Positions 1-64,000 of a DNA stretch of 64,000 nucleotides are shown piece after piece. The stretch is taken from positions 982,554 to 1,046,553 of the forward strand of contig CAVUFX010000006.1 of the NCBI GenBank assembly GCA_963740935.1, written 5' to 3'. The DNA is from an uncultured Actinomycetota bacterium. GTDB taxonomy: Bacteria > Actinomycetota > Actinomycetes > Propionibacteriales > Nocardioidaceae. The notes beneath the pieces were generated by a model. That model was given only the letters and a program-made list of their open reading frames with translations. It had not been told where the DNA came from and did not search any database. The position numbers and the translations under genes are program-made. Numbering within the stretch: position 1 is the stretch's first letter; every line of letters starts with the position of its first letter.

Positions 1-81
1 GGCGCCCGGCGGGTCGTCGGCCCCGCACCCGGTGAGCAGGAGGGCGGCGGCGAGCGTGAGCGCGGCGGCGCGAGCAGCCAT
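1..81 (-). CDS. 5' end of a lipoprotein gene running off the left edge
   Basis: ATG at 81 preceded by AGGAGG; translates MAARAAALTLAAALLLTGCGADDPPGA with hydrophobic stretch and lipobox LTGC. Not in ORF track because there is no stop in the window. Confidence 0.7.
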   Translation of the reverse strand, partial: MAARAAALTLAAALLLTGCGADDPPGA

Positions 82-178
82 GACGGGCCACCTCCTGGTC
101 GGCGGGCCCGGTCGACGAGGCGGTCGGCGGGCGTGGTCGGCCACATCGAACCACAGCGGAGCCGTGCCCGGGGGCGCA

Positions 179-1066
179 TCACGCGTGCTGGGCGTCGCCC
201 TCCAGCACGCTCAGCAGGGCCCAGGTGACCACGGCCGCGATCACGGCCGCGCCCAGCAGGTGGATCCCGACCAGGATCTCGGGCAGGTCGGTGAAGTACT
301 GCACGAAGCCGATCAGCCCCTGCGCGAGCTCCACCCCCAGCAGCCAGGCCACGGCGCGGCGCGGGCCGCGGCCGGCGCCGGTGGCCGAGAGGGCCAGCAG
401 CAGCCCGATCGTCAGGCCGACGAGGAGGAACACCACGTCGGCGTGCAGCTGGGAGAGCTGCAGCGGGTCGAGCCCGTTGCGGGGCACGTCGATGTCGCCC
501 GCGTGGGGTCCGGACCCGGTGACGACGGTCCCGACGTAGAGCACCACCCACGACACGGCGTACGTCGCCCAGGCCAGCGCGGCGAGCCCGCGCGGTGCCG
601 GTCGGCGCTCGGGGCGGGCCCGGTCGATGCGCCACAGGTAGAGCACGGCCACGCTGATCATCGCCAGCGAGAGCAGCAGGTGCACCGAGACCAGCCACGG
701 GTTGAGGTCGGTCAGCACCGTGATGCCGCCCACGACCGCCTGGCCGGGCACGCCCAGCGCCAGCACGAGCGCGAGGACCCGCAGCACGCGTCGCCGCGAC
801 TGCCAGGCGCTGACCAGCGTCGCGATCGCGATCGCGGCGAGCACGAAGGTCAGCAGCCGGTTGCCGAACTCGATGGCACCGTGCAGCCCCAGCTCGCCGT
901 GCGCCCGGAACGACTCGTCGGTGCAGCGTGGCCAGGTGGGACAGCCCAGACCGCTGGCGGTCAGCCGGACGGCGCCGCCGGTCACCACGATGCCGATGTT
1001 GGCGACCAGGCTGGCCCAGCCGAGCCGTCGCAGCCAGTCGCGGTCACCGAGCCTGCGGAGGTGCAC
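179..1066 (-). CDS. ctaA: Heme A synthase (COX15/CtaA family)
   Basis: GGAVRLTASGLGCPTWPRC, IEFGNR and HLL/HA motifs, multiple TM helices; GTG at 1066 just after the upstream stop (1069-1071). Confidence 0.85.
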   Translation of the reverse strand: MHLRRLGDRDWLRRLGWASLVANIGIVVTGGAVRLTASGLGCPTWPRCTDESFRAHGELGLHGAIEFGNRLLTFVLAAIAIATLVSAWQSRRRVLRVLALVLALGVPGQAVVGGITVLTDLNPWLVSVHLLLSLAMISVAVLYLWRIDRARPERRPAPRGLAALAWATYAVSWVVLYVGTVVTGSGPHAGDIDVPRNGLDPLQLSQLHADVVFLLVGLTIGLLLALSATGAGRGPRRAVAWLLGVELAQGLIGFVQYFTDLPEILVGIHLLGAAVIAAVVTWALLSVLEGDAQHA

Positions 1067-1068
1067 GC

Positions 1069-1836
1069 CTACTCCCACTTGAAGGTCCTCGCGGTCAGGG
1101 CCGCCCCGACGACGGCCCAGGCGGCCAGCACCAGCCACGCCCCCCAGGCTGCCTGGCCCGTCCAGAGCGCGCTGCGCAGCGCGTCGCCCAGGGCGCCCGA
1201 GGGCAGCAGCCGGGTGAGCGCCCCGGCCGCGCCGTACGCCGAGGACGGCAGCACCACGGCGCCGCCGGCCAGCAGCAGCAGGTAGACCAGGTTGGCGGCG
1301 GCCAGGGTGGCCTCCGCGCGGAGCACCCCGGCCACGAACAGGCCGAGGGAGGCGAAGGCAGCGGTGCCGAGCACGGCGCTGACCAGGGCCGCCGGCAGCG
1401 CCGGGTCGGGCCGCCAGCCGAACGCCAGGGCCACTCCGGAGATCACGACCGCCTGGACCGCCTGCACGAGCAGCAGCGCCAGCACCTTGCCGAGGAGCAG
1501 CCCGGTGCGGGGGAGCGGCGAGGCCCCCAGCCGCTTGATGACGCCGTAGCGGCGCTCGAAGCCGGTGGCGATGGCCAGCGACGTGAACGACGTCGACATC
1601 ACGGCCAGGGCCAGGACGCCGGGGGTGAACTCGTCGACCGCGGGCCGCGACAGGTCCAGGCCGATCCGGTCGGCCCCGAGGACCGCCCCGACGAGGACCA
1701 CGACCGGGATCACCACGGCCAGCAGCAGCTGCTCGCCGTTGCGCAGCAGCAGCCGGGTCTCCATGCCCGCCTGGGCGAGCACCTGGGCGCCGAGCGGAGC
1801 GCCTCCGGGGCGGGGGCTCAGGTCGAGCGCGGTCAC
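1069..1836 (-). CDS. ABC-2 type transporter permease
   Basis: LLLRNGEQLLL, TSLAIATGFERRYGVIKRLGASPL, six TM segments; GTG at 1836 overlaps the ATPase stop (GTGA). Confidence 0.9.
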   Translation of the reverse strand: MTALDLSPRPGGAPLGAQVLAQAGMETRLLLRNGEQLLLAVVIPVVVLVGAVLGADRIGLDLSRPAVDEFTPGVLALAVMSTSFTSLAIATGFERRYGVIKRLGASPLPRTGLLLGKVLALLLVQAVQAVVISGVALAFGWRPDPALPAALVSAVLGTAAFASLGLFVAGVLRAEATLAAANLVYLLLLAGGAVVLPSSAYGAAGALTRLLPSGALGDALRSALWTGQAAWGAWLVLAAWAVVGAALTARTFKWE

Positions 1837-2771
1837 GACAGGCCCCGTCCGGTCAGCTCGAGGAAGACGTCCTCGAGGGTGCGCTGGCCCAGGTTGAGCG
1901 ACTCGGGCAGCACCCCCTGCTGCTCGCACCAGGCCGACACGACCGCCAGCGTGGTGCTGTCGGCGGGACCGGTGATGAGCAGGCTGACCTCGCTGATCGT
2001 GGTGACCTCGAGGTGGCCGCCGAGCGAGGCCTGGAGCGAGTCCGGGGCACCGGCGGGGAACGGCTTGGTCACCACCAGGCGGATCGTCGAGGTGCCGCCG
2101 CGGGTGAGCTCGAGCGGGGTGCCGCCGGCGATGACGCGACCGCGGTCGATGATGTGGATCCGGTCGGCGAGGCGCTCGGCCTCGTCCATGTGGTGGGTGG
2201 TGAGCACCACGGTGACGCCGTCGGTGCGCAGCTGCCGCAGCAGCTCCCACGTCGTACGCCGGGCGGCGGGGTCCATGCCCGCGGTGGGCTCGTCGACGAA
2301 GACCAGCTCGGGGCGCCCGACCAGGGCGAGCGCGAGCTTGAGCCGCTGCTGCTGCCCGCCGGAGAGCCGCCGGTAGGGGGTGCGGCCGCAGTCCTCGAGC
2401 CCGAGCCGCTCCGCCAGGGCGTCGACGTCGAGCGGGTGGGCGTGCAGCCGGGAGACGTGCCGCAGCATCTCCATGGCGCGTACGCCGGACCAGGCGCCGC
2501 CGTCCTGGAGCATGACGCCGATGCGGGGCAGGAGCGCCCGGCGCTCGCGCTGCGGGTCCAGGCCGAGCACCCGCACGATGCCCTGCTGCGGGACGCGGTA
2601 GCCCTCGCAGGTCTCCAGCGTCGTGGTCTTGCCGGCACCGTTGGGGCCCAGCACCGCGGTGATGGTGCCGCGCTCGACGCGCAGGTCGAGGTGGTCGACG
2701 GCCGTCTTCTCGGCGTACCGCATCACCAGTCCCGAGACCTCCACGGCAGCGGAGGAGGAGGTGTCGGGCAC
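1833..2771 (-). CDS. ABC transporter ATP-binding protein
   Basis: Walker A GPNGAGKTT, signature LSGGQ, Walker B VFVDEPT; start GTG 2771 chosen from a TAGACT -10 7 nt upstream. Confidence 0.9.
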   Translation of the reverse strand: MPDTSSSAAVEVSGLVMRYAEKTAVDHLDLRVERGTITAVLGPNGAGKTTTLETCEGYRVPQQGIVRVLGLDPQRERRALLPRIGVMLQDGGAWSGVRAMEMLRHVSRLHAHPLDVDALAERLGLEDCGRTPYRRLSGGQQQRLKLALALVGRPELVFVDEPTAGMDPAARRTTWELLRQLRTDGVTVVLTTHHMDEAERLADRIHIIDRGRVIAGGTPLELTRGGTSTIRLVVTKPFPAGAPDSLQASLGGHLEVTTISEVSLLITGPADSTTLAVVSAWCEQQGVLPESLNLGQRTLEDVFLELTGRGLS

Positions 2772-2803
2772 GGGGTGGAGTCTACGAACCGGGGCCGCGA
2801 GGT

Positions 2804-3316
2804 TCAGAGCAGACCCTTGACGTACGCCGCCTGGCCGAGGTGCTGCAGGCAGTCGCCGATCACGCTGACGAGCCGGACACCGGCCGTGACCGGCGGGTCC
2901 CAGGCGTCGTCGACGACCCGGTCGAGCTCCTGCGGCCCGGCGCCCGTCGCGGGATCGAGGCGGCGCAGGTAGGACAGCGTCCGTTCGTGGACGGCGGCGT
3001 GGTAGGCCACCAGCAGGTCGAGGTCGTCGACCCGCACCGCATCGACCTCCTCGGGGCCGTGCCCGTAGCCGAAGTCCACGAGGTCGAGCGGCAGGTCGAA
3101 CCGCGACGCCCAGCCCACCCACGCCTGCTCGTCGCCCGCGAGGCCGGCCACGTGGTCGTCCTGCACCCGGGCGGTGTGCCAGAGCAGCCACACGATCGGG
3201 TTGCCGCGGTCCAGCGGGCGGCGGTGGGCCGTCTCGAGGTCGAGGCCCTCGACGACGTCCACGACGAGCTCGTGGATGCGCCCGACGTGGTCGACGAGGA
3301 GCGCGTGGGTGTCCAT
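2804..3316 (-). CDS. DinB-superfamily / mycothiol transferase-like protein (DUF664-like)
   Basis: NPIVWLLWHTARVQDDH ... VRLVSVIGDCLQHLGQAAYVKG; own -10 (TAGCCT) 7 nt before ATG 3316. The ORF track wrongly fuses it to the upstream protease. Confidence 0.8.
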   Translation of the reverse strand: MDTHALLVDHVGRIHELVVDVVEGLDLETAHRRPLDRGNPIVWLLWHTARVQDDHVAGLAGDEQAWVGWASRFDLPLDLVDFGYGHGPEEVDAVRVDDLDLLVAYHAAVHERTLSYLRRLDPATGAGPQELDRVVDDAWDPPVTAGVRLVSVIGDCLQHLGQAAYVKGLL

Positions 3317-3357
3317 GTCCTCGAGGCTACGTGGGGGCTCGGTGAGGTGGTCCGGAC

Positions 3358-5735
3358 TCACGGCGTCGCCGTGGACCCGGTGGTCCCCGCACCCGCCCCG
3401 GTCCCGTCGGGGGCGGTCCCGGTGGACGGGGAGGTCGTCGCCGCGGGGGACGGCGCGGGGGCCGGCTTCCCGGTGGTGCCGCCCGTCGGGGTGGCGGTGG
3501 GCGAGGTAGGGCGAGGAGGGCGACGAGGTCCCCGGTGCACCCGGGGCGGGCGACGACGTGGTGCTGGGGGAGGTGGAGGTGGTGGCGGGCGACGGCGACG
3601 GGGCGGTGCTGGCGGCGGTCGCGTCGGCGACCGGCGGCGCGCTGCCGAGGATGTCGACGATCTCGGCCTTGAAGCCCTCGAGCCGTGCCGCGACCTCCGC
3701 GAGCGGGTAGGAGGTGATGGTCCGGCCGAGCTCGATCAGCCGGCCCCACACCTCGCCGAGGGCGAGCAGCTGCTCCTCGCCCGGCTCGCTGCCCACCGAG
3801 AGGACCAGCTGGTTGGCGATGGCAGCGGTGATGCAGCGGTAGCAGTCGTAGTTGGCGGCGACGGCGAGGTTCTGCGGCACGATGACGCGCGCGTCGTCCA
3901 TCACCAGGACGACCTGGAAGGCCACCGCGACGGTCACGCAGCGGGAGCACGAGGCGTACGCGCGGGCCTCGTTGACCTGCAGCACCTCGTCGCCCTCGGC
4001 CCACACCAGGGCGAACGCGACGTCGTAGGAGACGCTGTCGTCGCGGGTGTTGACGGCCAGGGCCTGGTTGTCGCCCTCGGACGGCGGGAGCGGCCGGTCG
4101 AACGGGAACACCCAGGGCTCCTCGGCGCCGTCGCCCCCGGTCGCAGCGCCGTCCGCCCCGTCGGTGGGGACGAGCACCATCGCGAGCCGCGGCTCCGCCC
4201 TGGTGGGCAACCGCTCGCCCTTCGCGAAGGTCGCGGCCAGGGGGTCGGAGCCGGACAGGCGCCGCTCGGCGGCGGCACCTGTCACCGAGGCCGAGGCGGC
4301 CGGGGCGGCCTCGACGGCCGGGCCCGCCGCGGCGCCGGGCAGGGCCGCGGTCAGCAGGCCCTTCTCGTCGGGTCCGACGGGGCGGTAGGCGCCCGGGCGC
4401 GGGGCCCAGGCGAAGGACAGGAAGACCGCCACGGTGGCCACCAGCGCCACGGCGGCGACCCGGCGGGTGACCGAGCCGCGGCTCCAGGCCACCAGACCGG
4501 TGCCCCACCGCAGCACGAGGCGACCGAGGATCATCGCGCCGGCCACGACGGGGAGGACCACGGCCAGCACCTGGACCACCTGCGCCGCGACGTCGATCGG
4601 CTCGCCCCGGTCCCAGGCGCCGCTGACGGCCGAGGTGCCCTCGCCCAGCGCGGCCCAGGCGGAGCCGACCAGCCGGGGGAAGACCTTCACGAGCGTGAGC
4701 AGCATGAAGGCCATCAGCGGCACGGTGACGAGCACCCAGGCCGTGATCACGACGCGGGCCCAGGGCTTCAGGACGCGGTTCTCCTCGTCGCGCCAGCGGT
4801 GGGGCAGCAGCCCCAGGAGCGTGGGCCGGATGCGCTGGTAGAGGTCCGGGACGCCGGTGAGGTCGGCGAGGACGTGGTAGCCGTCGAAGCGCAGCAGCGG
4901 CATCAGCTGCTGCACCATCTGGAGGACCTGCGTCGCGACGAGGAGGAGCAGGGCGTCCCAGCCGGTGGCCCACCAGCCGACGAAGGTGAGCACCACCACG
5001 ACCGCGTTGAAGTAGAGCCCGCCCAGGTCGGTGCGCAGCCGACCGCCTCGCGGCAGCCGGTAGCTGTCGGTCACGTCGGTGTAGAAGGCGGGCCACACCA
5101 GGTAGATGCCGGCACCGATGACTCCCGGCACGGCGCCGCCGTAGCGGGCGGCGGCCGCGTGGCCGAACTCGTGGAACCCGCCCGAGAGCACGGTCACCAC
5201 GAACACGAGCAGGAGCAGGTGGGGACGCTGGAAGGCGTCGTACGCCGCCGGGGCCAGGCCGTGCCGGAAGAAGACCCAGCCGGTGACGGCCAGGAACGCC
5301 AGCACCACCGCGGCCGTCACGCCCGGGCGGAACAGGAACCGGAACGGGTCGGTGATCCTGCGTGTCGCCGCCGGGTCGGTGACCTTGAACCGCATCCTCA
5401 GGCCCAGCAGCGGGATCGGACCGCTTCAGGGCGGGTTCGCTCCCGTCGGCCAGCTTGAGCAGGCCGAGCGGTCGCAGCTGCTGGTCGACCAGCGTGGCGA
5501 CGACGTCCGGCGTCACCTCGCGGCGTACCGCCTCCCGGACGCGTGCGGCCACCTCCTCGGGGCTGCGGTGCCCGTCGATGGCGTCGAGGACGGCGTACAG
5601 CAGGGGGGTGAGCTGGAGCGTCTGGCCGTCGCCGCGCCTGACCAGCGCCGGTGGGGTCCGGTAGCCGGACCCCACCATGGTGCCGAGGAGCTGGAGGCCG
5701 TCGGCGCGCGCCGGCGCGTCGACGAGCGCGGTCAC
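3358..5735 (-). CDS. M50 (site-2-type) intramembrane zinc metalloprotease with N-terminal PqqD/RRE-like domain, C-terminal CxxC beta-domain and S/T/P tail; two apparent +1 frameshifts (~5413, ~3510)
   Basis: HEFGH (5159-5173), IYLVWPAFYTDVTDSY, PLLRFDGY; N-terminus LTPLLYAVLDAIDGHRSPEEVAARV...LRPLGLL resembles the PqqD winged helix. Frames join as SDP-LLGLRMRF and SSP-TSPTATP...stop 3358 if one base is removed at each site. Confidence 0.8.
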
Positions 5736-6714
5736 GGTGCGGTGGTGCTCGTGCCCTGGTCGGCGGTGCCGGACGCCGCCTCGGTGCCGTCGGCCGAGGC
5801 CGTGTCGGTGTCCGTCGGCTCGGTCGAGCCCTGGTCGATGGCCGAGGTCTGCTCCGAGGTCGCCTCGGCCGAGCCGGTGACCGACTGGGTGATGATCGCG
5901 TCCTGCTGGGCCAGGGCCGTGGCCTCGGAGTTCTCCGAGAGGATGTTCGCCGCCACCGAGGCGTCGATCGGGGCCGCGACGTTGGCGTTGGCCGCGACCG
6001 CACCGTTGATCGGGGCCGCCAGGTCGGCGTCCAGGTCGACGTTGACGTCCACGTTGAGCAGGTCGCCCTCGAGCAGGTCGCCGGTGTCGAGCTGGTCCAG
6101 GGGGTCGGTGACGCCGTCGCCGACCCCGCCCACCTGGCCGACGAGGTTGCCGGCGTCGTCGAGCACCTGGCCGGTGAGCGGGTCGAGCGACCCCACGACG
6201 TTGCCCGCGGTGTCGACCACGTCGCCGGTCGCACCGTCGAGCACGCCGACGACGTTGCCCGCGGAGTCGAGCACCTGGGTGCCGTCGACGGGGCCGGCAG
6301 CAGCGGCGGTGGCGGCGTCCGCGGCGTCGGGCGGCCGGCGGTCGCGTCGTCGACCGCGCCGGGCGTCCCGGTCGTGCCGGGCGTGACGGTGTCGGACTGG
6401 TCGATGGTGCTGTCCTGGATCCCGGTCGCGGACGCGTCGGCGTCGATGGTCTGCGTGATCTGCACGCCCTGGTCGGCCAACGCCTGGGACGTCGAGCCGT
6501 CGGAGAGCAGGTTGGCGCTCACGGCGGCGTCGATGGGCGCGGCCACGTTGGCGTTCAGCGCGACGGCGAGGTCGATGGGCGCGGCGCCGTCGATGGCGAG
6601 GTCCACGTCGGCGGCGAGGTCGAGGATCGAGACGACCTCCTTGTCCGGAAGCGCCGTCACCCCCTCGGAGGCGAGGTCCTCGGCGGTGATGGGGGCGTAC
6701 TCGTCGGTGCTCAT
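5732..6714 (-). CDS. Acidic Asn/Gln-ladder repeat protein with leader-like N-terminus (about 327 aa after repairing a 1-nt deletion at ~6335)
   Basis: ATG 6714 with GAGAGGAAG RBS; MSTDEYAPITAEDLASEGVTALPDKEVVS, then two 77-aa repeats; the stop overlaps the protease start (GTGA). Confidence 0.75.
5831..6627 (-). repeat. Two colinear 77-aa repeats (6397-6627 and 5831-6061) flanking three ~18-aa D-x-AGN-V/L-VG repeats (6123-6280)
   Basis: Manual ungapped alignment gives 43/77 identical residues; the core NANVAAPIDA is identical in both copies. Confidence 0.9.
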
Positions 6715-6919
6715 GGTGCTTCCTCTCCCTGTCCCGCCCGACGTGTGATGCCGAGCGGGAGACGATGTCATCCCGGCGCCGTGTCCGGCCGCTGCGTGTC
6801 CTGGAGGAGACGCGTCGACCGGTGGGTGATGACGCCGGTGCGGCGTGTCTACCCGACCGGACCGGGATCCACACCCGATTCCCAGGTTCCGGGACGGTGC
6901 CGGCCTGGTAAGGCGAGCC

Positions 6920-6970
6920 TTATTTGAAAGGCCCCCACCATTAAGAGCACACTTGCGTTGTGGAAATCCC
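6920..6970 (+). promoter_or_regulatory. AT-rich promoter of the suf operon, possible SufR autoregulatory site
   Basis: Local AT-rich tract; CACACT hexamer 6 nt before the GTG; only a weak ATT...AAT dyad. Confidence 0.35.
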
Positions 6971-7718
6971 GACCCAGACCCCCGCACCCGGCGCCACCGG
7001 CGTCGTGGAGGGGCACGACCGGCCGACGCGTGAGCGCGTCGCCCGCTCGATCCTGGACAACGGACCCTCCACCGCCGCCGTGCTGGCCCAGCGGCTCGGG
7101 CTGACCCCGGCCGCCGTGCGCCGCCACCTCGACCTGCTGATCGAGGAGGGCACCCTGGAGTCGCGGGAGGCCCGCAACGTCGGCGCTCGTGGCCGTGGCC
7201 GCCCGGCGAAGGCGTTCGCCCTCACCGAGACCGGCCGCGACCGCTTCGACCAGGCCTACGACGACCTGGCCGTGCAGGCGATGCGCTTCCTGGCCGAGAC
7301 CGGCGGCGACCAGGCCGTCCGCGCCTTCGCCGAGCGCCGTGCCTCGCAGATCGAGCGACGCTTCGCCGACCTCAGCGACGCGCACCCCGAGCTGGTGGCC
7401 ACCGAGGCGCTGGCGCGGGTGCTGTCCGAGGACGGGTACGCCGCCGCGGTCCGCGAGGTGCCCGTGGGGGAGCAGCTGTGCCAGCAGCACTGCCCCGTCT
7501 CCCACGTGGCCCACGAGTTCCCGCAGCTGTGCGAGGCCGAGACCGAGGCCATCGGCCGCATGCTCGGGCGCCACGTCCAGCGACTGGCGACCATCGCCCA
7601 CGGCGACGGCGTCTGCACCACCTGCATCCCCGCGACGCCCGGCACCTCCGGTGCCGCCGGCGTCGGCACCACGACCGGATCCACCCCCGCTCCCCAAGGC
7701 AAGGAGATCGTCAGATGA
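6960..7718 (+). CDS. sufR: SUF regulator SufR (HTH + Fe-S-binding Cys)
   Basis: [30 protein letters not shown]...LCEAE...HGDGVCTT; first gene of the suf operon. Confidence 0.9.
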
Positions 7719-9133
7719 CGTCCATCGAGGAGCTCAACCCCGAGCTCAAGGGCATCGGCCGCTACGAGTTCGGCTGGTCCGACAAGAACGACGTCGGCGC
7801 CAACGCGACCCGTGGACTCAACGAGGACGTGGTGCGCAACATCTCCACGCTCAAGAGCGAGCCGCAGTGGATGCTCGACCTGCGCCTGAAGGGCCTCAAG
7901 CTCTTCGGCCGCAAGCCGATGCCGACCTGGGGCTCGGACCTCAACGGCATCGACTTCGACAACATCAAGTACTTCGTGCGGTCCACCGAGAAGCAGGCCC
8001 AGACCTGGGACGACCTGCCCGAGGACATCAAGAACACCTACGACAAGCTCGGCATCCCCGAGGCCGAGAAGGCCCGTCTGGTCTCCGGTGTCGCCGCGCA
8101 GTACGAGTCCGAGGTCGTCTACCACGCGATCAACGAGGAGCTCGAGGCCCAGGGCGTGCTGTTCCTGGACACCGACACCGCGCTCAAGGAGCACCCCGAG
8201 CTCTTCGCGGAGTACTTCGGCACCGTCATCCCCGTCGGTGACAACAAGTTCTCCGCGCTCAACTCCGCGGTGTGGTCCGGTGGCTCGTTCATCTACGTGC
8301 CCAAGGGCGTCCACGTCGAGATCCCGCTGCAGGCCTACTTCCGGATCAACACCGAGAACATGGGCCAGTTCGAGCGCACGCTGATCATCGCCGACGAGGG
8401 CTCCTACGTGCACTACGTCGAGGGCTGCACCGCGCCGATCTACTCCTCGGACTCGCTGCACTCCGCCGTGGTCGAGATCATCGTCAAGAAGAACGCCCGG
8501 GTGCGCTACACGACCATCCAGAACTGGTCGAACAACGTCTACAACCTGGTGACCAAGCGCGCGACCTGCGAGGCCGGCGCCACCATGGAGTGGGTCGACG
8601 GCAACATCGGCTCCAAGGTGACGATGAAGTACCCCGCCGTCTACCTGATGGGCGAGCACGCCAAGGGCGAGACGCTCTCGATCGCGTTCGCCGGCGAGGG
8701 CCAGCACCAGGACGCCGGCGCCAAGATGGTCCACGCCGCGCCCAACACCTCCAGCTCGATCCTGAGCAAGTCGGTGGCGCGTGGCGGCGGCCGGACGTCC
8801 TACCGCGGCCTGATCCAGGTCAACGAGGGCGCCCACGGCTCCAAGAGCAACGTCCTGTGCGACGCGCTCCTGGTCGACCAGATCAGCCGCTCCGACACCT
8901 ACCCCTACGTCGACATCCGCGAGGACGACGTCTCGATGGGGCACGAGGCCAGCGTCTCCAAGGTCTCCGACGACCAGCTCTTCTACCTGATGTCGCGCGG
9001 CATGGAGGAGGACGAGGCCATGGCGATGATCGTGCGCGGCTTCGTCGAGCCCATCGCCAAGGAGCTGCCCATGGAGTACGCCCTCGAGCTCAACCGGCTG
9101 ATCGAACTCCAAATGGAGGGTGCAGTCGGCTGA
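7715..9133 (+). CDS. sufB: Fe-S cluster assembly protein SufB
   Basis: [29 protein letters not shown] motifs; ATG overlaps the sufR stop. Confidence 0.97.
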
Positions 9134-9252
9134 GCCGGCGTAGCCGGCCCAGCCGACTGGTGGGGCTGCTCGTCCTCGCTGACGCTCGTCCTCGTCATGG
9201 TTGAGGCCCCCGGGGGTCTCACCGCTGCCACCGAACTACCTGGAAGAAGCTT

Positions 9253-10455
9253 GTGACTGTTGCAACCGAGAGCGTCCGTGACGCCCTGGAGATGACCGAC
9301 AAGGTCCTCTCGCACCTCCACCCGGAGGGGTCGTTCGACCTCGCCGACCACGCCGTCCCGACGGGGCGCGAGGAGGTGTGGAGGTTCACGCCGCTGAAGC
9401 GGCTGCGGGGCATCCACGCCGAGGCGCCGCTGACCGGCGCGCAGGTCGAGGTGGTGGCCGAGACCGCCCCGGGCGTGAGTGCCGGACCGGTCGGCGTGGA
9501 CCACGAGGTGCGCGGCACCTCGGGCCTGGTCCCGCCCGACCGGATCAGCGCCCGGGCCTGGGAGGCCGCGACGTCGGTCTACCTCGTCGACGTGCCGCAG
9601 GAGACGGTCAGCGACCAGCCCACCACGGTCACCGTGACCGGCATCGGCGGCGACACCGCCACTGCCGGCCACCTCGTGGTGCGGGCGGGCGCGTTCTCGC
9701 GCTCCACCGTGGTGCTGCACTTCCGCGGCAGCGCCACGCTGGTGGAGAACGTCGAGATCCTCCTCGGCGACGGCGCCGAGCTCACCGTCGTGACCGTGCA
9801 GGACTGGGACGACGACGCCGTGCACCACTCCACCCAGCACGCCAAGGTGGGGCGTGACGCCACGCTGCGCCACGTCGCGGTCTCCATCGGCGGCGACGTG
9901 GTCCGCCACGACGCCACCGCGGAGTACGCCGGCCCCGGTGGCTCGGTGGAGATGCTCGGCCTCTACTTCGCCGACGCCGGCCAGCACATCGAGCACCGGC
10001 TCTTCGTCGACCACAACGCTCCCCACACCCGCAGCAACGTCGTCTACAAGGGCGCGCTGCAGGGCCAGGGCGCGCACGCCGTGTGGATCGGGAACGTGCT
10101 GATCCGCAAGGTCGCCGAGGGCATCGAGACCTACGAGGAGAACCGCAACCTGGTCCTCACCGACGGGTGCCAGGCCGACTCCGTGCCCAACCTGGAGATC
10201 GAGACCGGCGAGATCGAGGGTGCCGGGCACGCCTCGGCCGTCGGCCGCTTCGACGACAACCAGCTGTTCTACCTCCGCTCGCGCGGGATCGAGGAGTCCG
10301 AGGCGCGCCGCCTGGTCGTGCACGGCTTCTTCCACGACCTGATCCGCAAGATCGGCGTGCCCGACCTCGAGGAGCAGCTCGTGCGCACCGTCGAGGCCGA
10401 GCTGGAGAAGAACGTCGGCAAGATCACCGGCGCCGTCACGGTGGCGGCCCCGTGA
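9253..10455 (+). CDS. sufD: Fe-S cluster assembly protein SufD
   Basis: EEVWRFTPL, ADSVPNLEIETGEIEGAGHAS, FYLRSRGI, LVVHGFF. Confidence 0.95.
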   Translation: MTVATESVRDALEMTDKVLSHLHPEGSFDLADHAVPTGREEVWRFTPLKRLRGIHAEAPLTGAQVEVVAETAPGVSAGPVGVDHEVRGTSGLVPPDRISARAWEAATSVYLVDVPQETVSDQPTTVTVTGIGGDTATAGHLVVRAGAFSRSTVVLHFRGSATLVENVEILLGDGAELTVVTVQDWDDDAVHHSTQHAKVGRDATLRHVAVSIGGDVVRHDATAEYAGPGGSVEMLGLYFADAGQHIEHRLFVDHNAPHTRSNVVYKGALQGQGAHAVWIGNVLIRKVAEGIETYEENRNLVLTDGCQADSVPNLEIETGEIEGAGHASAVGRFDDNQLFYLRSRGIEESEARRLVVHGFFHDLIRKIGVPDLEEQLVRTVEAELEKNVGKITGAVTVAAP

Positions 10456-10778
10456 CCTTCCAGCGCGCCTGCAGCCTCGCCGAGCTCACCCCCGACACGC
10501 CGCTGCGCGTCGAGGTGGACGGGACCGACGTCGCCGTGGTGCGCCACGGCGAGGAGGTCTTCGCCATCGAGGACGAGTGCAGCCACGCCGCCGTCGCGCT
10601 CTCCGAGGGCGACGTGGAGGACTGCACCATCGAGTGCTGGCTGCACGGCTCGCGCTTCGACCTCCGCTCCGGCAAGCCCACCGGCCTCCCGGCCACCGAA
10701 CCCGTCCCCGTCTTCGCCGTCCGCATCGACGGCGACGACGTCCTGATCGACCCCGACACCACTCTGGGAGACAACTGA
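10452..10778 (+). CDS. Rieske-type (non-heme iron oxygenase) ferredoxin
   Basis: CSH...CWLHGSRFDLRSG; GTG overlaps the sufD stop. Confidence 0.92.
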   Translation: MTFQRACSLAELTPDTPLRVEVDGTDVAVVRHGEEVFAIEDECSHAAVALSEGDVEDCTIECWLHGSRFDLRSGKPTGLPATEPVPVFAVRIDGDDVLIDPDTTLGDN

Positions 10779-10779
10779 C

Positions 10780-11556
<777 letters not shown>

Positions 11557-11559
11557 GGC

Positions 11560-12840
11560 ATGACCGCGACCGGCACGAGCGCCCTGCCGGGGCTGCTCCC
11601 CGACCTCGAGGTGATCCGCAAGGACTTCCCGATCCTGTCGCGGCGCCTGGCCGACGACCGGCCGCTGGTCTACCTCGACAGCGCCAACACCTCGCAGAAG
11701 CCGCAGTGCGTCATCGACGCGATGGTCGACCACCTCGAGCGCCACAACGCCAACGTCGCCCGCGCCATGCACCAGCTGGGCGCGGAGTCCTCCGAGGCGT
11801 TCGAGGCGGCGCGCGACAAGGTCGCGGCGTTCCTGAACGCGCCGTCGCGCGACGAGGTGATCTTCACCAAGAACGCCTCCGAGGCGCTCAACCTGGTCGC
11901 CAACACCCTGGCCTGGGCCCGCGGGCCGCTCGAGGTCGGTGAGGGCGACCGCGTCGTGATCACCGAGATGGAGCACCACTCCAACATCGTGCCGTGGCAG
12001 CTGCTCACCCAGCGCACCGGCGCGGAGCTGCGGTGGTTCGGGCTGACCGACGACGGCCGGCTGGACCTGTCGAACATCGACGAGCTCATCACCGAGCGCA
12101 CCAAGGTCGTCGCGTTCACCTGGGTGTCCAACATGCTCGGCACCATCAACCCGGTCGCCGAGATCGCCCGCCGCGCCCACGAGGTCGGCGCGATCGTCGT
12201 CGTCGACGCCTCCCAGGCGGCGCCGCAGCTGACCGTCGACGTGCAGGCCTCCGGGGCCGACGTCGTCGTGTTCACCGGCCACAAGGTGACCGGGCCGACC
12301 GGCATCGGCGTGCTCTGGGGGCGGCGCGAGCTGCTCGACCAGCTGCCGCCCTTCCTGGGTGGTGGCGAGATGATCGAGACGGTCACCATGGAGCGCTCGA
12401 CGTACGCCGGGATCCCGCACAAGTTCGAGGCCGGCACCCCGCCCATCGTCGAGGCCGTCGGTCTCGGCGCGGCGGTGGACTACCTCGGCGCGATCGGTCT
12501 CGACCACGTGCACCGCCACGAGCAGGCCATCACCGGCTACCTGCTCGACGGGCTCGCCACGATCAAGGGCGTGACCGTGCTCGGCCCGCTGGACCCGACG
12601 CTGCGCGGGGGAGCGGTCTCCTTCGAGGTCGACGGCGTCCACCCCCACGACGTCTCGCAGCTGCTCGACAGCTTCGGCATCGCCGTGCGCGCCGGTCACC
12701 ACTGCGCCAAGCCCGCCCACAAGCGGTTCGGCGTGCAGAGCTCGACCCGCGCCTCGTCGTACCTCTACACCACACCGGCCGAGGTCGACGCCTTCGTCGA
12801 GGGAATCATCGCCACGCAGAAGTACTTCAAGGTGGCGTGA
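11560..12840 (+). CDS. sufS: SufS cysteine desulfurase
   Basis: YLDSANTSQKP, MEHHSNIVPWQ, FTGHK (PLP Lys), VRAGHHCA. Confidence 0.96.
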   Translation: MTATGTSALPGLLPDLEVIRKDFPILSRRLADDRPLVYLDSANTSQKPQCVIDAMVDHLERHNANVARAMHQLGAESSEAFEAARDKVAAFLNAPSRDEVIFTKNASEALNLVANTLAWARGPLEVGEGDRVVITEMEHHSNIVPWQLLTQRTGAELRWFGLTDDGRLDLSNIDELITERTKVVAFTWVSNMLGTINPVAEIARRAHEVGAIVVVDASQAAPQLTVDVQASGADVVVFTGHKVTGPTGIGVLWGRRELLDQLPPFLGGGEMIETVTMERSTYAGIPHKFEAGTPPIVEAVGLGAAVDYLGAIGLDHVHRHEQAITGYLLDGLATIKGVTVLGPLDPTLRGGAVSFEVDGVHPHDVSQLLDSFGIAVRAGHHCAKPAHKRFGVQSSTRASSYLYTTPAEVDAFVEGIIATQKYFKVA

Positions 12841-13341
12841 GCAGCGTGGACCTCGACAGCCTCTACCAGGAGATCATCCTGGACCACTACCGCAACCCGC
12901 ACCACGCGGGCCTGCGCGACCCGTTCGAGTCCGAGGTGCACCACGTCAACCCGACGTGCGGCGACGAGATCACGCTGCGGGTGCACCTGGAGGGCGCGCC
13001 CGGCAGCGAGACCGTCTCCGACGTGTCCTACGACGCCGAGGGCTGCTCGATCAGCCAGGCGGCCGCGTCCGTGATGGCCGACCTGGTCATCGGCCAGCAG
13101 GTCGACGAGGCGCTGCGCAAGCACCAGGCGTTCCTGGAGCTGATGCAGTCCCGCGGCAGCGATCGAGCCCGACGAGGAGGTGCTGGAGGACGGCATCGCC
13201 TTCGCCGGCGTCTCGAAGTTCCCGGCGCGCGTGAAGTGCGCCCTGCTGGGCTGGATGGCCTTCAAGGACGCGACCTCGACCATCCTGGCCGAGTCCGCCC
13301 CGAGCACGAACCGGACCACCATCTCCGAGGAGAAGACATGA
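12837..13341 (+). CDS. sufU: SufU/NifU scaffold, interrupted by an apparent +1 frameshift at ~13159
   Basis: LYQEIILDHYRNP, NPTCGD, GCSISQA in one frame; EPDEEVLEDGIAFAGVSKFPARVKCALLGW in the next frame, ending TGA 13339-13341. Confidence 0.9.
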
Positions 13342-13715
13342 CCGCCGACCACAGCGACCTGCCCGACGTGCCCGAGGCCACCGGCTCCGGTGGCGCCGGC
13401 ACGACGACCGTCCACAAGGACGACGTCGTCGAGGCCATGAAGGACGTCGTCGACCCCGAGCTCGGCATCAACGTCGTCGACCTGGGCCTGGTCTACGACG
13501 TCCACATCGACGACGCGTCGGCCGCCGTGCTCGACATGACGCTGACCTCCGCGGCCTGCCCGCTGACCGACGTCATCCAGGACCAGACCAACCAGGCGCT
13601 GGAGGGTCTCGTCACCGACGTGACCATCAACTGGGTCTGGATGCCGCCGTGGGGCCCGGACAAGATCACCGAGGACGGCCGCGAGCAGCTGCGCGCCCTC
13701 GGCTTCAACGTCTGA
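13338..13715 (+). CDS. sufT: Metal-sulfur cluster biosynthesis protein (DUF59/SufT)
   Basis: DVVDPELGINVVDLGLVY, MTLTSAACPL, WMPPWGP. Confidence 0.9.
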   Translation: MTADHSDLPDVPEATGSGGAGTTTVHKDDVVEAMKDVVDPELGINVVDLGLVYDVHIDDASAAVLDMTLTSAACPLTDVIQDQTNQALEGLVTDVTINWVWMPPWGPDKITEDGREQLRALGFNV

Positions 13716-13754
13716 GCCGGGACCGCCGCGCGGCGTGAGGGCTAGTTTGGCCCC

Positions 13755-14453
13755 ATGACGCACTCGCAGCCGACCATCGCCACCCCCGACGGCGAGATGC
13801 CGGCCCACCTGTGGCTGCCCGAGGCGGGCACGGGTCCGGGCCTGGTGCTGCTCCAGGAGATCTTCGGCATCAGCCGCTACGTCGAGTCGCGCGCCCAGGA
13901 CCTGGCCGACCTGGGGTACGTCGTGCTGGCGCCCGAGCTCTACTGGCGGCTCGGGGAGGCCTCCGTCCCCGACGGGCCGGAGGCCCTGGACACGGCCATG
14001 GCCCTGGCCGGGCGCCTCGACTGGGAGGCGGCCGTGCGTGACTCCCGGACCGCGCTCGACGCGCTCCGGCAGCGGCCCGAGGTGACCGGTGGGGTGGGCG
14101 TGCTGGGGTTCTGCCTGGGCGGTGGCCTGGCGTTCAACGTGGCCGCGCTGGGCTCGCCGGACGTGCTGGTGAGCTACTACGGCTCGAGCGTGCCCGAGCT
14201 GCTGGACCTCGCGCCCCTCGTCACCGCGCCCTCGTTGCACCACTACGGCCTGGCCGACTCCTACATCCCCCGGGAGACGGTCGAGCACGTGCGCTCGGTG
14301 CTCGGCGACGGTGCCGACGTCACCTTCGAGGTCTACGAGGGCGCCGACCACGCCTTCGACAACCCCGACTTCCCCCTGCACCACCCCGATGCGTCGGCGC
14401 GGGCGTGGGACCGCACCGCCGCGTTCCTGGCGCAGCGGCTGCCCGCGGCGTGA
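13755..14453 (+). CDS. Dienelactone hydrolase family protein
   Basis: LQEIFG, GFCLGG nucleophile motif, YEGADHAF. Confidence 0.9.
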   Translation: MTHSQPTIATPDGEMPAHLWLPEAGTGPGLVLLQEIFGISRYVESRAQDLADLGYVVLAPELYWRLGEASVPDGPEALDTAMALAGRLDWEAAVRDSRTALDALRQRPEVTGGVGVLGFCLGGGLAFNVAALGSPDVLVSYYGSSVPELLDLAPLVTAPSLHHYGLADSYIPRETVEHVRSVLGDGADVTFEVYEGADHAFDNPDFPLHHPDASARAWDRTAAFLAQRLPAA

Positions 14454-15070
14454 GCGGGGCCGCCGGCGAGGTCCTGGTCCCGCCCGCCCGGCTGCCGCGC
14501 TGGACCGAGAACTTCACCGGCCGCCACGGCGCGACCGGGCTCGCGGTCGTGGACGGTGCGCTCACCGGCACTGCCGAGGACGGGTCCGACTTCGTGGCCC
14601 GGCTGCCCCTCGACGCGGCGTACGCCGGGCCGGCCGACCCCGCGGCGCTGGCGGCGGCGTGCGAGCCACCGGCCTCCTGGGGCGTGCTGCTGGTGCGCAA
14701 GGGCGGCTTCGCGGTGGCGCGGCTGGAGGGCGACCGCCTGGTCGCCTCCAAGACCGGCAGCCGGCACGTGCAGGGCCGCACCAAGGCCGGCGGCCAGAGC
14801 CAGCAGCGGTTCGCCCGCCGCCGCGACAACCAGGCGCGGGCGGCGTACGACGCGGCCGCCGACCACGCCGTGCGGGTGCTCGACGACGTCCGGATGCTGG
14901 TGACCGGGGGTGACCACGACGCTGTCGCCGCCGTGCTGGCCGACCGCCGGCTCGCCGGGGTGAGGGTGGTGGGGCCGTGGCTGGCGGTGCCGGACCCACG
15001 CCGCGCGGTGCTGGAGCAGGCCGTGGCGGACGCCCAGGCGGTCCGCGTGACGGTCCGCAACCGCGGCTGA
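14450..15070 (+). CDS. Actinobacterial VLRF1 (Vms1-like eRF1 superfamily) protein
   Basis: LLVRKGGFAVA, SKTGSRHVQGRTKAGGQSQQRFARRRDNQA, LVTGGD; GTG overlaps the upstream stop. Confidence 0.85.
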   Translation: MSGAAGEVLVPPARLPRWTENFTGRHGATGLAVVDGALTGTAEDGSDFVARLPLDAAYAGPADPAALAAACEPPASWGVLLVRKGGFAVARLEGDRLVASKTGSRHVQGRTKAGGQSQQRFARRRDNQARAAYDAAADHAVRVLDDVRMLVTGGDHDAVAAVLADRRLAGVRVVGPWLAVPDPRRAVLEQAVADAQAVRVTVRNRG

Positions 15071-15090
15071 CCCCGACCCCGCGCGCCGGA

Positions 15091-16476
15091 CTAGGCCTGG
15101 CTGGTCGCCGGCTGCTCGCTGAGCTCGTCGGGGCCGACCGAGCCGCCGCGGGCCCGGGTGACCAGGTAGAGCCCCACCACGACGGCCCACGACAGCAGGC
15201 TCAGCAGCAGCTGCGAGCGGGTGTCCTCGGTCAGCGCCATCTGCACCAGGATCGCCAGGATCCCGCCGATGGCCACGATGGTGAGCACCGGGAACAGCCA
15301 CATCCGGACCACGAGCTCGTCGTCGGGGGTGCGGCGGCGCAGCACCAGCTGCGAGATCGCGATCAGCAGGTAGACGAACAGGATCACCGCGCCCGAGGAG
15401 TTGAGCAGGAACAGGAACACGGTGTCGGGGGAGATGTAGGCCGCGATCACGCTGAGGAAGCCGATCACGGTCGAGAACAGGATCGCCCAGACCGGTACGC
15501 CGCGCCGGTTGGTCGAGACCAGCACCTCCGGCGCCTCCTTGCGGGCCGCCAGCACGAAGATCATCCGCGAGGCGGTGTAGAGCCCGGAGTTCAGGCAGGA
15601 CAGCACGGCGGTCAGCACCACGGCGTTCATGATGTGGTCGGCGTAGGGGATGCCCATCTCCTGGAACGCCGCGACGTAGGGCGAGGCGCCCAGCTCGTTG
15701 TCGTCCCAGGGCACGATCAGCACCAGCAGGATCATCGAGCCGACGAAGAAGGTCGCGACGCGCAGGATCACCGACTGGGTGGCCCGGGCGATCGCGCGCT
15801 CCGGGTCGTCGGACTCGGCGGCGGCGACGGTGGCGATCTCGGCACCCACCATGGAGAACACCACGACCACGATGCTGGAGAAGATCGCCCCGACGCCGTT
15901 GGGGACGAAGCCGCCCTGGCTGGTCATCAGGCTGACGTCGAAGTCCTTCTGCGGCCACAGCCCGATGACGAACAGCGTGCCGAGCACGAGGAAGGCGATG
16001 ATCGCGACCACCTTGATGCCCGCGAACCAGTACTCGAACTCGCCGTAGGAGCCCACCGAGACCAGGTTGGTGGCGGTCATCAGCACCATCAGCACCAGCG
16101 ACATCAGCCACAGCGGCACGTCGATCCAGAACCGGAGGATCTCGGCCCCGGCGACGGCCTCGAAGCCGACGACGATCACCCAGAAGTACCAGTACAGCCA
16201 CGCCACCGAGAAGCCTGCCCAGCCACCCAGGGCACGGCGCGAGTAGTCGGAGAACGAGCCCGTCGACGGGTTGGCGGTGGCCATCTCGCCGAGCATCCGC
16301 ATCACCAGGATGATCAGCACGCCGGTGACGAGGTAGGACACGAACGCCGCGGGCCCGGTCTGGTTGATCACGACGCCGGAGCCGACGAACAGACCGGCCC
16401 CGATCACGCCGCCGATCGCGATCATGGTCAGGTGCCGCTGCTTGAGGCCCTTCTGCAGCTGGGCGGGAGCAGACAT
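15091..16476 (-). CDS. APC-family amino acid permease (GabP/AroP-like)
   Basis: GLKQRHLTMIAIGGVIGAGLFVGSG, YGEFEYWFAGIK, SCLNSGLY. Confidence 0.92.
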   Translation of the reverse strand: MSAPAQLQKGLKQRHLTMIAIGGVIGAGLFVGSGVVINQTGPAAFVSYLVTGVLIILVMRMLGEMATANPSTGSFSDYSRRALGGWAGFSVAWLYWYFWVIVVGFEAVAGAEILRFWIDVPLWLMSLVLMVLMTATNLVSVGSYGEFEYWFAGIKVVAIIAFLVLGTLFVIGLWPQKDFDVSLMTSQGGFVPNGVGAIFSSIVVVVFSMVGAEIATVAAAESDDPERAIARATQSVILRVATFFVGSMILLVLIVPWDDNELGASPYVAAFQEMGIPYADHIMNAVVLTAVLSCLNSGLYTASRMIFVLAARKEAPEVLVSTNRRGVPVWAILFSTVIGFLSVIAAYISPDTVFLFLLNSSGAVILFVYLLIAISQLVLRRRTPDDELVVRMWLFPVLTIVAIGGILAILVQMALTEDTRSQLLLSLLSWAVVVGLYLVTRARGGSVGPDELSEQPATSQA

Positions 16477-16572
16477 GGTGGGTCCTTCGCGGCCGGGGGG
16501 CCGCGCCCGAGCGGACTCGACCGCTGGCCAGCATCGCACAGCCGGGGCCGCTGCGGCAGGGGTCGGAACGGG

Positions 16573-17256
16573 CTAGACGGTGAGCGAGGCGACCCCGTCG
16601 AGCAGCTCGGCGACCGGGCTGCCCACGGAGCGCCCGAGCAGGGTGGCGGCGGCGAAGTCGGCGGCCGCGTGCTCGAAGACGCCACCCCGCCGCAGCATCG
16701 CGTGCTTGCCGTCCTGCACGTCGAGCCAGCCGAACGACGCAGCGGTGCCGGCCACCTCCTGGCCCAACCGGCGCGCCCGGCGGGGGTCCGCGATGCGGTC
16801 GGCGGTGCCGTGCACCATCAGCACGCGCCGGCCCGGCAGCGCGACGTGGTCGCCGGGGGCGATCCAGGCGTTCAGCGCGACCACGCCGACGACCGGCTCG
16901 GCGGTGCCCGCGAGCAGCGCCGCCCGCCCGCCCAGCGAGTGGCCCACCAGGCAGACCGGCACGTCGCCGTGCCGCTCCCGGACCTGCTCCACCGCCCAGA
17001 GGGCGTCGTCGACCGGAGTGTGGTCGGTGTCCCAGCCGCGGGTGGAGTTGAGCACCCGGTGCACGGCGAGGCCGCGCCCGCCCGCGACCCGACCGGTCCG
17101 GGCGACCCGTCGCGCCAGCGGGACCATCCGCAGCACCGAGAGCTGCGTGGGGCTGACCTCGGCCCGGTCCCGGCGGGCCGCCCCGCCGTGGAGCAGCAGC
17201 ACGACCCCGTCGGGGTGGCGCGGCTCGCGGACGGGGACGAGGCGGGGCTGTGGCAC
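16573..17256 (-). CDS. Alpha/beta hydrolase
   Basis: LLLHGG, GHSLGG, VHGTAD, GKHAM catalytic elements. Confidence 0.85.
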   Translation of the reverse strand: MPQPRLVPVREPRHPDGVVLLLHGGAARRDRAEVSPTQLSVLRMVPLARRVARTGRVAGGRGLAVHRVLNSTRGWDTDHTPVDDALWAVEQVRERHGDVPVCLVGHSLGGRAALLAGTAEPVVGVVALNAWIAPGDHVALPGRRVLMVHGTADRIADPRRARRLGQEVAGTAASFGWLDVQDGKHAMLRRGGVFEHAAADFAAATLLGRSVGSPVAELLDGVASLTV

Positions 17257-17344
17257 GGGGGCGCTCCTGGGCGTACGACGGTGAGGTGGCGGGCGACCGG
17301 CGGGTCGACGGCGATCGCGGGGGGCTGCTGCCAGGATGACGGAC

Positions 17345-18265
17345 GTGTGGGAGCCGGACCCCTCGTGGGAGGTGCTGCCCGGTGCGGCCGGCCCGGCGAG
17401 CGCCGGCCTGTGGCGCGCCCGCGCCGGTGGCCGCAGCTGGGTGGTGAAGCGGCTGCAGCCCCCGGCGCCCGACGACGTCGGCGCCCACCTCGCCCTCGAT
17501 CCCGCCCACCCCGGCTACTGGCGGCGCGAGGCCGACGCCGCGCTGACCGGCTTCGGCGACGGACCCGGGCTGGTGCGTGCCGGGCCCGGCCCGGTCGAGG
17601 AGGACGGCGACGGCGTCACGGTGTGGAGCCCGGAGACGGTGGGGGACCCGCCGACCGGCCTGCACGTCGCCCGGGCGCTGGGCTGCTTCGCCGGAGCGGC
17701 GTACGACGCACCGCGCTGGGCCGCGCGCGACCTGCTGCGACGACGCCTCGAGCTGGTCGAGGCCCGGGGCGGGTGGCGGACGCTGGCCCGCACCACGCTG
17801 GCCGACGTGACCGCGGTGCTCTGGGAGCGCCGCGGCCACTGGCTGGCCCGGGTCGACGTCGGGCCGCAGGGGCGCGTCCACGGCGACGCGGTGCCCTCGA
17901 ACTTCCTCACCACCGGAGCGGGTGGGGCCGTGGTGGCCGTGGACTGGCAGTGCCTGGGGGTGGGGCCGGTCGGCGCCGACCTGGGCTACTGGTCGCTGTC
18001 GAGCCGCGAGGAGTTCGACGTGCTGCTCGAGGCGTTCCTCGCCGGGATCGCCGAGCACGGCGGGCCGGGCACCGACCTCGACGCGGTCGCGCTCGCCGCG
18101 CGCGTCCACGCGGCGTACTCCGTGCTGAGCCGGGCGGAGTGGGCGCTGGCCCAGGCCGCACGCGGCGAGGGGGCGTTGGCCGGCAAGTTCCGGCACCCGG
18201 CCGTCGCGCCGTACCTCCGGGCGGTGGAGCGACAGTTCCCGCAGCTCGAGGCGCTGCTGCCCTGA
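17345..18265 (+). CDS. Aminoglycoside/choline phosphotransferase-like kinase
   Basis: WVVKRL, HGDAVPSNF (Brenner-like), AVDWQ; alternative start ATG 17336. Confidence 0.75.
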   Translation: MWEPDPSWEVLPGAAGPASAGLWRARAGGRSWVVKRLQPPAPDDVGAHLALDPAHPGYWRREADAALTGFGDGPGLVRAGPGPVEEDGDGVTVWSPETVGDPPTGLHVARALGCFAGAAYDAPRWAARDLLRRRLELVEARGGWRTLARTTLADVTAVLWERRGHWLARVDVGPQGRVHGDAVPSNFLTTGAGGAVVAVDWQCLGVGPVGADLGYWSLSSREEFDVLLEAFLAGIAEHGGPGTDLDAVALAARVHAAYSVLSRAEWALAQAARGEGALAGKFRHPAVAPYLRAVERQFPQLEALLP

Positions 18266-18305
18266 CCCCCCGGCCCGGCGGCCGGCCGCGGCCTAGGGTG
18301 GCGCG

Positions 18306-18785
18306 GTGACCTCGGAGCCGCTGGCCGACCCCTGCGACCTGGTCGGCACGTGGGCGCTGAGCCGCACCATCGAGGACCGTCGCGGCGGTCCCGGCGGTCG
18401 GGTGGAGGGGCACCTGGAGCTGGTGCTGGAGTCCCCGGACCGCGTCGGGTGGCGGGAGCACGGCACCTGGCACCGCCCCGACGGACCCGTCGAGGTGCGG
18501 CGCACCCTGGGCGTCGTACGCCGGGACGGGGGCTGGTGGGTCGTGTTCGCGGACGGCCGCGACTTCCACCCCTGGACCCCCGGGGAGGAGGTCGTCCACG
18601 ACTGCCGCCCTGACACCTACCGGGGCGTCGTCACCGGCACGCCCGCCTCCTGGTCGGTGACCTGGGAGGTGACGGGGCCGGCGAAGGACTACCGGATGGA
18701 GACCCGGTTGCGGCCGCTCAGCGGTGGAGCTTGTCCACCAGGCGCCACGCGACCGGCAGGCAGCCCGCGGCCAGCAGGATCTTGA
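18306..18785 (+). CDS. DUF6314-like protein
   Basis: GTWALSRTIED, FADGRDFHPW, HDCRPDTYRG, WEVTGPAKDY pattern; 3' end overlaps bioY by 68 nt. Confidence 0.7.
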   Translation: MTSEPLADPCDLVGTWALSRTIEDRRGGPGGRVEGHLELVLESPDRVGWREHGTWHRPDGPVEVRRTLGVVRRDGGWWVVFADGRDFHPWTPGEEVVHDCRPDTYRGVVTGTPASWSVTWEVTGPAKDYRMETRLRPLSGGACPPGATRPAGSPRPAGS

Positions 18786-19317
18786 GGCCGTCGCCGAGCA
18801 GGTAGTTGCGCATCCCGATGTCGAAGGCCTCGCCGAGGCCGATGCCGAGCGAGGCGGCCAGGTAGGGCAGGCCGACCGCGTAGACCACGGCGTTGCCGAG
18901 GACCATCGTGGCGATGGTGCGCCCGGGGGAGCGGTCGCCGCCGCGGCTGGCCAGCAGGCCGACGACGCCGGCCGCGAGCACGAAGCCGATCACGTAGCCG
19001 AGCGAGGGCGCCATCACGCCGGAGCCGCCGTCGGCGTACCACGGCATCCCGGCCATGCCGGCGAGGAGGTAGACCATCAGCGCGAGTGCGCCGCGCTGCC
19101 ACCCGAGCGCCGCGCCGACTCCCAGGGCGGCGAAGGTCTGGCCGGTCACCGGCACGGGCGAGCCCGCGACCGGGATCGCCACCTGGGCCGCGAGCCCGGT
19201 GAGGGCGGCGCCACCGAGGACCAGGGCGATGTCCCGGGCCAGGGCGCCGGGGACGACGTCCGCGAGCACCAGCGGACGACGCTGGTGCAGCGGGACGGAC
19301 AGGGCGGAGCTGGACAT
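18718..19317 (-). CDS. bioY: Biotin transporter BioY (ECF S component)
   Basis: AQVAIP..PVPVTGQTFA, YLLAGMAGMPWYA, GYVIGF, GDGLKILLA. Confidence 0.92.
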   Translation of the reverse strand: MSSSALSVPLHQRRPLVLADVVPGALARDIALVLGGAALTGLAAQVAIPVAGSPVPVTGQTFAALGVGAALGWQRGALALMVYLLAGMAGMPWYADGGSGVMAPSLGYVIGFVLAAGVVGLLASRGGDRSPGRTIATMVLGNAVVYAVGLPYLAASLGIGLGEAFDIGMRNYLLGDGLKILLAAGCLPVAWRLVDKLHR

Positions 19318-19435
19318 GGGGGAGACCTCCGTGACGGGCGTGCGGTGCGGCTATCTCTACCAGAACGCGGGCATCGCGATCGCGGTCGACGTCCTACCGG
19401 ACGGTGCTACCCGCGGGTCCGGCGTGAGGGCCGTG

Positions 19436-20386
19436 TCACAGCCGACGGGCGGAGAAGGTGTCGCACGCCTCGAGCGAGCCCTGCTCGAGCCCGATGTTGA
19501 ACCACTTCACCCGCTGCGCCGCGGAGCCGTGGGTGAAGGAGTCGGTGTCGACCCTGCCGCCGGAGCGCTGCTGGATCCGGTCGTCGCCGACCGCCTCGGC
19601 GGCGTCGATCGCGCGCCGGACGTCGTCGTCGGTCAGGTCGGAGATGATCGTCTGGCCGTCCTGGTCCTGCGTCCGGGTCGCGCTGCGGGCCCACATGCCC
19701 GCCAGGCAGTCGGCCTTCAGCTCCACCCGCACCGCGTCGCTGTCGGCGCCCTGCTGGGTGCGGATCCGGCCGAGGTCGCCCTGCAGGTCCTCCACGTGGT
19801 GGCCGTACTCGTGGGCGATGACGTAGCCGATCGCGAACGGTCCGCCCTGCGCCCCGAGCCGGCCACGGAGCATGTCGTCGAAGAAGGTGGTGTCGAGGTA
19901 GACCAGCTGGTCGTTGGGGCAGTAGAAGGGCCCCATCTCCGAGCTGGCCTGGCCGCAGCCGGACTGCGTGGATCCCTCGAACCGCACCGTCTTGATCTGC
20001 TGGTAGGCCTCGCCGGTCTGGTCGGGGTAGGCCTGGTCCCAGTAGTCCTGGACCGAGGTGGTGAACAGGTCGATCGCGCAGGCGTCGGAGGTGTTGGCGT
20101 CCTCCCCGGTCCGGCACTCGTTGGCCGTCTGCTCGCCGGTCGCGCCCGACGTGCCGGTCCCGCCGCCTCCGCCGCCCCCGCCCACGCCGCCGACGCACTG
20201 CACGAGCACGTAGAGCAGCACGATCAGGATGATGCCGCCGATCCCGAGGCCGCCCTTGCCGCCTGTCGGGACGGGCAGCCGGGCGCCACCACCGCCGAGG
20301 CCGCCGCCGAAGCCGCCGCCACGGCCGCCGCCACGGCGTACCTCCACCTGGCTCTGGTCGATGCGGGCCTTGGGGTTGAAGCGCAT
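19436..20386 (-). CDS. Neutral zinc metallopeptidase (YpfJ-like)
   Basis: Gly-rich N-terminus + TM, GPFYCPND, YVIAHEYGHHV, ELKADCLAG, FTHGSAAQR. Confidence 0.9.
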   Translation of the reverse strand: MRFNPKARIDQSQVEVRRGGGRGGGFGGGLGGGGARLPVPTGGKGGLGIGGIILIVLLYVLVQCVGGVGGGGGGGGTGTSGATGEQTANECRTGEDANTSDACAIDLFTTSVQDYWDQAYPDQTGEAYQQIKTVRFEGSTQSGCGQASSEMGPFYCPNDQLVYLDTTFFDDMLRGRLGAQGGPFAIGYVIAHEYGHHVEDLQGDLGRIRTQQGADSDAVRVELKADCLAGMWARSATRTQDQDGQTIISDLTDDDVRRAIDAAEAVGDDRIQQRSGGRVDTDSFTHGSAAQRVKWFNIGLEQGSLEACDTFSARRL

Positions 20387-20527
20387 GGGTGCTCCGCTCG
20401 GTCGGGGTGGCTCGTAGACTAGGGCTGCGGACCGGTCGTGTCGCAGCCCGACTTGCGGCCCGCGCTCCACCGTGAGTACCCCGTCAGGGGCGTCCCGCGC
20501 GGTGGCCACCCCCGACGAAGGCCTGTC

Positions 20528-22126
<1,599 letters not shown>

Positions 22127-22172
22127 GCGGCGTCGACCGTCGCTGTCGGTGGGCGCCACTAGCCTCGGCCCC

Positions 22173-22979
22173 ATGTCCCCAGCCGACACGTCCTGGATCG
22201 ACGCCGACCGGTTGCGCGGGGTGGGCCTGCGCGCCGACCTCGACGGCGCGGTGCTGACCCTCACCCTCGACCGGCCGCAGCGTCGCAACAGCCAGACGCC
22301 GGGGCAGTGGCGCGCCCTGGGCGACCTCGGGGCCGCGCTGCCCGACGAGGTCCGGGTGGTCGTGGTGCGCGGCGAGGGCGCCACGTTCTCGGCCGGCATC
22401 GACACCCGGCTGCTGGGTCCCGACGGCATCCCGGGCGAGGACTCCGTGCACGACCTGATGGGCGGCGACGACGACCACGTGCTGGAGACGATCGAGGCCT
22501 ACCAGCGCGGCTTCACCTGGCTGGCCGATCCTCGGTTCGTGTCCGTCGCGCAGGTGCGCGGCCACGCCATCGGGGCGGGGTTCCAGCTCGCGCTGGCCTG
22601 CGACCTGCGGGTGGTCGCCGACGACGCGCTGTTCTGCATGAAGGAGCCGGCGCTCGGGCTGGTGCCCGACCTCGCGGGAACAAAACCCCTGGTCGAGCTG
22701 GTTGGGTACTCGCGGGCGCTGGAGATCTGCGCCACGGCCAGGTTCGTGGGGGCCGACGAGGCTCGCGCGCTCGGCATCGCCACCGCGGTGGTCCCGGCCG
22801 CCGACCTCGAGGCCACCACCGGCGACCTGGTCGAGGCACTGCTCTCCAGCAACGCCGGCGCGGTCCGCGAGACCAAGGCCCTGCTGCAGTCGGCGGGCAG
22901 CCTCACCCTCGACGACCAGCGCCTGCGTGAGCGGCAGGCACAGCTGCGCCGGTTCCGGGCCCTCACCGCGAGGGACTGA
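22173..22979 (+). CDS. Enoyl-CoA hydratase/isomerase family
   Basis: FSAGID, GHAIGAGFQLALACDLRV, EPALGLVPDLAG. Confidence 0.9.
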   Translation: MSPADTSWIDADRLRGVGLRADLDGAVLTLTLDRPQRRNSQTPGQWRALGDLGAALPDEVRVVVVRGEGATFSAGIDTRLLGPDGIPGEDSVHDLMGGDDDHVLETIEAYQRGFTWLADPRFVSVAQVRGHAIGAGFQLALACDLRVVADDALFCMKEPALGLVPDLAGTKPLVELVGYSRALEICATARFVGADEARALGIATAVVPAADLEATTGDLVEALLSSNAGAVRETKALLQSAGSLTLDDQRLRERQAQLRRFRALTARD

Positions 22980-23007
22980 GAAGCCGGGCGGCCGGGAAGG
23001 AGACCCC

Positions 23008-24906
23008 ATGAGCGGCATGAGTCCCTGGGCGATGCTCGGGTCGGCACGGCGCGACCGATCGGTGGTCGACCACCGCCTGACGCGCGACACCGTGCGCAGG
23101 GTGGTCGGGTTCGCGCTGCCCCACCGCGCCCTGATCGCCGGCTTCCTGACCTTCGTGGTGCTCGACGCCGCCCTGGTCGTGGTCAACCCGCTGCTGGTCA
23201 AGCACCTGCTCGACGACGGGGTGCTGGCCGGCAACGTCTCGGTCGTGGTGTGGCTGGCGGTGGCGATGGGCGCCACGTCCGTGCTCTCCGCCATCCTGGG
23301 CGTCGGCTCGGGGTTCCTGTCCTCGCGCATCGGCGAGAGCCTGATCTTCGACCTGCGCACCCGCGTCTTCGCGCACGTGCAGCGCCTCAGCCTGGCCTTC
23401 TTCACCCGCACCCAGACCGGTGCGCTGGTCTCCCGGCTCAACAACGACGTCGTCGGTGCGCAGCGCGCCTTCACCTCGACGCTGTCCAGCGTGGTGTCCA
23501 ACTCGATCAGCGTCGTGGTCGTCGGCATCACGATGTTCGCGCTGAGCTGGCAGGTGACGCTGGCGTGCCTGGCGCTGTTCCCGCTGCTGCTGCTCGCCTC
23601 GCGCTGGGTCGGCCGCCAGATCAGCGGCCTGACGCGCCGTCAGATGGACGGCAACGCCGACCTCGGCAACATGATGACCGAGCGCTTCAACGTCGGCGGG
23701 GCGCTGCTGCTCAAGCTCTTCGGGCGTCGCGACGAGGAGGACGACCGCTACGCCGAGAAGGCCGGCGTGGTGCGCGACCTCGGCATCCGGATCGCCCTGG
23801 TCACCCGCATCTTCATGGCCTTCATGATGCTCGTGCCCGCCCTGGCCACCGCGCTCGTCTACGGCATCGGCGGCTCGCTGGCGGTGAGCGGGGCGCTCAC
23901 CGTCGGCACGCTGACCGCCCTCGCGACGCTGCTGCTGCGGCTGCTCGGCCCGATGCAGGGGCTCTCCAACGTCCGCGTCGACGTGATGACGGCGCTGGTC
24001 AGCTTCGACCGCGTCTTCGAGGTCCTCGACCTGCCCTCCACCGTGGCCGAGAAGGACGACGCCGTCGACGTCGACCCCCACCACGGCCGGGTGCAGTTCT
24101 CCCACGTCGGGTTCGCCTACCCCACGGCCGAGGAGGTCTCGCTGGCCAGCCTCGAGACCGTGGCGCGGGCCGAGAGCCGCGACAACGGCCCGGTGCTGCA
24201 CGAGGTCGACTTCACCGCCGAGCCCGGTCAGATGGTCGCCCTGGTGGGCCCCTCGGGGGCCGGCAAGACGACCATCACCCACCTCGTCGCCCGGCTGTAC
24301 GACGTGACCAGCGGTGCCGTCCTGGTGGGCGGCCGCGACGTCCGCGACGTCTCGCTGCAGTCGCTGGAGGACACCGTGGGCTACGTCACCCAGGACGCCC
24401 ACATGTTCCACGACACGATCCGGGAGAACCTCCGCTACGCGCAGCCCGACGCCACCGACGACGAGGTCTGGGCGGCCCTGGAGGCGGCCCGCATCGCGGC
24501 GCTGGTGCGCTCGATGCCCGACGGCCTCGACACCGTGGTGGGCGACCGCGGCTACCGGCTCTCCGGCGGCGAGCGCCAGCGGCTGGCGATCGCGCGGCTG
24601 CTGCTCAAGGCGCCGTCCATCGTGGTGCTCGACGAGGCGACCGCCCACCTCGACTCCGAGTCCGAGCACGCCGTGCAGCAGGCGTTGGACTCCGCGCTCG
24701 AGGGTCGCACCTCCCTGGTGATCGCACACCGGCTCTCCACCGTCCGCAACGCCGACCTGATCCTGGTCGTCGAGGACGGCCGGATCGTGCAGCGCGGCAC
24801 CCACACCGAGCTGCTGGCGGCCGGTGGCCTGTACGCCGACCTCCACCGCACCCAGTTCTCCGAGGACGCCCCCGCCCCGCGGCCCGCCCCGCAGACGGTC
24901 GGCTGA
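23008..24906 (+). CDS. ABC exporter (fused permease + ATPase)
   Basis: TM domain then GPSGAGKTT, LSGGERQR, LDEATAHLD. Confidence 0.92.
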   Translation: MSGMSPWAMLGSARRDRSVVDHRLTRDTVRRVVGFALPHRALIAGFLTFVVLDAALVVVNPLLVKHLLDDGVLAGNVSVVVWLAVAMGATSVLSAILGVGSGFLSSRIGESLIFDLRTRVFAHVQRLSLAFFTRTQTGALVSRLNNDVVGAQRAFTSTLSSVVSNSISVVVVGITMFALSWQVTLACLALFPLLLLASRWVGRQISGLTRRQMDGNADLGNMMTERFNVGGALLLKLFGRRDEEDDRYAEKAGVVRDLGIRIALVTRIFMAFMMLVPALATALVYGIGGSLAVSGALTVGTLTALATLLLRLLGPMQGLSNVRVDVMTALVSFDRVFEVLDLPSTVAEKDDAVDVDPHHGRVQFSHVGFAYPTAEEVSLASLETVARAESRDNGPVLHEVDFTAEPGQMVALVGPSGAGKTTITHLVARLYDVTSGAVLVGGRDVRDVSLQSLEDTVGYVTQDAHMFHDTIRENLRYAQPDATDDEVWAALEAARIAALVRSMPDGLDTVVGDRGYRLSGGERQRLAIARLLLKAPSIVVLDEATAHLDSESEHAVQQALDSALEGRTSLVIAHRLSTVRNADLILVVEDGRIVQRGTHTELLAAGGLYADLHRTQFSEDAPAPRPAPQTVG

Positions 24907-24958
24907 CGCCGTGTCCGACCCGCGCCCCGAGGCTCGCGCCGGTCGCTAGCGTGGGGCC

Positions 24959-25717
24959 ATGGACCTGCGACTGACCGACCGGGTGCTCCTCGTGACCGGC
25001 GGCGCCCGGGGGCTGGGCCGTGCGAGCGCCGAGCTGCTCGTCGCCGAGGGCGCCCGCGTGGTGCTGTCCGGCCGCAGCGAGAGCTCGCTGGGCGACGCCG
25101 TCGCCGCGCTGGGGGAGGACCGCGCCGAGGCGGTCGTGGCCGACAACGCCGACCCGGCCACCGCCGACCGCCTGGTGGCGGCGGCGCTGGCGCGGTGGGG
25201 CCGCCTCGACGGCGCGCTCGTCTCGGTCGGGGGCCCGCCGCCCGGCTCGGTGATGGACACCGAGGACCGGGTGTGGACCGACGCGTTCGAGTCGATCTTC
25301 GTGGGCGGGCTGCGCGTGGCCCGCGCAACGGCCCGGGCCGTCACCGGCCCGGCGTCGATCGTGTTCGTGCTCTCGACCTCGGTCCGCGAGCCGGTGGCCG
25401 GCCTCGCGGTCTCCAACGGCCTGCGCCCCGGCCTGGCCATGGCCGCCAAGGTCCTCGCCGGCGAGCTGGGACCCCGCGACGTCCGGGTCAACGGCCTGCT
25501 CCCCGGCCGCATCTCGACCGACCGGGTGGCCGAGCTGGACGACGCGACCGGCGACCCGGAGGCGGCACGACGACGGGCGGTGGCCTCGATCCCGCTGGGC
25601 CGCTACGGCCGCCCCGAGGAGTTCGCCGCGGCTGCGGCGTTCCTGCTCAGCCCGGTGTCATCGTTCGTGACCGGCACGATGCTCCCGGTGGACGGCGGCC
25701 TGCTGCGGGGCCTGTGA
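24959..25717 (+). CDS. Short-chain dehydrogenase/reductase
   Basis: TGGARGLG Rossmann motif, SNGLR, VNGLLPG, GRYGRPEE. Confidence 0.9.
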   Translation: MDLRLTDRVLLVTGGARGLGRASAELLVAEGARVVLSGRSESSLGDAVAALGEDRAEAVVADNADPATADRLVAAALARWGRLDGALVSVGGPPPGSVMDTEDRVWTDAFESIFVGGLRVARATARAVTGPASIVFVLSTSVREPVAGLAVSNGLRPGLAMAAKVLAGELGPRDVRVNGLLPGRISTDRVAELDDATGDPEAARRRAVASIPLGRYGRPEEFAAAAAFLLSPVSSFVTGTMLPVDGGLLRGL

Positions 25718-26443
25718 CCCGCGTCGGCGCCGGCGCACCTCGTCGAAGGCGAGGTAGCCGAACCCGAACACCGCCAGCGCCCCGAAGAACCACCACTGCA
25801 GACCGTAGAAGAAGTGCGGCCCGTTGCTCCCGGCGTCCGGCAGCTCGGTGAGGGCGAGCGGCTGCTCGGGCTCGGGGCTCTCCTCGGCGAGGTCCAGGAA
25901 CCCGCGGTACAGCGGGTGCGGCACCACCTCGGCGGCCGCACTCGAGGACACCGCCCGGGTGCTGAGGTCCTCCACCGCGGTCGCCCCGCCCTGCGCGTCC
26001 TGGCGGACGTAGCCGGTCACCGTGACGGTGCCCTCGGTGGCGGGGGGGAGGTCGGGTCGGGTGCCGCCGGAGTTGTCGGTCGCCAGCCAGCCACGGTCCA
26101 CCAGGACCGCGGTGCCGTCCTCGGTCACCAGCGGGGTGATCACGTCGACCCCGGCGCTGCCGCCGCGGGTCTGGTACTTCAGCACGATCGTGCTCGCGTC
26201 GTCCCAGGTGCCGCGGGCGGTGACCCGCTGCCAGGCGGCCTCGGCGGGGGGCTGCTGCTGGGTGGAGAGCACGTCCTGGACCGGCACCGGCGCGGCCCGC
26301 AGGTTGGTGGTGACGATGCGGTTGTCCTGCTTGCGGTCCTCGAGACGGCCGAACTGCCACTGCCCCAGCTGGAGGGCCAGGTAGGCCAGGGCGACGACGA
26401 CAGCGCCGAGGACCACCCAGCGTCTGGTCAGCAGGAATCCCAC
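25658..26443 (-). CDS. SURF1-family protein
   Basis: LGQWQFGRL, VITPL, VDRGWL, HFFYGLQWWFFG. Confidence 0.9.
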   Translation of the reverse strand: MGFLLTRRWVVLGAVVVALAYLALQLGQWQFGRLEDRKQDNRIVTTNLRAAPVPVQDVLSTQQQPPAEAAWQRVTARGTWDDASTIVLKYQTRGGSAGVDVITPLVTEDGTAVLVDRGWLATDNSGGTRPDLPPATEGTVTVTGYVRQDAQGGATAVEDLSTRAVSSSAAAEVVPHPLYRGFLDLAEESPEPEQPLALTELPDAGSNGPHFFYGLQWWFFGALAVFGFGYLAFDEVRRRRRGSQAPQQAAVHREHRAGHER

Positions 26444-26484
26444 GCCACGAGCGTAGTTCGGGGTTCCGTCCCTAGACTGGTCGG

Positions 26485-27510
26485 GTGACTGCCCTCCACG
26501 ACCTCCAGCCGGCCCCGACGGGTGGCCTGGCCGACGGGTTCGGCCGGGTCGCCACCGACCTGCGGGTCTCCCTGACCGACCGCTGCAACCTGCGCTGCAA
26601 CTACTGCATGCCGGCCGAGGGCCTCGACTGGCTGCCGACCGACCAGACGCTGAGCGACGACGAGGTGGTGCGGCTGGTCCGCATCGGCGTGGAGGACCTC
26701 GGCATCCGCGAGGTGCGGTTCACCGGCGGCGAGCCGCTGCTGCGCCGGGGGCTGAGCGACATCGTCCGGCGTACGACGCTGCTGCGCCCGCGCCCCGAGG
26801 TCTCGCTCACCACCAACGCCCTGGGCCTCGCGCGCACCGCGGCCACCCTGGCCGAGGCCGGGCTCGACCGGGTCAACGTCAGCCTCGACACCATCCGCGC
26901 CGACGTGTTCGCGCAGATCACCCGCCGCGACCGGCTGCACGACGTCGTCGCCGGGCTCGAGGCCGCCGACGCGGCCGGCATCGGCCCGATCAAGATCAAC
27001 GCCGTGCTGCTGCGCGGCGTCAACGACCACCTGGCGCCCGAGCTGCTGGCCTGGTGCCTGGAGCGGGGCTACCAGCTGCGCATCATCGAGCAGATGCCGC
27101 TGGACGCCCAGCACAGCTGGTCGCGCGAGGGCATGGTGACCGCGGAGGAGATCTTCGCCTCGCTGGCCACCGCGTTCACGCTCACCCCGGACCCCGACCA
27201 CCGCGGCAGCGCCCCGGCGGAGACGTTCATGGTGGACGGCGGTCCGGCTCGCGTGGGCGTCATCGCCTCGGTCACCCGCCCGTTCTGCGGCGACTGCGAC
27301 CGGGTCCGGCTCACCGCCGACGGCCAGGTCCGCAACTGCCTGTTCGCCCGCGAGGAGTCCGACCTGCGGGCCGCGCTGCGCGGCGGGGCGAGCGACGCCG
27401 AGATCGCCGACCGGTGGCGGCTGGCGATGGTCACCAAGCGGCCGGGCCACGGCATCGACGACACCACGTTCCTCCAGCCGACCCGGCCGATGTCCGCGAT
27501 CGGCGGCTGA
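26485..27510 (+). CDS. moaA: GTP 3',8-cyclase (molybdenum cofactor biosynthesis)
   Basis: Radical SAM CNLRCNYC, FTGGEP, FCGDCDR..C, C-terminal MSAIGG. Confidence 0.96.
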   Translation: MTALHDLQPAPTGGLADGFGRVATDLRVSLTDRCNLRCNYCMPAEGLDWLPTDQTLSDDEVVRLVRIGVEDLGIREVRFTGGEPLLRRGLSDIVRRTTLLRPRPEVSLTTNALGLARTAATLAEAGLDRVNVSLDTIRADVFAQITRRDRLHDVVAGLEAADAAGIGPIKINAVLLRGVNDHLAPELLAWCLERGYQLRIIEQMPLDAQHSWSREGMVTAEEIFASLATAFTLTPDPDHRGSAPAETFMVDGGPARVGVIASVTRPFCGDCDRVRLTADGQVRNCLFAREESDLRAALRGGASDAEIADRWRLAMVTKRPGHGIDDTTFLQPTRPMSAIGG

Positions 27511-27556
27511 GCGACCCTCCGCTCACCCGGCGCGCCACCGGCACCGGCGCGCCTGC

Positions 27557-27763
27557 TCAGGCGTGCGGGACGACGTCGCGCAGGAACTGCCGCGCGGCGA
27601 GGAAGTCGCCCAGCGTGCTGCGGTGCTCCTCGCAGGCCAGCCAGACCTTGCGGCGGTCCGGGGTGTGGAGCTTGGGGTTGTTCCACAGCAGCTCGTGGGT
27701 CGCGGGGGCCTGGCAGCCCTTGGCCGAGCAGACCTCGGTGGGCTCGGGGGCGCCGTCGCTCAT
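27557..27763 (-). CDS. Small conserved actinobacterial protein with Cys/His motif
   Basis: CSAKGC...WNNPKLHTPDRRKVWLACEEH; ATG overlaps the DUF3099 stop. Confidence 0.8.
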   Translation of the reverse strand: MSDGAPEPTEVCSAKGCQAPATHELLWNNPKLHTPDRRKVWLACEEHRSTLGDFLAARQFLRDVVPHA

Positions 27764-28056
27764 CCGAGCTCCTTGTAGCCGCCCCCGGGCTGCACGAGGT
27801 CGGCGCCGTCGGTGCGGGGCGCGGCGCTGTTGGCGACGATGACCGCGACGTAGGGCAGGAACACCGCGCCGAAGATCAGCACCCAGCGCACCCACCCCGG
27901 GCCGACGACGGCGGCGCCGACGAAGCAGAGGGTCCGGATCACCATCGAGATCACGTAGCGACGGCGACGACGTTCGAGGTCGTCACGGTGGCTCTGTGGT
28001 GCGGTGGTGATCCTGACGGGCTCGGTCCCGCGCCGGTTGCTGCGTGCTCCTGCCAC
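27760..28056 (-). CDS. DUF3099 membrane protein
   Basis: RRRRRYVISMVIRTLCF...LPYVAVIVAN; GTG 28056 lies 7 nt after TACGCT. Confidence 0.85.
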   Translation of the reverse strand: MAGARSNRRGTEPVRITTAPQSHRDDLERRRRRYVISMVIRTLCFVGAAVVGPGWVRWVLIFGAVFLPYVAVIVANSAAPRTDGADLVQPGGGYKELG

Positions 28057-28169
28057 ACCTCCCAGCGTACGTCGGGCTCCCAGCCCCTCCGGGCGGAGCG
28101 GCAGCCGCAGTGCGAGACTGACGCGGTCATCGGGCCCCGAGCCCCCGCCGAGCACCCAGGAGGACGCAG

Positions 28170-28382
28170 ATGTCCGACCGCACCTACCGCGTGACCGAGA
28201 TCGTCGGCACCTCCACCGAGGGCATCGACCAGGCGATCCGCAACGGCGTCGAGCGCGCCGCCCGCACGCTGCGCCACGTCGACTGGTTCGAGATGACCCA
28301 GGTCCGCGGCCACGTCAAGGACGGCCAGGTCGAGCACTTCCAGGTGGGCCTGAAGGTGGGCTTCCGGCTCGAGGACGACTGA
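28170..28382 (+). CDS. Dodecin (flavin-binding)
   Basis: TYRVTEIVGTS..AIRNGV.RA..TLRHVDWFE..RG...FQVGLKVGF. Confidence 0.93.
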   Translation: MSDRTYRVTEIVGTSTEGIDQAIRNGVERAARTLRHVDWFEMTQVRGHVKDGQVEHFQVGLKVGFRLEDD

Positions 28383-28386
28383 GGCG

Positions 28387-30099
28387 TTGGGCGCCGGCCT
28401 CGCCCTGGTGGAGCTGCGGGTCCTCGAGGGGCCCAACCTGTACTTCCCCCGCGCGGCGGTCAAGCTGACCGTCGACGTCCACCCGCTCGCCGCCCTGGAC
28501 GAGGCCGCGCTGCGCGACCTGGCCGCCCGCCTCGGGCTGCGCTCGGTGCGAGCCGGGCAGCCGTTGAGCGGCTTCCGGCAGCGGGCGCTGGTCCGGGTGG
28601 TGACGGCGCTGGTGCGGCGGGTCGCCCGCGAGTCGGGCACCACGCGGCTCGGCGTACGCGTCCGGGCGACCGCCGACGCCGACCGGCTCGTGGTGGCGTA
28701 CCCCTGGCGCGACCGGTCGCGGGCACGGGCGCTGGGGGAGCAGGTCGCCGCCGTGCTGGACGGGCTCGGCGGCACCGACCCGCTCGAGGACCTCGTCGCC
28801 GCCGCTGCCGCGGTGGTGCGCGGCACGCCGCGCGGTCCCGGCCCCACCACCGTGCGCCCGCGGGTGCCGCTCGTGGCCGTCACCGGCACCAACGGCAAGA
28901 CCACCACCTCGCGCATGATCGCCCACATCGCCCGCCAGGCGGGCCACCACGTCGGCTGGTCCAGCACCGACGGGGTGTACGTCGACGGCGAGCTCGTCGA
29001 GCCCGGCGACTACTCCGGACCCTCGGGGGCCGGCCAGGTGCTGTCGCGGCCGGAGGTGGACTTCGCGGTCACCGAGACCGCCCGGGGCGGGATCCTGCTC
29101 AAGGGCATCGGCGTGAGCAGCAACGACGTCTCGGTCGTGACCAACGTGACCGCCGACCACCTCGGGCTCCAGGGCATCGACACCGTCGACCAGCTCGCCG
29201 AGGTCAAGGCCGTGGTCCCCTCCATCACCCGCCGCGACGGCTGGGCGGTCCTCAACGCCGACGACCCGCGGACCCTGGCGATGCGCGGCGTGACCAAGGC
29301 GCAGCCGTGGCTGTTCTCCCGCGACCCCGACTCCCCGGCGCTGCGCGAGGTGCTGGGCGCCGGCGGTCGGGCCACCACCGTCATCGACGGCTGGGTGACC
29401 GTGCTGGAGGGCCGCACCTCCGACCTGCTGGTCGAGCTGGTGGACGTGCCGATGACGCTCGGCGGGCTGTCCCGCTTCAACGTCGAGAACGCCCTGGCCG
29501 CGGCGTCCGCCGGCCTGGCCGCCGGCATCGCGCGCGAGCACGTGGTCGCCGGGCTGCGGTCGTTCCGGCCCGACGCCGAGCACAACCCCGGCCGGATGAA
29601 CTTCTTCACCGTCCCCACCGATCGCGGCGAGCTGTGCGTGGTGATGGACCTCGCCCACAACGAGGCCGGGCTCGAGGCGATGGTCGAGATCATGCGCGGG
29701 GTCCGCGCACCCGGTGGCCGGCTGCTGCTCGGCCTCGGCGCGGTGGGCGACCGGACCGACGAGCTGCTCGAGGCGCTGGGCGAGATCGCCGCGCGCGACA
29801 GCGACGTGGTCGCGATCGGCCACAAGGAGAGGTACCTCCGCGGTCGCACCGTCGCCGAGATGGACGCCCTGCTGCGCACCGGCGCGGAGCGCGTCGGGGT
29901 GACCGACGTGGCGTCGTACCCCACCGAGCTGGCCTCGCTCCAGGCCCTCGTCGCGCAGGCCGGGCCCGCCGACGTGGTGGGCCTGATGTGCCACGCGGAG
30001 CGCCAGGAGGTCTACGACTGGCTGGCCTCGGTGGGCGGTGCGCCCGACTCGGCCGAGCGGCTCGCCGAGCGCGTACGACGGGCGGCGGCACCGGCGTGA
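28387..30099 (+). CDS. Cyanophycin-synthetase paralogue: degenerate N domain + Mur-ligase (M) domain, no ATP-grasp domain
   Basis: Starts ELRVLEGPNLY (compare CphA ETRVYRGANVW); then VAVTGTNGKTTTSRMI, ETARGGILLKG, NVTADHLGLQGIDT, LNADDP, D-x-AHN, all matching the M domain of the neighbouring CphA. Confidence 0.8.
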   Translation: MGAGLALVELRVLEGPNLYFPRAAVKLTVDVHPLAALDEAALRDLAARLGLRSVRAGQPLSGFRQRALVRVVTALVRRVARESGTTRLGVRVRATADADRLVVAYPWRDRSRARALGEQVAAVLDGLGGTDPLEDLVAAAAAVVRGTPRGPGPTTVRPRVPLVAVTGTNGKTTTSRMIAHIARQAGHHVGWSSTDGVYVDGELVEPGDYSGPSGAGQVLSRPEVDFAVTETARGGILLKGIGVSSNDVSVVTNVTADHLGLQGIDTVDQLAEVKAVVPSITRRDGWAVLNADDPRTLAMRGVTKAQPWLFSRDPDSPALREVLGAGGRATTVIDGWVTVLEGRTSDLLVELVDVPMTLGGLSRFNVENALAAASAGLAAGIAREHVVAGLRSFRPDAEHNPGRMNFFTVPTDRGELCVVMDLAHNEAGLEAMVEIMRGVRAPGGRLLLGLGAVGDRTDELLEALGEIAARDSDVVAIGHKERYLRGRTVAEMDALLRTGAERVGVTDVASYPTELASLQALVAQAGPADVVGLMCHAERQEVYDWLASVGGAPDSAERLAERVRRAAAPA

Positions 30100-30124
30100 G
30101 CCCGCTTGGTGGAGACTGTCCGTC

Positions 30125-31505
30125 ATGACCGACTCACGACGCCTCGCCGTGCTCATCGACGCGGACAACGTCTCCTCCAAGGTCTCCACCGACCTGTTCG
30201 CCGAGCTCGCGGGCTACGGCCTGCTGACCGTCAAGCGCGCCTACGGCGACTGGACGACCGACCAGCTCAACGGCTGGAAGAAGCGGCTCCACGAGCACGC
30301 CATCTCCCCGATGCAGCAGTTCGCCTACACGACCGGCAAGAACTCCAGCGACTCCGCGCTCATCATCGACGCGATGGACCTGCTGTACGCCGGCAACCTC
30401 GACGGCTTCGTCATCGTCTCCAGCGACAGCGACTTCACCCGCCTGGCGACCCGCCTGCGGGAGTCCGCCATGACGGTCTACGGGGTGGGGGCGAGCAAGA
30501 CGCCGCGCGCCTTCCGTGACGCCTGCGACAAGTTCACCTTCCTCGAGGTGCTCGGTGCCGCCGGCTCCGACGACGAGGAGGAGGAGCCGGCGCCGCAGCG
30601 CAGCCGCCGGTCCTCCTCCCGCGGCGGTGGCGGGGGCGGAGGCGGCGAGACCCCCGAGCCGCGCGAGGCCAGCGACACCGCCGCCCGCGAGCAGGCGGCG
30701 GTGCTGCAGAGCGTGCTGTCGCGCAGCCTCAACAAGGCCGACTCCGACGACGAGGACTGGACCACCCTCGGCTCGCTCGGCACCCTGCTGACCCGCACCG
30801 ATCCCTCCTTCGACGCCCGCACCCACGGCTTCGGCAAGCTCAGCGACCTGATCCGCGAGCAGCCCTTCCTCGAGACCCGCACCATCACCACCGCCGCCGG
30901 CACCGAGCAGCTGATGGTGCGGCTCAAGGGCCGCCGGCGGGCCAACCGCGGCCCCGGTCGCCGCTCACGCGGCGAGGCCAGCAGCGAGCCGACCCAGGAG
31001 CCGACCCAGGACCAGGCCGTCCGAGGAGGCCGCTTCCGACCCGACCCCCGAGCCTGCTCCCGACACCGCGCCCGGGACGGCCGTGGCGCCGGGCGTCGTC
31101 GACGCCCCCGAGGTGCCCGAGGCGGCCCCGGAGCAGGCCGAGGTCCCCGAGGTCGCGTCGCTCACGCCGGTGGCCGAGGTCGCGGCGCAGTCCTCCGACG
31201 ACCCGGGCGACCCGGCTGCCGAGGTCGCCGAGGACGCGCCGGTGAGGAAGACCGCCCGCAAGGCGGCCAAGAAGGCCCCCGCCAAGAAGGCCGCCGCCAA
31301 GAAGGCGCCGGCGAAGAAGGCCGCTGCCAAGAAGCCCGCGGCCAAGAAGTCGGCCGCCGCGCCGGCGGAGGCACCCGCACCGGAGGCGGCGCCCGAGCCG
31401 CCGGCCGCCGGCGGCCACACCGTCACGGTGGGCCGCACCTCGCGGCGCTCTGCCACCCGGGCGGCGGGCCCGTCGAAGACGGCCGAGGGGACCCCGACCG
31501 GCTAG
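30125..31505 (+). CDS. NYN (LabA/DUF88, PIN-like) nuclease + LOTUS/OST-HTH domain + acidic linker + AKK-repeat tail; apparent +1 frameshift at ~31018
   Basis: AVLIDADN, GKNSSDSALIIDAMD, SSDSDF; SFDARTHGFGKLSDLI; tail KAAKKAPAKK... in the shifted frame ending TAG 31503-31505. Confidence 0.85.
31245..31350 (+). repeat. Histone-H1-like AKK tandem repeat, six copies at 5-aa period
   Basis: RKTARKAAKKAPAKKAAAKKAPAKKAAAKKPAAKKS; 15-nt DNA periodicity around GCCAAGAAG. Confidence 0.9.
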
Positions 31506-34351
31506 GCCGTGGTGTCGGCGGGCGGCGTCCAGTCGGGGTCGGCGACCGGGGCGTCGCTCGACCCGGCTCCGGCGCCGGCCTGGGCGTGGGGCGACCAGTT
31601 CTCCAGCTCGCTCATCACCAGCGGGTGCTGGTCGACGCAGACCACGACGAGGTCGCCGTAGTTGGCGCGGCTCATCGCGTGGTGGACGGCCTCGATCTCG
31701 TCGAGGATCACCTCGAGCTGCTTGCAGCGGCTGCCGGCCTCCATCGCGCGGCGTACGCCGTCGGCCACGAGCGCCGAGGTCTCGCCGCGCTCGCGTCGGC
31801 GCAGCGCCTTGTCCTCGCGGACCACGACGACGTCGAAGTGCTGGGCCGCGACCTCGCCGAGCTCGCGCATGTCCTCGTCGCGGCGGTCGCCGGCGGTGGC
31901 GATGACGCCGATCCGCGACGGCTTGCCGAGCTCGTGACCGGAGTCGAGGCTCTCGCCGAGCCGGTCGACGAAGTCGCCGAGCGCCCGCATGCCGGGGGCG
32001 TTGTGGCAGTAGTCGACGATCACGTTGACCCCGTTGACCTCGATCTCGTTCAGGCGGCCGGGGGAGAGGTAGTAGCTGGTCGAGAACGTCCGCAGCCCCT
32101 GGCGGATGTCGTGCAGCGGCGCGCCCGCGGCGAAGGCGGCGGCCGCGGCGGCCAGGGTGTTCTGGACGTTCATCCGGGCGCGGCCGGAGAAGGTGGCGGG
32201 CAGCAGGTGGGTGAAGGCCAGCTGCATCTGGCGGGCGCCGTGGCGCACCACGATCATCTCGCCGCGCTCGGTGGGCTGGAGCACCAGCGCCTTGCCGCCC
32301 CGGCGGCAGTGCGCGTCGATCAGGTCGATCTCCTCCGAGCCCGGCTCGGCCATCGAGAACCACACCACCTGGCCCGAGCAGCGGCGTCGCATCGCCCGCA
32401 CCAGCGGGTCGTCGGCGTTGAGCACGGCGTGCCCGTCGCGGGGGACGGCCTCGACGAGCACGGCCTTGACGTCGGCGAGCTGCTCGACGGTGTCGATGCC
32501 GCGCAGGCCGAGGTGGTCGGGCTGCACGTTGAGCACCACCGCGACGTCGTTGCGCTCGTAGCCCAGGCCCTCGCGCAGGATGCCGCCGCGGGCGACCTCG
32601 AAGACGGCGAAGTCGACGCGAGGGTTCTGCAGCACCATCCGGGCGCTGCGCGGGCCCGAGGCGTCGGAGCGGATCAGCAGCCGCTCGTCGATGACGACGC
32701 CGTCGGTGGAGGTCATCCCGACCTTGCGGCCCATGCCCTTGAAGATGTGGCTGATCATCCGGCTCGTCGTGGTCTTGCCGTTGGTGCCGGTGACGGCCAC
32801 GATCGGGATCCGGCTCGGCGTGCCCGGCGGGACCAGCATGTCGACGACCGGCTTGGCGATGAACTGCGGCTCGCCGATGGTCGGGTGGGTGTGCATCCGG
32901 AAGCCCGGCGCCGCGTTGACCTCGCAGATCGCGCCGCCGGTCTCGCGCACCGGCTGCGTGATGTCGGGGCAGATGAAGTCGATGCCGGCGATGTCGAGCC
33001 CGATCATCCGGGCCGCCTCCTCGGCGATCTCGACGTTCTCCGGGTGGGCCTCGAAGGTGCGGTCGATGGAGATGCCGCCGGTCGACATGTTGCCGGTGAG
33101 CGCCAGCTTGACCATCTCGCCCTCGGCCGGGACGGAGTCCAGGGTGTGGCCCTGGCCGGCGAGGACCTCCTCGGCGGCGGCGTCGACCTTGATCCGGGTC
33201 AGCACCTTCTCGTGGCCCACGCCGCGGCGCGGGTCGGCGTTGGTCAGGTCGACGAGCGTGCGGACCGTGCTGGTGCCGTCACCGGTGACCGACGCGGGCA
33301 CCCGCTCGGCGATCGCGGCCATCCGGCCGTCGATGATCAGGCAGCGGTAGTCCTTGCCGGTGACGAACGACTCCACGATGACGGTGCCGCGGCGGGACTG
33401 GGCCCGGGCGACGTCGAAGGCCTCACGGACGTCGTCGTCGGACTGCAGGTCCAGGCACACCCCGCGACCGTGGTTGCCGTCGAGCGGCTTGACGACCACG
33501 GGGAAGCCGATCCGGCGGGCCATGGCGACCGCCTGCTCCGCCGTACGCACCGACTCCTGCCGGGGCACGGGCAGTCCCGCGGCGCCCAGCAGCCGGGTGG
33601 TGAGGTCCTTGTCGGAGGCGATGTCGACCGCGATCGAGCTGGTCTCCGAGGTCATCGTGGCGCGGATCCGCTTGGCGTGGACGCCCTGGCCGAGCTGCAC
33701 CAGCGAGTGCGAGTTGAGCCGGATCCAGGGGATGTCGCGCGAGACCGCCTCGTCGAGGATCGCCTGGGTCGAGGGACCGAACGCGGTGCGCTGGGCGCGG
33801 ATGATGAAGGCGTCGAGCTCGGCCTCGAAGTCCAGCGAGGGGTCGGCCCGGACGAGGTGGTTCACCAGGCGTACGGCGAGCCGTGCGGCCGCCAGCCCGA
33901 CCTGCTCGTCGACGTAGCCGAACACCACGTTGTAGTGACCCGGCGTGCCCTTGACCTGGCGGGTCTTGCCGCGCCGGATGTCGTGGCCGACGACCTGCTG
34001 GAGCGCCAGCGCGCAGTGCTCGGCGACGTGGCCGAGCCAGGTGCCCTCGTGCAGGCGCTCCACGAAGCCGCCGCGGCGACCCCGCGAGCAGGAGTGCTCG
34101 CGCAGGCCGGGGAGCGCCTCGAGCAGGTGCTCGGTGAAGCCGGGCAGGGTGTTGGTGGGGTACTCCTCGAGCACGCCGAGGTCCACCACGAGGTGGATCG
34201 CCTTGTCGTAGGACCAGACGTTGGCGCCGCGGTAGACCCGGGTCTCGACGATGGCGAGGTCGGGGCTGGGCCGCCCGCCGCCGGTGACCTGGACGCCGCT
34301 GCGGGGCTCGGGGGAGTGGTCGTCGCGCCGGTCCTGGGGGCTCTGCGTCAC
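31502..34351 (-). CDS. cphA: Cyanophycin synthetase CphA1
   Basis: N domain with C-x19-HxxEH, ATP-grasp (VVKPLDGNHGRGV, EVNAAPG), Mur-ligase domain (TGTNGKTT, ARGGILREG, DYCHN). Confidence 0.95.
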   Translation of the reverse strand: MTQSPQDRRDDHSPEPRSGVQVTGGGRPSPDLAIVETRVYRGANVWSYDKAIHLVVDLGVLEEYPTNTLPGFTEHLLEALPGLREHSCSRGRRGGFVERLHEGTWLGHVAEHCALALQQVVGHDIRRGKTRQVKGTPGHYNVVFGYVDEQVGLAAARLAVRLVNHLVRADPSLDFEAELDAFIIRAQRTAFGPSTQAILDEAVSRDIPWIRLNSHSLVQLGQGVHAKRIRATMTSETSSIAVDIASDKDLTTRLLGAAGLPVPRQESVRTAEQAVAMARRIGFPVVVKPLDGNHGRGVCLDLQSDDDVREAFDVARAQSRRGTVIVESFVTGKDYRCLIIDGRMAAIAERVPASVTGDGTSTVRTLVDLTNADPRRGVGHEKVLTRIKVDAAAEEVLAGQGHTLDSVPAEGEMVKLALTGNMSTGGISIDRTFEAHPENVEIAEEAARMIGLDIAGIDFICPDITQPVRETGGAICEVNAAPGFRMHTHPTIGEPQFIAKPVVDMLVPPGTPSRIPIVAVTGTNGKTTTSRMISHIFKGMGRKVGMTSTDGVVIDERLLIRSDASGPRSARMVLQNPRVDFAVFEVARGGILREGLGYERNDVAVVLNVQPDHLGLRGIDTVEQLADVKAVLVEAVPRDGHAVLNADDPLVRAMRRRCSGQVVWFSMAEPGSEEIDLIDAHCRRGGKALVLQPTERGEMIVVRHGARQMQLAFTHLLPATFSGRARMNVQNTLAAAAAAFAAGAPLHDIRQGLRTFSTSYYLSPGRLNEIEVNGVNVIVDYCHNAPGMRALGDFVDRLGESLDSGHELGKPSRIGVIATAGDRRDEDMRELGEVAAQHFDVVVVREDKALRRRERGETSALVADGVRRAMEAGSRCKQLEVILDEIEAVHHAMSRANYGDLVVVCVDQHPLVMSELENWSPHAQAGAGAGSSDAPVADPDWTPPADTTA

Positions 34352-35331
34352 GGTCGGGCTCCTCTGCTGCGGCGGGCCACCCGGCGGCGGAGGACCGCGG
34401 GGGAGACGTCGTCGGCGGCGATGTCGCGCGCCAGCTTGGACAGGTCGCGGTTGGCCACGGCCAGCTCGTCGGCCTCGGCGGGGTCGCTCACGGCGGGGGC
34501 CGGGAGCAGCACGCGGTCGGCCAGGTCGAACCGCGAGCCGGCGGGGAGGGCGTGCAGCACCACGCCCGAGGCCAGGATCGGGCGGTGCTCCTTGGCGGCG
34601 TGGGCGTCGGTGACCATGGTGCGGCCGTCGAGCACGGTCACCACGCCGCGGCCGACCACCTCGAGCACCTGGCGGCCGTCCTCGCCGGTGGTCACGGCCG
34701 CCGCGGTGTCCTCGTCGACGCCGATGCCGAGCAGCTGCGGGCTCTGGGAGACGATCATCAGCAGCCGGCCGTAGCGGTTGCGCTGCGCGAAGTGCTGGTC
34801 GACGACGCAGTCCGCGAGCAGCCCGAGCCCGGCCGCGACCTGGGTCATCCGCTGCTTGGCGGTGGCACCGCCCGGCCCGAAGGCGACCATGTGGGAGGAC
34901 TGGATGCTGGCGCCCGCCGAGGTCCCGCCCACCGTGACGCCACGGTGGTGGGCCGCGTGCAGGGCGTCGCCGAACGGGGTGCCCGCGACGACGGTGCCGA
35001 GCTTGAGCTGGTTGCCGCCGGTCATGAAGACCCCGGTGGCACGGTCGAGGGCGCCCACCACGGCGGGGTCCGAGGCCTCGGTCCGGTCGGTCGGGCGGAC
35101 CCCGTAGACCTCGGCGGCACCCAGCTTGGCGAACACCGCGGCGTACACCTCCACGATCTCGTCGCCGAGCGACGAGGCGGTCGGGACCACCGCGATCCGG
35201 GCCTGCTCACCACCGGCGCGGCGCACGAAGTCGGCGAGGACGGCGCGCTTGCCGAGCTTGTCCTCGGCCCCGCCGATGACGACGAGGTCGCCGCGGGGTG
35301 ACCCCGGCGCGGGCGTGGCACCGAATGGCAT
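34348..35331 (-). CDS. cphB: Cyanophycinase (S51 serine peptidase)
   Basis: IGGAEDK, FMTGGNQ, GGTSAGAS, DQHFAQRNRYGRL, GVDEDT; the stop overlaps the cphA start. Confidence 0.93.
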   Translation of the reverse strand: MPFGATPAPGSPRGDLVVIGGAEDKLGKRAVLADFVRRAGGEQARIAVVPTASSLGDEIVEVYAAVFAKLGAAEVYGVRPTDRTEASDPAVVGALDRATGVFMTGGNQLKLGTVVAGTPFGDALHAAHHRGVTVGGTSAGASIQSSHMVAFGPGGATAKQRMTQVAAGLGLLADCVVDQHFAQRNRYGRLLMIVSQSPQLLGIGVDEDTAAAVTTGEDGRQVLEVVGRGVVTVLDGRTMVTDAHAAKEHRPILASGVVLHALPAGSRFDLADRVLLPAPAVSDPAEADELAVANRDLSKLARDIAADDVSPAVLRRRVARRSRGARP

Positions 35332-35364
35332 GACAGGCAGCCTAGGGGGTGGAAGATTGACGGG

Positions 35365-35904
35365 GTGACCCCCTCTTCCCCCGACGATCCTGCGGTCCGG
35401 CGGCGCCTCCTGGTGGTCCTCCGGCACGGGCGCGCGGAGTCCTTCGCCGAGCAGGACCACGCTCGTCGGCTCACCCAGCGGGGCCGCCGCGACGCGACCG
35501 AGCTGGGCGGGTGGCTGGCCCGGAGCGGCGTACGCCCCGACCTCGCGCTGGTCTCCTCGGCCGTCCGGACGCGGGAGACCTGGGAGCTCGTGTCCGCCTC
35601 GCTGCCCGGCGAGCCCGAGACGCGGACGTGCGACGACCTCTACAGCGCCTCGGCCGACACCGTGCTCGACACCGTGCGCCAGGTGCCCGACGACGTGACG
35701 ACCCTGGTGTACGTCGGCCACAACCCCACCGCCGCCTCGCTGGCGCAGGCGCTGGAGGACGGCGAGCCCGACGTCGAGGCATTCGTGGCGCTGAGCCACG
35801 GCTTCCCCCCGGGCGCCGCGGCGCTGCTGCAGGTCCCCGTCGCCTGGTCCGGGCTCGACGCGGCCGGCGCCCGCCTCGTCGACTTCCACGCTCCGGCGGG
35901 CTGA
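35365..35904 (+). CDS. SixA-like histidine phosphatase
   Basis: LRHGRAE, LVSSAVRTRETW, VGHNPT. Confidence 0.88.
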   Translation: MTPSSPDDPAVRRRLLVVLRHGRAESFAEQDHARRLTQRGRRDATELGGWLARSGVRPDLALVSSAVRTRETWELVSASLPGEPETRTCDDLYSASADTVLDTVRQVPDDVTTLVYVGHNPTAASLAQALEDGEPDVEAFVALSHGFPPGAAALLQVPVAWSGLDAAGARLVDFHAPAG

Positions 35905-35911
35905 GGCAGCG

Positions 35912-36472
35912 ATGTCCCTCGTCGTGCCCGGACCCGGGTCGCAGCCGGCCTTCACCTACGCCCCGGTGGGCGGCACGCGCGAGCCCGGTGCGCCGCCCGA
36001 GGGCTACCGCGCGGTGCGCGAGCGGCGTCGCGTCGGTGGCACCGAGGCCGACCTCGAGGCCGCTGCCGCGTTCGTGCTGGGCTTCGGGATGCAGCGCGCG
36101 CTCGGCCTCGACCCCGTCTCGGTCTCGCCGGTGGCCGTCGAGGGCGTCACGGTGGTGCTGACCGCGGGCGTCGGGCCGCTGCGGCTGCGGGCGCCGACGC
36201 GGGTCGTGTACGTCGTGGACGAGCCCGACCGCCGCGGCTTCGCCTACGGCACCCTGCCCGGCCACCCCGAGAGCGGCGAGGAGCTGTTCCTGGTCGAGCG
36301 CACCGCGGAGGGCGTGGTCGCCGAGGTGCGGGCGTTCTCCCGCCCGGCGTGGGGCCTGCTGCGGGCCGCCGGCCCGGCCGGGCGGCTGGCGCAGCGGCTG
36401 GCGGCGCGCCGCTACCTGGCGGCCTGCGCCCGGGTCTGTGCCGCTGCCCGCGGGAGCCGGAGCGAGGAGTGA
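35912..36472 (+). CDS. DUF1990 family protein
   Basis: FTYAPVGGT, GFAYGTLPGHPESGEELF, AFSRPA. Confidence 0.88.
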   Translation: MSLVVPGPGSQPAFTYAPVGGTREPGAPPEGYRAVRERRRVGGTEADLEAAAAFVLGFGMQRALGLDPVSVSPVAVEGVTVVLTAGVGPLRLRAPTRVVYVVDEPDRRGFAYGTLPGHPESGEELFLVERTAEGVVAEVRAFSRPAWGLLRAAGPAGRLAQRLAARRYLAACARVCAAARGSRSEE

Positions 36473-36485
36473 CCCCGAGCCGCGC

Positions 36486-37739
36486 TCAGAGCTCCGGCTC
36501 GGGCGTGGTGTAGCCGGCCGCGGCGTCGGCGGCGACGACCTCCTCGCGGGTGATGCCGAGCAGGTAGAGCACGGCGTCCATGTAGGGCACGTTGACCGCG
36601 GCCTGCGCGGCCTCCTGGACGACCGGCTTGGCGTTGAAGGCGATGCCCAGGCCGGCCGCGTTGAGCATGTCGAGGTCGTTGGCGCCGTCGCCGATGGCCA
36701 CGGTGGAGGTCACGGGCACCCCGACCTCGGCGGCGAAGCGGCGCAGCGCGTCCGCCTTGCCGGCCCGGTCGACCACGGGACCCACCACGCGGCCGGTGAG
36801 CCGGCCGTCGACGACCTCGAGCTCGTTGGCGACCGCGAAGTCGATGCCGAGGTCGGCGGCGAGGCGGTCGGTGAGCTGCGAGAAGCCGCCGCTGACGATG
36901 GCGAAGCGGTAGCCGAGCCGCTTGAGCACCCGGACGGTGGTGCGCGCCCCGGGGGTGAGCTGCAGCTCGTCGTACACCTCGTCGAGGGCGGTGGCCCTCA
37001 GGCCCTCCAGCAGCGCCACGCGCGAGCGCAGGCTCGCGGCGAAGTCGAGCTCGCCGCGCATCGCCTGCTCGGTGACGCGGGCGACCTCGTCCTCGCAGCC
37101 CGCCTTGGCGGCGAGCATCTCGATGACCTCGCCCTGGACCAGGGTGGAGTCGACGTCCATCACGATCAGGCGCATGCCGCGGCGCAGCAGGTCGGCGCGC
37201 TGCACCGCGATGTCCACGCCCTGCACCGCCGCCTCACGGGCGAGCAGGTCGCGCAGCTCGTCGGGGTCGACGCCCGAGACGTGCAGGTCGATGGCGGTGA
37301 TGGGGTAGCGGGCCATCCGCTCGATCCGGTCGATGTTGGCGCCCGTGTCGGCCACCCGGCCGGCGATGGCGGCGACGGCCGCGGCCCGCAGCGGGCTGCC
37401 GAGCACGGTCACGTGGCTGCGACCGTCCGGTCGCGGGCGGTTGTCGCCGGACCCCCGGACGACCTCGACCGCCATGTCGAGGTCGGCGGCCACCTGCTCC
37501 AGCGCGCTGCGCAGCGCCTGCCACTGCCGCGGCGAGGACACCAGGAGCCCCAGCACCAGGCGGCGCCGCAGCACGATCTGCTCGATGTCGAGCACCTCGA
37601 CCGAGAAGGCCGCGAGCGTGTCGAAGACCAGGGAGGTGACGCCGGGACGGTCGCGCCCGGTCAGCGTCACGAGCAGGGTCTGCCCGGCGCCGGTGGGGTC
37701 GGGGTCCGGTCGGGCGGGGACGGGGGGCTGGTCCGGCAC
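36486..37739 (-). CDS. serB: Phosphoserine phosphatase with two ACT domains
   Basis: GRDRPG ACT motif, MDVDSTL, AMRGELDF, SGGF, GDGANDLDM. Confidence 0.95.
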   Translation of the reverse strand: MPDQPPVPARPDPDPTGAGQTLLVTLTGRDRPGVTSLVFDTLAAFSVEVLDIEQIVLRRRLVLGLLVSSPRQWQALRSALEQVAADLDMAVEVVRGSGDNRPRPDGRSHVTVLGSPLRAAAVAAIAGRVADTGANIDRIERMARYPITAIDLHVSGVDPDELRDLLAREAAVQGVDIAVQRADLLRRGMRLIVMDVDSTLVQGEVIEMLAAKAGCEDEVARVTEQAMRGELDFAASLRSRVALLEGLRATALDEVYDELQLTPGARTTVRVLKRLGYRFAIVSGGFSQLTDRLAADLGIDFAVANELEVVDGRLTGRVVGPVVDRAGKADALRRFAAEVGVPVTSTVAIGDGANDLDMLNAAGLGIAFNAKPVVQEAAQAAVNVPYMDAVLYLLGITREEVVAADAAAGYTTPEPEL

Positions 37740-37749
37740 GCGCCCGAGG

Positions 37750-38454
37750 CTAGCGGTCGTGACGGCCGGTGCAGGCGCCGACCACGGCCCGGCGGGCGGC
37801 GCGCTCGAGGTCGGCCAGCGCCTCCCGGCGCCGCGCCACCTCGTGGGTCGACAGCGCGCCGCCCTCGTCGGCGCGGGCGGCCTCGACGACGTCGAGGCAC
37901 AGCGCGGCCCGCTCGAGGGTCTCGCGGCGCCGCGGGTCGAGGACCGGCGGCAGCGGCAGCGCCGGCCGGTGCCGCAGGTTCATCAGCAGGTCGGGCACCT
38001 CGGGGCTCCAGGAGGCGACGTCGAGGTCGACCAGCCGCCGGGTGACCGTGGCGAGGGCCAGCCGGAGCTCGGAGGCGCTCTCGCGCTCGTCGACGTACGG
38101 CGCCGGCGCCGCGGCGTGGGCGCGCCACACCACGCTGCGGGCGTCGAGCTCGGGCACCAGCGCGACCGAGCCGGCCAGCACGGCCTGGCCCGCCTCGAGC
38201 GCCGCGTGGTTGAGCGGCGGGGGACCGCCCAGCCCGGTGAGGTCGCCGGGGACGGGCAGGGCCAGGGACAGCGGCCCGCGCAGTGCCCCGGGCAGCTCGA
38301 CCAGCTCGGTGACCCCCCGCTCGGGCAGGTCGACCACGAGGTGGCGCGGGTCCTCGCCGCGCACGGCGTCCGCGAGGTCGTCGGGACCGACGTGGCCGGC
38401 GCGGACGGCGTCGAGCCAGGTCGCCATCACGGCGGAGACGGGCAGCGAGCTCAC
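37750..38454 (-). CDS. Hypothetical protein
   Basis: Gene-like ORF with GTG 6 nt after TACTGT; no family I can name. Confidence 0.7.
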   Translation of the reverse strand: MSSLPVSAVMATWLDAVRAGHVGPDDLADAVRGEDPRHLVVDLPERGVTELVELPGALRGPLSLALPVPGDLTGLGGPPPLNHAALEAGQAVLAGSVALVPELDARSVVWRAHAAAPAPYVDERESASELRLALATVTRRLVDLDVASWSPEVPDLLMNLRHRPALPLPPVLDPRRRETLERAALCLDVVEAARADEGGALSTHEVARRREALADLERAARRAVVGACTGRHDR

Positions 38455-38576
38455 CGGGACACAGTAGGAGCCTGCGCCAGGCCCGCGTCGGCCGAGCCCG
38501 TCGAGACCACGGCCCTGCCGCCCGGTAGGTTGACGCAGGTCCGTCGCCCCCGTCCCGCCGCGTGAGGTCACCACCC

Positions 38577-39374
<798 letters not shown>

Positions 39375-39420
39375 GCGCGAGACCCGAGGAGGCTGTCCGG
39401 TCCCCGGCTAGGGTTCGGGC

Positions 39421-39882
39421 ATGGACTGGCTACGGGACAACGCCTGGCAGAGCTGGATGCTCCTCGCCGTGGTCCTGGGCGGCCTGGAGATGCTCGGGCT
39501 CGAGCTCTTCCTGGTGATGCTCGCCGGGGGAGCGCTCGTCGGCGGCATCACCGCCCTGCTCGGCGGCCCGTTCGCGCTGCAGCTCGGGCTCGCGCTCGTC
39601 ACCTCGGTCGCGCTGCTCGGGCTGGTCCGGCCCAACGTCATCGCCAAGATCCACTCCGGGCCCAAGCTGGTCACCGGGCACCACACGCTGATCGGGCGTC
39701 GCGCCACCGTGCTGCGCCAGCTCTCCACCGCCGCTCCCGGCCGGGTCAAGGTCGAGGGCGAGGAGTGGACGGCGCTGCCCTACGACGAGGACGACGAGAT
39801 CGAGGTCGGGGCCGTGGTCGACGTGGTCCTGATCAAGGGGGCGACGGCGTACGTGCTGCGCTCCCACCCGCCGCTGACGTAG
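39421..39882 (+). CDS. NfeD-family protein
   Basis: N-terminal TM helices, GRVKVEGEEWTA OB-fold; upstream of an SPFH gene. Confidence 0.9.
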   Translation: MDWLRDNAWQSWMLLAVVLGGLEMLGLELFLVMLAGGALVGGITALLGGPFALQLGLALVTSVALLGLVRPNVIAKIHSGPKLVTGHHTLIGRRATVLRQLSTAAPGRVKVEGEEWTALPYDEDDEIEVGAVVDVVLIKGATAYVLRSHPPLT

Positions 39883-39932
39883 CCACGTCACGGTGTCCGC
39901 AACAACTCGGGAAGCGATATGAGGGGGGTCCC

Positions 39933-41108
39933 ATGGGACTGCTGATCGTGCTGGTGGTGCTGCTGCTGTTCGTGGTGGTGCTGCTGGCCAAGTCCATCCA
40001 GATCGTGCCGCAGTCGCGGGTCGGCATCGTGGAGCGGCTGGGCAAGTACCAGCGCACGCTCACCGAGGGCCCGAGCCTGCTGGTGCCGTTCATCGACCGG
40101 GTGCGCTACAAGATCGACCTGCGCGAGCAGGTGGTCTCGTTCCCGCCCGTCTCGGTGATCACCGAGGACAACCTCTCGGTCGACATCGACACCGTCATCT
40201 ACTTCACCGTGACCGACCCGGTCGCCGCGACGTACGAGATCGTGAACTACATCCAGGGCGTCGAGCAGCTGACCATCACCACCACCCGCAACATCGTGGG
40301 TGGGATGACGCTGGAGGAGACCCTCACCTCGCGCGACCGGATCAACACCAGCCTGTCCGAGGTGCTCGACGACGCCACCGGGCGCTGGGGCATCAAGGTC
40401 AAGCGCGTCGAGATCAAGGCGATCGACCCGCCGGCCTCCATCAAGGACTCGATGGAGAAGCAGATGCGCGCCGACCGCGACAAGCGGGCCGCGATCCTCA
40501 CCGCCGAGGGCCAGCGGCAGTCCGCGATCCTCACCGCCGAGGGCGGCAAGCAGGCCTCGATCCTCACCGCGGAGGGCGACCGGCAGTCGCTGATCCTGCG
40601 GGCCCAGGCCGAGCGCGAGTCCTCGATCCTCAAGGCACAGGGTGAGGGCCAGGCCATCCAGACGGTCTTCCAGGCCATCCACGACGGGCAGCCCGACCAG
40701 GCGCTGCTCGCCTACCAGTACCTCCAGATGATGCCCAAGATCGCCGAGGGCTCGGCCAACAAGGTCTGGGTGGTCCCCTCGGAGATCACCAAGGCGCTCG
40801 AGGGCCTGGGGTCGGCGATGAACCAGGCGAGCGGCATCCCGAGGGACACCGGCGGGCCGCGGGTCCGGGTCGACACCGGCCCGACCGAGGTGGAGATCCC
40901 CGACATCGACACCAGCAGCGCCGACGAGGCCGTCCGCGAGGCGCTCCGCGCCGCCGAGGAGTCCGCCCGCACGGCGCCGGGGCAGGCTCCCGGCTCGATC
41001 GGCGGGCTCGACTCCGCCGCCGGGATCCCCGACCCGTCGGCCGCGACCCCGCCCGGTGCGGCCCCGCCGGCCGACCTGCCGCCCGAGGACGGGTCGACCC
41101 CGGCCTAG
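39933..41108 (+). CDS. SPFH/stomatin (band 7) domain protein
   Basis: VERLGKY, IDLREQ, VITEDN, RWGIKVKRVEIK, AEG coiled-coil repeats. Confidence 0.95.
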   Translation: MGLLIVLVVLLLFVVVLLAKSIQIVPQSRVGIVERLGKYQRTLTEGPSLLVPFIDRVRYKIDLREQVVSFPPVSVITEDNLSVDIDTVIYFTVTDPVAATYEIVNYIQGVEQLTITTTRNIVGGMTLEETLTSRDRINTSLSEVLDDATGRWGIKVKRVEIKAIDPPASIKDSMEKQMRADRDKRAAILTAEGQRQSAILTAEGGKQASILTAEGDRQSLILRAQAERESSILKAQGEGQAIQTVFQAIHDGQPDQALLAYQYLQMMPKIAEGSANKVWVVPSEITKALEGLGSAMNQASGIPRDTGGPRVRVDTGPTEVEIPDIDTSSADEAVREALRAAEESARTAPGQAPGSIGGLDSAAGIPDPSAATPPGAAPPADLPPEDGSTPA

Positions 41109-41914
41109 TGGGCCCGTTCGAATCGGCGGCGATCCTCCTCGCGGGGGTCGCCGCCGGCACGATCAACACCGTCGTCGGCTCCGGCACGCTGATCACGTTC
41201 CCGACGCTGCTCGCCTTCGGCGTGCCCCCCGTGACGGCCAACGTCTCCAACACCCTCGGTCTCGCCCCGGGCTCGCTGTCCGGCGCCATCGGCTACCGCG
41301 CCGAGCTGCGCGGCCAGCGACGGCGCCTCGTCGTCCTGGGCTCGGCCTCGCTCCTCGGCGGCGTCGTCGGGGCGCTGCTGCTGCTCTGGCTGCCGTCGTC
41401 GGCCTTCGACGCGATCGTCCCGGTGCTGATCCTGCTCGGCTGCGCGCTGGTGGTCCTCGGACCGCGGCTGCAGCGCCGGGTGGCGGCCCGGGCGGCCGGT
41501 CGCGGCGGGCTCGCCGAGCACGGCGCCTGGTGGGTGTGGCCTGCGGTCGGACTCGCCGGCGTCTACGGCGGCTACTTCGGGGCCGCCCAGGGCGTGCTGC
41601 TGGTGGCCATCCTGGGCATCGGCGTCGCCGACACGATGCAGCGCCACAACGCGAGCAAGAACGTGCTGGCGCTGATCGTCAACGGCATCGCCGCCGTGGT
41701 GTTCGTGCTGCTCGCGTTCGTCGACGTGCCGTTCGCGCCGTCGAGCTCCGCGGGCAGCATCGACTGGTCGGCGGCCGGGCTGATCGCCGTGGGGTCGGTG
41801 ATCGGGGGCCAGATCGGCGCCAAGGTCGGCCGGCGGCTCCCGCCGCCGCTGCTGCGCGCCGTGATCGTGGTGGTCGGCCTGGTCGCGGTGGCGGCCTTCC
41901 TGCTCCCCGTCTAG
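41108..41914 (+). CDS. TauE/SafE sulfite exporter family
   Basis: AGTINTVVGSGTLITFP, YGGYFGAAQG, NASKN. Confidence 0.9.
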   Translation: MGPFESAAILLAGVAAGTINTVVGSGTLITFPTLLAFGVPPVTANVSNTLGLAPGSLSGAIGYRAELRGQRRRLVVLGSASLLGGVVGALLLLWLPSSAFDAIVPVLILLGCALVVLGPRLQRRVAARAAGRGGLAEHGAWWVWPAVGLAGVYGGYFGAAQGVLLVAILGIGVADTMQRHNASKNVLALIVNGIAAVVFVLLAFVDVPFAPSSSAGSIDWSAAGLIAVGSVIGGQIGAKVGRRLPPPLLRAVIVVVGLVAVAAFLLPV

Positions 41915-41938
41915 CCGCCCCGGCCGCCCCACGACGTA

Positions 41939-41975
41939 CGACGCCCCCGGCCGCGGCTGGCGGTCGGGGGCGTCG
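41939..41975. terminator. GC-rich hairpin between convergent genes, probable bidirectional terminator
   Basis: CGACGCCCCCGGCCGC / GCGGTCGGGGGCGTCG 16-bp stem (with G-U), 5-nt loop. Confidence 0.65.
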
Positions 41976-42002
41976 GGTGGAGCAGGTGCGTCAGGCGACG
42001 CG

Positions 42003-43550
42003 TCAGGCGGGCCGGGCGTGGCTGCGGCTGGACTCGGGGATGACGCCCTCGCGGTCGGTGGGGCCGGGGGCCGGGGCCTTCTCGTCCTGACCGGCGTTGA
42101 CGGCCTCCTCGATGCGCTTGCCGGTGTCGGCGTCGACGCTCTTCCAGTAGTCCAGGACACGGGGGAGCGTCTCGGGCTTCACGCCGCCCAGGATGTGGCC
42201 GGCGACGTTGCCGACGAACCGCTCGCGCTGCTCGTCGTCCCACACCTCGCGGACCAGCGTGCCGGCCTGACCGAAGTCGTCGTCCTCGGCGCGCAGCGTG
42301 TAGGCCTCGCGCACCATGGCGCCGTCGACCTCCCAGCCGTCCTCGGCCACGCCGGTCTCGTCGGCGTAGCCGCGGCCGTAGGAGTTCGGGGCGTAGACCG
42401 GGGCGTCGCCGGAGTGGTCGTAGGCCATCGGGCCGTCGAAGGTGTAGGTGTTGTGGTCGGCCACGCGGTTGCGGTTGACCGGCAGCTGGTGGTAGTTCGG
42501 GCCGATCCGGTAGCGGTGCGTGTCGGCGTACGAGAACACGCGCCCCTGGAGCATCTTGTCGGGGCTGAACCCGATGCCCGGCACGATCGCGCTGGGCTCG
42601 AAGGCCGCCTGCTCGATCTGGGCGAAGAAGTTGTCGGGGTTCTTGTCCAACGTCATCGTGCCGACCTTGATCAGCGGGTAGTCCGCGTGCGACCAGGTCT
42701 TGGTCAGGTCGAACGGGTTGAACCGGTAGGTCTTGGCGTCCTCGTACGGCATCACCTGCACGTGGAGGGTCCAGGAGGGGAAGTCGCCGTCGGCGATGGC
42801 CTCCTGGAGGTCGCGGCGGTGGAAGTCGCTGTCCTCGCCGGCGATCTTGTTGGCCGCCTCCTGGGTCAGGTTGCGGACGCCCTGGTCGGAGTGGAAGTGG
42901 AACTTCACCCACGACTTCTCCCCGGCCGCGTTGATCCACATGTAGGTGTGCGAGCCGTAGCCGTTCATCTCGCGCCACGACGCCGGGATGCCGCGGTCGC
43001 CCATCAGGTAGGTGACCTGGTGCGCCGACTCGGGGTTGAGGGTCCAGAAGTCCCACTGCATGTCGTTGTCGCGCAGCCCGGTGCCGCCGCGACGCTTCTG
43101 CGAGCGGATGAAGTGGGGGAACTTCATGGTGTCGCGCACGAAGAACACCGGGGTGTTGTTGCCGACGAGGTCCCAGTTGCCCTCGGAGGTGTAGAACTTC
43201 AGCGCGAAGCCGCGGGGGTCGCGCCAGGTGTCGGGGGAGCCCTGCTCGCCGGCGACGGTCGAGAACCGGGCCAGCATGTCGGTGCTCACACCGGGCTGGA
43301 ACAGCGCCGCCTTGGTGTACGCCGAGACGTCCTCGGTCGTCTCGAAGGTGCCGAACGCGCCGGACCCCTTGGCGTGCACGTTGCGCTCGGGGACCCGCTC
43401 GCGGTTGAAGTGCGCCATCTGGTTGATGAAGTGGTGGTCGTTGAGCAGGATCGGGCCGGTGTCGCCGACGGTCAGCGAGTTCTTCTCGCTGGGGGCCGGG
43501 GCGCCGGACTCGGTGGTGGAGCCGCCCTGCGGCCGCGTCAGGTCACTCAT
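42003..43550 (-). CDS. Monofunctional small-subunit heme catalase
   Basis: [39 protein letters not shown]. Confidence 0.96.
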
Positions 43551-43627
43551 GCGTGGTCCTCTCGTCGTGGTTCACCACCCGCGCGTACCCGAACCGCGGC
43601 GACCGAACCGCGGCCGCAGGGTGGTCC

Positions 43628-44155
43628 TCAGTGCCGGTAGGTGCCGGTGAGGATGGCGCGGCCCGCCGTCTTGAACGCCAGGTTGAAGCTCACCACCGCC
43701 GGGCTGGCGTCGGCGTCGGCGCCGAGCTGCTCCTCGGTCACCGCGTGCACCACGAAGAAGTAGCGGTGCACCTGGTCGCCCTCCGGCGGGGCCGCCCCGG
43801 CGAACGCCCGGGTGCCGACGTCGTTGCGGACCGTGAAGGCGCCGCCGGGCAGCGTCGCGCCCTCGGCGCCGGCGCCGGTGTCCAGCGAGGTGGTGTCGGC
43901 GGGCAGGTCGACCAGCACCCAGTGCCAGAAGCCCGAGGGCGTCGGCGCGTCGGGGTCGAAGCAGGTGACGGTGAAGCTGCGGGTGCCCTCGGGGGCGCCG
44001 CTCCAGCTCAGCTGCGGCGAGGTGTCGCCGCCGGACGCGACCTGCGCGTCGGCCAGCGGCTGACCGTCGGTGACGTCGTCGCTGGTGACGGTGAACGAGG
44101 GCACGCGGGGGAGCAGGTCGTAGGGGTCGGGGTGCACGGGGCGGTCGAGGCTCAT
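43628..44155 (-). CDS. YbhB/YbcL (PEBP / Raf kinase inhibitor-like) protein
   Basis: [28 protein letters not shown]. Confidence 0.92.
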
Positions 44156-44222
44156 GGCCCCGAACCTAGTCCGCACGGTGGCGGGGGTCGGGGCGATCAC
44201 CCCGACGCCTCACAATGGGTGC

Positions 44223-45509
44223 GTGAACGGCACGAGCACTCCACCGCCCGACCGTCCGACGTACGCCGTGGGGCTGCGCCTCGCCGGCCGCCGCGTGCTG
44301 GTCGTCGGGGGCGGCAACGTCGCCCAGCGGCGGGTGCCGACCCTGATCGCGGCCGGTGCCGACGTGCACCTGGTGTCCCCGGAGGTCACCCCGGCCATCG
44401 AGGGCCTGGTCGGCTCGGGCGAGATCACCTGGGCCGAGCGCGGCTTCGAGGACGGCGACCTCGACGGCGCGTGGTACGTCCTGGCCGCGACCGACGAGCC
44501 GGCGGTCAACGCACGCGTCTGCGACCTGGCCGAGGCGCAGCGGCTGTGGTGCGTGCGGGCCGACGACGCCGAGGAGGGCACCGCCTTCACCCCGGCCGTC
44601 GGCACCCACGACGGCGACCTGGTGGCCGTGATGGCCAGCACCGCCGCCGACCGGGACCCCCGGCACCACGCGGCGCTGCGCGACGAGATCGTCGCCGCGA
44701 TGCGGCAGGGCGCCGTCTCCGCCCGCCGACACCGCGAGCGCGTGCCCGGCGTGGTCCTCGTCGGCGGCGGGCCGGGCGACCCGGAGCTGGTCACGATCGC
44801 CGGGCGCAAGGCGCTGATGGACGCCGACGTGGTGGTGGCCGACCGGCTGGCCCCGCGCGAGCTGCTCGCCGAGCTGCCCTCGACGACCCGCATCGTCGAC
44901 GTCGCCAAGCTGCCCCGCGGGCGATCCGCGCTGCAGGAGGAGATCAACCGGGTCATCGTCGAGGAGGCGCTGGCCGGTCGCCGCGTGGCGCGGTTCAAGG
45001 GCGGCGACAACTTCGTCTTCGGCCGCGGCTACGAGGAGATCCAGGCCTGCGAGGCCGCCGGGGTCCCGGTCACGGTGATCCCCGGCATCAGCAGCCCGGT
45101 GGCGGTCCCGGCGATCGCCGGCATCCCGGTGACGCACCGCGGCGTGACCCACGAGTTCACCGTGGTCAGCGGGCACCTGCCGCCCGGGCACCCCGAGTCG
45201 CTGGTCAACTGGGACGCGCTGGCCCGGCTCACCGGCACCGTGGTGCTGATGATGGCGGTCGAGAACGCCCCCCACATCGCCGCAGCGCTGCTCGCGGGCG
45301 GCCGGCCCGACGGCACGCCGGTGGCGGTGGTGTGCGACGGCTCGATGCCCACCGAGCGCACCGTGCTCACCACCCTCGGCGGGCTCGCCGCGTCGCTGGA
45401 GTCCGAGCGCGTCCGGCCCCCGGCGATCATCGTGGTGGGCGACGTCGTGGCCGTCGCCCGGCCGCAGGACTACCCGGGCCACCTGCTGCCGGGCACGCAG
45501 GACGCCTGA
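44223..45509 (+). CDS. cysG: CysG-like fusion: precorrin-2 dehydrogenase/ferrochelatase domain + uroporphyrinogen-III C-methyltransferase
   Basis: VLVVGGGNVA Rossmann fold; GGGPGDPEL, RFKGGDNFVFGRGYEE, IPGISS. Confidence 0.88.
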   Translation: MNGTSTPPPDRPTYAVGLRLAGRRVLVVGGGNVAQRRVPTLIAAGADVHLVSPEVTPAIEGLVGSGEITWAERGFEDGDLDGAWYVLAATDEPAVNARVCDLAEAQRLWCVRADDAEEGTAFTPAVGTHDGDLVAVMASTAADRDPRHHAALRDEIVAAMRQGAVSARRHRERVPGVVLVGGGPGDPELVTIAGRKALMDADVVVADRLAPRELLAELPSTTRIVDVAKLPRGRSALQEEINRVIVEEALAGRRVARFKGGDNFVFGRGYEEIQACEAAGVPVTVIPGISSPVAVPAIAGIPVTHRGVTHEFTVVSGHLPPGHPESLVNWDALARLTGTVVLMMAVENAPHIAAALLAGGRPDGTPVAVVCDGSMPTERTVLTTLGGLAASLESERVRPPAIIVVGDVVAVARPQDYPGHLLPGTQDA

Positions 45510-46319
45510 GTGGCGACGTACGTCGAGGTCACCGACGTCGACGACCCGGTGCTCGGCGACTACCGCCACCTGCGCGACGTGCACCTGCGCCAGTCGCTCG
45601 AGGCCGAGCACGGGCTGTTCCTCGCCGAGGGCGAGAAGGTCGTACGACGCGCCGTCGAGGCCGGCTACGAGCCGCGGTCGTTCCTGATGGCGCCCCGCTG
45701 GCTCGACGGCCTGACCGACGTCCTCGAGCGCACCGACGCCCCCTGCTACGTCGCCTCGGAGGCGCTGACCGAGGCCGTCACCGGCTTCCACGTGCACCGC
45801 GGCGCGCTGGCCTCGCTCCACCGCCGGCCGCTGCCGGACGTCGCCGAGGTGCTCGCCGGCGCCCGGACGGTCGTGGTGCTCGAGGACGTCGTCGACCACA
45901 CCAACGTCGGTGCCGTGCTCCGCAGCGCCGCGGCGCTCGGTGTGGACGCGGTGCTGCTCGCGCCCCGGTGCGCCGACCCGCTCTACCGGCGGGCGGTCAA
46001 GGTGGCGATGGGGGCGGTGTTCAAGGTGCCGTGGACCCGCCTGCCCGACTGGTACGACGCGCTCCCGCAGCTGCACGAGGCCGGGTTCACCACCGTGGCG
46101 CTCACCCTGGCCGACGACGCGGTCGAGCTCGAGCAGGCGGTCGCGGGCCGCGACCGGGTCGCGCTGCTGCTGGGCTCGGAGGGCCACGGTCTCTCCGAGC
46201 GCTGGCAGGAGGCGGCCGACGTACGCGCGGTGGTGCCGATGCGCGCCGGGGTCGACTCGCTCAACGTCGCCGCGGCGGCCGCCGTGGCCTGCTACGTCAC
46301 CGTCCGCCGCCGGCGGTAG
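45510..46319 (+). CDS. TrmH/SpoU family RNA methyltransferase
   Basis: DHTNVGAVLRSAAALG, LGSEGHGL, PM..GVDSLNVA. Confidence 0.92.
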   Translation: MATYVEVTDVDDPVLGDYRHLRDVHLRQSLEAEHGLFLAEGEKVVRRAVEAGYEPRSFLMAPRWLDGLTDVLERTDAPCYVASEALTEAVTGFHVHRGALASLHRRPLPDVAEVLAGARTVVVLEDVVDHTNVGAVLRSAAALGVDAVLLAPRCADPLYRRAVKVAMGAVFKVPWTRLPDWYDALPQLHEAGFTTVALTLADDAVELEQAVAGRDRVALLLGSEGHGLSERWQEAADVRAVVPMRAGVDSLNVAAAAAVACYVTVRRRR

Positions 46320-46378
46320 TCCGAGACGAAGGGCACCACTGGGGGACCCGAAGTGGTGCCAAACGTCTCGGACTACCG
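46314..46378. repeat. 65-nt nested inverted repeat containing both stop codons of two convergent genes
   Basis: CGGTAGTCCGAGACG (46314-46328) / CGTCTCGGACTACCG (46364-46378) perfect 15 bp; inner GGCACCACT / AGTGGTGCC. Confidence 0.85.
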
Positions 46379-47359
46379 GGGCAGGGGGCGCGCGAGCGAG
46401 GCCAGCTCGTCGAGGGAGGCGTTGCCGCCGCTGACGACGACGGCGGAGACGGCCGGGGCGACGGGGCGCGCCAGGAGCGCGGCGAGCGCCGCGGCTCCGG
46501 CACCCTCGGCGAGGGTGTGGGCGTCGGTGGCGAGCACCCGGGCCGCGGCGTCGATCTGGTCGTCGGAGACCAGGACGAACTCGTCGAGCCCGGCGGCCAT
46601 CACCGACTGGGGCAGGGCGTAGCCCGCGCAGGTGGCCAGGCCGGCCACCCGGGTGCGGCAGTCGGCGGTGACCAGCGCGCCGGTGCTCCACGACCGGTGC
46701 GCGGCCGGGGCGGCCGAGGACTGGACGCCGACGACGCGGCAGTGCGGGGCGATCGCGTCGCGGACCAGGCAGGCGCCGGCGGCGCTGGTGCCGCTGCCGA
46801 TCGGCACGAACAGCACCTCGAGGTCGGGGTGGGACCGGAACAGCTCGAGGTGCAGCGTCGCGTGGCCCAGCACGATCGCCGGGTCGTCGCCGGGGGAGAC
46901 CCAGCGCAGGCCGTCGCGGGCGGCGAGGTGCCGGGCGTGTGCGGCGGAGGCCCCCAGGTCGGGGCCGTGGACGACGACCTCGGCGCCCAGGGCGGCCACC
47001 GCGTCGCGCTTGACCTCGGGGGCCGACTCCGGCATCACGACGACGGCGCGGGTGCCGGCCAGCCGGGCGGCGTACGCCGTGGACTGGGCGTGGTTGCCGG
47101 TCGAGGCGGTGACCAGCCCACGACGGACCTCCTCGGGCGACAGCGAGGCGGCCAGGTTGACCCCGCCGCGCACCTTGAACGCACCGGTGGGCTGGACGTT
47201 CTCGTGCTTGAGCACCACCCGGCCGCCGACGCGCCGGTCCAGGACGGGGTAGGACCACGACGGCGTCGGCGGCAGGTGCCGCGCGACGACCTCGGCGGCC
47301 CGCAGCACGTCGTCGAGGTCGAGGACGGGTGCGGGGGGCAGCAGCGGGGTCGGGGTCAT
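46373..47359 (-). CDS. PLP-dependent threonine/serine dehydratase-like protein (no ACT domain)
   Basis: KHENVQPTGAFKVRG, ASTGNHAQ, VPIGSG, EGAGA, SGGN. Confidence 0.9.
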   Translation of the reverse strand: MTPTPLLPPAPVLDLDDVLRAAEVVARHLPPTPSWSYPVLDRRVGGRVVLKHENVQPTGAFKVRGGVNLAASLSPEEVRRGLVTASTGNHAQSTAYAARLAGTRAVVVMPESAPEVKRDAVAALGAEVVVHGPDLGASAAHARHLAARDGLRWVSPGDDPAIVLGHATLHLELFRSHPDLEVLFVPIGSGTSAAGACLVRDAIAPHCRVVGVQSSAAPAAHRSWSTGALVTADCRTRVAGLATCAGYALPQSVMAAGLDEFVLVSDDQIDAAARVLATDAHTLAEGAGAAALAALLARPVAPAVSAVVVSGGNASLDELASLARPLPR

Positions 47360-47417
47360 CGGCCCAGTCTCGGCCCGCGGACACCGATCGGTCCAATAGA
47401 CGTGGTGGCCCGAAACC

Positions 47418-47432
47418 ATCGCCGGTGTCGAT
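47418..47432. promoter_or_regulatory. LysR-type binding site (T-N11-A dyad)
   Basis: ATCG-N7-CGAT between the divergent LysR and dehydratase genes, abutting the LysR -10 TAGGAT. Confidence 0.6.
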
Positions 47433-47443
47433 AGGATGCGGCC

Positions 47444-48331
47444 GTGCTCGACGTACGCCGCCTCGAGGCGCTGCTCGCCGTGGCCCGCACCGGCTCGGTG
47501 TCGGCCGCCGCCGAGGAGCTGCACTACGGCCAGCCCACGGTCTCGCACCACCTGCGACGCCTCGAGTCCGAGACCGGGGCGGTGCTGCTGCAGCGGGTGG
47601 GGCGCGGCGTACGACTGACCGCGGAGGGGCGTCGGCTCGCCGACCGTGCCGAGGAGCTGCTCGGCCTGCTCCAGCGCGCCGAGACCGAGCTCGCCGACGC
47701 CACCACCCTGCGCCAGGGTCGGGTCCGGCTCGCCGCCTTCCCCTCCGCGACGGCCACGCTGGTCCCGCGGCTGCTCGCCGCGCTGGCCCGCGAGGCGCCC
47801 GGGCTGGTGCTGGAGCTGACCGAGGCGGAGCCGCCCGAGGGGATCGCGCTGCTGCGCTCCGGCGAGGTCGACCTCGCGCTCGCCTTCAGCTACCCCGACC
47901 GCGCCGAGGACCCGCAGCTCACCGTCACCGAGCTGCTCGACGACCCGCTGTTCCTCGTCACCGACGCCGCCCGCGCCCCGTCGGGTGCGCTGCGCGACCT
48001 CGGGGCGTACGCCGGGGCGCGCTGGGTCACCGGCTGCGAGCGCTGCCGCGGCGAGCTGCTCGTGCTGGGGGAGGCCGCCGGCTTCGAGCCCGAGGTGGTG
48101 TTCGCGACCGACGACTACGTCGCGGTCCAGGCGATGGTCGCCGCCGGGCTGGGCGTCAGCCTGCTGCCGGGGCTGGCGCTGGAGGCGCACCGCCACCCCG
48201 ACGTCACGGTGACGCCGGTCCCGGGCGCCTGGCGCCGGATCCACGTGCTGGGCTACGGCCAGCCGCCGCTGCCGCCGGCCGTGGCCCGCGTCGTCGGGCT
48301 GCTGCTGGCGATGGGCGACCCGCAGGCGTGA
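47444..48331 (+). CDS. LysR-family transcriptional regulator
   Basis: GSVSAAAEELHYGQPTVSHHLRRLE, RGVRLTAEG, GEVDLAL. Confidence 0.95.
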   Translation: MLDVRRLEALLAVARTGSVSAAAEELHYGQPTVSHHLRRLESETGAVLLQRVGRGVRLTAEGRRLADRAEELLGLLQRAETELADATTLRQGRVRLAAFPSATATLVPRLLAALAREAPGLVLELTEAEPPEGIALLRSGEVDLALAFSYPDRAEDPQLTVTELLDDPLFLVTDAARAPSGALRDLGAYAGARWVTGCERCRGELLVLGEAAGFEPEVVFATDDYVAVQAMVAAGLGVSLLPGLALEAHRHPDVTVTPVPGAWRRIHVLGYGQPPLPPAVARVVGLLLAMGDPQA

Positions 48332-48407
48332 GCGGGACGGGTGACGACGACGACCAGTGAGAACAAGTGCGTGACAGCGGCGCTGGGCCGGTCCTACCCT
48401 CGGGGCC

Positions 48408-49992
48408 GTGCCCGACCTGACCCCCGACGACCCGGAGTTCTTCGCCGGCCTCGTCGCCCAGGTCGCGGACTACGCCATCATCTCGCTGGACCCGCAGGGC
48501 CTGATCACGTCGTGGAACACCGGAGCCGAGCGGGTCAAGCAGTACACCGCCGACGAGGCCCTGGGCCGCAGCTTCGTCGCGTTCTACACCGACGACGACC
48601 GGCGGGCCGGGTTGCCGATGCAGCTGCTGGAGAAGGCCCGACGACAGGGCCGCGTCGAGCACACCGGCTGGCGACGGCGCAAGGACGGCACGCTGTTCTG
48701 GGGCGACGTGGTCATCACCGCGCTGCGCGACGCCGAGGGTCGGGACGTGGGCTTCGTCAAGGTGACGCGTGACCTGACCGACCAGCACGAGCTGGAGACC
48801 CGGCTGCGCATCAGCGAGGAGCGGCTGCGGCTGCTGGTGGGGCAGGTGGCGGACTACGCCATCATCGCGCTGGACCCCCAGGGGACCATCGAGACCTGGA
48901 ACCTCGGTGCCGAGCGGCTCAAGGGCTACCGCGAGCACGAGGCGCTGGGCATGAGCTTCGCCAACTTCTACACCGCCGAGGACCGGCGCGCCGGCCTACC
49001 CGCTCGGCTGCTGGAGACGGCCCGACAGGACGGCCGGGTCCAGCACGCCGGGTGGCGGGTGCGCCGAGACGGCACCCGGTTCTGGGGCGACGTCGTCATC
49101 ACGGCGCTCCACGACGACGCGGGCACCCTCACCGGCTACGCCAAGGTGACGCGCGACCGCACCGACCTCAAGCGGCTCGAGGAGGCGCAGGACGCCTTCT
49201 ACGCCGCCTTCCGACACGACTTCCGGGCGCCGCTCAGCGCGTTGCACGGGTTCGTGCAGCTCCTGCGTGAGGCCGACGAGGAGGACCGCGACCACCTGTT
49301 CGACCGGATCGAGTCGAGCGCCGACCGCCTGATGGCGATGGTCGAGGGGCTCGTGGAGTTCGCCACGACCCGGGCCGGCGCGGCCCACCTGACCCCGGAG
49401 ACCGTCGACGTCGCCCAGGTGGTGCGCGACGTCGTCGCCGACCTCGGGCCCGAGCTGCGTCCGCGCCGGGTGGTGGTCACCGGCGAGGAGGCGCTGGCCG
49501 TGGCCGACGGCGAGGCGCTGCACCGCGTGGTGACCAACCTCGTGGTCAACGCGCTGAAGTACTCCGCTCCCGACACGCCGGTGCACGTCGCTGTGGCCCT
49601 GGCTCCTGGGGAGCTGACCTCGGCAGACCCGGGCCAGGGGGACGGTTCAGGGGACGCCGGCCCGGACGCCGGCCCGGACGGCGCGCCGCAGCAGGGCGTG
49701 GAGATCCGGGTCCAGGACCGCGGGCGCGGCATCGACCCCCGCGACCTGGAGCGCGTCTTCGAGGAGCTCGAGCGGGGCCGGCTCGCCGTGGCCGACGGCG
49801 GCACCGGGCTGGGCCTGGCGAGCGTGAGGCAGCTGGTCGAGCAGCTAGCAGGGCACGGTGCGCCTCGAGAGCGAGCTGGGGCGCGGCACCACGGCGGTGG
49901 TCTGGCTGCCCCGGCAGCCCGACCCGCACCCGGGGGCGGGTCAGTCCCCGGTGGCGGCGGGGGAGGGGACGGCCGGCCAGCCCTCGGGGTAG
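48408..49992 (+). CDS. Cytoplasmic PAS-PAS sensor histidine kinase; apparent single T insertion at 49846
   Basis: Two near-duplicate PAS/PAC domains, HDFRAPL, NLVVNALKYS, DRGRGI, GTGLGL; removing T49846 restores QQGTVRLESELGRGTT...stop 49992. Confidence 0.85.
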
Positions 49993-50561
49993 TCGGGCGC
50001 CTCGGCCTCCATCTGCTTGCGCAGCCGCTTGCGCGCCTTGGCCGCCACGCGGTCGCCGAACACGGTGCCCAGGGTGTGGTCGGTCTCGTGCTGCAGGCAG
50101 CGGGCGAGCAGGCCGTCGCCCTCGTAGGAGACCTCGTGGCCGTCGGCGTCGGTGCCGGTCACCCGCGCCCAGTCGGGGCGGGGGCACTCCACGAACGCGC
50201 CGGGGTAGGACAGGCAGCCCTCGTCGCCGTCGTCGAGCCGGCGGTCGCGGCCCACGGGCAGCGCCACCTCGGGGTTGCAGACCACGCCGCGGTGGGTGGT
50301 GCCGTCCTCGTCGGGGCAGTCGAAGACGAACACCGCCAGGTCGACCCCGACCTGGCAGGCGGCCAGCCCGACACCGTCGGCGGCGTACATCGTGGCGACC
50401 ATGTCGGCCACGAGGGCGCGCAACTCGTCGTCGTACGCCGTGACCGGCTGCTGGCGGCGGTGCATCACCTCGGTGCCCCACCGGGTGATCGGACGGACCG
50501 TGCCCCCGGTCGGCAGCGTGGCCGAGGTCGGGGCGACGGGGAGATCGCTGGTGTCACGCAT
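49941..50561 (-). CDS. def: Peptide deformylase
   Basis: GVGLAACQ, EGCLS, HETDH. Confidence 0.93.
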   Translation of the reverse strand: MRDTSDLPVAPTSATLPTGGTVRPITRWGTEVMHRRQQPVTAYDDELRALVADMVATMYAADGVGLAACQVGVDLAVFVFDCPDEDGTTHRGVVCNPEVALPVGRDRRLDDGDEGCLSYPGAFVECPRPDWARVTGTDADGHEVSYEGDGLLARCLQHETDHTLGTVFGDRVAAKARKRLRKQMEAEAPDYPEGWPAVPSPAATGD

Positions 50562-50612
50562 GGGCGGATCCTATGCGTGAGCCGCGACACGGGACGAGGG
50601 TGTGGCGCGGTG

Positions 50613-50629
50613 TGTAACTCACAGTTACA
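50613..50629. promoter_or_regulatory. Perfect palindromic operator overlapping the -10 of the acyl-CoA dehydrogenase pair
   Basis: TGTAACT-CAC-AGTTACA; TACATT (50626-50631) lies 6 nt before ATG 50638. Confidence 0.7.
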
Positions 50630-50637
50630 TTGGCGTC

Positions 50638-52038
50638 ATGGCTTCCTCGAAGGACAAGCGCGCGACCGCCCGACCGACCGCCCTGCTGCCCTGGACGCTG
50701 CTGCGGGCCGGGGGCCGCAACGGGCTGGCGGAGAGCGAGACCCGCGACCCCATCGGCCTGGCCGTCGCCGCGCTCAACCGGCTCGCCTCCTCCGAGATCC
50801 TCGACCAGCTCGGGCTGCGCAAGGCCAGCGAGCGCAGCGTCTACCGGGTGACCAGCGCGGGCTTCCGCACCGCCGGCACCGTGGGGCGCCAGTTCGCCCG
50901 GGCCGGCAAGGCCACCCGGGGCCAGCGGGTCCCGGCCGCCGCCTCCACCGGCCAGTTCGACCTCACCCCCGGCGAGGACGAGCAGATGATCGCCGACGTC
51001 GTCGCGGAGCTCGCCGAGGAGGTCGTCCGCCCGGCCGCCTCGGCGGCCAACGAGGAGTGCGCCGCCCCCGAGGACCTGCTCAAGGCCACGCTCGAGATCG
51101 GGCTGCCGATCCTGGGCGTGCCCGAGGAGCTCGGCGGCATCGCCACCGAGCGGTCGGCCGTGACCGGGGTGCTCGTCCACGAGGCCCTGGCCAAGGGCGA
51201 CATGGGCCTGGCCGTCGCGGCCCTGGCCCCCGGTGCCGTCGCCACCGCCATCTCGCTCTACGGCACCGACGAGCAGCAGGCGACCTACCTCCCGGCCTTC
51301 ACCGGCGACGAGGTCCCGGCCGCTGCGCTGGCGCTCGCCGAGCCCACCGCGCTCTACGACGCCCTGGCCCCCGCCACCACCGCCGAGCGCCGTGACGGCC
51401 GCATCGTCCTCAACGGCGTGAAGTCCGGCGTGGTCCGCGGCGCCGACGCCGAGCTGTTCGTGCTCAGCGCCAGCTTCGAGGGCGAGGCCCGGCTGTTCCT
51501 CGTCGAGTCCCGCGCCGCGGGCATCACCATCGAGTCCGACCCCTCGATGGGGCTGCGCGCCGCGAGCCTCTCGCGGCTGCTGCTCGACGACGTGGCGGTC
51601 GAGGAGATCGCGCTGCTGGGCGACGCCGCCGACCACACCGCCTGCGTCCGGTCCTCCCGGCTCGCCTGGTGCGCGCTGGCCGTCGGCACCGGTCAGGCCG
51701 TGCTCGACTACGTCACGCCCTACGTCAAGGAGCGCCAGGCCTTCGGCGAGCCGATCGCCCACCGCCAGTCGGTGGCGTTCATGGTGGCCAACATCGCCAT
51801 CGAGCTCCAGGGCATGCGCCTGGTCACCTGGCGCGCCGCCAGCCGCGTCGCCCGGGGCGAGGACGCCGCCCGCGAGATCGCGCTGGCCCGCCGGCTGTGC
51901 AGCGAGCACGGCATGCGCATCGGCCTCGACGGCGTGCAGCTGCTCGGGGGCCACGGCTTCGTCAAGGAGCACCCGGTCGAGCGGTGGTACCGCGACCTCC
52001 GGGCCATCGGCGTGATGGAGGGGGCGGTCCTGGTCTGA
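50638..52038 (+). CDS. Acyl-CoA dehydrogenase (FadE24-like)
   Basis: LALAEP, GLRAAS, RQAFGEPI, QLLGGHGFVKEHPVERWYRD. Confidence 0.9.
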   Translation: MASSKDKRATARPTALLPWTLLRAGGRNGLAESETRDPIGLAVAALNRLASSEILDQLGLRKASERSVYRVTSAGFRTAGTVGRQFARAGKATRGQRVPAAASTGQFDLTPGEDEQMIADVVAELAEEVVRPAASAANEECAAPEDLLKATLEIGLPILGVPEELGGIATERSAVTGVLVHEALAKGDMGLAVAALAPGAVATAISLYGTDEQQATYLPAFTGDEVPAAALALAEPTALYDALAPATTAERRDGRIVLNGVKSGVVRGADAELFVLSASFEGEARLFLVESRAAGITIESDPSMGLRAASLSRLLLDDVAVEEIALLGDAADHTACVRSSRLAWCALAVGTGQAVLDYVTPYVKERQAFGEPIAHRQSVAFMVANIAIELQGMRLVTWRAASRVARGEDAAREIALARRLCSEHGMRIGLDGVQLLGGHGFVKEHPVERWYRDLRAIGVMEGAVLV

Positions 52039-52108
52039 GGCCCCGGCCCACGACCTCGCCGCCACCCCACGCCCGCCCCGTTCACCCCGGACACCCCCAG
52101 GAGACACC

Positions 52109-53320
52109 GTGATCAACCTCGAGACCCCCAAGAAGGTCCGCCCGCTCGTCGACCAGGCCCACCAGGTCGCGATGAACATGCTGCGGCCGATCTCGCGCAA
52201 GTACGACGAGGGGGAGCACCAGTACCCCAAGGAGCTGGACATGCTGGCCGCGATGATCGACGGCATCAGCGAGTCCGGCGCCACGGGTGGCGCGGGTGCG
52301 GCCGGCGTACGACGCGACGAGAAGCCGGAGACGCAGGGCAACAGGAACGGCGCCAACCTGGCCTCGGTGCTCTCGGTCATGGAGATGTGCTGGGGCGACG
52401 TCGGGCTGCTGCTCTCGATGCCCCGCCAGGGCCTCGGCAACTCCGCCATCGCCTCGGTCGCCGACGACGAGCAGCAGGAGCGCTTCGCCGGCACCTGGGC
52501 CGCGATGGCGATCACCGAGCCGGGCGTCGGCTCGGACTCCGCCAGCATCACCACCACGGCGACCAAGGACGGCGACGAGTACGTCATCAACGGCGAGAAG
52601 ATCTACGTCACCTCCGGCGAGCGCGCCGACAGCGTGGTGGTGTGGGCGACCCTCGACAAGTCGATGGGCCGCGCGGCGATCAAGTCCTTCGTGGTCACCA
52701 AGGGCACCCCCGGCATGCGGGTGGAGCGGCTCGAGCACAAGCTCGGCATCCGCGCCTCCGACACCGCGGTGATCATCTTCGAGGACTGCCGCGTGCCGGC
52801 CGCCAACCTGCTCGGCTCGCCCGAGATCGACACCAAGCAGGGCTTCGCCGGTGCCATGGCGACCTTCGACAACACCCGGCCCCTGGTGGCCGCGATGGCC
52901 GTGGGCTGCGCCCGCGCCTCGCTCGACCTGACCCGCAGCATCCTGGCCGACGCCGGCGTCGAGGTCGACTACGACCGCCCGACCTGGCTGCAGCCCGCCG
53001 CTGCCGCGACGTTCCTCGCGCTCGAGGCCGAGTGGGAGGCGGCCTACCTGCTCACCCTGGAGTCGGCGTGGATGGCCGACAACCGCAAGCCCAACTCCAA
53101 GGAGGCCTCGATGGCCAAGGCGAAGGCCGGCCGGATGGGCTCCGAGGTCACGCTGCGCTGCGTCGAGCTCGCCGGCACGCTGGGCTACTCCGAGGCCGAG
53201 CTGCTGGAGAAGTGGGGCCGCGACTCCAAGATCCTCGACATCTTCGAGGGCACCCAGCAGATCCAGCAGCTGATCGTGGCCCGCCGCGTGCTCGGCCTCA
53301 CCTCCGCGCAGCTGAAGTAG
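52109..53320 (+). CDS. Acyl-CoA dehydrogenase (FadE23-like)
   Basis: AMAITEPGVGSD, KLGIRASDT, RDSKILDIFEGTQQIQ. Confidence 0.92.
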   Translation: MINLETPKKVRPLVDQAHQVAMNMLRPISRKYDEGEHQYPKELDMLAAMIDGISESGATGGAGAAGVRRDEKPETQGNRNGANLASVLSVMEMCWGDVGLLLSMPRQGLGNSAIASVADDEQQERFAGTWAAMAITEPGVGSDSASITTTATKDGDEYVINGEKIYVTSGERADSVVVWATLDKSMGRAAIKSFVVTKGTPGMRVERLEHKLGIRASDTAVIIFEDCRVPAANLLGSPEIDTKQGFAGAMATFDNTRPLVAAMAVGCARASLDLTRSILADAGVEVDYDRPTWLQPAAAATFLALEAEWEAAYLLTLESAWMADNRKPNSKEASMAKAKAGRMGSEVTLRCVELAGTLGYSEAELLEKWGRDSKILDIFEGTQQIQQLIVARRVLGLTSAQLK

Positions 53321-53355
53321 CGTCCGGCGCGGCCGCGACGGGGAACGGGGGCGGC

Positions 53356-53976
53356 ATGAAGCTCTACGCCGACCTCCCGCTCCGTCGCGCCCGTCAGGTC
53401 GTGGGCGACCTGCTCGTCCTCGTCTGGGTCTGGGTGTGGGTCCAGGTGGCCGGCTCGGTGCGCGACGCCACCCTGGAGCTGGCCGGCCCGGGACGCCGCA
53501 TCGACGCCTCCGCCACCGACCTGGCCGGGCGGCTGCGCGACGCCGGCGACACCGTGTCCGGCATCCCGCTGGTCGGTGACGACGTGCGCAGCCCCTTCGA
53601 CGGCGCCGGCGGGGCGGCCGAGGGCATCGCGGGCGCGGGCCGCGACCAGGTGGCGGCCGTGGAGTCGCTGGCCCAGTGGCTGATGATCACCGTGGCCGTC
53701 GTACCGATCGTGCTGGTGCTGCTGCTGTGGCTGCCCGGACGCGTCCGGTTCGTACGCCGCGCCACCGCCGGCCGGCGCTTCCTCGACGCCCACGCCGACC
53801 TCGACCTGTTCGCGCTGCGCGCGATGGCCCACCAGCCGCTGCACGTGCTGGCGCGGGTCGACGACGACCCCGCCGGGGCGTGGCGCCGCGGGGACGCCGA
53901 GGTCGTCGACCGGCTGGCCCGGCTCGAGCTGCGCGCCGTGGGCCTGCGGGCCCCGGACCGAGGAGTGGCAGGCTGA
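53356..53976 (+). CDS. Hypothetical membrane protein
   Basis: MKLYAD...two hydrophobic segments; contained in-frame in track ORF 52387-53976. Confidence 0.75.
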   Translation: MKLYADLPLRRARQVVGDLLVLVWVWVWVQVAGSVRDATLELAGPGRRIDASATDLAGRLRDAGDTVSGIPLVGDDVRSPFDGAGGAAEGIAGAGRDQVAAVESLAQWLMITVAVVPIVLVLLLWLPGRVRFVRRATAGRRFLDAHADLDLFALRAMAHQPLHVLARVDDDPAGAWRRGDAEVVDRLARLELRAVGLRAPDRGVAG

Positions 53977-53980
53977 CGGC

Positions 53981-55306
53981 GTGACCGACGCCACCACCGC
54001 CCCCCAGGAGCGAACCGACCTCATCGTCTCGGTGTTCAAGGCCGCCTTCTCGCCGCTGATGAAGGCCGACCCGCACGCCTTCCGCACCAAGTACCGCAAG
54101 ATGGCGGCGAGCCCGCACGCCTTCTACCGCGGCTCCGCGTGCCTGTTCTACGCCGACATGACCGAGGCGGCCGACGAGTGGGTCGACGAGCGCACCGGCG
54201 CGATCTGGATCCACGGCGACCTGCACGTCGAGAACTTCGGCACCTACCTCAACTCCGACGGTCGGCTGGTCTTCGACATCAACGACTTCGACGAGGCCTA
54301 CATCGGTCACTTCACGTGGGACCTGCGCCGCTTCGCCGCCAGCCTCGCGCTGCTGGCCTGGCAGAAGGCGCTGCCCGCCCAGGACGTCGAGGCGCTGGTA
54401 CGCCGCTACCTGCGCGGCTACCTGGCCCAGGTCGACCACTACGCCTCCACCTCCGACGACGAGGACTTCGCGCTGCACCTCGCCAACACCGAGGGGCCGA
54501 TCCTCGAGGCGCTGCTCCGCGCCCGCGCGATCCGCCGCGCCGACCTCCTCGACGGGATGACCCACGTCCAGGACGGCGTCCGGGTGTTCACCCCCGACAG
54601 CTCGGTGCGCACCCTGCCCCCGGCCGAGCGCCGGGCCGTGGAGGCGGCCTTCGAGGCCTACCTCGAGACGATCCCGGCGTCCAAGCGCTTCGACCGGGCG
54701 CTGTTCTACGACCTGCGCGACGCCGTCGGCAAGTCGGGCTTCGGCATCGGCTCGGCCGGCCTCCCGGCGTACAACCTGCTCGTGGAGGGCTACAGCCAGG
54801 CGCTGGACAACGACGTCGTGCTGTCGATGAAGCAGGCCAACGTGCCGGCGCTGAGCCGGTTCCAGGACTCGGCCACCATCGAGGGCTACTTCCGCCACGA
54901 GGGCCACCGCACCGTGGTCAGCCAGCGCGCGCTCCAGGTGCACACCGACCCGCTGCTCGGTCACACCGAGATCGGCGGCACCGGCTTCGTGGTCGCGGAG
55001 ATCTCGCCCTACGAGGTCGACCTGGACTGGGAGGAGATCACCGAGCCCGCCGACATGGCCGCCGTGGTGGAGCTGCTGGGCCGGGCCACCGCCAAGATCC
55101 ACTGCGCCTCCGACGAGGACAGCGACCAGGACCTCGTCGACTTCCAGGTCGAGCAGGCGATCAAGGCCTCGCTCGAGGGCCGACGGCGCGCGTTCGCCGA
55201 CCACCTCGTGGAGTTCTCCGTGGCGTACGCCGAGCGCGTCCGCGCCGACCACGCGCTGTTCGTCGACGCCTTCCGCAGCGGCCAGATCGGCGTCGCCGCG
55301 ACCTGA
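53981..55306 (+). CDS. DUF2252 family (kinase-like fold)
   Basis: FYRGSA, IHGDLHVENFG, FDINDFDEA, GIGSAG, MKQA. Confidence 0.88.
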   Translation: MTDATTAPQERTDLIVSVFKAAFSPLMKADPHAFRTKYRKMAASPHAFYRGSACLFYADMTEAADEWVDERTGAIWIHGDLHVENFGTYLNSDGRLVFDINDFDEAYIGHFTWDLRRFAASLALLAWQKALPAQDVEALVRRYLRGYLAQVDHYASTSDDEDFALHLANTEGPILEALLRARAIRRADLLDGMTHVQDGVRVFTPDSSVRTLPPAERRAVEAAFEAYLETIPASKRFDRALFYDLRDAVGKSGFGIGSAGLPAYNLLVEGYSQALDNDVVLSMKQANVPALSRFQDSATIEGYFRHEGHRTVVSQRALQVHTDPLLGHTEIGGTGFVVAEISPYEVDLDWEEITEPADMAAVVELLGRATAKIHCASDEDSDQDLVDFQVEQAIKASLEGRRRAFADHLVEFSVAYAERVRADHALFVDAFRSGQIGVAAT

Positions 55307-55312
55307 GCGGGT

Positions 55313-57906
<2,594 letters not shown>

Positions 57907-58012
57907 GACGACAGGGCCCGGCCTCGCCCTGCCCCCACCACACCCGTCGGCGTCCCGAGGGGGTGCCCGATTGGGTGGGCGGGCCCGGACCTTGCTAGTC
58001 TTCACGTCGCTC

Positions 58013-58097
58013 GTCCGGGTGGCGGAATAGGCAGACGCGCTAGCTTGAGGTGCTAGTCCCCGTATAGGGGGTGGGGGTTCAAGTCCCCCCTCGGACA
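58013..58097 (+). tRNA. tRNA-Leu(GAG)
   Basis: Acceptor stem GTCCGGG/CTCGGAC, D arm GGCGGAATAGGCAGACGC, anticodon loop TTGAGGT in CTAGC/GCTAG stem, long variable arm, GGTTCAAGTCC T-loop; CCA not encoded. Confidence 0.95.
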
Positions 58098-58102
58098 CAG
58101 CA

Positions 58103-58129
58103 GATGGGCCCCGCGGTGCGGGGCCCATC
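58103..58129 (+). terminator. Hairpin downstream of tRNA-Leu
   Basis: GATGGGCCCCGC-GGT-GCGGGGCCCATC perfect 12-bp stem. Confidence 0.8.
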
Positions 58130-58285
58130 GTCATTCCCTCGGCACTGGCGCGGTCGAGCAGTGCAGCTGGCCGAGAGGCCCCCCGCCCCGAGCCGGGCTA
58201 GCGGCATCCGGGCATCCCGGTGGCGTCGAGCTGATCGACTACGCTGGCTGCGACCCGGGGCCGTAGGACTCGAAGGGAGCCACGA

Positions 58286-59440
58286 TTGAGCGCCGAACAG
58301 TCACGGGCGCCGCTGGCAGCCGGAGCGAGACCGTCCTCGGTCGACGGCCTCGTGCTGCTCGGGCAGGTCGTCGAGGCCTCGGGCGACGCCATCTTCAGCG
58401 AGGACGTCGCCGGCCGCATCACCAGCTGGAACGCGGCGGCCGAGCGCACCTACGGGCGCGACGCCGCGAGCATGCTGGGGAGCTCGATCGAGCAGCACTT
58501 CCCGCCCGAGACGGCCGATCAGCTGCGCGAAGTTCACCAGGTCGCGGTCTCCGGTCGACGGGTCGAGCGGTACGACGCCTGGCACGTCCGGCCCGACGGT
58601 CGGCGGATCGCGGTCTCGTTGACCGCCTCCCCACTGCTTGACGATCGCGGGGTGGTCGTCGGGGTGGCCACGACGGCGCAGGACGTCACCGAGCGTGTGG
58701 AGCTGGCGGCCGAGCTGGAGCGGCTCCGCCTCCTCGTCGAGGAGCAGAACCTCGCGCTGACCCGGTCCAACCGAGACCTGGAGCAGTTTGCCTTCGTCGC
58801 CTCCCACGACCTCTCCGAGCCGCTGCGGGCGATGTCGGGGTTCGCCCAGCTGCTCGAGAAGAGGTACGCACCCGTTCTCGACGAGCGCGGGCAGGGGTAC
58901 CTCGACCACATCGTGGCGGGAGCGACGCGCATGCGAGCCCTGATCGAGGACCTGCTCGAGTACTCACGGTTCGTGGTCATCGACTCACCTGCGACCCGCG
59001 TCGACGTCGGCGCCGTGGCCCGGGACGTCGTCGGCTCGCTCGGACTGACCGGTGTGCGGGTCGGCGACGTCCCTGACGTCTGGTTCGACAGGGGATCGGT
59101 GCAGGCCGTCCTGCAGAACCTGGTCAGCAACGGGGTGAAGTTCGCCCGGCCCGAGGTCCCGCCCGTCGTCGAGGTGACGGGCCGACTGACCGGTGGCCGG
59201 GTCCTGGTGTGCGTCGACGACAACGGCATCGGGATCCCGGTGGAGTACCGCGAACGGGTCTTCCGGATGTTCACCCGGCTGCACGTGCGCGAGGAGTACT
59301 CCGGGACCGGGATCGGCCTGGCGATCGTGCAACAGGTCGCGGAGCAGTCCGGAGGCACCGCGTGGATCGAGGACTCGCACCTGGGCGGCACCCGGGTCTG
59401 CGTCACCTTGCCAGCGCCGACGGAGAGGTCGTTGCCATGA
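58286..59440 (+). CDS. PAS sensor histidine kinase (Cph1-like HisKA)
   Basis: PAS (ITSWNAAAERTYG), LEQFAFVASHDLSEPLR, NLVSNGVKF, DNGIGI, GTGIGL; TTG start after GAAGGGAG. Confidence 0.9.
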   Translation: MSAEQSRAPLAAGARPSSVDGLVLLGQVVEASGDAIFSEDVAGRITSWNAAAERTYGRDAASMLGSSIEQHFPPETADQLREVHQVAVSGRRVERYDAWHVRPDGRRIAVSLTASPLLDDRGVVVGVATTAQDVTERVELAAELERLRLLVEEQNLALTRSNRDLEQFAFVASHDLSEPLRAMSGFAQLLEKRYAPVLDERGQGYLDHIVAGATRMRALIEDLLEYSRFVVIDSPATRVDVGAVARDVVGSLGLTGVRVGDVPDVWFDRGSVQAVLQNLVSNGVKFARPEVPPVVEVTGRLTGGRVLVCVDDNGIGIPVEYRERVFRMFTRLHVREEYSGTGIGLAIVQQVAEQSGGTAWIEDSHLGGTRVCVTLPAPTERSLP

Positions 59441-59865
59441 GCACCGCTGCCGAGCTGATGCAGATCCTCCTGGTCGAGGACAGCGTGGCCGACATCGAGA
59501 TGACCCTCGAGGCGCTGAACGACGCCAAGGTCGCCAACGAGGTGACCGTCGTGAGGGACGGGGCCAGCGCCCTGGAGCACCTGCGGGCCCACCGCCTGAC
59601 CCCGCCGGACCTGGTGATCCTGGACCTCAACCTCCCCCGGATGACCGGTCACGAGGTGCTCGCGGCGATGCAGGCCGACGAGGTGCTGCGGCGACTGCCC
59701 GTCGCCGTGCTGACGACGTCCTCCGCAGAGGCCGACGTGGTGCGCACCTACGACCTCGGTGCCAACTGCTTCCTGACCAAGCCGGTCGACCTCGAGCAGT
59801 TCGTCCATGTCGTGCAGTCCATCGACCACTTCTGGCTCGGCCTGGTCAGGCTCCCCAAGTCCTGA
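59437..59865 (+). CDS. Single-domain response regulator (Rcp1-like)
   Basis: ILLVEDS, LDLNLP, LTTSS, GANCFLTKP; ATGA overlap with the kinase. Confidence 0.93.
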   Translation: MSTAAELMQILLVEDSVADIEMTLEALNDAKVANEVTVVRDGASALEHLRAHRLTPPDLVILDLNLPRMTGHEVLAAMQADEVLRRLPVAVLTTSSAEADVVRTYDLGANCFLTKPVDLEQFVHVVQSIDHFWLGLVRLPKS

Positions 59866-59992
59866 CCCGACGAGCGCCCCCAAGATGGCACGCGCGCACT
59901 AGGACAAAACGTTCTGTTCTGCCTGTTCTGCCGGTTCCCCGTTGTTACGCTCGTGGTGCCCGCCAGCCCTAGGCAGATCGGTCTGATGACCC

Positions 59993-61246
59993 GTGTTGCT
60001 GACCGCACAAGCGCCACTGTGCTTCCTCGTCATCGAGGACTCGGCGAGCGACCTCGAGCTCACGGTGGCCATGCTCGCCGACGAGTTCCCCCTCAGTCAC
60101 GTCGGGGTGTCGCGCAGCCTCCGCGACGCGGCGCAGCTGCTGATCGAGAACACCTACGACCTGGTCCTGGCAGACCTGAGCCTGCCCGACGCCGACGGCT
60201 GCATGGTGGTGAAGACCGCGCGCTCGGCTGCCCCCGAGGCGGCCCTGGTCGTCGTCACGGGTCGCGACGACGAGAAGATGGCTCTCTGGGCGCTCTCGGA
60301 GGGAGCGCAGGACTACGTCGTCAAGGGCGAGCACAACAGCGCCCGGCTGGCCGCCACGCTGCTGCGGGCCCTGCAACGCAGTCGCGCCGAACGGTTGACC
60401 CAGGACCTGCTGGTCGAGGCCCTGAAGAACGAGAGCAAGAGCACAGCAAGGCTCCGCGAGCTGAACCGGGCGAAGGACGACTTCGTCGCCACCGCCAGCC
60501 ACGAGCTCCGTACGCCTCTGACCAGCATCAGCGGGTACGCCGAGATGCTGCAGGACGAGCCAGGACTCACCGGCACCCAGCGGGGCTTCGTCGACGCCAT
60601 CGCCCGGAACGCCGCGCGACTGCAGGCTCTGACCCACGACCTGCTCTTCGTGTCGGGGTCGGAGCCCCACGAGGTCCACACGGACATGGCGGAGGTCGAC
60701 CTGCGCCGCGTGGTCGGGGGTGCTCAGGAGGTGGCTGTCGCGCTGGCCTCCGGCATGGGCCTCGACCTCCGGTTCGAGGTCGCGGACGTCCCTGCTGCCG
60801 TCCTCGGCGACGCGAGCCAGCTCGAGCGCGTGGTGCTCAACCTGGTGAGCAACGCGATCAAGTTCAGCGAACGGGGTGGCACCGTCGAGTGCACGCTGCG
60901 GGTCGACCCGGGTCAGGTCCTGCTCGAGGTCAGGGACACCGGGGTCGGGATCCCGCCCGACGAGAGGGAGGCGCTGTTCGAGCGGTACTTCCGTGGGGCG
61001 GTGGCCCAGCAGCGGGCCGTCCAAGGGGCCGGCCTGGGGCTGCACATCGTGGCCACGATCGTGGCGCGCCACGGCGGACGGGTCGAGGTCGAGTCGACCG
61101 TGGGGGAGGGGACGACCTTCAGGGTCATCCTCCCCGACTTGTCGTCCGCAGGTCGGGCGCAGGTCGCGGTCCCGGCTCACCCCGAGCCGTCCACCCGCGC
61201 CGCCGCGACCCACGGACGTCGCCGGCGAGGTGCGACGACTCCGTGA
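59993..61246 (+). CDS. Receiver + histidine kinase hybrid
   Basis: IEDS, LADLSLPD, GAQDYVVK; SHELRTPL, NLVSNAIKFS, DTGVGI, GAGLGL. Confidence 0.9.
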   Translation: MLLTAQAPLCFLVIEDSASDLELTVAMLADEFPLSHVGVSRSLRDAAQLLIENTYDLVLADLSLPDADGCMVVKTARSAAPEAALVVVTGRDDEKMALWALSEGAQDYVVKGEHNSARLAATLLRALQRSRAERLTQDLLVEALKNESKSTARLRELNRAKDDFVATASHELRTPLTSISGYAEMLQDEPGLTGTQRGFVDAIARNAARLQALTHDLLFVSGSEPHEVHTDMAEVDLRRVVGGAQEVAVALASGMGLDLRFEVADVPAAVLGDASQLERVVLNLVSNAIKFSERGGTVECTLRVDPGQVLLEVRDTGVGIPPDEREALFERYFRGAVAQQRAVQGAGLGLHIVATIVARHGGRVEVESTVGEGTTFRVILPDLSSAGRAQVAVPAHPEPSTRAAATHGRRRRGATTP

Positions 61247-61268
61247 CGGTGTGGCACAGGAGGGCGCG

Positions 61269-62234
61269 GTGTCGTCCCTCTCCTACCCGGCCGATCGCCG
61301 CTCCCACCGGGTCGTGGCCCAGGACGTGCAGGACACCCGCGAGATCGTGGAGCACCTGCACACAGCCCTCGCCCTGGACGACCCCAGCGTGTTCGTCGAC
61401 CACGTGACGTGGCGACGCGACGTGCTGCGCGCACGCGGCGAGGACACGGCATCCCTGGCCGGGCGCCTGGCCGCGGTCCGGGACGAGCTCGCGGGCGAGG
61501 TGTCGCCCCGGACCGAGCAGCTGCTCGACCGCTACGTCCAGACGGCCCTCGCGGCTCTCGAGGTCGCCGCTGCAACGACGAGGAGGACGGACACGCACCT
61601 CTCACGGGAGGGCAGTCAGTTCCTGGAAGCCATCGTCGACGGTCGCCGGGAGGCGGCCCTGGGCGTGGTACTCGAGGCGCTGGCACGCTCCGACGGCGCA
61701 CGGGACGTCTACGTCGACGTCGTCCAGGGCGCCCTTCGCGAAGTGGGTCTCCGCTGGGAGCGCAACGAGCTGACCGTCGCCGACGAGCACCTCGCCACCG
61801 TCACCGCACGGTTCGTCGTCAGCGTCCTCAACCGCGAGCTGGCCCGGTCCCGACCCCACGGTGGCGTCGCGATCGTCACCGGCGTCCGGGGTGACACGCA
61901 CGACCTCGGTGGACAGGTCGTGGCGAACGTGCTCGAGCAGCACGGCTGGGACGCGCGCTTCATCGGCACCGACCTGCCCCACCAGGCGATCGTCGCTGCG
62001 ATCAAGCGCAGCCGGGCCGACCTCGTGGCCATCTCCGTCACCCTGGTCGGCAGGCTCGCCGATGCACGCGACCTGATCGCCGACGTCCGACGCGACGTCG
62101 AACACCCCGTGCAGATCATCGTCGGCGGAGCTGCGTTCACCGACAGGGCCGACCTGTGGCAGGCCCTGGGAGCCGACGGCTACGGTGCCGACGTCAACGC
62201 CCTGACGTCGATCGCCGCACCCAGCTACGCCTAG
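61269..62234 (+). CDS. Stand-alone cobalamin-binding protein with N-terminal helical (globin/phycobiliprotein-like?) domain
   Basis: W-x9-EH (WERNELTVADEH, 61755-61790), D-x-H-x-x-G (DTHDLG, 61893-61910), Rossmann tail ISVTL..GGAAF; AGGAGG RBS before GTG. Confidence 0.85.
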   Translation: MSSLSYPADRRSHRVVAQDVQDTREIVEHLHTALALDDPSVFVDHVTWRRDVLRARGEDTASLAGRLAAVRDELAGEVSPRTEQLLDRYVQTALAALEVAAATTRRTDTHLSREGSQFLEAIVDGRREAALGVVLEALARSDGARDVYVDVVQGALREVGLRWERNELTVADEHLATVTARFVVSVLNRELARSRPHGGVAIVTGVRGDTHDLGGQVVANVLEQHGWDARFIGTDLPHQAIVAAIKRSRADLVAISVTLVGRLADARDLIADVRRDVEHPVQIIVGGAAFTDRADLWQALGADGYGADVNALTSIAAPSYA

Positions 62235-62339
62235 GCCCGGGGCGGGGCACCGCCCGCGACCGTGTCACCGGGGCGTCGCGTCCGCCGGAGCCGTTCGGTG
62301 CGCTAGTTTCGCGGACCGGCACGGACTCGGAGGCACCGC

Positions 62340-63005
62340 ATGCGCAGGACCCCGGCAGCACCCGCCCTGATCCTCCTCGCCCTGCTCGTCGGCGCGACCG
62401 GCTGCGGGGGCGGGTCCCCGGAGGCCGAGGGCACCAGCTCGCCCAACGCCTCGAGCAGCAGCTCGGCGTCGAGCTCGGCGTCGGCGTCCCCGTCCGAGTC
62501 CCCGTCCGAGCCGGCCGGGTCCGCGTCCCCGTCGGCGCCCGCGAGCAGCCCTGCCGGCCAGCCGTTCCCGGCCGACCTCCGGCCCGACGACGGCGGCCCG
62601 GGGAAGGGCAACGGTCTCGGCGTGACCGACGTGCGCGTCGGGCGCAACCCCGGGTTCGACCGGGTCGTGTTCGACCTCGGCGGCACCGGCACGCCCGGCT
62701 GGCGGGTGTCGTACGTCGCCCGGCCGGTGCAGGAGGGCTCCGGCGACCCGGTGCGGCTCCGCGGCTCGGCGTACCTCCAGGTCGACCTGCGCGCCATGGG
62801 CATGCCCGTCGACACCGGGGTCCCGCCGTTCGGCGACAGCACCACGCGCATCCGGGGGGCCGGCGGGATCGCGGAGGTCGCACCCGGCGCGGTCTTCGAG
62901 GGCCAGCAGCAGGCCTTCATCGGGATCACCGGAGGCCGGCGACCGTTCCGCGCCTTCGCGCTGAAGGACCCGACCCGCGTCGTGGTGGACGTCCGCACCG
63001 ACTGA
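62340..63005 (+). CDS. AMIN-like domain lipoprotein
   Basis: Lipobox ATGC, Ser/Pro/Ala stalk, FDRVVFDL..PGWRVSY..GSGDPV, FEGQQQAFIG, PTRVVVDV. Confidence 0.8.
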   Translation: MRRTPAAPALILLALLVGATGCGGGSPEAEGTSSPNASSSSSASSSASASPSESPSEPAGSASPSAPASSPAGQPFPADLRPDDGGPGKGNGLGVTDVRVGRNPGFDRVVFDLGGTGTPGWRVSYVARPVQEGSGDPVRLRGSAYLQVDLRAMGMPVDTGVPPFGDSTTRIRGAGGIAEVAPGAVFEGQQQAFIGITGGRRPFRAFALKDPTRVVVDVRTD

Positions 63006-63159
63006 CCGCTGCGTCGTTCCTACGCCGCGGTGGCCCCGGTCCGGCAGCGGTTCCCTGCCGCACGCCGGGAAAACCTGTGGCGGGTGCCGGGCTAGACAGG
63101 TGGCCGAGGCGGCGCGGCGCGGGCTGGGCGGAGGTCCCGGACCGGCATAGCCTCGTGAC

Positions 63160-63522
63160 ATGGACGACGTGCACACCCCGACCGCGGGGGCCGGCATCGG
63201 CAGCACCGCCCTCGGGCGGCTGCAGCTGCGCGTCCCCGAGGACGGCGGGTTCGAGGACGTCGTCGTCGAGCGTCGCTGGCCCGACATGACCGCGGCCCGC
63301 GCCTGGTGCGAGCGCACCGTCGCCCGCTCGGCGGCCGGCACCACCGTGACGGAGGTCCAGGTCTTCGAGGAGTCCTGGAAGCACTCCAAGTCGTGGGAGA
63401 CCGCCCGCCACCGCCCGGTGGCCGAGGTGCTCCAGCTCGCGGTGGTCGGCGCCGACGGCCGGCTGCGCTGGACCGAGCCGCGCTCCATGACGCCGCGCGC
63501 GGGCGCCCGTCACCTGCTCTGA
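63160..63522 (+). CDS. Hypothetical protein
   Basis: 120-aa ORF with TAGCCT -10 6 nt upstream of ATG; no recognised family. Confidence 0.65.
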   Translation: MDDVHTPTAGAGIGSTALGRLQLRVPEDGGFEDVVVERRWPDMTAARAWCERTVARSAAGTTVTEVQVFEESWKHSKSWETARHRPVAEVLQLAVVGADGRLRWTEPRSMTPRAGARHLL

Positions 63523-63547
63523 TCCCGGCTGGGGCACCATGGGTCGC

Positions 63548-64000
63548 ATGACGACCCCCACCTCAGGAGCCAGCAGCGCGTCGACCTACGACCCCGCTGC
63601 CGAGGTCGTGGAGATCTGCCGCGACCTGATCCGGATGGACACCACCAACTACGGCGACGGCGAGGGTCCCGGCGAGCGCAAGGCCGCCGAGCACGTGGCC
63701 TCGCTGCTCGAGGACGTCGGCATCACCGCCGAGCTGTGGGAGGCCGAGCCCGGCCGCACCAACGTCCTCGCCCGCTGGGGCGGCGACGGCAGCGACGGGG
63801 GCGAGCCGATGCTGCTGCACGGCCACCTCGACGTGGTGCCGGCCGACGCCGACGACTGGACCGTGCACCCCTTCAGCGGAGAGATCCAGGACGGCCAGGT
63901 CTGGGGCCGCGGCGCGGTCGACATGAAGGACTTCGACGCCATGCTGCTCTCCACCGTCCGGGCGCGGGCGCGGGCCGGCCAGGTGCCGAGCCGCCCGCTC
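63548..64000 (+). CDS. M20/M25/M40 family metallo-hydrolase, 5' part (runs off the right edge)
   Basis: DLIRMDTTN, GRTNVLARW, LHGHLDVVPA, WGRGAVDMK. Confidence 0.9.
   Translation, partial: MTTPTSGASSASTYDPAAEVVEICRDLIRMDTTNYGDGEGPGERKAAEHVASLLEDVGITAELWEAEPGRTNVLARWGGDGSDGGEPMLLHGHLDVVPADADDWTVHPFSGEIQDGQVWGRGAVDMKDFDAMLLSTVRARARAGQVPSRPL

Follow-up and report, generated by a model that had tools for sequence, protein, structure and literature searches.

A two-gene unit of soil actinobacteria encoding a leader-tagged acidic protein and a membrane protease with a predicted leader-binding domain

In the current study, we describe a real and hitherto undescribed two-gene unit, present in hundreds of soil actinobacteria, in which a very acidic protein with a peptide-style leader (G1) is encoded next to a membrane protease (G2) that carries a predicted leader-binding domain inside the cell and a cysteine-containing domain outside it. 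The best reading of the data is that G1 undergoes leader-guided processing and that its product acts outside the membrane, although this reading is derived from sequence and predicted structure alone. The unit lies on the minus strand of a 64,000-nucleotide stretch of DNA (termed the window) from an uncultured member of the Nocardioidaceae (contig CAVUFX010000006.1).

Results

Gene organisation and sequence integrity

The features described in the initial annotation were all confirmed at their positions, and its observation holds. The unit is composed of the following elements, all on the minus strand:

5732..6714 (-), G1, a 327-aa polyanionic precursor protein consisting of leader, module N, beta-hairpin repeat linker, module C and acidic tail
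6628..6714 (-), G1 leader, aa 1-29 (MSTDEYAPITAEDLASEGVTALPDKEVVS), with the conserved motif ALPDKE at 6637-6654, which holds the only Lys of the protein
6394..6645 (-), G1 module N, approximately 85 aa (...AAPIDLAVALNANVAAPIDAAVSANLLS...QITQTIDADASATGIQDSTIDQS)
6333..6333 (-), frame break 1, 1 nt missing relative to the intact allele
6110..6292 (-), G1 central GNVVG-type beta-hairpin repeats, a variable-length spacer across the family
5828..6082 (-), G1 module C (GDLLEGDLLNVDVNVDLDADLAAPINGAVAANANVAAPIDASVAANILS...)
3358..5735 (-), G2, RRE-like domain, M50/site-2 protease core, seventh transmembrane helix, extracytoplasmic domain with two CxxC motifs and S/T/P tail, approximately 795 aa
5436..5708 (-), G2 N-terminal RRE/PqqD-like domain, predicted to be cytoplasmic
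5412..5412 (-), frame break 2, an extra C (CC to CCC)
4403..5323 (-), G2 membrane core with seven TM segments, HEFGH at 5159-5173 and RFDGY at 4877-4891
3644..4117 (-), G2 extracytoplasmic domain, three beta repeats of approximately 30 aa, two of them with CxxC (CSRC at 3938-3949 and CYRC at 3833-3844), followed by a helical hairpin; an in-frame 3-nt difference lies at 4116
3361..3643 (-), G2 S/T/P-rich tail, holding frame break 3 near 3507
2807..3361 (-), downstream mycothiol transferase (DinB/MST) gene, whose GTG overlaps the G2 stop as GTGA

G1 starts with an ATG at 6714, preceded by GGGAGAGGAAG, and ends with a TGA at 5734-5732, while the GTG of G2 at 5735 overlaps the G1 stop as GTGA (5732-5735) and its stop is located at 3360-3358. 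The downstream gene was identified by tblastn and by a profile match (NF047843, 213 bits against a cut-off of 170), yet it is a lineage-specific neighbour which is not conserved next to G2 elsewhere and which is not part of the conserved unit.

In the window both genes are frameshifted, and three frame repairs are needed between them. A contig of 99.58% identity (L001) carries intact genes of 327 and 795 aa, the differences being -1 nt at 6333, +1 at 5412, -3 at 4116 and -8 at 3507. Soil-metagenome contigs carry the in-frame state at 5412, and at 3508 they carry an allele that is in frame with L001; near 3507 the window has 8 nt fewer than L001 and 1 nt more than this in-frame soil allele. Since L001 carries both genes intact and the window also has a frameshift in sufU near 13160, the three indels, although real in the window, are most likely assembly errors. 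A search for source reads found none, the best run holding 45% of the words, while a GC3 frame plot was too coarse to count frameshifts across the whole window. A scan for promoters and terminators gave nothing useful in this DNA of 73-79% GC.

Features of G1

The repaired G1 has a pI of 4.05, and the intact allele contains 56 D/E residues, a single Lys and no Arg, His, Cys, Phe or Trp; across the family the median number of K/R residues after the leader is zero. The maximum 19-aa hydropathy is 1.41, and neither a signal peptide nor a twin-arginine motif was found. As a practical consequence of the single Lys and the absence of Arg, standard tryptic proteomics would miss this protein.

The leader is nearly invariant across the family, though in a divergent subfamily it is separated from the first module by a long linker. 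The two modules are paralogous, and matched the module HMM in the window with E values of 1.8e-39 (module N) and 2.4e-41 (module C). The linker between them varies from approximately 20 to approximately 280 aa; its only Pfam hits were to DUF3659/Bflower_2 and were below threshold. In the AF2 model of a homologue (P0004) the linker repeats reached a pLDDT of >90, while the modules were given no confident fold. A Foldseek search of the PDB with the whole G1 model, which is multi-domain with low-confidence parts, returned nothing significant (best E 0.67), and PDB sequence and profile searches returned no hit. G1 belongs to a family of >3386 clusters at 90% identity, all unnamed, and of 500 clusters at 50% identity in 1.84e9 proteins.

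Features of G2

The membrane core of G2 carries the hallmarks of an M50/site-2 metalloprotease, as HEFGH lies within TM2 and the second motif (RFDGY of LLRFDGY), which carries the Asp metal ligand, follows at the cytoplasmic end of a later TM helix. H188, E189, H192 and D284 were invariant in 70 sequences, as were G285 and Y286. In contrast, no curated M50 model was matched above threshold, since there was no hit to Pfam PF02163 at E<=1 and the NCBIfam M50 subfamily models matched only below their cut-offs. Foldseek analysis of the whole G2 model, likewise multi-domain with low-confidence parts, gave no significant hit (best E 1.6; site-2 protease MjS2P, 3b4r, E 2.5).

The N-terminal domain has an RRE-type b3-a3 (winged-helix) topology in the AF2 model (E15-19, E30-33, E39-42, H44-52, H59-70, H76-87; pLDDT 77-91). 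The daptide RRE-M50 profile NF041824 aligns with it from model position 17-19, whereas PqqD (PF05402) was matched in 10 of 30 members with a best E of 0.018, below the gathering score. PDB sequence and profile searches with the RRE domain and with whole G2 gave no hit. The RRE assignment thus rests on a predicted fold and on sub-threshold or indirect profile matches.

Hydropathy and K/R distribution predict an N-in/C-out topology for G2. The four Cys of the C-terminal domain were invariant in the sequences examined, and this domain, which matched its HMM in the window at E 3e-106, corresponds to no Pfam or NCBIfam family; AF2 gave no confident fold for its beta part. Stand-alone homologues of the domain carry Sec signal peptides or signal anchors, so that it lies outside the cytoplasm. 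The initial annotation had described the C-terminal domain of G2 as matching G1, but this amounts to a weak, motif-level resemblance only (hhalign E 0.004-0.005, probability 7-8%; shuffle P 0.005-0.02), and homology is not claimed. A PADLOC search for anti-phage defence systems returned no match for G2 or for two G1 homologues.

Co-occurrence and sister loci

Co-occurrence of the two genes, which had been set beforehand as a test of their association, was borne out, as a two-module G1 was located directly upstream of G2 in 79 of 79 testable loci, on the same strand and with a gap of 0-50 nt or a 4-nt overlap. These loci are distributed across Nocardioidaceae, Micrococcaceae, Mycobacteriaceae, Intrasporangiaceae, Microbacteriaceae and others. 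No other neighbour was conserved in 80 loci: the next most frequent family occurs in 12 of 80 and is an antisense artefact, followed by assorted housekeeping genes, and no conserved tailoring enzyme, radical-SAM epimerase or ABC exporter was found. A single contig of 3975 nt, from a run presumed to be RNA, spans both genes of an Arthrobacter homologue.

Related (sister) RRE-M50 genes follow short precursors, and 54 of 69 sister loci have short ORFs with an ELLPxRE leader upstream of the protease; the G1 N-terminus carries the same motif, E-(A/L)-L-P-(D/E)-(K/R). The cores of some of these precursors (L146_1, L146_2 and L110_0, from the metagenome set) hit the G1 module HMM at E 7e-13 to 3e-11, while HMM scoring of two Streptomyces plasmid peptides against G1 was not significant, although the best alignments fall on the leader. 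In two loci (L129 and L131) the CxxC domain is part of a three-gene version composed of a G1-like gene, a secreted CxxC protein and an RRE-M50 gene. The CxxC domain accompanies N/Q-type (G1-type) cores in 15 of 22 loci, against 2 of 43 for other cores (Fisher P = 8e-8, not corrected for phylogeny).

Discussion

Based on these findings, we propose that G1 and G2 form a leader-dependent maturation pair of the RRE/site-2-protease type, an explanation which we consider about as likely as not. In this view, G1 is a ribosomal precursor with a leader of approximately 25 aa of the ELLPxR type (here ALPDKE), followed by two copies of a conserved Ala/Asn/Asp/Gln-rich core joined by a variable beta-hairpin spacer. 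The cytoplasmic RRE of G2 would bind the leader, and the M50 active site, at the inner face of the membrane, would cut shortly after the motif, thereby removing the only basic residue of the protein. The fully anionic product would then act on the outer side of the membrane together with the extracytoplasmic CxxC domain, which in this lineage is fused to the protease and in others is a separate secreted or anchored protein. Because the cores are nearly invariant across genera, the product is more likely a conserved envelope component than an antibiotic. The analysis establishes the architecture, the strict gene pairing, the shared leader motif, the homology of the cores to short precursors and the outside location of the CxxC domain, whereas leader binding, the cleavage site, export and the role of the CxxC domain are inferred, without experimental data on cleavage, localisation or function. 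Against this explanation, no exporter is conserved, and site-2 proteases are not known to translocate proteins of 200-500 aa; export by an M50 protease has only been proposed, for the small peptide EpeX.

The interpretation in the initial annotation, namely that RiPP-style leader recognition and cleavage releases a large structural subunit that polymerises at the cell surface, is partly supported. The obligate pairing, the RRE-type predicted fold, the leader motif and the lack of conserved tailoring enzymes agree with it, and action outside the membrane is newly favoured by the extracytoplasmic CxxC domain and its specific link to G1-type cores. On present evidence there is no support for polymerisation into a fibre, for export by G2 itself or for the C-terminal domain as a template. 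Furthermore, the RRE-M50 architecture is not new, being known from daptide clusters (10.1101/2023.03.08.531785).

Among the alternatives, an unmodified bacteriocin-like or signalling peptide system, in which G1 would be a polyprotein cut into two peptides of approximately 45-85 aa and the extracytoplasmic CxxC protein an immunity or receptor component, is unlikely but survives best. Sister loci encode 2-4 tandem short precursors with the same leader and a single core, a typical bacteriocin or RiPP layout, while other sister clades have hypervariable cores behind a conserved leader. A membrane-anchored extracellular partner fits the pattern of immunity proteins, and module C keeps a leader-proximal segment (K/E-G-D-L-L-N-V-D-V, compare K-E-V-V-S-I-L-D-L). 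However, the N/Q-type cores are almost identical across families of Actinomycetota, unlike arms-race peptides, and the anionic, uncharged-tail peptides lack the cationic or amphipathic character usual for membrane-active bacteriocins. In addition, no histidine kinase or ABC exporter is conserved next to the G2-type loci, and the linker in G1 is a confidently folded repeat in the model rather than a disposable spacer.

The possibility that the G1 product polymerises into a surface fibre or mesh, with the CxxC domain as membrane anchor or template and two modules per chain allowing head-to-tail assembly, is neither supported nor excluded, and we regard it as somewhat less likely still. It is compatible with nearly invariant modules that are rich in alternating small, hydrophobic and Asn/Gln residues and lack a confident monomer fold, with the presence of two modules on a structured spacer, with the outside location of the CxxC domain and with the weak motif match between modules and CxxC repeats. 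Some sister-clade cores are rich in Gly, Asn and hydrophobic residues and appear chaplin-like. Conversely, there is no evidence of polymerisation, a net charge of about -55 disfavours self-association without counter-ions, the match to the C-terminal domain is not significant by hhalign probability, sister systems use single cores of 40 aa, and no Pfam match to chaplin, curli or other amyloid families was found. A more far-reaching, and equally doubtful, form of this idea is a Sec-independent, leader-guided route in which a site-2-protease-family enzyme would hold the only basic residue of a polyanionic protein on the inside, clip it off and pass the rest across the membrane, where a dedicated CxxC domain would template or anchor its assembly into a conserved surface polymer of non-streptomycete actinobacteria; the short-precursor sister loci would be the peptide-sized version of the same pathway.

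Regulated intramembrane proteolysis, in which the outside domain would sense a cue, G2 would clip the pro-sequence of cytoplasmic G1 and mature G1 would act inside the cell, appears improbable. G1 indeed has no export signal, M50 proteases with N-in topology cleave cytoplasmic or membrane-peripheral pro-proteins, as established for SpoIVFB, and the extracytoplasmic domain could be a sensor. Yet G1 has no DNA-binding or sigma-like features and no known domain, the short 40-aa cores of sister loci are unlikely intracellular effectors, and the CxxC domain tracks the type of precursor core rather than the protease clade, which argues for direct contact with the core rather than an unrelated signal. 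Finally, decay of the pair into pseudogenes in this genome is very unlikely, for although four of the five window-specific indels in 15.7 kb fall inside the 3.4-kb unit, each frameshift is +/-1 nt relative to an in-frame natural allele, the window also breaks sufU (part of the suf Fe-S cluster assembly operon), L001 shows a similar number of its own indels in other genes, and only 6 substitutions occur in the unit.

RRE-fused intramembrane proteases are so far tied to one characterised peptide class, the daptides, and this study reveals a much larger uncurated set, with at least 445 candidate relatives in species-representative genomes, at least 414 in metagenomes and more than 4,700 protein clusters. 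Their partners share one leader motif, and one branch has turned the precursor into a protein of 200-500 aa and recruited an extracytoplasmic cysteine domain, sometimes by gene fusion. Literature searches on RREs with site-2 proteases, M50 proteases in RiPP systems, RRE-Finder with M50 proteases, and daptides found no description of this family. If the product is an envelope component, it would be an unrecognised, widely conserved feature of Nocardioides, Arthrobacter, Mycolicibacterium and relatives, and an example of RiPP-style leader logic applied to a protein.

Comparison with known systems

The closest counterpart is the daptide leader peptidase MpaP/DapP, an RRE fused to an intramembrane site-2 protease which acts with MpaA precursors, MpaP being described as an RRE-dependent intramembrane leader peptidase. 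It likewise has an N-terminal RRE followed by an M50 core, it represents the best profile match for G2 (NF041824, E 1e-27 to 1e-33 over RRE plus core), and its precursor gene lies directly upstream with a short acidic leader motif containing E-L and P (ELExMEAP versus E(A/L)LP(D/E)(K/R)). However, G2 scores 95.9 bits and four other members 102-115 bits against the equivalog cut-off of 300, no MpaB/C/D/M-type tailoring genes or ABC transporters were found, the precursor is a two-module protein of 200-500 aa that ends in Pro or Gln rather than a peptide of approximately 50 aa ending in Thr, and G2 adds the extracytoplasmic CxxC domain.

The epipeptide M50 proteases YydH/EpeP/LiaK are also intramembrane proteases in a small precursor operon, with EpeP proposed both to cleave and to export its product, and they provide the second-best profile match for G2 (NF058609, E 1e-9). 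The score is nevertheless 38.4 bits against a cut-off of 225, the alignment covers only G2 167-295 and thus not the RRE-like N-domain, there is no match over the extracytoplasmic domain and no radical-SAM epimerase, and the precursor is different. In the SpoIVFB/pro-sigma-K system, an M50 protease with a cytoplasmic N-terminus removes an N-terminal pro-sequence of about 20 aa from a protein that has no signal peptide, but SpoIVFB has a C-terminal CBS domain, no RRE and no outside domain, and its substrate is a sigma factor. In lasso-peptide B1/B2 systems an RRE delivers the leader to a dedicated protease (see reference 19 in PMC12710340), which is however a soluble cysteine protease, while the products are small modified peptides and a cyclase is required. 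Resemblance to the nucleator-dependent surface polymers (curli CsgA/CsgB; chaplins) is by analogy only, in that they share Asn/Gln/Ala-rich repeat units and a membrane-proximal partner with related repeats would resemble CsgB; no sequence or profile match was found, those subunits use Sec signal peptides, no assembly has been shown for G1, and G1 is polyanionic.

Gene organisation and sequence integrity

The DNA under study has a G+C content of 72-79%, and as a result long spurious ORFs occur in all frames, including very long ORFs of up to 872 aa lying antisense to the genes of interest (among others at 2840-5458 and 5651-6748 on the plus strand), which are products of the high G+C content and not genes. 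Three-frame translation of the minus strand revealed two real genes, here termed G1 and G2, whose features and immediate context are as follows:

6714 to 5732, minus strand: G1, with an ATG start at 6714 behind a GGGAGAGGAAG ribosome-binding site and a TGA stop at 5734-5732
5735 to 3358, minus strand: G2, with a GTG start at 5735-5733 that overlaps the G1 stop as GTGA (5732-5735) and a TGA stop at 3360-3358
6333, minus strand: frame change required to read through G1
5412 and about 3507, minus strand: frame changes required to read through G2
6640-6642, minus strand: codon of K25, the single Lys of G1
2807-3361, minus strand: mycothiol transferase gene (MST_Rv0443 family, 213 bits), the GTG of which overlaps the G2 stop as GTGA
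12843-13335, plus strand: sufU/NifU-like Fe-S scaffold gene, split between two frames near 13160

The repaired products are 327 aa (G1) and 791 aa (G2), and only one such unit is present in the 64-kb window. The observation made in the initial annotation, i.e. two translationally coupled genes encoding an acidic repeat protein and an M50-type protease, was upheld, and all of its coordinates proved to be exact.

The frame changes are probably assembly errors. The repaired G2 has a 99%-identical intact relative of 795 aa (P0121), which is located on a 3.48-Mb metagenome contig, and the region retrieved from that contig (locus L001) holds intact 327-aa and 795-aa genes with the same 4-nt overlap. 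The window is 99.58% identical to L001 over 15.7 kb, while the window-specific differences in the unit are -1 nt at 6333, +1 C at 5412, -3 nt (in frame) at 4116 and -8 nt at 3507. Soil-metagenome contigs show the state without the extra C at 5412, whereas at 3508 they show an allele that is 1 nt shorter than the window and in frame with L001. Indel errors of the window are not confined to the unit, since sufU is likewise broken by one extra C relative to L001, a likely assembly error. Conversely, L001 carries its own indels in other genes, which at L001 660-2575 (corresponding to window 13161-15078) break a dienelactone hydrolase gene and an Fe-S assembly protein gene that are intact in the window. 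Both sequences therefore look like noisy assemblies, and real pseudogenisation is unlikely. The organism is a Nocardioides close to N. aurantiacus, at about 94.5-95% nucleotide identity to locus L002.

Sequence features of G2

In an alignment of 70 full-length relatives of G2, residues H188, E189, H192, D284, G285 and Y286 are invariant, as are the four cysteines C597, C600, C632 and C635. No hit to G2 was obtained in Pfam, while a search of NCBIfam returned the daptide intramembrane metalloprotease model with an E value of 2.7e-27, corresponding to 95.9 bits against an equivalog cut-off of 300 and covering G2 residues 30-351 and model positions 19-344. The YydH/LiaK model was matched with an E value of 1e-9, and four other family members behaved in the same way.

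The AF2 model of P0121 shows a b3-a3 domain at residues 10-100 (pLDDT 77-91), which is the RRE/PqqD topology, followed by the helical membrane core, a low-confidence beta region, a confident helical hairpin at residues 654-698 and a disordered tail. PqqD is the commonest Pfam match of the N-terminal domain, although it remains below threshold and was seen in 10 of 30 members (best E value 0.018), while PDB sequence searches and Foldseek gave nothing significant. Hydropathy analysis identified seven TM segments, with basic residues being concentrated in the N-terminal region and in the loops TM2-3, TM4-5 and TM6-7. This distribution predicts an N-in/C-out topology with HEFGH and RFDGY at the cytoplasmic ends of TM2 and TM4, respectively, and the C-terminal part of approximately 350 aa should therefore lie outside the membrane.

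Sequence features of G1

The G1 family is large, with more than 3386 clusters at 90% identity, all of which are named 'hypothetical' where a source names them, apart from one evidently spurious JGI label. It is also compact, with 500 clusters at 50% identity among 1.84e9 proteins. Members share the N-terminal motif (L/P)(T/S)xEELxxEGxTALPDKEVVS and two paralogous modules of approximately 85 aa, built around AAPIxxAVAxNANVAAPIDAAVxANxLS ... QxxxIxQ ... QDSxIDQ, which are separated by a linker of between approximately 20 and 280 aa and followed by an optional acidic tail.

In the intact allele only 15 amino acid types are used: there is one Lys (K25, in the leader motif) and no Arg, His, Cys, Phe or Trp, and the pI is 4.05, while family-wide the median number of K/R residues after the leader is zero. 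Tryptic proteomics would consequently give essentially no usable peptides, which may be why the family has gone unnoticed. G1 has no hydrophobic N-terminus. AF2 modelling of the homologue P0004 folded the central GNVVG repeats confidently as beta-hairpins (pLDDT >90), yet it gave no confident fold for the modules, and no PDB or Foldseek matches were found. In a divergent subfamily (P0256, P0273 and P0276) the leader, GLSPxELEAExxEALPERAxMS, is separated from the first module by a long linker, and the leader is therefore a unit of its own. This subfamily is also followed by a G2 of 818 aa, which is 45% identical over the RRE-like and M50 regions and possesses the 2xCxxC domain and a Pro/Thr/Glu-rich tail.

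Co-occurrence of G1 and G2

A scan of one genome per species identified 445 candidate relatives of G2, of which the best 80 loci were retained. These derive from Nocardioides/Marmoricola, Terrabacter, Arthrobacter/Pseudarthrobacter, Mycolicibacterium/Mycobacterium, Pedococcus, Phycicoccus, Leifsonia and Geodermatophilaceae, the remainder being Actinomycetota MAGs and four MAG contigs labelled Chloroflexota (L038, L054, L062 and L075). The latter carry the G1-G2 cassette at about 52% identity, similar to actinobacterial copies, which could reflect horizontal transfer or mis-binning.

In 79 of the 79 loci with upstream sequence, a gene with exactly two module hits lies directly upstream on the same strand. 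The GTGA/ATGA overlap was seen in 18 loci, while elsewhere the gap is short. No other gene family occurs in more than 12 of the 80 loci, the neighbours being unrelated housekeeping genes. The downstream mycothiol transferase gene is not next to G2 in other genera and is not part of the conserved unit, although in the lineage of the window three genes may be translationally coupled. In a run guessed to be RNA from an Arthrobacter-like organism, one contig of 3975 nt (locus L043, 5018-8926) spans G1, G2 and about 570 nt beyond, with zero depth on both flanks. This suggests a discrete, well-expressed transcript, although it represents only weak support for co-transcription.

Related loci with short precursors

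Two Streptomyces plasmids were found to encode RRE-M50 proteins that are about 40% identical to G2 residues 8-409 and that have TM7 and a Pro/Ser/Thr tail but no CxxC domain. The small ORFs located just upstream begin with MNTDQLDAETAELLPGREALGKF... and MTAVNFEELNKLAGELLPERAVLS....

A metagenome scan yielded 414 relatives, of which 80 loci were retained. Of the 69 loci with at least 400 nt of upstream sequence, 54 have one to three short ORFs (55-100 aa) with the leader ...(Q)(E/D)LE(L/A)E(T/H/S)AELLP(S/A/G/D)RE(T/A)L followed by very diverse cores, and none of these short precursors matches a Pfam or NCBIfam model. The metagenome loci include a large sister class (L103, L106, L107, L111-L116 and L119-L165) in which the RRE-M50 genes are preceded by short ORFs with the near-invariant leader MQ(E/D)LELE(T/H)AELLP(S/A)RETL and hypervariable cores that are Cys/Pro-rich, Trp-rich or Gly/Asn-rich; an XRE-type HTH gene lies nearby in 29 loci and a LysM-TM protein in 21. 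No curated family covers the precursors of this class.

Some clades have 2-4 tandem precursors such as MSQLQKAGLSTEELEAQQGEQLPDREQMSLINANVAAPINAAIALNVLSDGSVAYANAQQTAPISQSNLPPPA, the cores of which match the G1 module HMM with E values of 1e-8 to 1e-13. G1 is therefore an ELLPxR-type leader joined to two expanded copies of a core that elsewhere exists as a peptide of approximately 40 aa.

The CxxC domain

An HMM of the G2 C-terminal domain hit 23 of the 80 sister loci. In some loci the domain forms the C-terminal part of the protease ORF, while in others it is a separate gene, either downstream or divergent upstream. Some of the stand-alone proteins begin with a Sec signal peptide, for example MRKFLIALAALVAVALPSGVPVAAQA|GGDNAALAINTRDG..., whereas others begin with a basic segment, one TM helix and an S/T/P linker, placing the domain outside the cytoplasm. 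Loci L129 and L131 show a three-gene version consisting of a two-module G1-like protein, a secreted CxxC protein and then an RRE-M50 protein without that domain. The G2 of the window is thus a fusion of two proteins that are inferred to work together elsewhere.

The domain is present in 15 of 22 loci with N/Q-type cores, several of the seven negatives being truncated contigs, as compared with 2 of 43 loci with other leader peptides (Fisher P = 8e-8, uncorrected for phylogeny). It has no Pfam or NCBIfam family. Its similarity to the G1 modules (VPQNLAVAANYDCYRCITAAIANQLVLS against APIDLAVALNANVAAPIDAAVSANLLS) is weak, with hhalign E values of 0.004-0.005 at a probability of 7-8% and shuffle P values of 0.005-0.02.

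Proposed mechanism

The best supported reading is that G2 is an RRE-dependent intramembrane leader peptidase and that G1 is its substrate. This reading rests on homology to the daptide enzyme, which its discoverers describe as removing the leader, on the strict gene pairing, on the shared leader motif and on the homology of the G1 cores to short precursors. While the pairing, the leader motif and the core homology are direct results of the sequence comparisons, binding of the leader, its cleavage and the passage of the product across the membrane are inferences. Cleavage would occur a few residues after ALPDKE, by analogy with daptide cleavage, which follows directly after ELExMEAP. The product would reach the outer face, because a dedicated extracytoplasmic partner tracks the core type. 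The lack of basic residues after the leader is compatible with membrane-potential-assisted passage of acidic segments, although this is solely an inference from the positive-inside rule, and for a protein of this size a route of passage would have to be assumed. An export role for an M50 protease has only been proposed, for EpeP and its small epipeptide product EpeX.

We consider this overall model about as likely as not. On present evidence the product may be a polymer, a pair of peptides or something else. A peptide system in which the extracytoplasmic partner provides immunity or acts as a receptor is possible but doubtful. The interpretation offered in the initial annotation, namely that leader recognition and cleavage release a structural subunit that polymerises at the cell surface, is partly supported, in that the leader-guided part agrees with our reading, whereas the fibre itself remains unlikely. 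Signalling of the pro-sigma-K type appears less likely still, and a true pseudogene pair is the least likely of these possibilities.

Comparison with known systems

The architecture of an RRE fused to a site-2 protease next to its precursor is already known from daptides. G2 nevertheless fails the daptide and epipeptide equivalog cut-offs, and the defining partner genes are absent. The leader motif, the conserved N/Q core, the protein-sized two-core precursor and the extracytoplasmic CxxC partner are not covered by Pfam, NCBIfam or PADLOC, nor do they appear in the literature that we could search.

Follow-up and report, generated by a model that had tools for sequence, protein, structure and literature searches.

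A hyper-acidic modular protein and its adjacent membrane protease form a conserved two-gene cassette of Actinomycetota

The hyper-acidic gene and its partner in the window

On the minus strand of the window (the whole 64-kb stretch of DNA analyzed here), a gene for a hyper-acidic two-module protein occupies positions 5732..6714, with its start ATG at 6714 and its stop TGA at 5734-5732; in the assembly, it is split over two frames. A Shine-Dalgarno-like GGGAGAGGAAG, read from the sequence at 6719..6729 (minus), lies 5 nt 5' of the ATG. Reading the minus strand from 6714 to 5732 across the break near 6333 yields a protein of ~327 aa. The initial annotation had ascribed to this product an extreme composition and nested repeats, and both are reproduced by our recount. 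The two halves together (325 aa) contain one Lys, one Tyr, and one Met, and no Arg, His, Cys, Trp, or Phe; the main residues are Ala (19%), Asp (14%), Thr (11%), Gly (10%), and Val (9.5%), and acidic residues (D+E) number 56 versus 1 for K+R. The best ungapped self-alignment over 77 aa, at an offset of 189, has 43/77 identities, and the read-through holds exactly four AAPI[DN]xxVxxN units, at residues 44, 58, 233, and 247.

The protein opens with a leader-like N-terminus, MSTDEYAPITAEDLASEGVTALPDKEVV (6631..6714, minus), which is acidic, lacks a hydrophobic or Sec signal, and has an invariant L-P-D-K-E-V core containing the only Lys. Because this Lys lies in the leader, the mature protein would be devoid of tryptic sites, in agreement with the near-absence of trypsin sites noted earlier. 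Module 1 (6391..6630, minus) consists of an acidic (I/L)LDL..DVDL preface, two AAPIxxAVxxNANV units of 14 residues each, and a Gln-laddered half with the spacing Q-x5-Q-x11-Q-x5-Q. It is followed by a variable center (6062..6289, minus) of approximately four G-N-V-V-G-x-L-D-x-x-T-G hairpin repeats of the DUF3659/beta-flower type, and then by module 2 (5825..6061, minus), which repeats the layout of module 1 and shows the highest conservation within the family. A variable acidic tail rich in Thr, Asp, and Ala (5735..5824, minus), ending in ...TSTTAP, closes the protein; it is absent from short family members, which stop at the last Gln of the module.

The partner gene (3358..5735, minus) encodes a membrane protease, and its GTG start shares bases with the stop of the hyper-acidic gene (GTGA). 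The N-terminal domain of the partner (5726-5412, minus) is PqqD/RRE-like by sub-threshold profile matches: Pfam PqqD hits the window's domain with E = 0.07, below the gathering score, and is the most frequent Pfam match on this domain among orthologues (9/39, best E = 0.003, all below the gathering score). A profile of the domain compared with PDB sequences retrieved no RRE, only matches at chance level (TAB1, L23). The core is that of a site-2-type membrane metalloprotease, with HEFGH at 5173-5159 and LRFDGYH at 4894-4874 (minus), and is followed by a domain with four cysteines (4-Cys domain; 4072-3794, minus), conserved in 78 loci, and then by a Ser/Thr/Pro tail. Hydropathy suggests 6-8 transmembrane segments, an ambiguous count. 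The partner's best NCBIfam match is the model daptide_HExxH (NF041824), with E = 2e-20 and 73.1 bits, versus an equivalog cut-off of 300; second comes RiPP_HExxH_LiaK (YydH/LiaK HExxH) with E = 8e-10, likewise below the equivalog cut-off. As judged from these profiles, the protease core is homologous to RRE-dependent leader peptidases. Comparison of the module with the 4-Cys domain by hhalign detected a faint likeness (probability 5%, E = 0.008 for a single comparison). The cassette's neighbors in the window are a DinB-like gene, ABC genes, and a suf operon.

Conservation of the cassette and state of this copy

Homologues of the hyper-acidic protein are abundant, with more than 3388 matches in a large protein collection; grouping at 50% identity leaves 315 clusters, and the family reaches at least 567 species genomes across the Actinomycetota. 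The hosts are soil actinobacteria, including Nocardioides, Marmoricola, Terrabacter, Intrasporangium, Arthrobacter, and Mycolicibacterium. All intact homologues have 1-4 K+R, 40-80 D+E, and almost no C, W, F, H, or Y; the extreme composition characterizes the family as a whole and is not a matter of chance. The two-module pattern likewise recurs among intact homologues, which include single-ORF proteins such as P0004 (85% identity) and L037 (470 aa). The family layout is a leader of ~28 residues with the LPDKEV core (L22 P23 D24 K25 E26 V27, invariant in 42 and in 86 sequences), followed by one or two modules of ~77-80 aa; in the Nocardioides clade, the modules are separated by a variable beta-hairpin block and followed by an acidic tail. 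Members are ~100 to 580 aa long, with Q, P, or another residue at the C-terminus; the single-module proteins P0198, P0219, and P0206 (~104 aa) consist of the leader and one module. Across the family, the modules are nearly invariant and the linkers enormously variable. Two candidates for signal- or enzyme-fused variants, P0127 and P0190, are likely chimeric gene calls and were left out. No Pfam or NCBIfam profile covers the modules, and literature searches on motif strings and RRE/HExxH systems found no paper and no experimental study on the family. It is a real, widely conserved, and unstudied actinobacterial protein family.

The partner is as constant as the hyper-acidic gene itself. A membrane protease lies directly 3' of the hyper-acidic gene in 70-74 of ~80 loci, usually with a 4-nt overlap, and an HE[FL]GH protease is found ~200 codons downstream from it in ~74/78 loci. 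When neighboring ORFs were clustered over ~80 loci, only these two genes were conserved, in 70 loci each, and no conserved third gene (transporter, modifying enzyme, or export machinery) emerged. The two genes thus form a conserved cassette of Actinomycetota in which linkage is obligatory. The next-largest neighbor clusters were antisense shadows of low-complexity tails.

The copy in the window is disrupted. In the hyper-acidic gene, the good frame changes by -1 at 6328..6334 (minus), the window being one base short, and a GC3 frame scan places the same switch near 6333. Two metagenome contigs (X5 and X4) carry one additional letter behind 6333; the match to X5, a 68-nt contig of depth 25, has 0 mismatches over 6317-6356. 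The partner gene is broken at 5412, where another contig (X3) is one G shorter than the window, and at 3508, where a further contig (X2) is one base shorter. At all three sites, then, environmental contigs that are identical or have at most three mismatches over 40-195 nt show a frame-preserving length, and therefore intact alleles exist.

Substitution patterns bear on the part downstream from the break. Compared with the orthologue of Marmoricola sp. Leaf446, codon differences in the N-terminal half are 19 synonymous and 1 non-synonymous, and those in the half after the break 38 synonymous and 13 non-synonymous; in the latter half, third codon positions account for 42/56 differences. Purifying selection acts on the downstream half. 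The Leaf446 protein is ~143 residues longer overall, mostly through extra central hairpin repeats, whose copy number varies among strains (the X5 strain has 303 extra letters there). Given the intact alleles and the selection on the downstream half, the full-length protein is, by sequence comparison, the natural one. The alternative raised at the outset, that the downstream half is not translated, thus yields to isolate orthologues, near-identical environmental DNA, and selection as far as the natural protein is concerned. In this genome, however, the cassette is either inactivated or mis-assembled.

We give a little less than an even chance to a true inactivation in this strain by three independent frameshifts, so that the full-length protein would not be made here. 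Every frame break found in the 64-kb window falls in the 3.4-kb cassette, whereas the 21 other gene junctions on the same strand are normal and bounded by stops, a distribution that speaks against sequencing errors scattered evenly; in addition, a near-identical environmental contig has the frame-preserving length at each of the three sites. However, the ratio of indels to substitutions with respect to those contigs is ~1:1, where real decay would be expected to leave far more substitutions, and codons on either side of the break are still under purifying selection. Moreover, nine MFD MAG loci also have broken copies, hinting that the gene is prone to error in assembly. Reads of the source strain itself were not found among sequencing runs (best word share 0.39, all metagenomes). 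A programmed -1 ribosomal frameshift joining the two halves would suit the sign of the change and the openness of both frames across the junction, but it is effectively refuted: the junction (GAC GCG ACC GCC GGC CGC CCG) lacks an X XXY YYZ slippery heptamer, the orthologues and the near-identical copies from the environment are all single ORFs, and the partner gene has two more breaks, of different sign.

Structure, location, and relation to known systems

Two AlphaFold2 monomer models have mean pLDDT values of 60 and 57. The central hairpins are modeled confidently as beta structure (pLDDT 80-97) and the Gln-rich module halves as long paired strands (pLDDT ~60-75), whereas the AAPI units fall below 50 and have no secondary structure; for the modules as a whole, the models are poor (pLDDT 40-75). 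Sequence conservation in the Gln-rich halves shows a period-2 power of 5.0 and 13.6, versus at most 1.1 at period 3.6. The models and this periodicity together show a predicted beta character of the Gln-rich halves. Of the original proposal of a beta-solenoid or amyloid-like protomer, the beta-strand element is supported in these halves and does not extend to the AAPI units; for a putative functional amyloid, the predicted strands and the period-2 conservation are indirect indications, and the solenoid itself is not borne out, there being no coils in either monomer model and no Foldseek match in the PDB at E below 1. A Pfam search of the hyper-acidic protein with E up to 1 returned no curlin, chaplin, or other amyloid family. 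The window's central repeats match DUF3659 with E = 2e-4 and 21.6 bits, versus a Pfam gathering threshold of 24.8, and the centers of longer orthologues exceed the Pfam thresholds (L037, DUF3659, 29.7; P0025, Bflower_2, 42.8 versus 38). The hairpin block is nonetheless an accessory insert and not the part that defines the family, because short members lack the center altogether.

Rearranged loci suggest where these proteins reside. At one locus (L085), the protease lacks the 4-Cys domain, which is encoded by the following gene behind a Sec signal peptide, with 38% identity to that of the window over 154 aa (E = 8e-27). At another (L083), a single-module protein (P0233) and a 4-Cys-domain protein bear near-identical Sec signal peptides, and their genes are joined by 4-nt overlaps. 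In P0233, the signal peptide takes the place of the leader, and the mature form would begin exactly at AAPI after the predicted cleavage. The two loci with such variants lie on short metagenome contigs that belong to a single divergent lineage. Since the split-off versions carry Sec signal peptides, both the 4-Cys domain and the module would lie outside the cytoplasm, and the hyper-acidic protein probably works outside the cell.

Several known systems resemble parts of the cassette. In daptide biosynthesis, the leader is taken off by an intramembrane site-2 protease that carries an RRE at its N-terminus (10.1101/2023.03.08.531785). This leader peptidase, MpaP/DapP, and its precursors, MpaA, are arranged similarly to our cassette in that a PqqD/RRE-like domain, putative in our case, precedes an HExxH site-2-type membrane protease encoded beside a leader-bearing substrate gene. 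The partner, at 73 bits versus the cut-off of 300, is related to the daptide protease but is not its equivalog, and an additional extracytoplasmic 4-Cys domain is either part of it or paired with it. Moreover, the hyper-acidic substrate is modular, 100-500 aa long, and does not end in Thr, whereas the daptide precursor is short with a C-terminal Thr. Among ~80 loci, none of the daptide genes DapB (DUF-RRE), alcohol dehydrogenase/oxidative decarboxylase, aminotransferase, or methyltransferase is conserved. The YydF/YydH and LiaK epipeptides and class II bacteriocin processing also combine a membrane HExxH protease with the leader-bearing product of an adjacent gene; compared with YydF/YydH and LiaK, our cassette has no conserved radical-SAM epimerase or ABC transporter, and its substrate is far larger.

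On the side of the substrate, the repeats of the functional amyloids curli (CsgA/CsgB) and Fap (FapC) are imperfect, contain many small residues, and have Gln/Asn at regular intervals. The hyper-acidic protein has repeats of this kind too, along with predicted strand-turn-strand units, variable-length linkers between conserved repeats, and an accessory protein of its own from an adjacent gene. It differs in having no sequence or profile match (Curlin_rpt), no Sec signal, a net charge of approximately -55, a Gram-positive host, another set of partners, and no solenoid in the AlphaFold2 models. Within the Actinomycetota, Streptomyces secretes surface-active amyloid proteins, the chaplins and rodlins. 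A chaplin is a short hydrophobic protein that has two Cys and a Sec signal, whereas the hyper-acidic protein is acidic, has no Cys, and gives no chaplin match. Finally, the central repeats share the [DNEQ]xxG hairpin-tip motif with beta-flower/DUF3659 proteins (PF21784, PF21785, PF12396; Durairaj et al. 2023, PMC10584680), a likeness that covers the variable center only and that, in the window's shortened copy, stays under the cut-off.

Possible functions of the cassette

We consider it somewhat more probable than the opposite that the hyper-acidic protein is a leader-bearing, exported, beta-rich cargo and substrate of the adjacent protease. The protease encoded directly downstream would bind the leader through its PqqD/RRE-like N-domain and cut it off, at a putative cleavage site, with its site-2-type HExxH core. 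The mature polyanion, free of Lys and Arg, would then reach the outside of the cytoplasmic membrane by a presumed export route and there meet the 4-Cys domain. Outside the cell, it would most likely be a beta-rich structural or surface protein, which may polymerize through its Gln-laddered strands and possibly bind cations. Against this reading stand the lack of conserved export machinery in the cassette, an RRE assignment drawn from sub-threshold matches and a PDB profile search without an RRE, the low pLDDT of the modules (40-75) and the missing solenoid, the confinement of Sec-signal variants to two short contigs of one divergent lineage, and the ambiguous transmembrane count. To our knowledge, site-2 proteases do not translocate proteins.

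The same features could be read otherwise. The protein might be a polyprotein that the protease cuts before the AAPI blocks, between SILDLAADVDLAIDG and AAPI and between DLLNVDVNVDLDADL and AAPI, freeing unmodified active peptides of ~65 aa; there would be one or two such peptides, of a signal, bacteriocin-like, or surface-active kind, with the center and tail as spacers. The single-module members (P0198, P0219, P0206; ~104 aa) are of precursor-peptide size, P0233 would begin exactly at AAPI after signal cleavage, the prefaces of both modules are alike, the linkers vary hugely in comparison with nearly invariant modules, and the protease is related to RiPP leader peptidases. Yet no modifying enzyme or transporter is conserved nearby, and the central hairpin block, predicted to fold with confidence and under selection, would be more than a spacer; moreover, we know of no bacteriocin or signaling peptide that resembles a ~65-aa polyanion without Lys and Arg. 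We hold both the cutting scheme and the release of active peptides to be unlikely. A cytoplasmic role, as a nucleic-acid mimic, cation buffer, stress or desiccation protectant, or regulator that the RRE-protease degrades or activates, appears improbable to us. It would accord with the absence of a Sec or Tat signal from the window's protein and most homologues and with site-2 proteases normally cutting their substrates at the cytoplasmic face, and DUF3659-type repeats also occur in fungal intracellular proteins, according to the Pfam description. However, in split variants, Sec signal peptides precede the 4-Cys domain and a module, and the presence of the 4-Cys domain in 78 loci is hard to explain in a purely cytoplasmic circuit.

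In a bolder form of the exported-cargo reading, which we rate as doubtful, the cassette would be a self-contained, ATPase-free pathway of export and assembly. The RRE would capture the LPDKEV leader, and an enlarged site-2-protease-like membrane domain would clip it and pass the polyanion outward, driven electrophoretically by the membrane potential; the extracytoplasmic 4-Cys domain would receive or template the modules into a surface fiber or matrix. Electrophoretic export would account for the complete lack of basic residues beyond the leader.

RRE-fused site-2 proteases have so far been known as leader peptidases of small modified peptides. In the present case, RRE-type recognition logic would be tied to a large, unmodified, hyper-acidic modular protein with an extracytoplasmic Cys-domain partner, in a cassette present in hundreds of soil actinobacterial species without a modifying enzyme or transporter. 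With no tryptic site, the mature protein would have been missed by standard proteomics, and this blind spot may explain why so widespread a family still carries nothing but hypothetical annotations. Should the cargo be exported and assemble, the cassette would represent an undescribed surface-fiber or matrix system of Gram-positive soil bacteria and might also be a new way to move a protein across a membrane.

Frame breaks in the cassette

The acidic gene runs on the minus strand from an ATG at 6714, preceded by GGGAGAGGAAG, to a TGA at 5734-5732. From the ATG it reads well for ~127 residues, up to ...GAVDDATAG, and past this point the good reading lies in frame -1 (DAADAATAAAAGPVDG...) until the stop, a switch that is also visible in the GC3/GC2 frame scan. 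That the two halves form one protein, as first proposed, is upheld by single-ORF orthologues, by contigs that preserve the frame, and by selection on both halves. Homologues such as P0004, P0007, P0053, and the locus L037 are single ORFs; P0004 (395 aa) is 85% identical to the protein of the window, and L037, from Marmoricola sp. Leaf446, is the closest genome locus (87% nucleotide identity, 470 aa). In near-identical environmental contigs from the metagenome runs X4 and X5 (the latter of 68 nt, depth 25, with 0 mismatches over 6317-6356), one additional letter behind 6333 brings both halves into one frame. Codon differences with respect to Leaf446 are mostly synonymous on both sides of the break (19 synonymous and 1 non-synonymous ahead of it, 38 and 13 beyond it), and thus the full-length protein is the selected product. 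Programmed frameshifting was rejected: there is no slippery site, the orthologues are single ORFs, and the breaks in the neighbouring gene are of other signs.

The partner gene (3358..5735, minus strand), encoding a membrane protease, is itself interrupted by two frame breaks. One is a surplus G in the GGG run at 5412-5414, where an X3 contig identical over 5300-5465 is 1 base shorter; the other, at 3508, is a surplus base in the Ser/Thr/Pro tail, and a near-identical X2 contig is again 1 base shorter. Among the same-strand frame transitions of the whole 64-kb window, breaks occur only in this cassette, the 21 other junctions being normal and stop-bounded, a concentration that speaks against evenly distributed sequencing errors. 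The indel:substitution ratio with respect to the environmental contigs, ~1:1, argues against old pseudogene decay. The cassette could be dead in this genome specifically, or broken by local assembly error; since the source strain's own reads were looked for in sequencing runs and not found, we regard real inactivation and assembly error as about equally probable.

In nine MAG loci, all of the MFD series (L007, L008, L027, L031, L045, L047, L052, L056, L061), the acidic gene is truncated or off-frame and Arg-rich; it is either hard to assemble cleanly or often inactivated. Elsewhere in the window, the coding-type GC3 signal of a long ORF (48375-51395, plus strand) ends ~360 codons ahead of the stop codon, and this ORF, which overlaps a minus-strand gene at 49941-50570, may be merely a high-GC open-frame run-on.

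A family of modular acidic proteins

The composition and repeats described in the initial annotation were borne out: the acidic protein has one Lys, one Tyr, and no Arg, His, Cys, Trp or Phe (56 acidic residues versus 1 basic), two 77-residue segments that align without gaps at 43/77 identities, and four AAPI[DN]xxVxxN units. Beyond the leader Lys there are no tryptic sites, so its predicted invisibility to routine proteomics is correct on sequence grounds. The read-through protein has more than 3388 relatives in a large protein collection, where named called hypothetical protein, with the sole exception of P0051 (rRNA processing protein Gar1). A scan of species-representative genomes confirmed at least 567, and hosts among the relatives listed include Nocardioides, Marmoricola, Terrabacter, Intrasporangium, Arthrobacter, Mycolicibacterium, Microthrixaceae, and Solirubrobacterales. 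Module 2 alone, searched against 1.8 billion representatives, retrieved 315 clusters; the modules matched no Pfam or NCBIfam model. Two cassette copies per MAG, on different contigs, were seen at L026/L031 and L039/L045.

The extreme composition is common to the family (K+R 1-4, D+E 40-80, C/W/F/H/Y almost absent). Alignments reveal a leader with an invariant L-P-D-K-E-V that contains the lone conserved basic residue, a module, a very variable linker, a second module, and an optional acidic tail. Each module opens with an acidic preface, continues with two AAPIxxAVxxNANV units of 14 residues each, and closes with a Gln-laddered half (Q-x5-Q-x11-Q-x5-Q). In the Nocardioides clade, the linker holds G-N-V-V-G hairpin repeats, which in longer orthologues score above the Pfam thresholds for DUF3659 and for the 5-fold beta-flower family, a fold described in PMC10584680. 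Their number differs between strains: the Leaf446 protein is ~143 residues longer overall, chiefly through extra repeats, and the X5 contig, from a conspecific environmental strain, is 303 letters longer in the central block (window 6257-6289), which indicates a repeat-number polymorphism of ~100 residues within the species.

We modelled two intact homologues with AlphaFold2, P0053 (318 aa, 42 sequences) and L065 (224 aa, 86 sequences), with mean pLDDT of 60 and 57. Only the central hairpin repeats were modelled confidently (pLDDT 80-97); the Gln-rich halves of the modules formed long strands (pLDDT ~60-75), and the AAPI units had no secondary structure (pLDDT <50). Evidence for strands that does not depend on AlphaFold comes from the alignment columns of the Gln-rich halves, whose conservation shows a strong period-2 power of 5.0 and 13.6, versus at most 1.1 at period 3.6, the pattern that strands conserved on a single face should give; in the AAPI halves conservation is uniform. 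Of the beta-solenoid or amyloid-like protomer first proposed, the strands are supported in the Gln-rich halves; a solenoid is absent from both models. A Foldseek search of the PDB gave no match.

The partner protease and the site of action

The acidic gene and its partner overlap in the bases GTGA, which hold the stop of the former and the GTG start of the latter. Nearly all loci keep the two genes together: ~74 of 78 have an HE[FL]GH motif ~200 codons past the acidic gene. The N-terminal domain of the protease has a PqqD/RRE (RiPP recognition element) sequence pattern, PqqD being the commonest Pfam match (sub-threshold, 9 of 39 orthologues). Its multi-pass membrane core, with the motifs HEFGH and LRFDGYH, is by sequence related to the HExxH leader peptidases of daptides (E = 2e-20) and YydH/LiaK (8e-10), with both matches below the equivalog cut-offs. 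The C-terminal part comprises a conserved 4-Cys domain and the Ser/Thr/Pro tail. A single hhalign comparison of the module with one stretch of this domain gave a probability of 5% and E = 0.008 (reversed control 0.41), a likeness so faint that a templating relation is not established. When all neighbouring ORFs were clustered, only the acidic gene and the protease were conserved, each in 70 loci, and no transporter or modifying enzyme was. Wider neighbourhoods vary between genomes: neither the suf operon diverging on the other side (ArsR-type regulator, SufB, SufD; 6960-10455, plus strand) nor the downstream DinB-like gene and ABC-transporter ATPase (1833-3300, minus strand) is conserved beside the cassette elsewhere.

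On the site of action, two loci of one divergent lineage in which the cassette is split are the most informative. In L085 (5116-7862), an RRE-protease without the 4-Cys domain is followed by a gene encoding a Sec signal peptide and that domain (38% identical to that of the window across 154 residues, E = 8e-27). L083 (851-1410) encodes, with 4-nt overlaps, first a two-module protein, next P0233, and then a 4-Cys-domain protein; P0233 has a Sec signal peptide directly ahead of one module (predicted cleavage ...SAQA|AAPID), nearly identical to that of the 4-Cys-domain protein. Since both carry Sec signal peptides, domain and module lie outside the cytoplasm in this lineage, and a Sec signal can stand in for the leader. 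By homology, the same outward orientation is to be expected of the window's 4-Cys domain, and the acidic protein would be bound for the cell exterior; the clustering revealed no export component conserved with the cassette. The best-supported reading is that an RRE-dependent membrane protease acts on the acidic protein as its cargo, which would bear a leader, be exported, and be a beta-rich polyanion; it might plausibly also assemble into fibres or amyloid and bind cations. One rival is a cytoplasmic polyanion under regulated proteolysis. Another is a polyprotein from which the protease would release module peptides; single-module members (~104 aa) do occur (P0198, P0219, P0206). The cassette was also tested for the defining features of daptide systems, curli, Fap, and chaplins; it lacks them and is none of these.

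Follow-up and report, generated by a model that had tools for sequence, protein, structure and literature searches.

A cyanophycin synthetase relative with N and M domains and no ATP-grasp domain, encoded beside cphB-cphA1 in a Nocardioidaceae genome

Introduction

Biosynthesis of cyanophycin, a nitrogen-storage polymer, is usually accounted for by one enzyme, cyanophycin synthetase 1 (CphA1); CphA2 is regarded as a variant that serves recycling. CphA1 consists of three domains: an N domain, an ATP-grasp (G) domain, and an M domain of the Mur ligase type. A Cx19HxxEH site in the N domain is present in 83 % of CphA1s and is therefore typical, not strictly defining, of the enzyme. This site has been described as a primer-generating motif, and a hydrophobic GPN-Y-W loop of the same domain touches the M domain (PMC9262961); a cyanophycin analogue at the M site of CphA1 sits between the N domain and the M-core (PMC9427784). 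CphA2 is a reduced form of CphA whose N domain lacks HxxEH and is non-catalytic (PMC9262961; bioRxiv 10.1101/2023.04.15.537035).

The protein considered here is an uncharacterised variant of this enzyme family, in which a CphA-type N domain is joined to a full M domain and the G domain is absent. It belongs to a family, here defined as G-less CphA family A, of proteins of ~530-595 aa that have an N-like and an M domain, align over their full length, form a clade with 99 % support, carry the signatures AHNE and YLRGR, and have cphA1 nearby; all of these features are found in the protein and its locus. Family A members are named 'cyanophycin synthetase' by JGI and 'Mur ligase family protein' by NCBI, names that mislead and can inflate counts of cyanophycin producers. 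Literature searches gave no relevant paper on family A. The name 'CphA3' is used in the literature for an Aeromonas beta-lactamase.

The gene and its neighbourhood

The window, a stretch of 64,000 nucleotides from contig CAVUFX010000006.1 of an uncultured soil bacterium of the Nocardioidaceae, contains the gene for the G-less protein (P0001, 570 aa) at 28387-30099 on the forward strand. The reading frame is uninterrupted from a TTG start codon located 4 nt past the stop codon of the dodecin gene directly upstream (28170-28382, forward strand), with GAGGA ~12 nt 5' of the TTG; translation could alternatively begin at a GTG at 28408. The dodecin gene and the G-less gene are probably co-transcribed, in this genome only; most Nocardioides have fabG-inhA, not dodecin, directly upstream. 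Sequencing runs were uninformative on expression, the only candidate RNA run consisting of low-depth contigs of relatives.

The preliminary description placed the gene next to a full cphB-cphA operon. The operon is indeed complete in the window: cphA1 (P0004; 31502-34351, reverse strand) encodes a full cyanophycin synthetase 1 of 949 aa, with Cx19HxxEH in the N domain, an ATP-grasp G domain, an intact M domain, and a score of 1167 bits against TIGR02068, while cphB (34348-35334, reverse strand) encodes a cyanophycinase (Peptidase_S51; ~328 aa from MPFGAT), its stop codon overlapping the cphA1 start by 4 nt. The placement needs a nuance, however, since cphA1 is convergent with the G-less gene, their stop codons lying 1.4 kb apart, and a gene for an NYN and OST-HTH protein intervenes (30125-31505, forward strand, starting 26 nt past the stop codon of the G-less gene). 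The frame of this intervening gene has no stop codon and the expected Lys/Ala-rich tail lies in another frame (31083-31505), so that it appears to be frameshifted.

Domain organisation and predicted structure

Residues 1-155 (28387-28851, forward strand) form a divergent CphA-type N domain, recognised by hhalign and by an AlphaFold model searched with Foldseek. In hhalign, 28 N-termini of the family matched 21 CphA1 N domains with 98.4 % probability (E 6.3e-15, 157 columns), and P0001 retains the initial hairpin and loop (LRVLEGPNLYF), the conserved R93, and the conserved aromatic residue W107; no N-terminal motif is better conserved across all G-less families than the GPN-Y-W loop. The domain does not reach E < 0.01 with the Pfam CphA N-domain model (PF18921) and gives only 17.7 bits with a purpose-built CphA1 N-domain HMM; it is thus a CphA N homologue outside the reach of the Pfam model. 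The Cx19HxxEH motif is absent: the domain has no Cys, and RVVTA is aligned to HVAEH of CphA1. Homology, model fold, and this substitution all agree with the initial reading of a CphA-like N domain lacking the motif. Net charge of the N domain was considered as a hint to the polymer and gave no consistent signal, ranging from +9 to -13 in the family (table complete for five loci).

No ATP-grasp domain was matched in P0001 by Pfam, NCBIfam, or a purpose-built G-domain HMM, and the N domain is joined directly to the M domain, as had been noted from the reading frame. The M domain comprises an M-core, corresponding to the Mur ligase middle domain (residues ~156-395; 28852-29571, forward strand; Pfam, TIGR02068, and residue conservation), and an M-lid, corresponding to the Mur ligase C-terminal domain (residues ~396-570; 29572-30096, forward strand; Pfam and residue conservation). 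The protein belongs to the Mur ligase superfamily by the Pfam pair PF08245/PF02875, with Mur_ligase_M at residues 165-375 (70.3 bits; gathering score 24) and Mur_ligase_C at residues 402-533 (36.4 bits; gathering score 28.4). It lacks the three-domain build of CphA1, and its TIGR02068 score of 380 bits, below the curated cut-off of 850, comes from model positions 476-849 only, the M part. Its M domain is 43 % identical to that of the neighbouring CphA1 over 361 residues (E 7e-64), and PDB sequence matches to CphA1 reach E 6e-76 (7LG5).

The AlphaFold model of P0001 (pLDDT 92.8, pTM 0.90) has as its top Foldseek matches the CphA1 structures 7LGJ, 7LGQ, 7LG5, and 7WAE (E ~1e-39), with TM 0.75-0.80 over the N and M domains jointly; MurE reaches TM ~0.54. 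The predicted N-M arrangement is therefore that of CphA1. P0001 further shares with CphA1 the homologous N domain, a full M domain of the same subtype with the same catalytic residues, and a locus with cphA1 and cphB alongside; it differs by the missing G domain and Cx19HxxEH peptidase site, by a remodelled pocket, and by its separate deep clade. Like CphA2, it is a reduced CphA whose N domain lacks HxxEH. In CphA2, however, the G domain is kept and the M domain is truncated and inactive, whereas P0001 has no G domain and a full-length M domain with M-lid and intact active-site residues, which upholds the view that its reduction is the opposite of that in CphA2.

The active site and the amino-acid pocket

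The M domain was said to track that of the neighbouring CphA motif by motif, and every motif quoted (VAVTGTNGKTTTSRMI, ARGGIL, DHLGLxGIDTVxQLAxVK, LNADDP, and D..HN) was found in both proteins. The P-loop GTNGKT occupies residues 167-172 (nt 28885-28902). When the reference is the set of positions at least 85 % conserved among 26 CphA1 M domains, the G-less family keeps all catalytic positions and nearly all of the others; the conserved residues are K171, D208, E230, R233, N253, D257-H258, K274, N290, D292-D293, and N368 in the M-core and R403, D421, H424-N425, D455-R456, R485, R487, and E514 in the M-lid. P0001 thus has a CphA-type M domain in which the ATP, Mg, and substrate residues are intact, and because the catalytic residues are intact it is plausibly an active ATP-dependent ligase.

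The pocket is a different matter. An alignment of the G-less family and CphA1 with MurE places the Asp of the MurE DNPR motif at CphA1 D847, which is 92 % conserved in CphA1, variable in the G-less family, and by likeness to MurE would be an Arg-binding residue; the DNPR Arg falls at R485 of P0001 and is retained. The family has lost the acidic EDxD segment of CphA1 (EDxD-LRGR becoming xxxY-LRGR) and the second Arg of GDRR (now GDR[T/P/G]), and has gained the invariant residues E426 (in AHNE) and Y483 (in YLRGR). The segment equivalent to the DNPR specificity motif is remodelled, and because this is the amino-acid-selecting segment of Mur ligases, the residue added by P0001 may be other than Arg.

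Phylogeny and the sister family

In an unrooted M-domain tree, P0001 falls in a deep clade separate from CphA1 M domains (99 % support); with MurE as root, the protein is placed among the CphA-type M domains with 100 % support, on a long branch. It therefore groups with CphA-type M domains and not with MurE, MurF, or FolC, the outcome that the preliminary description had anticipated. A MurE/MurF/FolC-type enzyme is ruled out by this rooted tree together with Foldseek and the model scores: P0001 scores 99.6 bits on the best MurE model, where 373 are required (MurE cut-offs range from 257 to 1023), and 42.7 bits on the folC model, where the cut-off is 162.65. P0001 has in common with MurE the Mur middle and C-terminal domains, the P-loop, the Mg-binding Glu/His, the Arg of DNPR, and a conserved Lys at the position of the carbamylated Lys; it differs in lacking the UDP-MurNAc-binding N-terminal domain, in scoring at most 100 bits on MurE models, and in the long separating branch with 100 % support.

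The term 'CphA paralogue' stands as to CphA-type homology and fails if taken to mean a recent copy. A recent origin by duplication of the adjacent cphA1 M domain was rejected on the identity of only 43 % and the separate, 99 %-supported clade, an old one with a sister G-less family. A pseudogene or cphA1 fragment was likewise rejected, given full-length conservation in more than 120 close and ~22 distant cluster representatives and the invariance of the catalytic residues across relatives.

This sister family, with an 'RRLTGPN' N-terminus, shares the N + M build (~560-590 aa) and also adjoins cphA1, being co-directional and directly 3' of it in eight of eight loci. phmmer does not align its N domain with that of family A. 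The Arg of GGILR is retained, as in CphA1, and so for the most part is HNP. Part of this family is Pfam DUF4938 (PF16292), a profile that covers the N domain and the start of M; PF16292 matches P0176 of the sister clade and five others among 55 sampled proteins, and in Pfam P0001 has no match to it. The two families together are split from CphA1 with 99 % support in the unrooted tree, their union receiving only 59 % when rooted on MurE; both lie outside the CphA1 M-domain clade with 81 % support.

Linkage and co-divergence with cphA1

Among the 64 Nocardioidaceae loci with at least 7.5 kb of downstream sequence, cphA1 is convergent with the G-less gene in 61, the latter belonging to unrelated operons (dodecin here, fabG-inhA elsewhere). 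The gene moaA upstream is about as conserved (68 of 80 loci), so that adjacency of cphA1 within Nocardioidaceae could be inherited synteny. Of 12 informative loci from distant members (40-56 % identity), 10 have cphA1 next to the G-less gene, two of these on the strength of partial ORFs truncated at contig ends, and the gene order takes at least three forms: cphA1 is convergent at L083, L089, L093, L095, L096, and L139; at L090 it is followed after 4 nt by the G-less gene and then by an M20 peptidase gene; and at L092 the G-less gene, 4HBT, cphB, and cphA1 lie on one strand. At L086 a cphA1-type M domain is encoded 2 kb downstream. A few members (L081, L091, L063, and L078) have no cphA1 within flanks of 8-10 kb. 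Pairwise distances of G-less proteins and their partner CphA1s are correlated (r = 0.95; Mantel test, none of 2000 permutations reaching this value), and the G-less protein evolves ~1.7 times faster.

Two other groups of neighbours recur. Molybdenum-cofactor genes (MoaA, MoeA, XdhC, or MobA-like) are found near L082, L086, and L081, as is moaA near P0001; a functional tie was considered and set aside, as partners and arrangements vary and L086 also encodes the cphA1-type M domain noted above, and the pattern is read as probable core-genome synteny. A CPG2-like M20 peptidase (PRK06133, 269-303 bits, below its cut-off) is encoded beside L081, L087, L090, L093, and L139.

Proposed function

On balance we favour the view that P0001 is an active, stand-alone CphA M-type ATP-dependent amide ligase that acts in trans on the cyanophycin of the neighbouring CphA1. 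Acceptor, donor, and action in trans are what we infer, in a mechanism modelled on CphA1. The ligase would be carried on a non-catalytic CphA-type N domain, and the polymer would be placed in the groove between this domain and the M-core. ATP would phosphorylate a free carboxyl at the P-loop/Mg site, the most likely acceptor being the beta-carboxyl of an Asp without side chain, whether terminal in the chain or left bare; an amino acid bound by the M-lid would then attack the acyl-phosphate through its alpha-amino group. Because the ATP-grasp domain is missing, the Asp backbone would not be extended, and without HxxEH primers would not be cut. The protein thus probably decorates or repairs cyanophycin and is unable to build the polymer; the CPG2-like M20 peptidase is a possible matching hydrolase. 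A point against this reading is that the M domain of the partner CphA1 is intact, which raises the question of why a second side-chain ligase is needed.

A bolder version, which we regard as less likely, is that a different cyanophycin is made, either by addition of a non-Arg residue to free Asp beta-carboxyls or by extension of the side chain from the free alpha-carboxyl of side-chain Arg (branch on branch), with the M20 carboxypeptidase as remover. Since the two G-less families fall outside the clade of CphA1 M domains, it is even conceivable that N + M is the ancestral build and that an ATP-grasp module was inserted into it later.

The same chemistry and the same intact active site would also serve a maker of small molecules, one whose acceptors are free Asp or short Asp peptides, linked through the beta-carboxyl to Arg or a different amino acid, the resulting beta-Asp-X dipeptides or primers seeding or feeding cyanophycin. 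CphA1 starts very slowly without primers (PMC9262961), and M20 dipeptidase-like genes adjoin several members. A separate primer maker nevertheless seems unnecessary because HxxEH is kept in all six partner CphA1s examined (five loci and P0004), and a full N domain, the holder of long chains in CphA1, fits a polymer substrate better; we consider this reading unlikely. The protein's own catalysis would be unimportant if it served CphA1 in a structural or regulatory capacity, as a hetero-oligomer subunit tuning chain length, localisation, or activity. Tight co-inheritance with one CphA1 clade, the tandem cphA pairs with complementary reductions in other bacteria, and the oligomerisation of CphA1 through M-core and G-core contacts (PMC9427784) speak for such a role; we judge it improbable, as some 20 catalytic and substrate-binding residues are invariant over members 40-56 % divergent, which is unexpected if catalysis is dispensable.

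There is similarly little to recommend a Mur-ligase-type enzyme for some other carboxylate (a cell-wall peptide, a cofactor, or another poly-amino acid) that lies near cphBA by synteny only. The gene does sit in a Nocardioidaceae core region (moaA, DUF3099, dodecin, fabG-inhA), convergent with cphA1, molybdenum-cofactor genes recur near L081, L082, and L086, and L091 and L081 are without cphA1 nearby. Against this, the at least three arrangements of adjacent cphA1, in lineages only 40-56 % identical, include co-directional spacing of 4 nt; P0001 is far from MurE by sequence and tree; and its N domain is of a kind that we take to be known from cyanophycin synthetases only.

Implications

A third type of CphA that is conserved and apparently active would give many soil bacteria an unrecognised step in the cyanophycin pathway, for which repair of bare Asp, altered side-chain composition, and control of the polymer are candidates. 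There is biotechnological interest in cyanophycin and its dipeptides; an independent side-chain ligase with a different amino-acid pocket would offer a tool for modified polymers.

Domain composition of the target protein

The target (P0001), a 570-aa CphA relative encoded at 28387-30099 on the + strand, consists of an N-like domain followed by a Mur-ligase (M) domain. Pfam assigns Mur_ligase_M and Mur_ligase_C and detects no ATP-grasp (G) domain; residues 157-536 score 380 bits on the cyanophycin synthetase model, confined to its M part (positions 476-849), and MurE models reach at most 100 bits. The M domains of the target and the neighboring CphA1 share 43% identity, and the top PDB sequence matches of the target are CphA1 (E 6e-76). 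The CphA-type M domain without ATP-grasp of the preliminary description is thereby borne out, as is its N-like domain without the Cx19HxxEH motif. Residues 1-155 score too low for Pfam to call a CphA N domain. In a profile-profile comparison, 28 family N-termini and 21 CphA1 N domains align across 157 columns (98.4% probability, E 6e-15); this alignment, the AlphaFold model and Foldseek show that the first 155 residues are homologous to the CphA N domain. The metallopeptidase motif Cx19HxxEH, which generates primers in most CphA1s (PMC9262961), is not found in the target, where RVVTA lies opposite CphA1 HVAEH in the profile alignment.

The AlphaFold model, built on 27 sequences, has a pLDDT of 92.8 and a pTM of 0.90. 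Its best Foldseek matches are the CphA1 structures 7LGJ, 7LGQ, 7LG5, and 7WAE (E about 1e-39; query-normalized TM 0.75-0.80, versus about 0.54 for MurE). The predicted N-M arrangement is that of CphA1, since these alignments run through N and M alike and leave a gap at the G domain.

Active site and amino-acid pocket

M domains of 23 family members, 18 members of the sister G-less family, and 26 CphA1s were aligned. Nearly all positions at least 85% conserved in CphA1 are likewise conserved in the target's family: in target numbering, the P-loop lysine K171; D208, E230, and R233; N253 and D257-H258; K274, equivalent to the carbamylated lysine of Mur ligases; and N290, D292-D293, N368, R403, D421, H424-N425, D455-R456, R485, R487, and E514. 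The few differences are located in the C-terminal lobe. CphA1 'GDRRDED' is replaced by GDR[T/P/G]D; 'K-E-D-x-D-LRGR' by x-x-x-Y-LRGR, with one residue more and a near-invariant tyrosine; and 'AHN[P/A]' by AHNE, with a near-invariant glutamate (E426), while the arginine of 'GGILR' is often leucine in the family, with a basic residue one position on. The alignment suggests an active enzyme with an altered pocket.

In MurE, the DNPR motif selects the incoming amino acid. When the family and CphA1 were aligned with eight MurE sequences from the metagenome loci, the DNPR aspartate matched CphA1 D847, a position with 92% conservation among CphA1s that varies in the target's family; the DNPR arginine matched R485, which the family retains. 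The target therefore would still bind an alpha-amino acid through its carboxylate, in a side-chain pocket unlike that of CphA1.

Family and phylogeny

Literature searches turned up no account of a CphA relative lacking the G domain. Database names for family proteins are 'Mur ligase family protein' or 'cyanophycin synthetase', the latter being wrong for G-less proteins. An exhaustive search in 50% identity clusters gave 1333 representatives at E < 1e-30; many of the top 150 are 520-600 aa long, and nearly all of those sampled begin with the CphA1-like hairpin x-R-x-L-x-G-P-N, with the P-loop ~160 residues later.

The target's family is a clade in the maximum-likelihood M-domain tree (99% SH-aLRT), to which the sister family, with its 'RRLTGPN'-type N-terminus, attaches with weak support; part of the latter is Pfam DUF4938, whose profile covers the N domain and the beginning of M. 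Rooting on MurE unites all CphA-type M domains, the target's included, in a single group (100%, branch length 3.2); the CphA1 clade (81%) does not contain the G-less families, whose joint support is only 59%. This position in a separate deep clade rules out the target as a recent paralog of the neighboring cphA1; the G-less build may reflect early G-domain loss or an N+M ancestor into which G was inserted.

Two other builds were observed. Short CphA relatives of a third type (~560-660 aa; P0202, P0236, P0247, P0201, P0263, P0186, P0197, P0268, and locus L129 179-1942), several with a canonical PF18921 N domain, 10-100 added residues, and an M domain nested in the CphA1 clade, may have lost the G domain independently and more recently, or may be mis-called genes. 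Tandem cphA pairs (metagenome loci L101, L102, L107, L111, L113, L118, L119, and L127) combine an upstream copy (~730 aa) of CphA2-like build, with strong CphA1-type N, G, and M-core only (truncated M), and a full-length downstream copy (~860 aa) with a weaker N domain; this complementary-reduction pattern parallels the CphA1 and G-less pairs.

Gene neighborhood

The window is actinobacterial DNA of 74% G+C, and the closest homologs of the target come from Marmoricola and Nocardioides. A dodecin gene (28170-28382; Pfam 100 bits) ends 4 nt before the target's TTG start, which has GAGGA ~12 nt 5' of it and matches the start position of homologs, 3-12 residues ahead of the motif LVELRVLEGPN. Further upstream are moaA (26485-27510) and a DUF3099 gene. 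On the opposite strand, cphA1 (31502-34351; 1167 bits on TIGR02068) encodes N, ATP-grasp, and Mur-ligase domains, and its start is overlapped by the stop of cphB (34348-35334; Peptidase_S51). The upstream operon partner varies, being dodecin in the window and fabG-inhA directly before the G-less gene in most Nocardioides (e.g., L024 6436-7955), and the convergent cphA1 is retained.

Between target and cphA1, 26 nt downstream of the target, a NYN and OST-HTH gene (30125-31505, +) begins. Its own frame has no stop codon and is open to 34774, antisense to cphA1, and the Lys/Ala-rich tail that ends its L004 ortholog sits in a different frame (31083-31505), terminating 3 nt within the cphA1 3' end. 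The pattern suggests a frameshift near 31080-31140, whether from an assembly error, pseudogene formation, or another cause. In several lineages and in differing layouts, molybdenum-cofactor genes are found close to family members (moaA in the window; XdhC, MobA-like, and MoeA with DUF6457 among those at L081, L082, and L086), probably as conserved core-genome synteny.

Linkage with cyanophycin genes

Dependence of the family on cphA1 was gauged by gene neighborhood. In Nocardioidaceae, cphA1 (N+G part detected) is downstream and convergent in 65 of 80 loci, and in 61 of the 64 whose downstream sequence spans 7.5 kb or more; the median distance between gene ends is 919 bp, with 11 loci abutting. 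L040 has a partial cphA1 at the locus edge, and cphA1 was not found within 8 kb at L063 and L078. This linkage alone is weak evidence, because the upstream moaA is about equally conserved (68/80).

The deciding evidence comes from distant members (40-56% identical): of their 12 informative loci, 10 have cphA1 adjacent, in differing layouts, namely convergent at L083, L089, L093, L095, L096, and L139; on one strand at L090 (cphB ... cphA1, the target homolog 4 nt on, an M20 peptidase, and an amidohydrolase) and at L092 (target homolog, 4HBT, cphB, cphA1); and with partial cphA1-type ORFs at contig ends at L086 and L087. No cphA1 occurs within the sequence covered at L081 or L091. The sister family is directly downstream of cphA1 in 8/8 loci. 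Partner CphA1s form a single clade (95%), and distances among G-less proteins correlate with those among their partners (r = 0.95, 17 pairs; Mantel 0/2000), the G-less protein diverging ~1.7 times faster.

Proposed function

In CphA1, a cyanophycin analog at the M site is flanked by the N domain and M-core (PMC9427784), and the hydrophobic loop after GPN packs on the M domain (PMC9262961); an N+M protein thus retains exactly the side-chain-adding module. The function of the target, which we infer throughout, would be that of an ATP-dependent ligase working in trans on cyanophycin carboxyl groups, most likely of Asp residues without a side chain, with Arg as donor or, because the pocket is remodeled, another amino acid.

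A CPG2-like M20 peptidase beside family members might, speculatively, be a hydrolase matching the proposed ligase: CPG2-type enzymes remove a C-terminal amino acid whose nitrogen is acylated, and the bond they break is the one that the ligase would form. The peptidase occurs at five loci (L081 4221-5366, L087 2119-3237, L090 11661-12863, L093 4098-5336, and L139 7969-9372), scoring 269-303 bits on its closest NCBIfam model, PRK06133 glutamate carboxypeptidase, under the cut-off of 349; the L090 amidohydrolase that follows it is allantoinase/hydantoinase-like. None is present in the target's neighborhood or in the Nocardioidaceae loci. A weak M20-like match (20 bits) at the window's extreme end (63491-64000, +), 33 kb from the locus, is probably unrelated.

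Rival readings make the target a non-catalytic partner of CphA1, to be set beside the conserved catalytic positions; an enzyme unrelated to cyanophycin, to be set beside the cphA1 linkage of distant members; or a dipeptide or primer synthetase, to be set beside the HxxEH retained in every partner CphA1 examined. Since partner CphA1s keep this motif and the M domain of the window's CphA1 is intact, the G-less enzyme, proposed here as a ligase acting in trans, is thus an addition to CphA1 and not its replacement.
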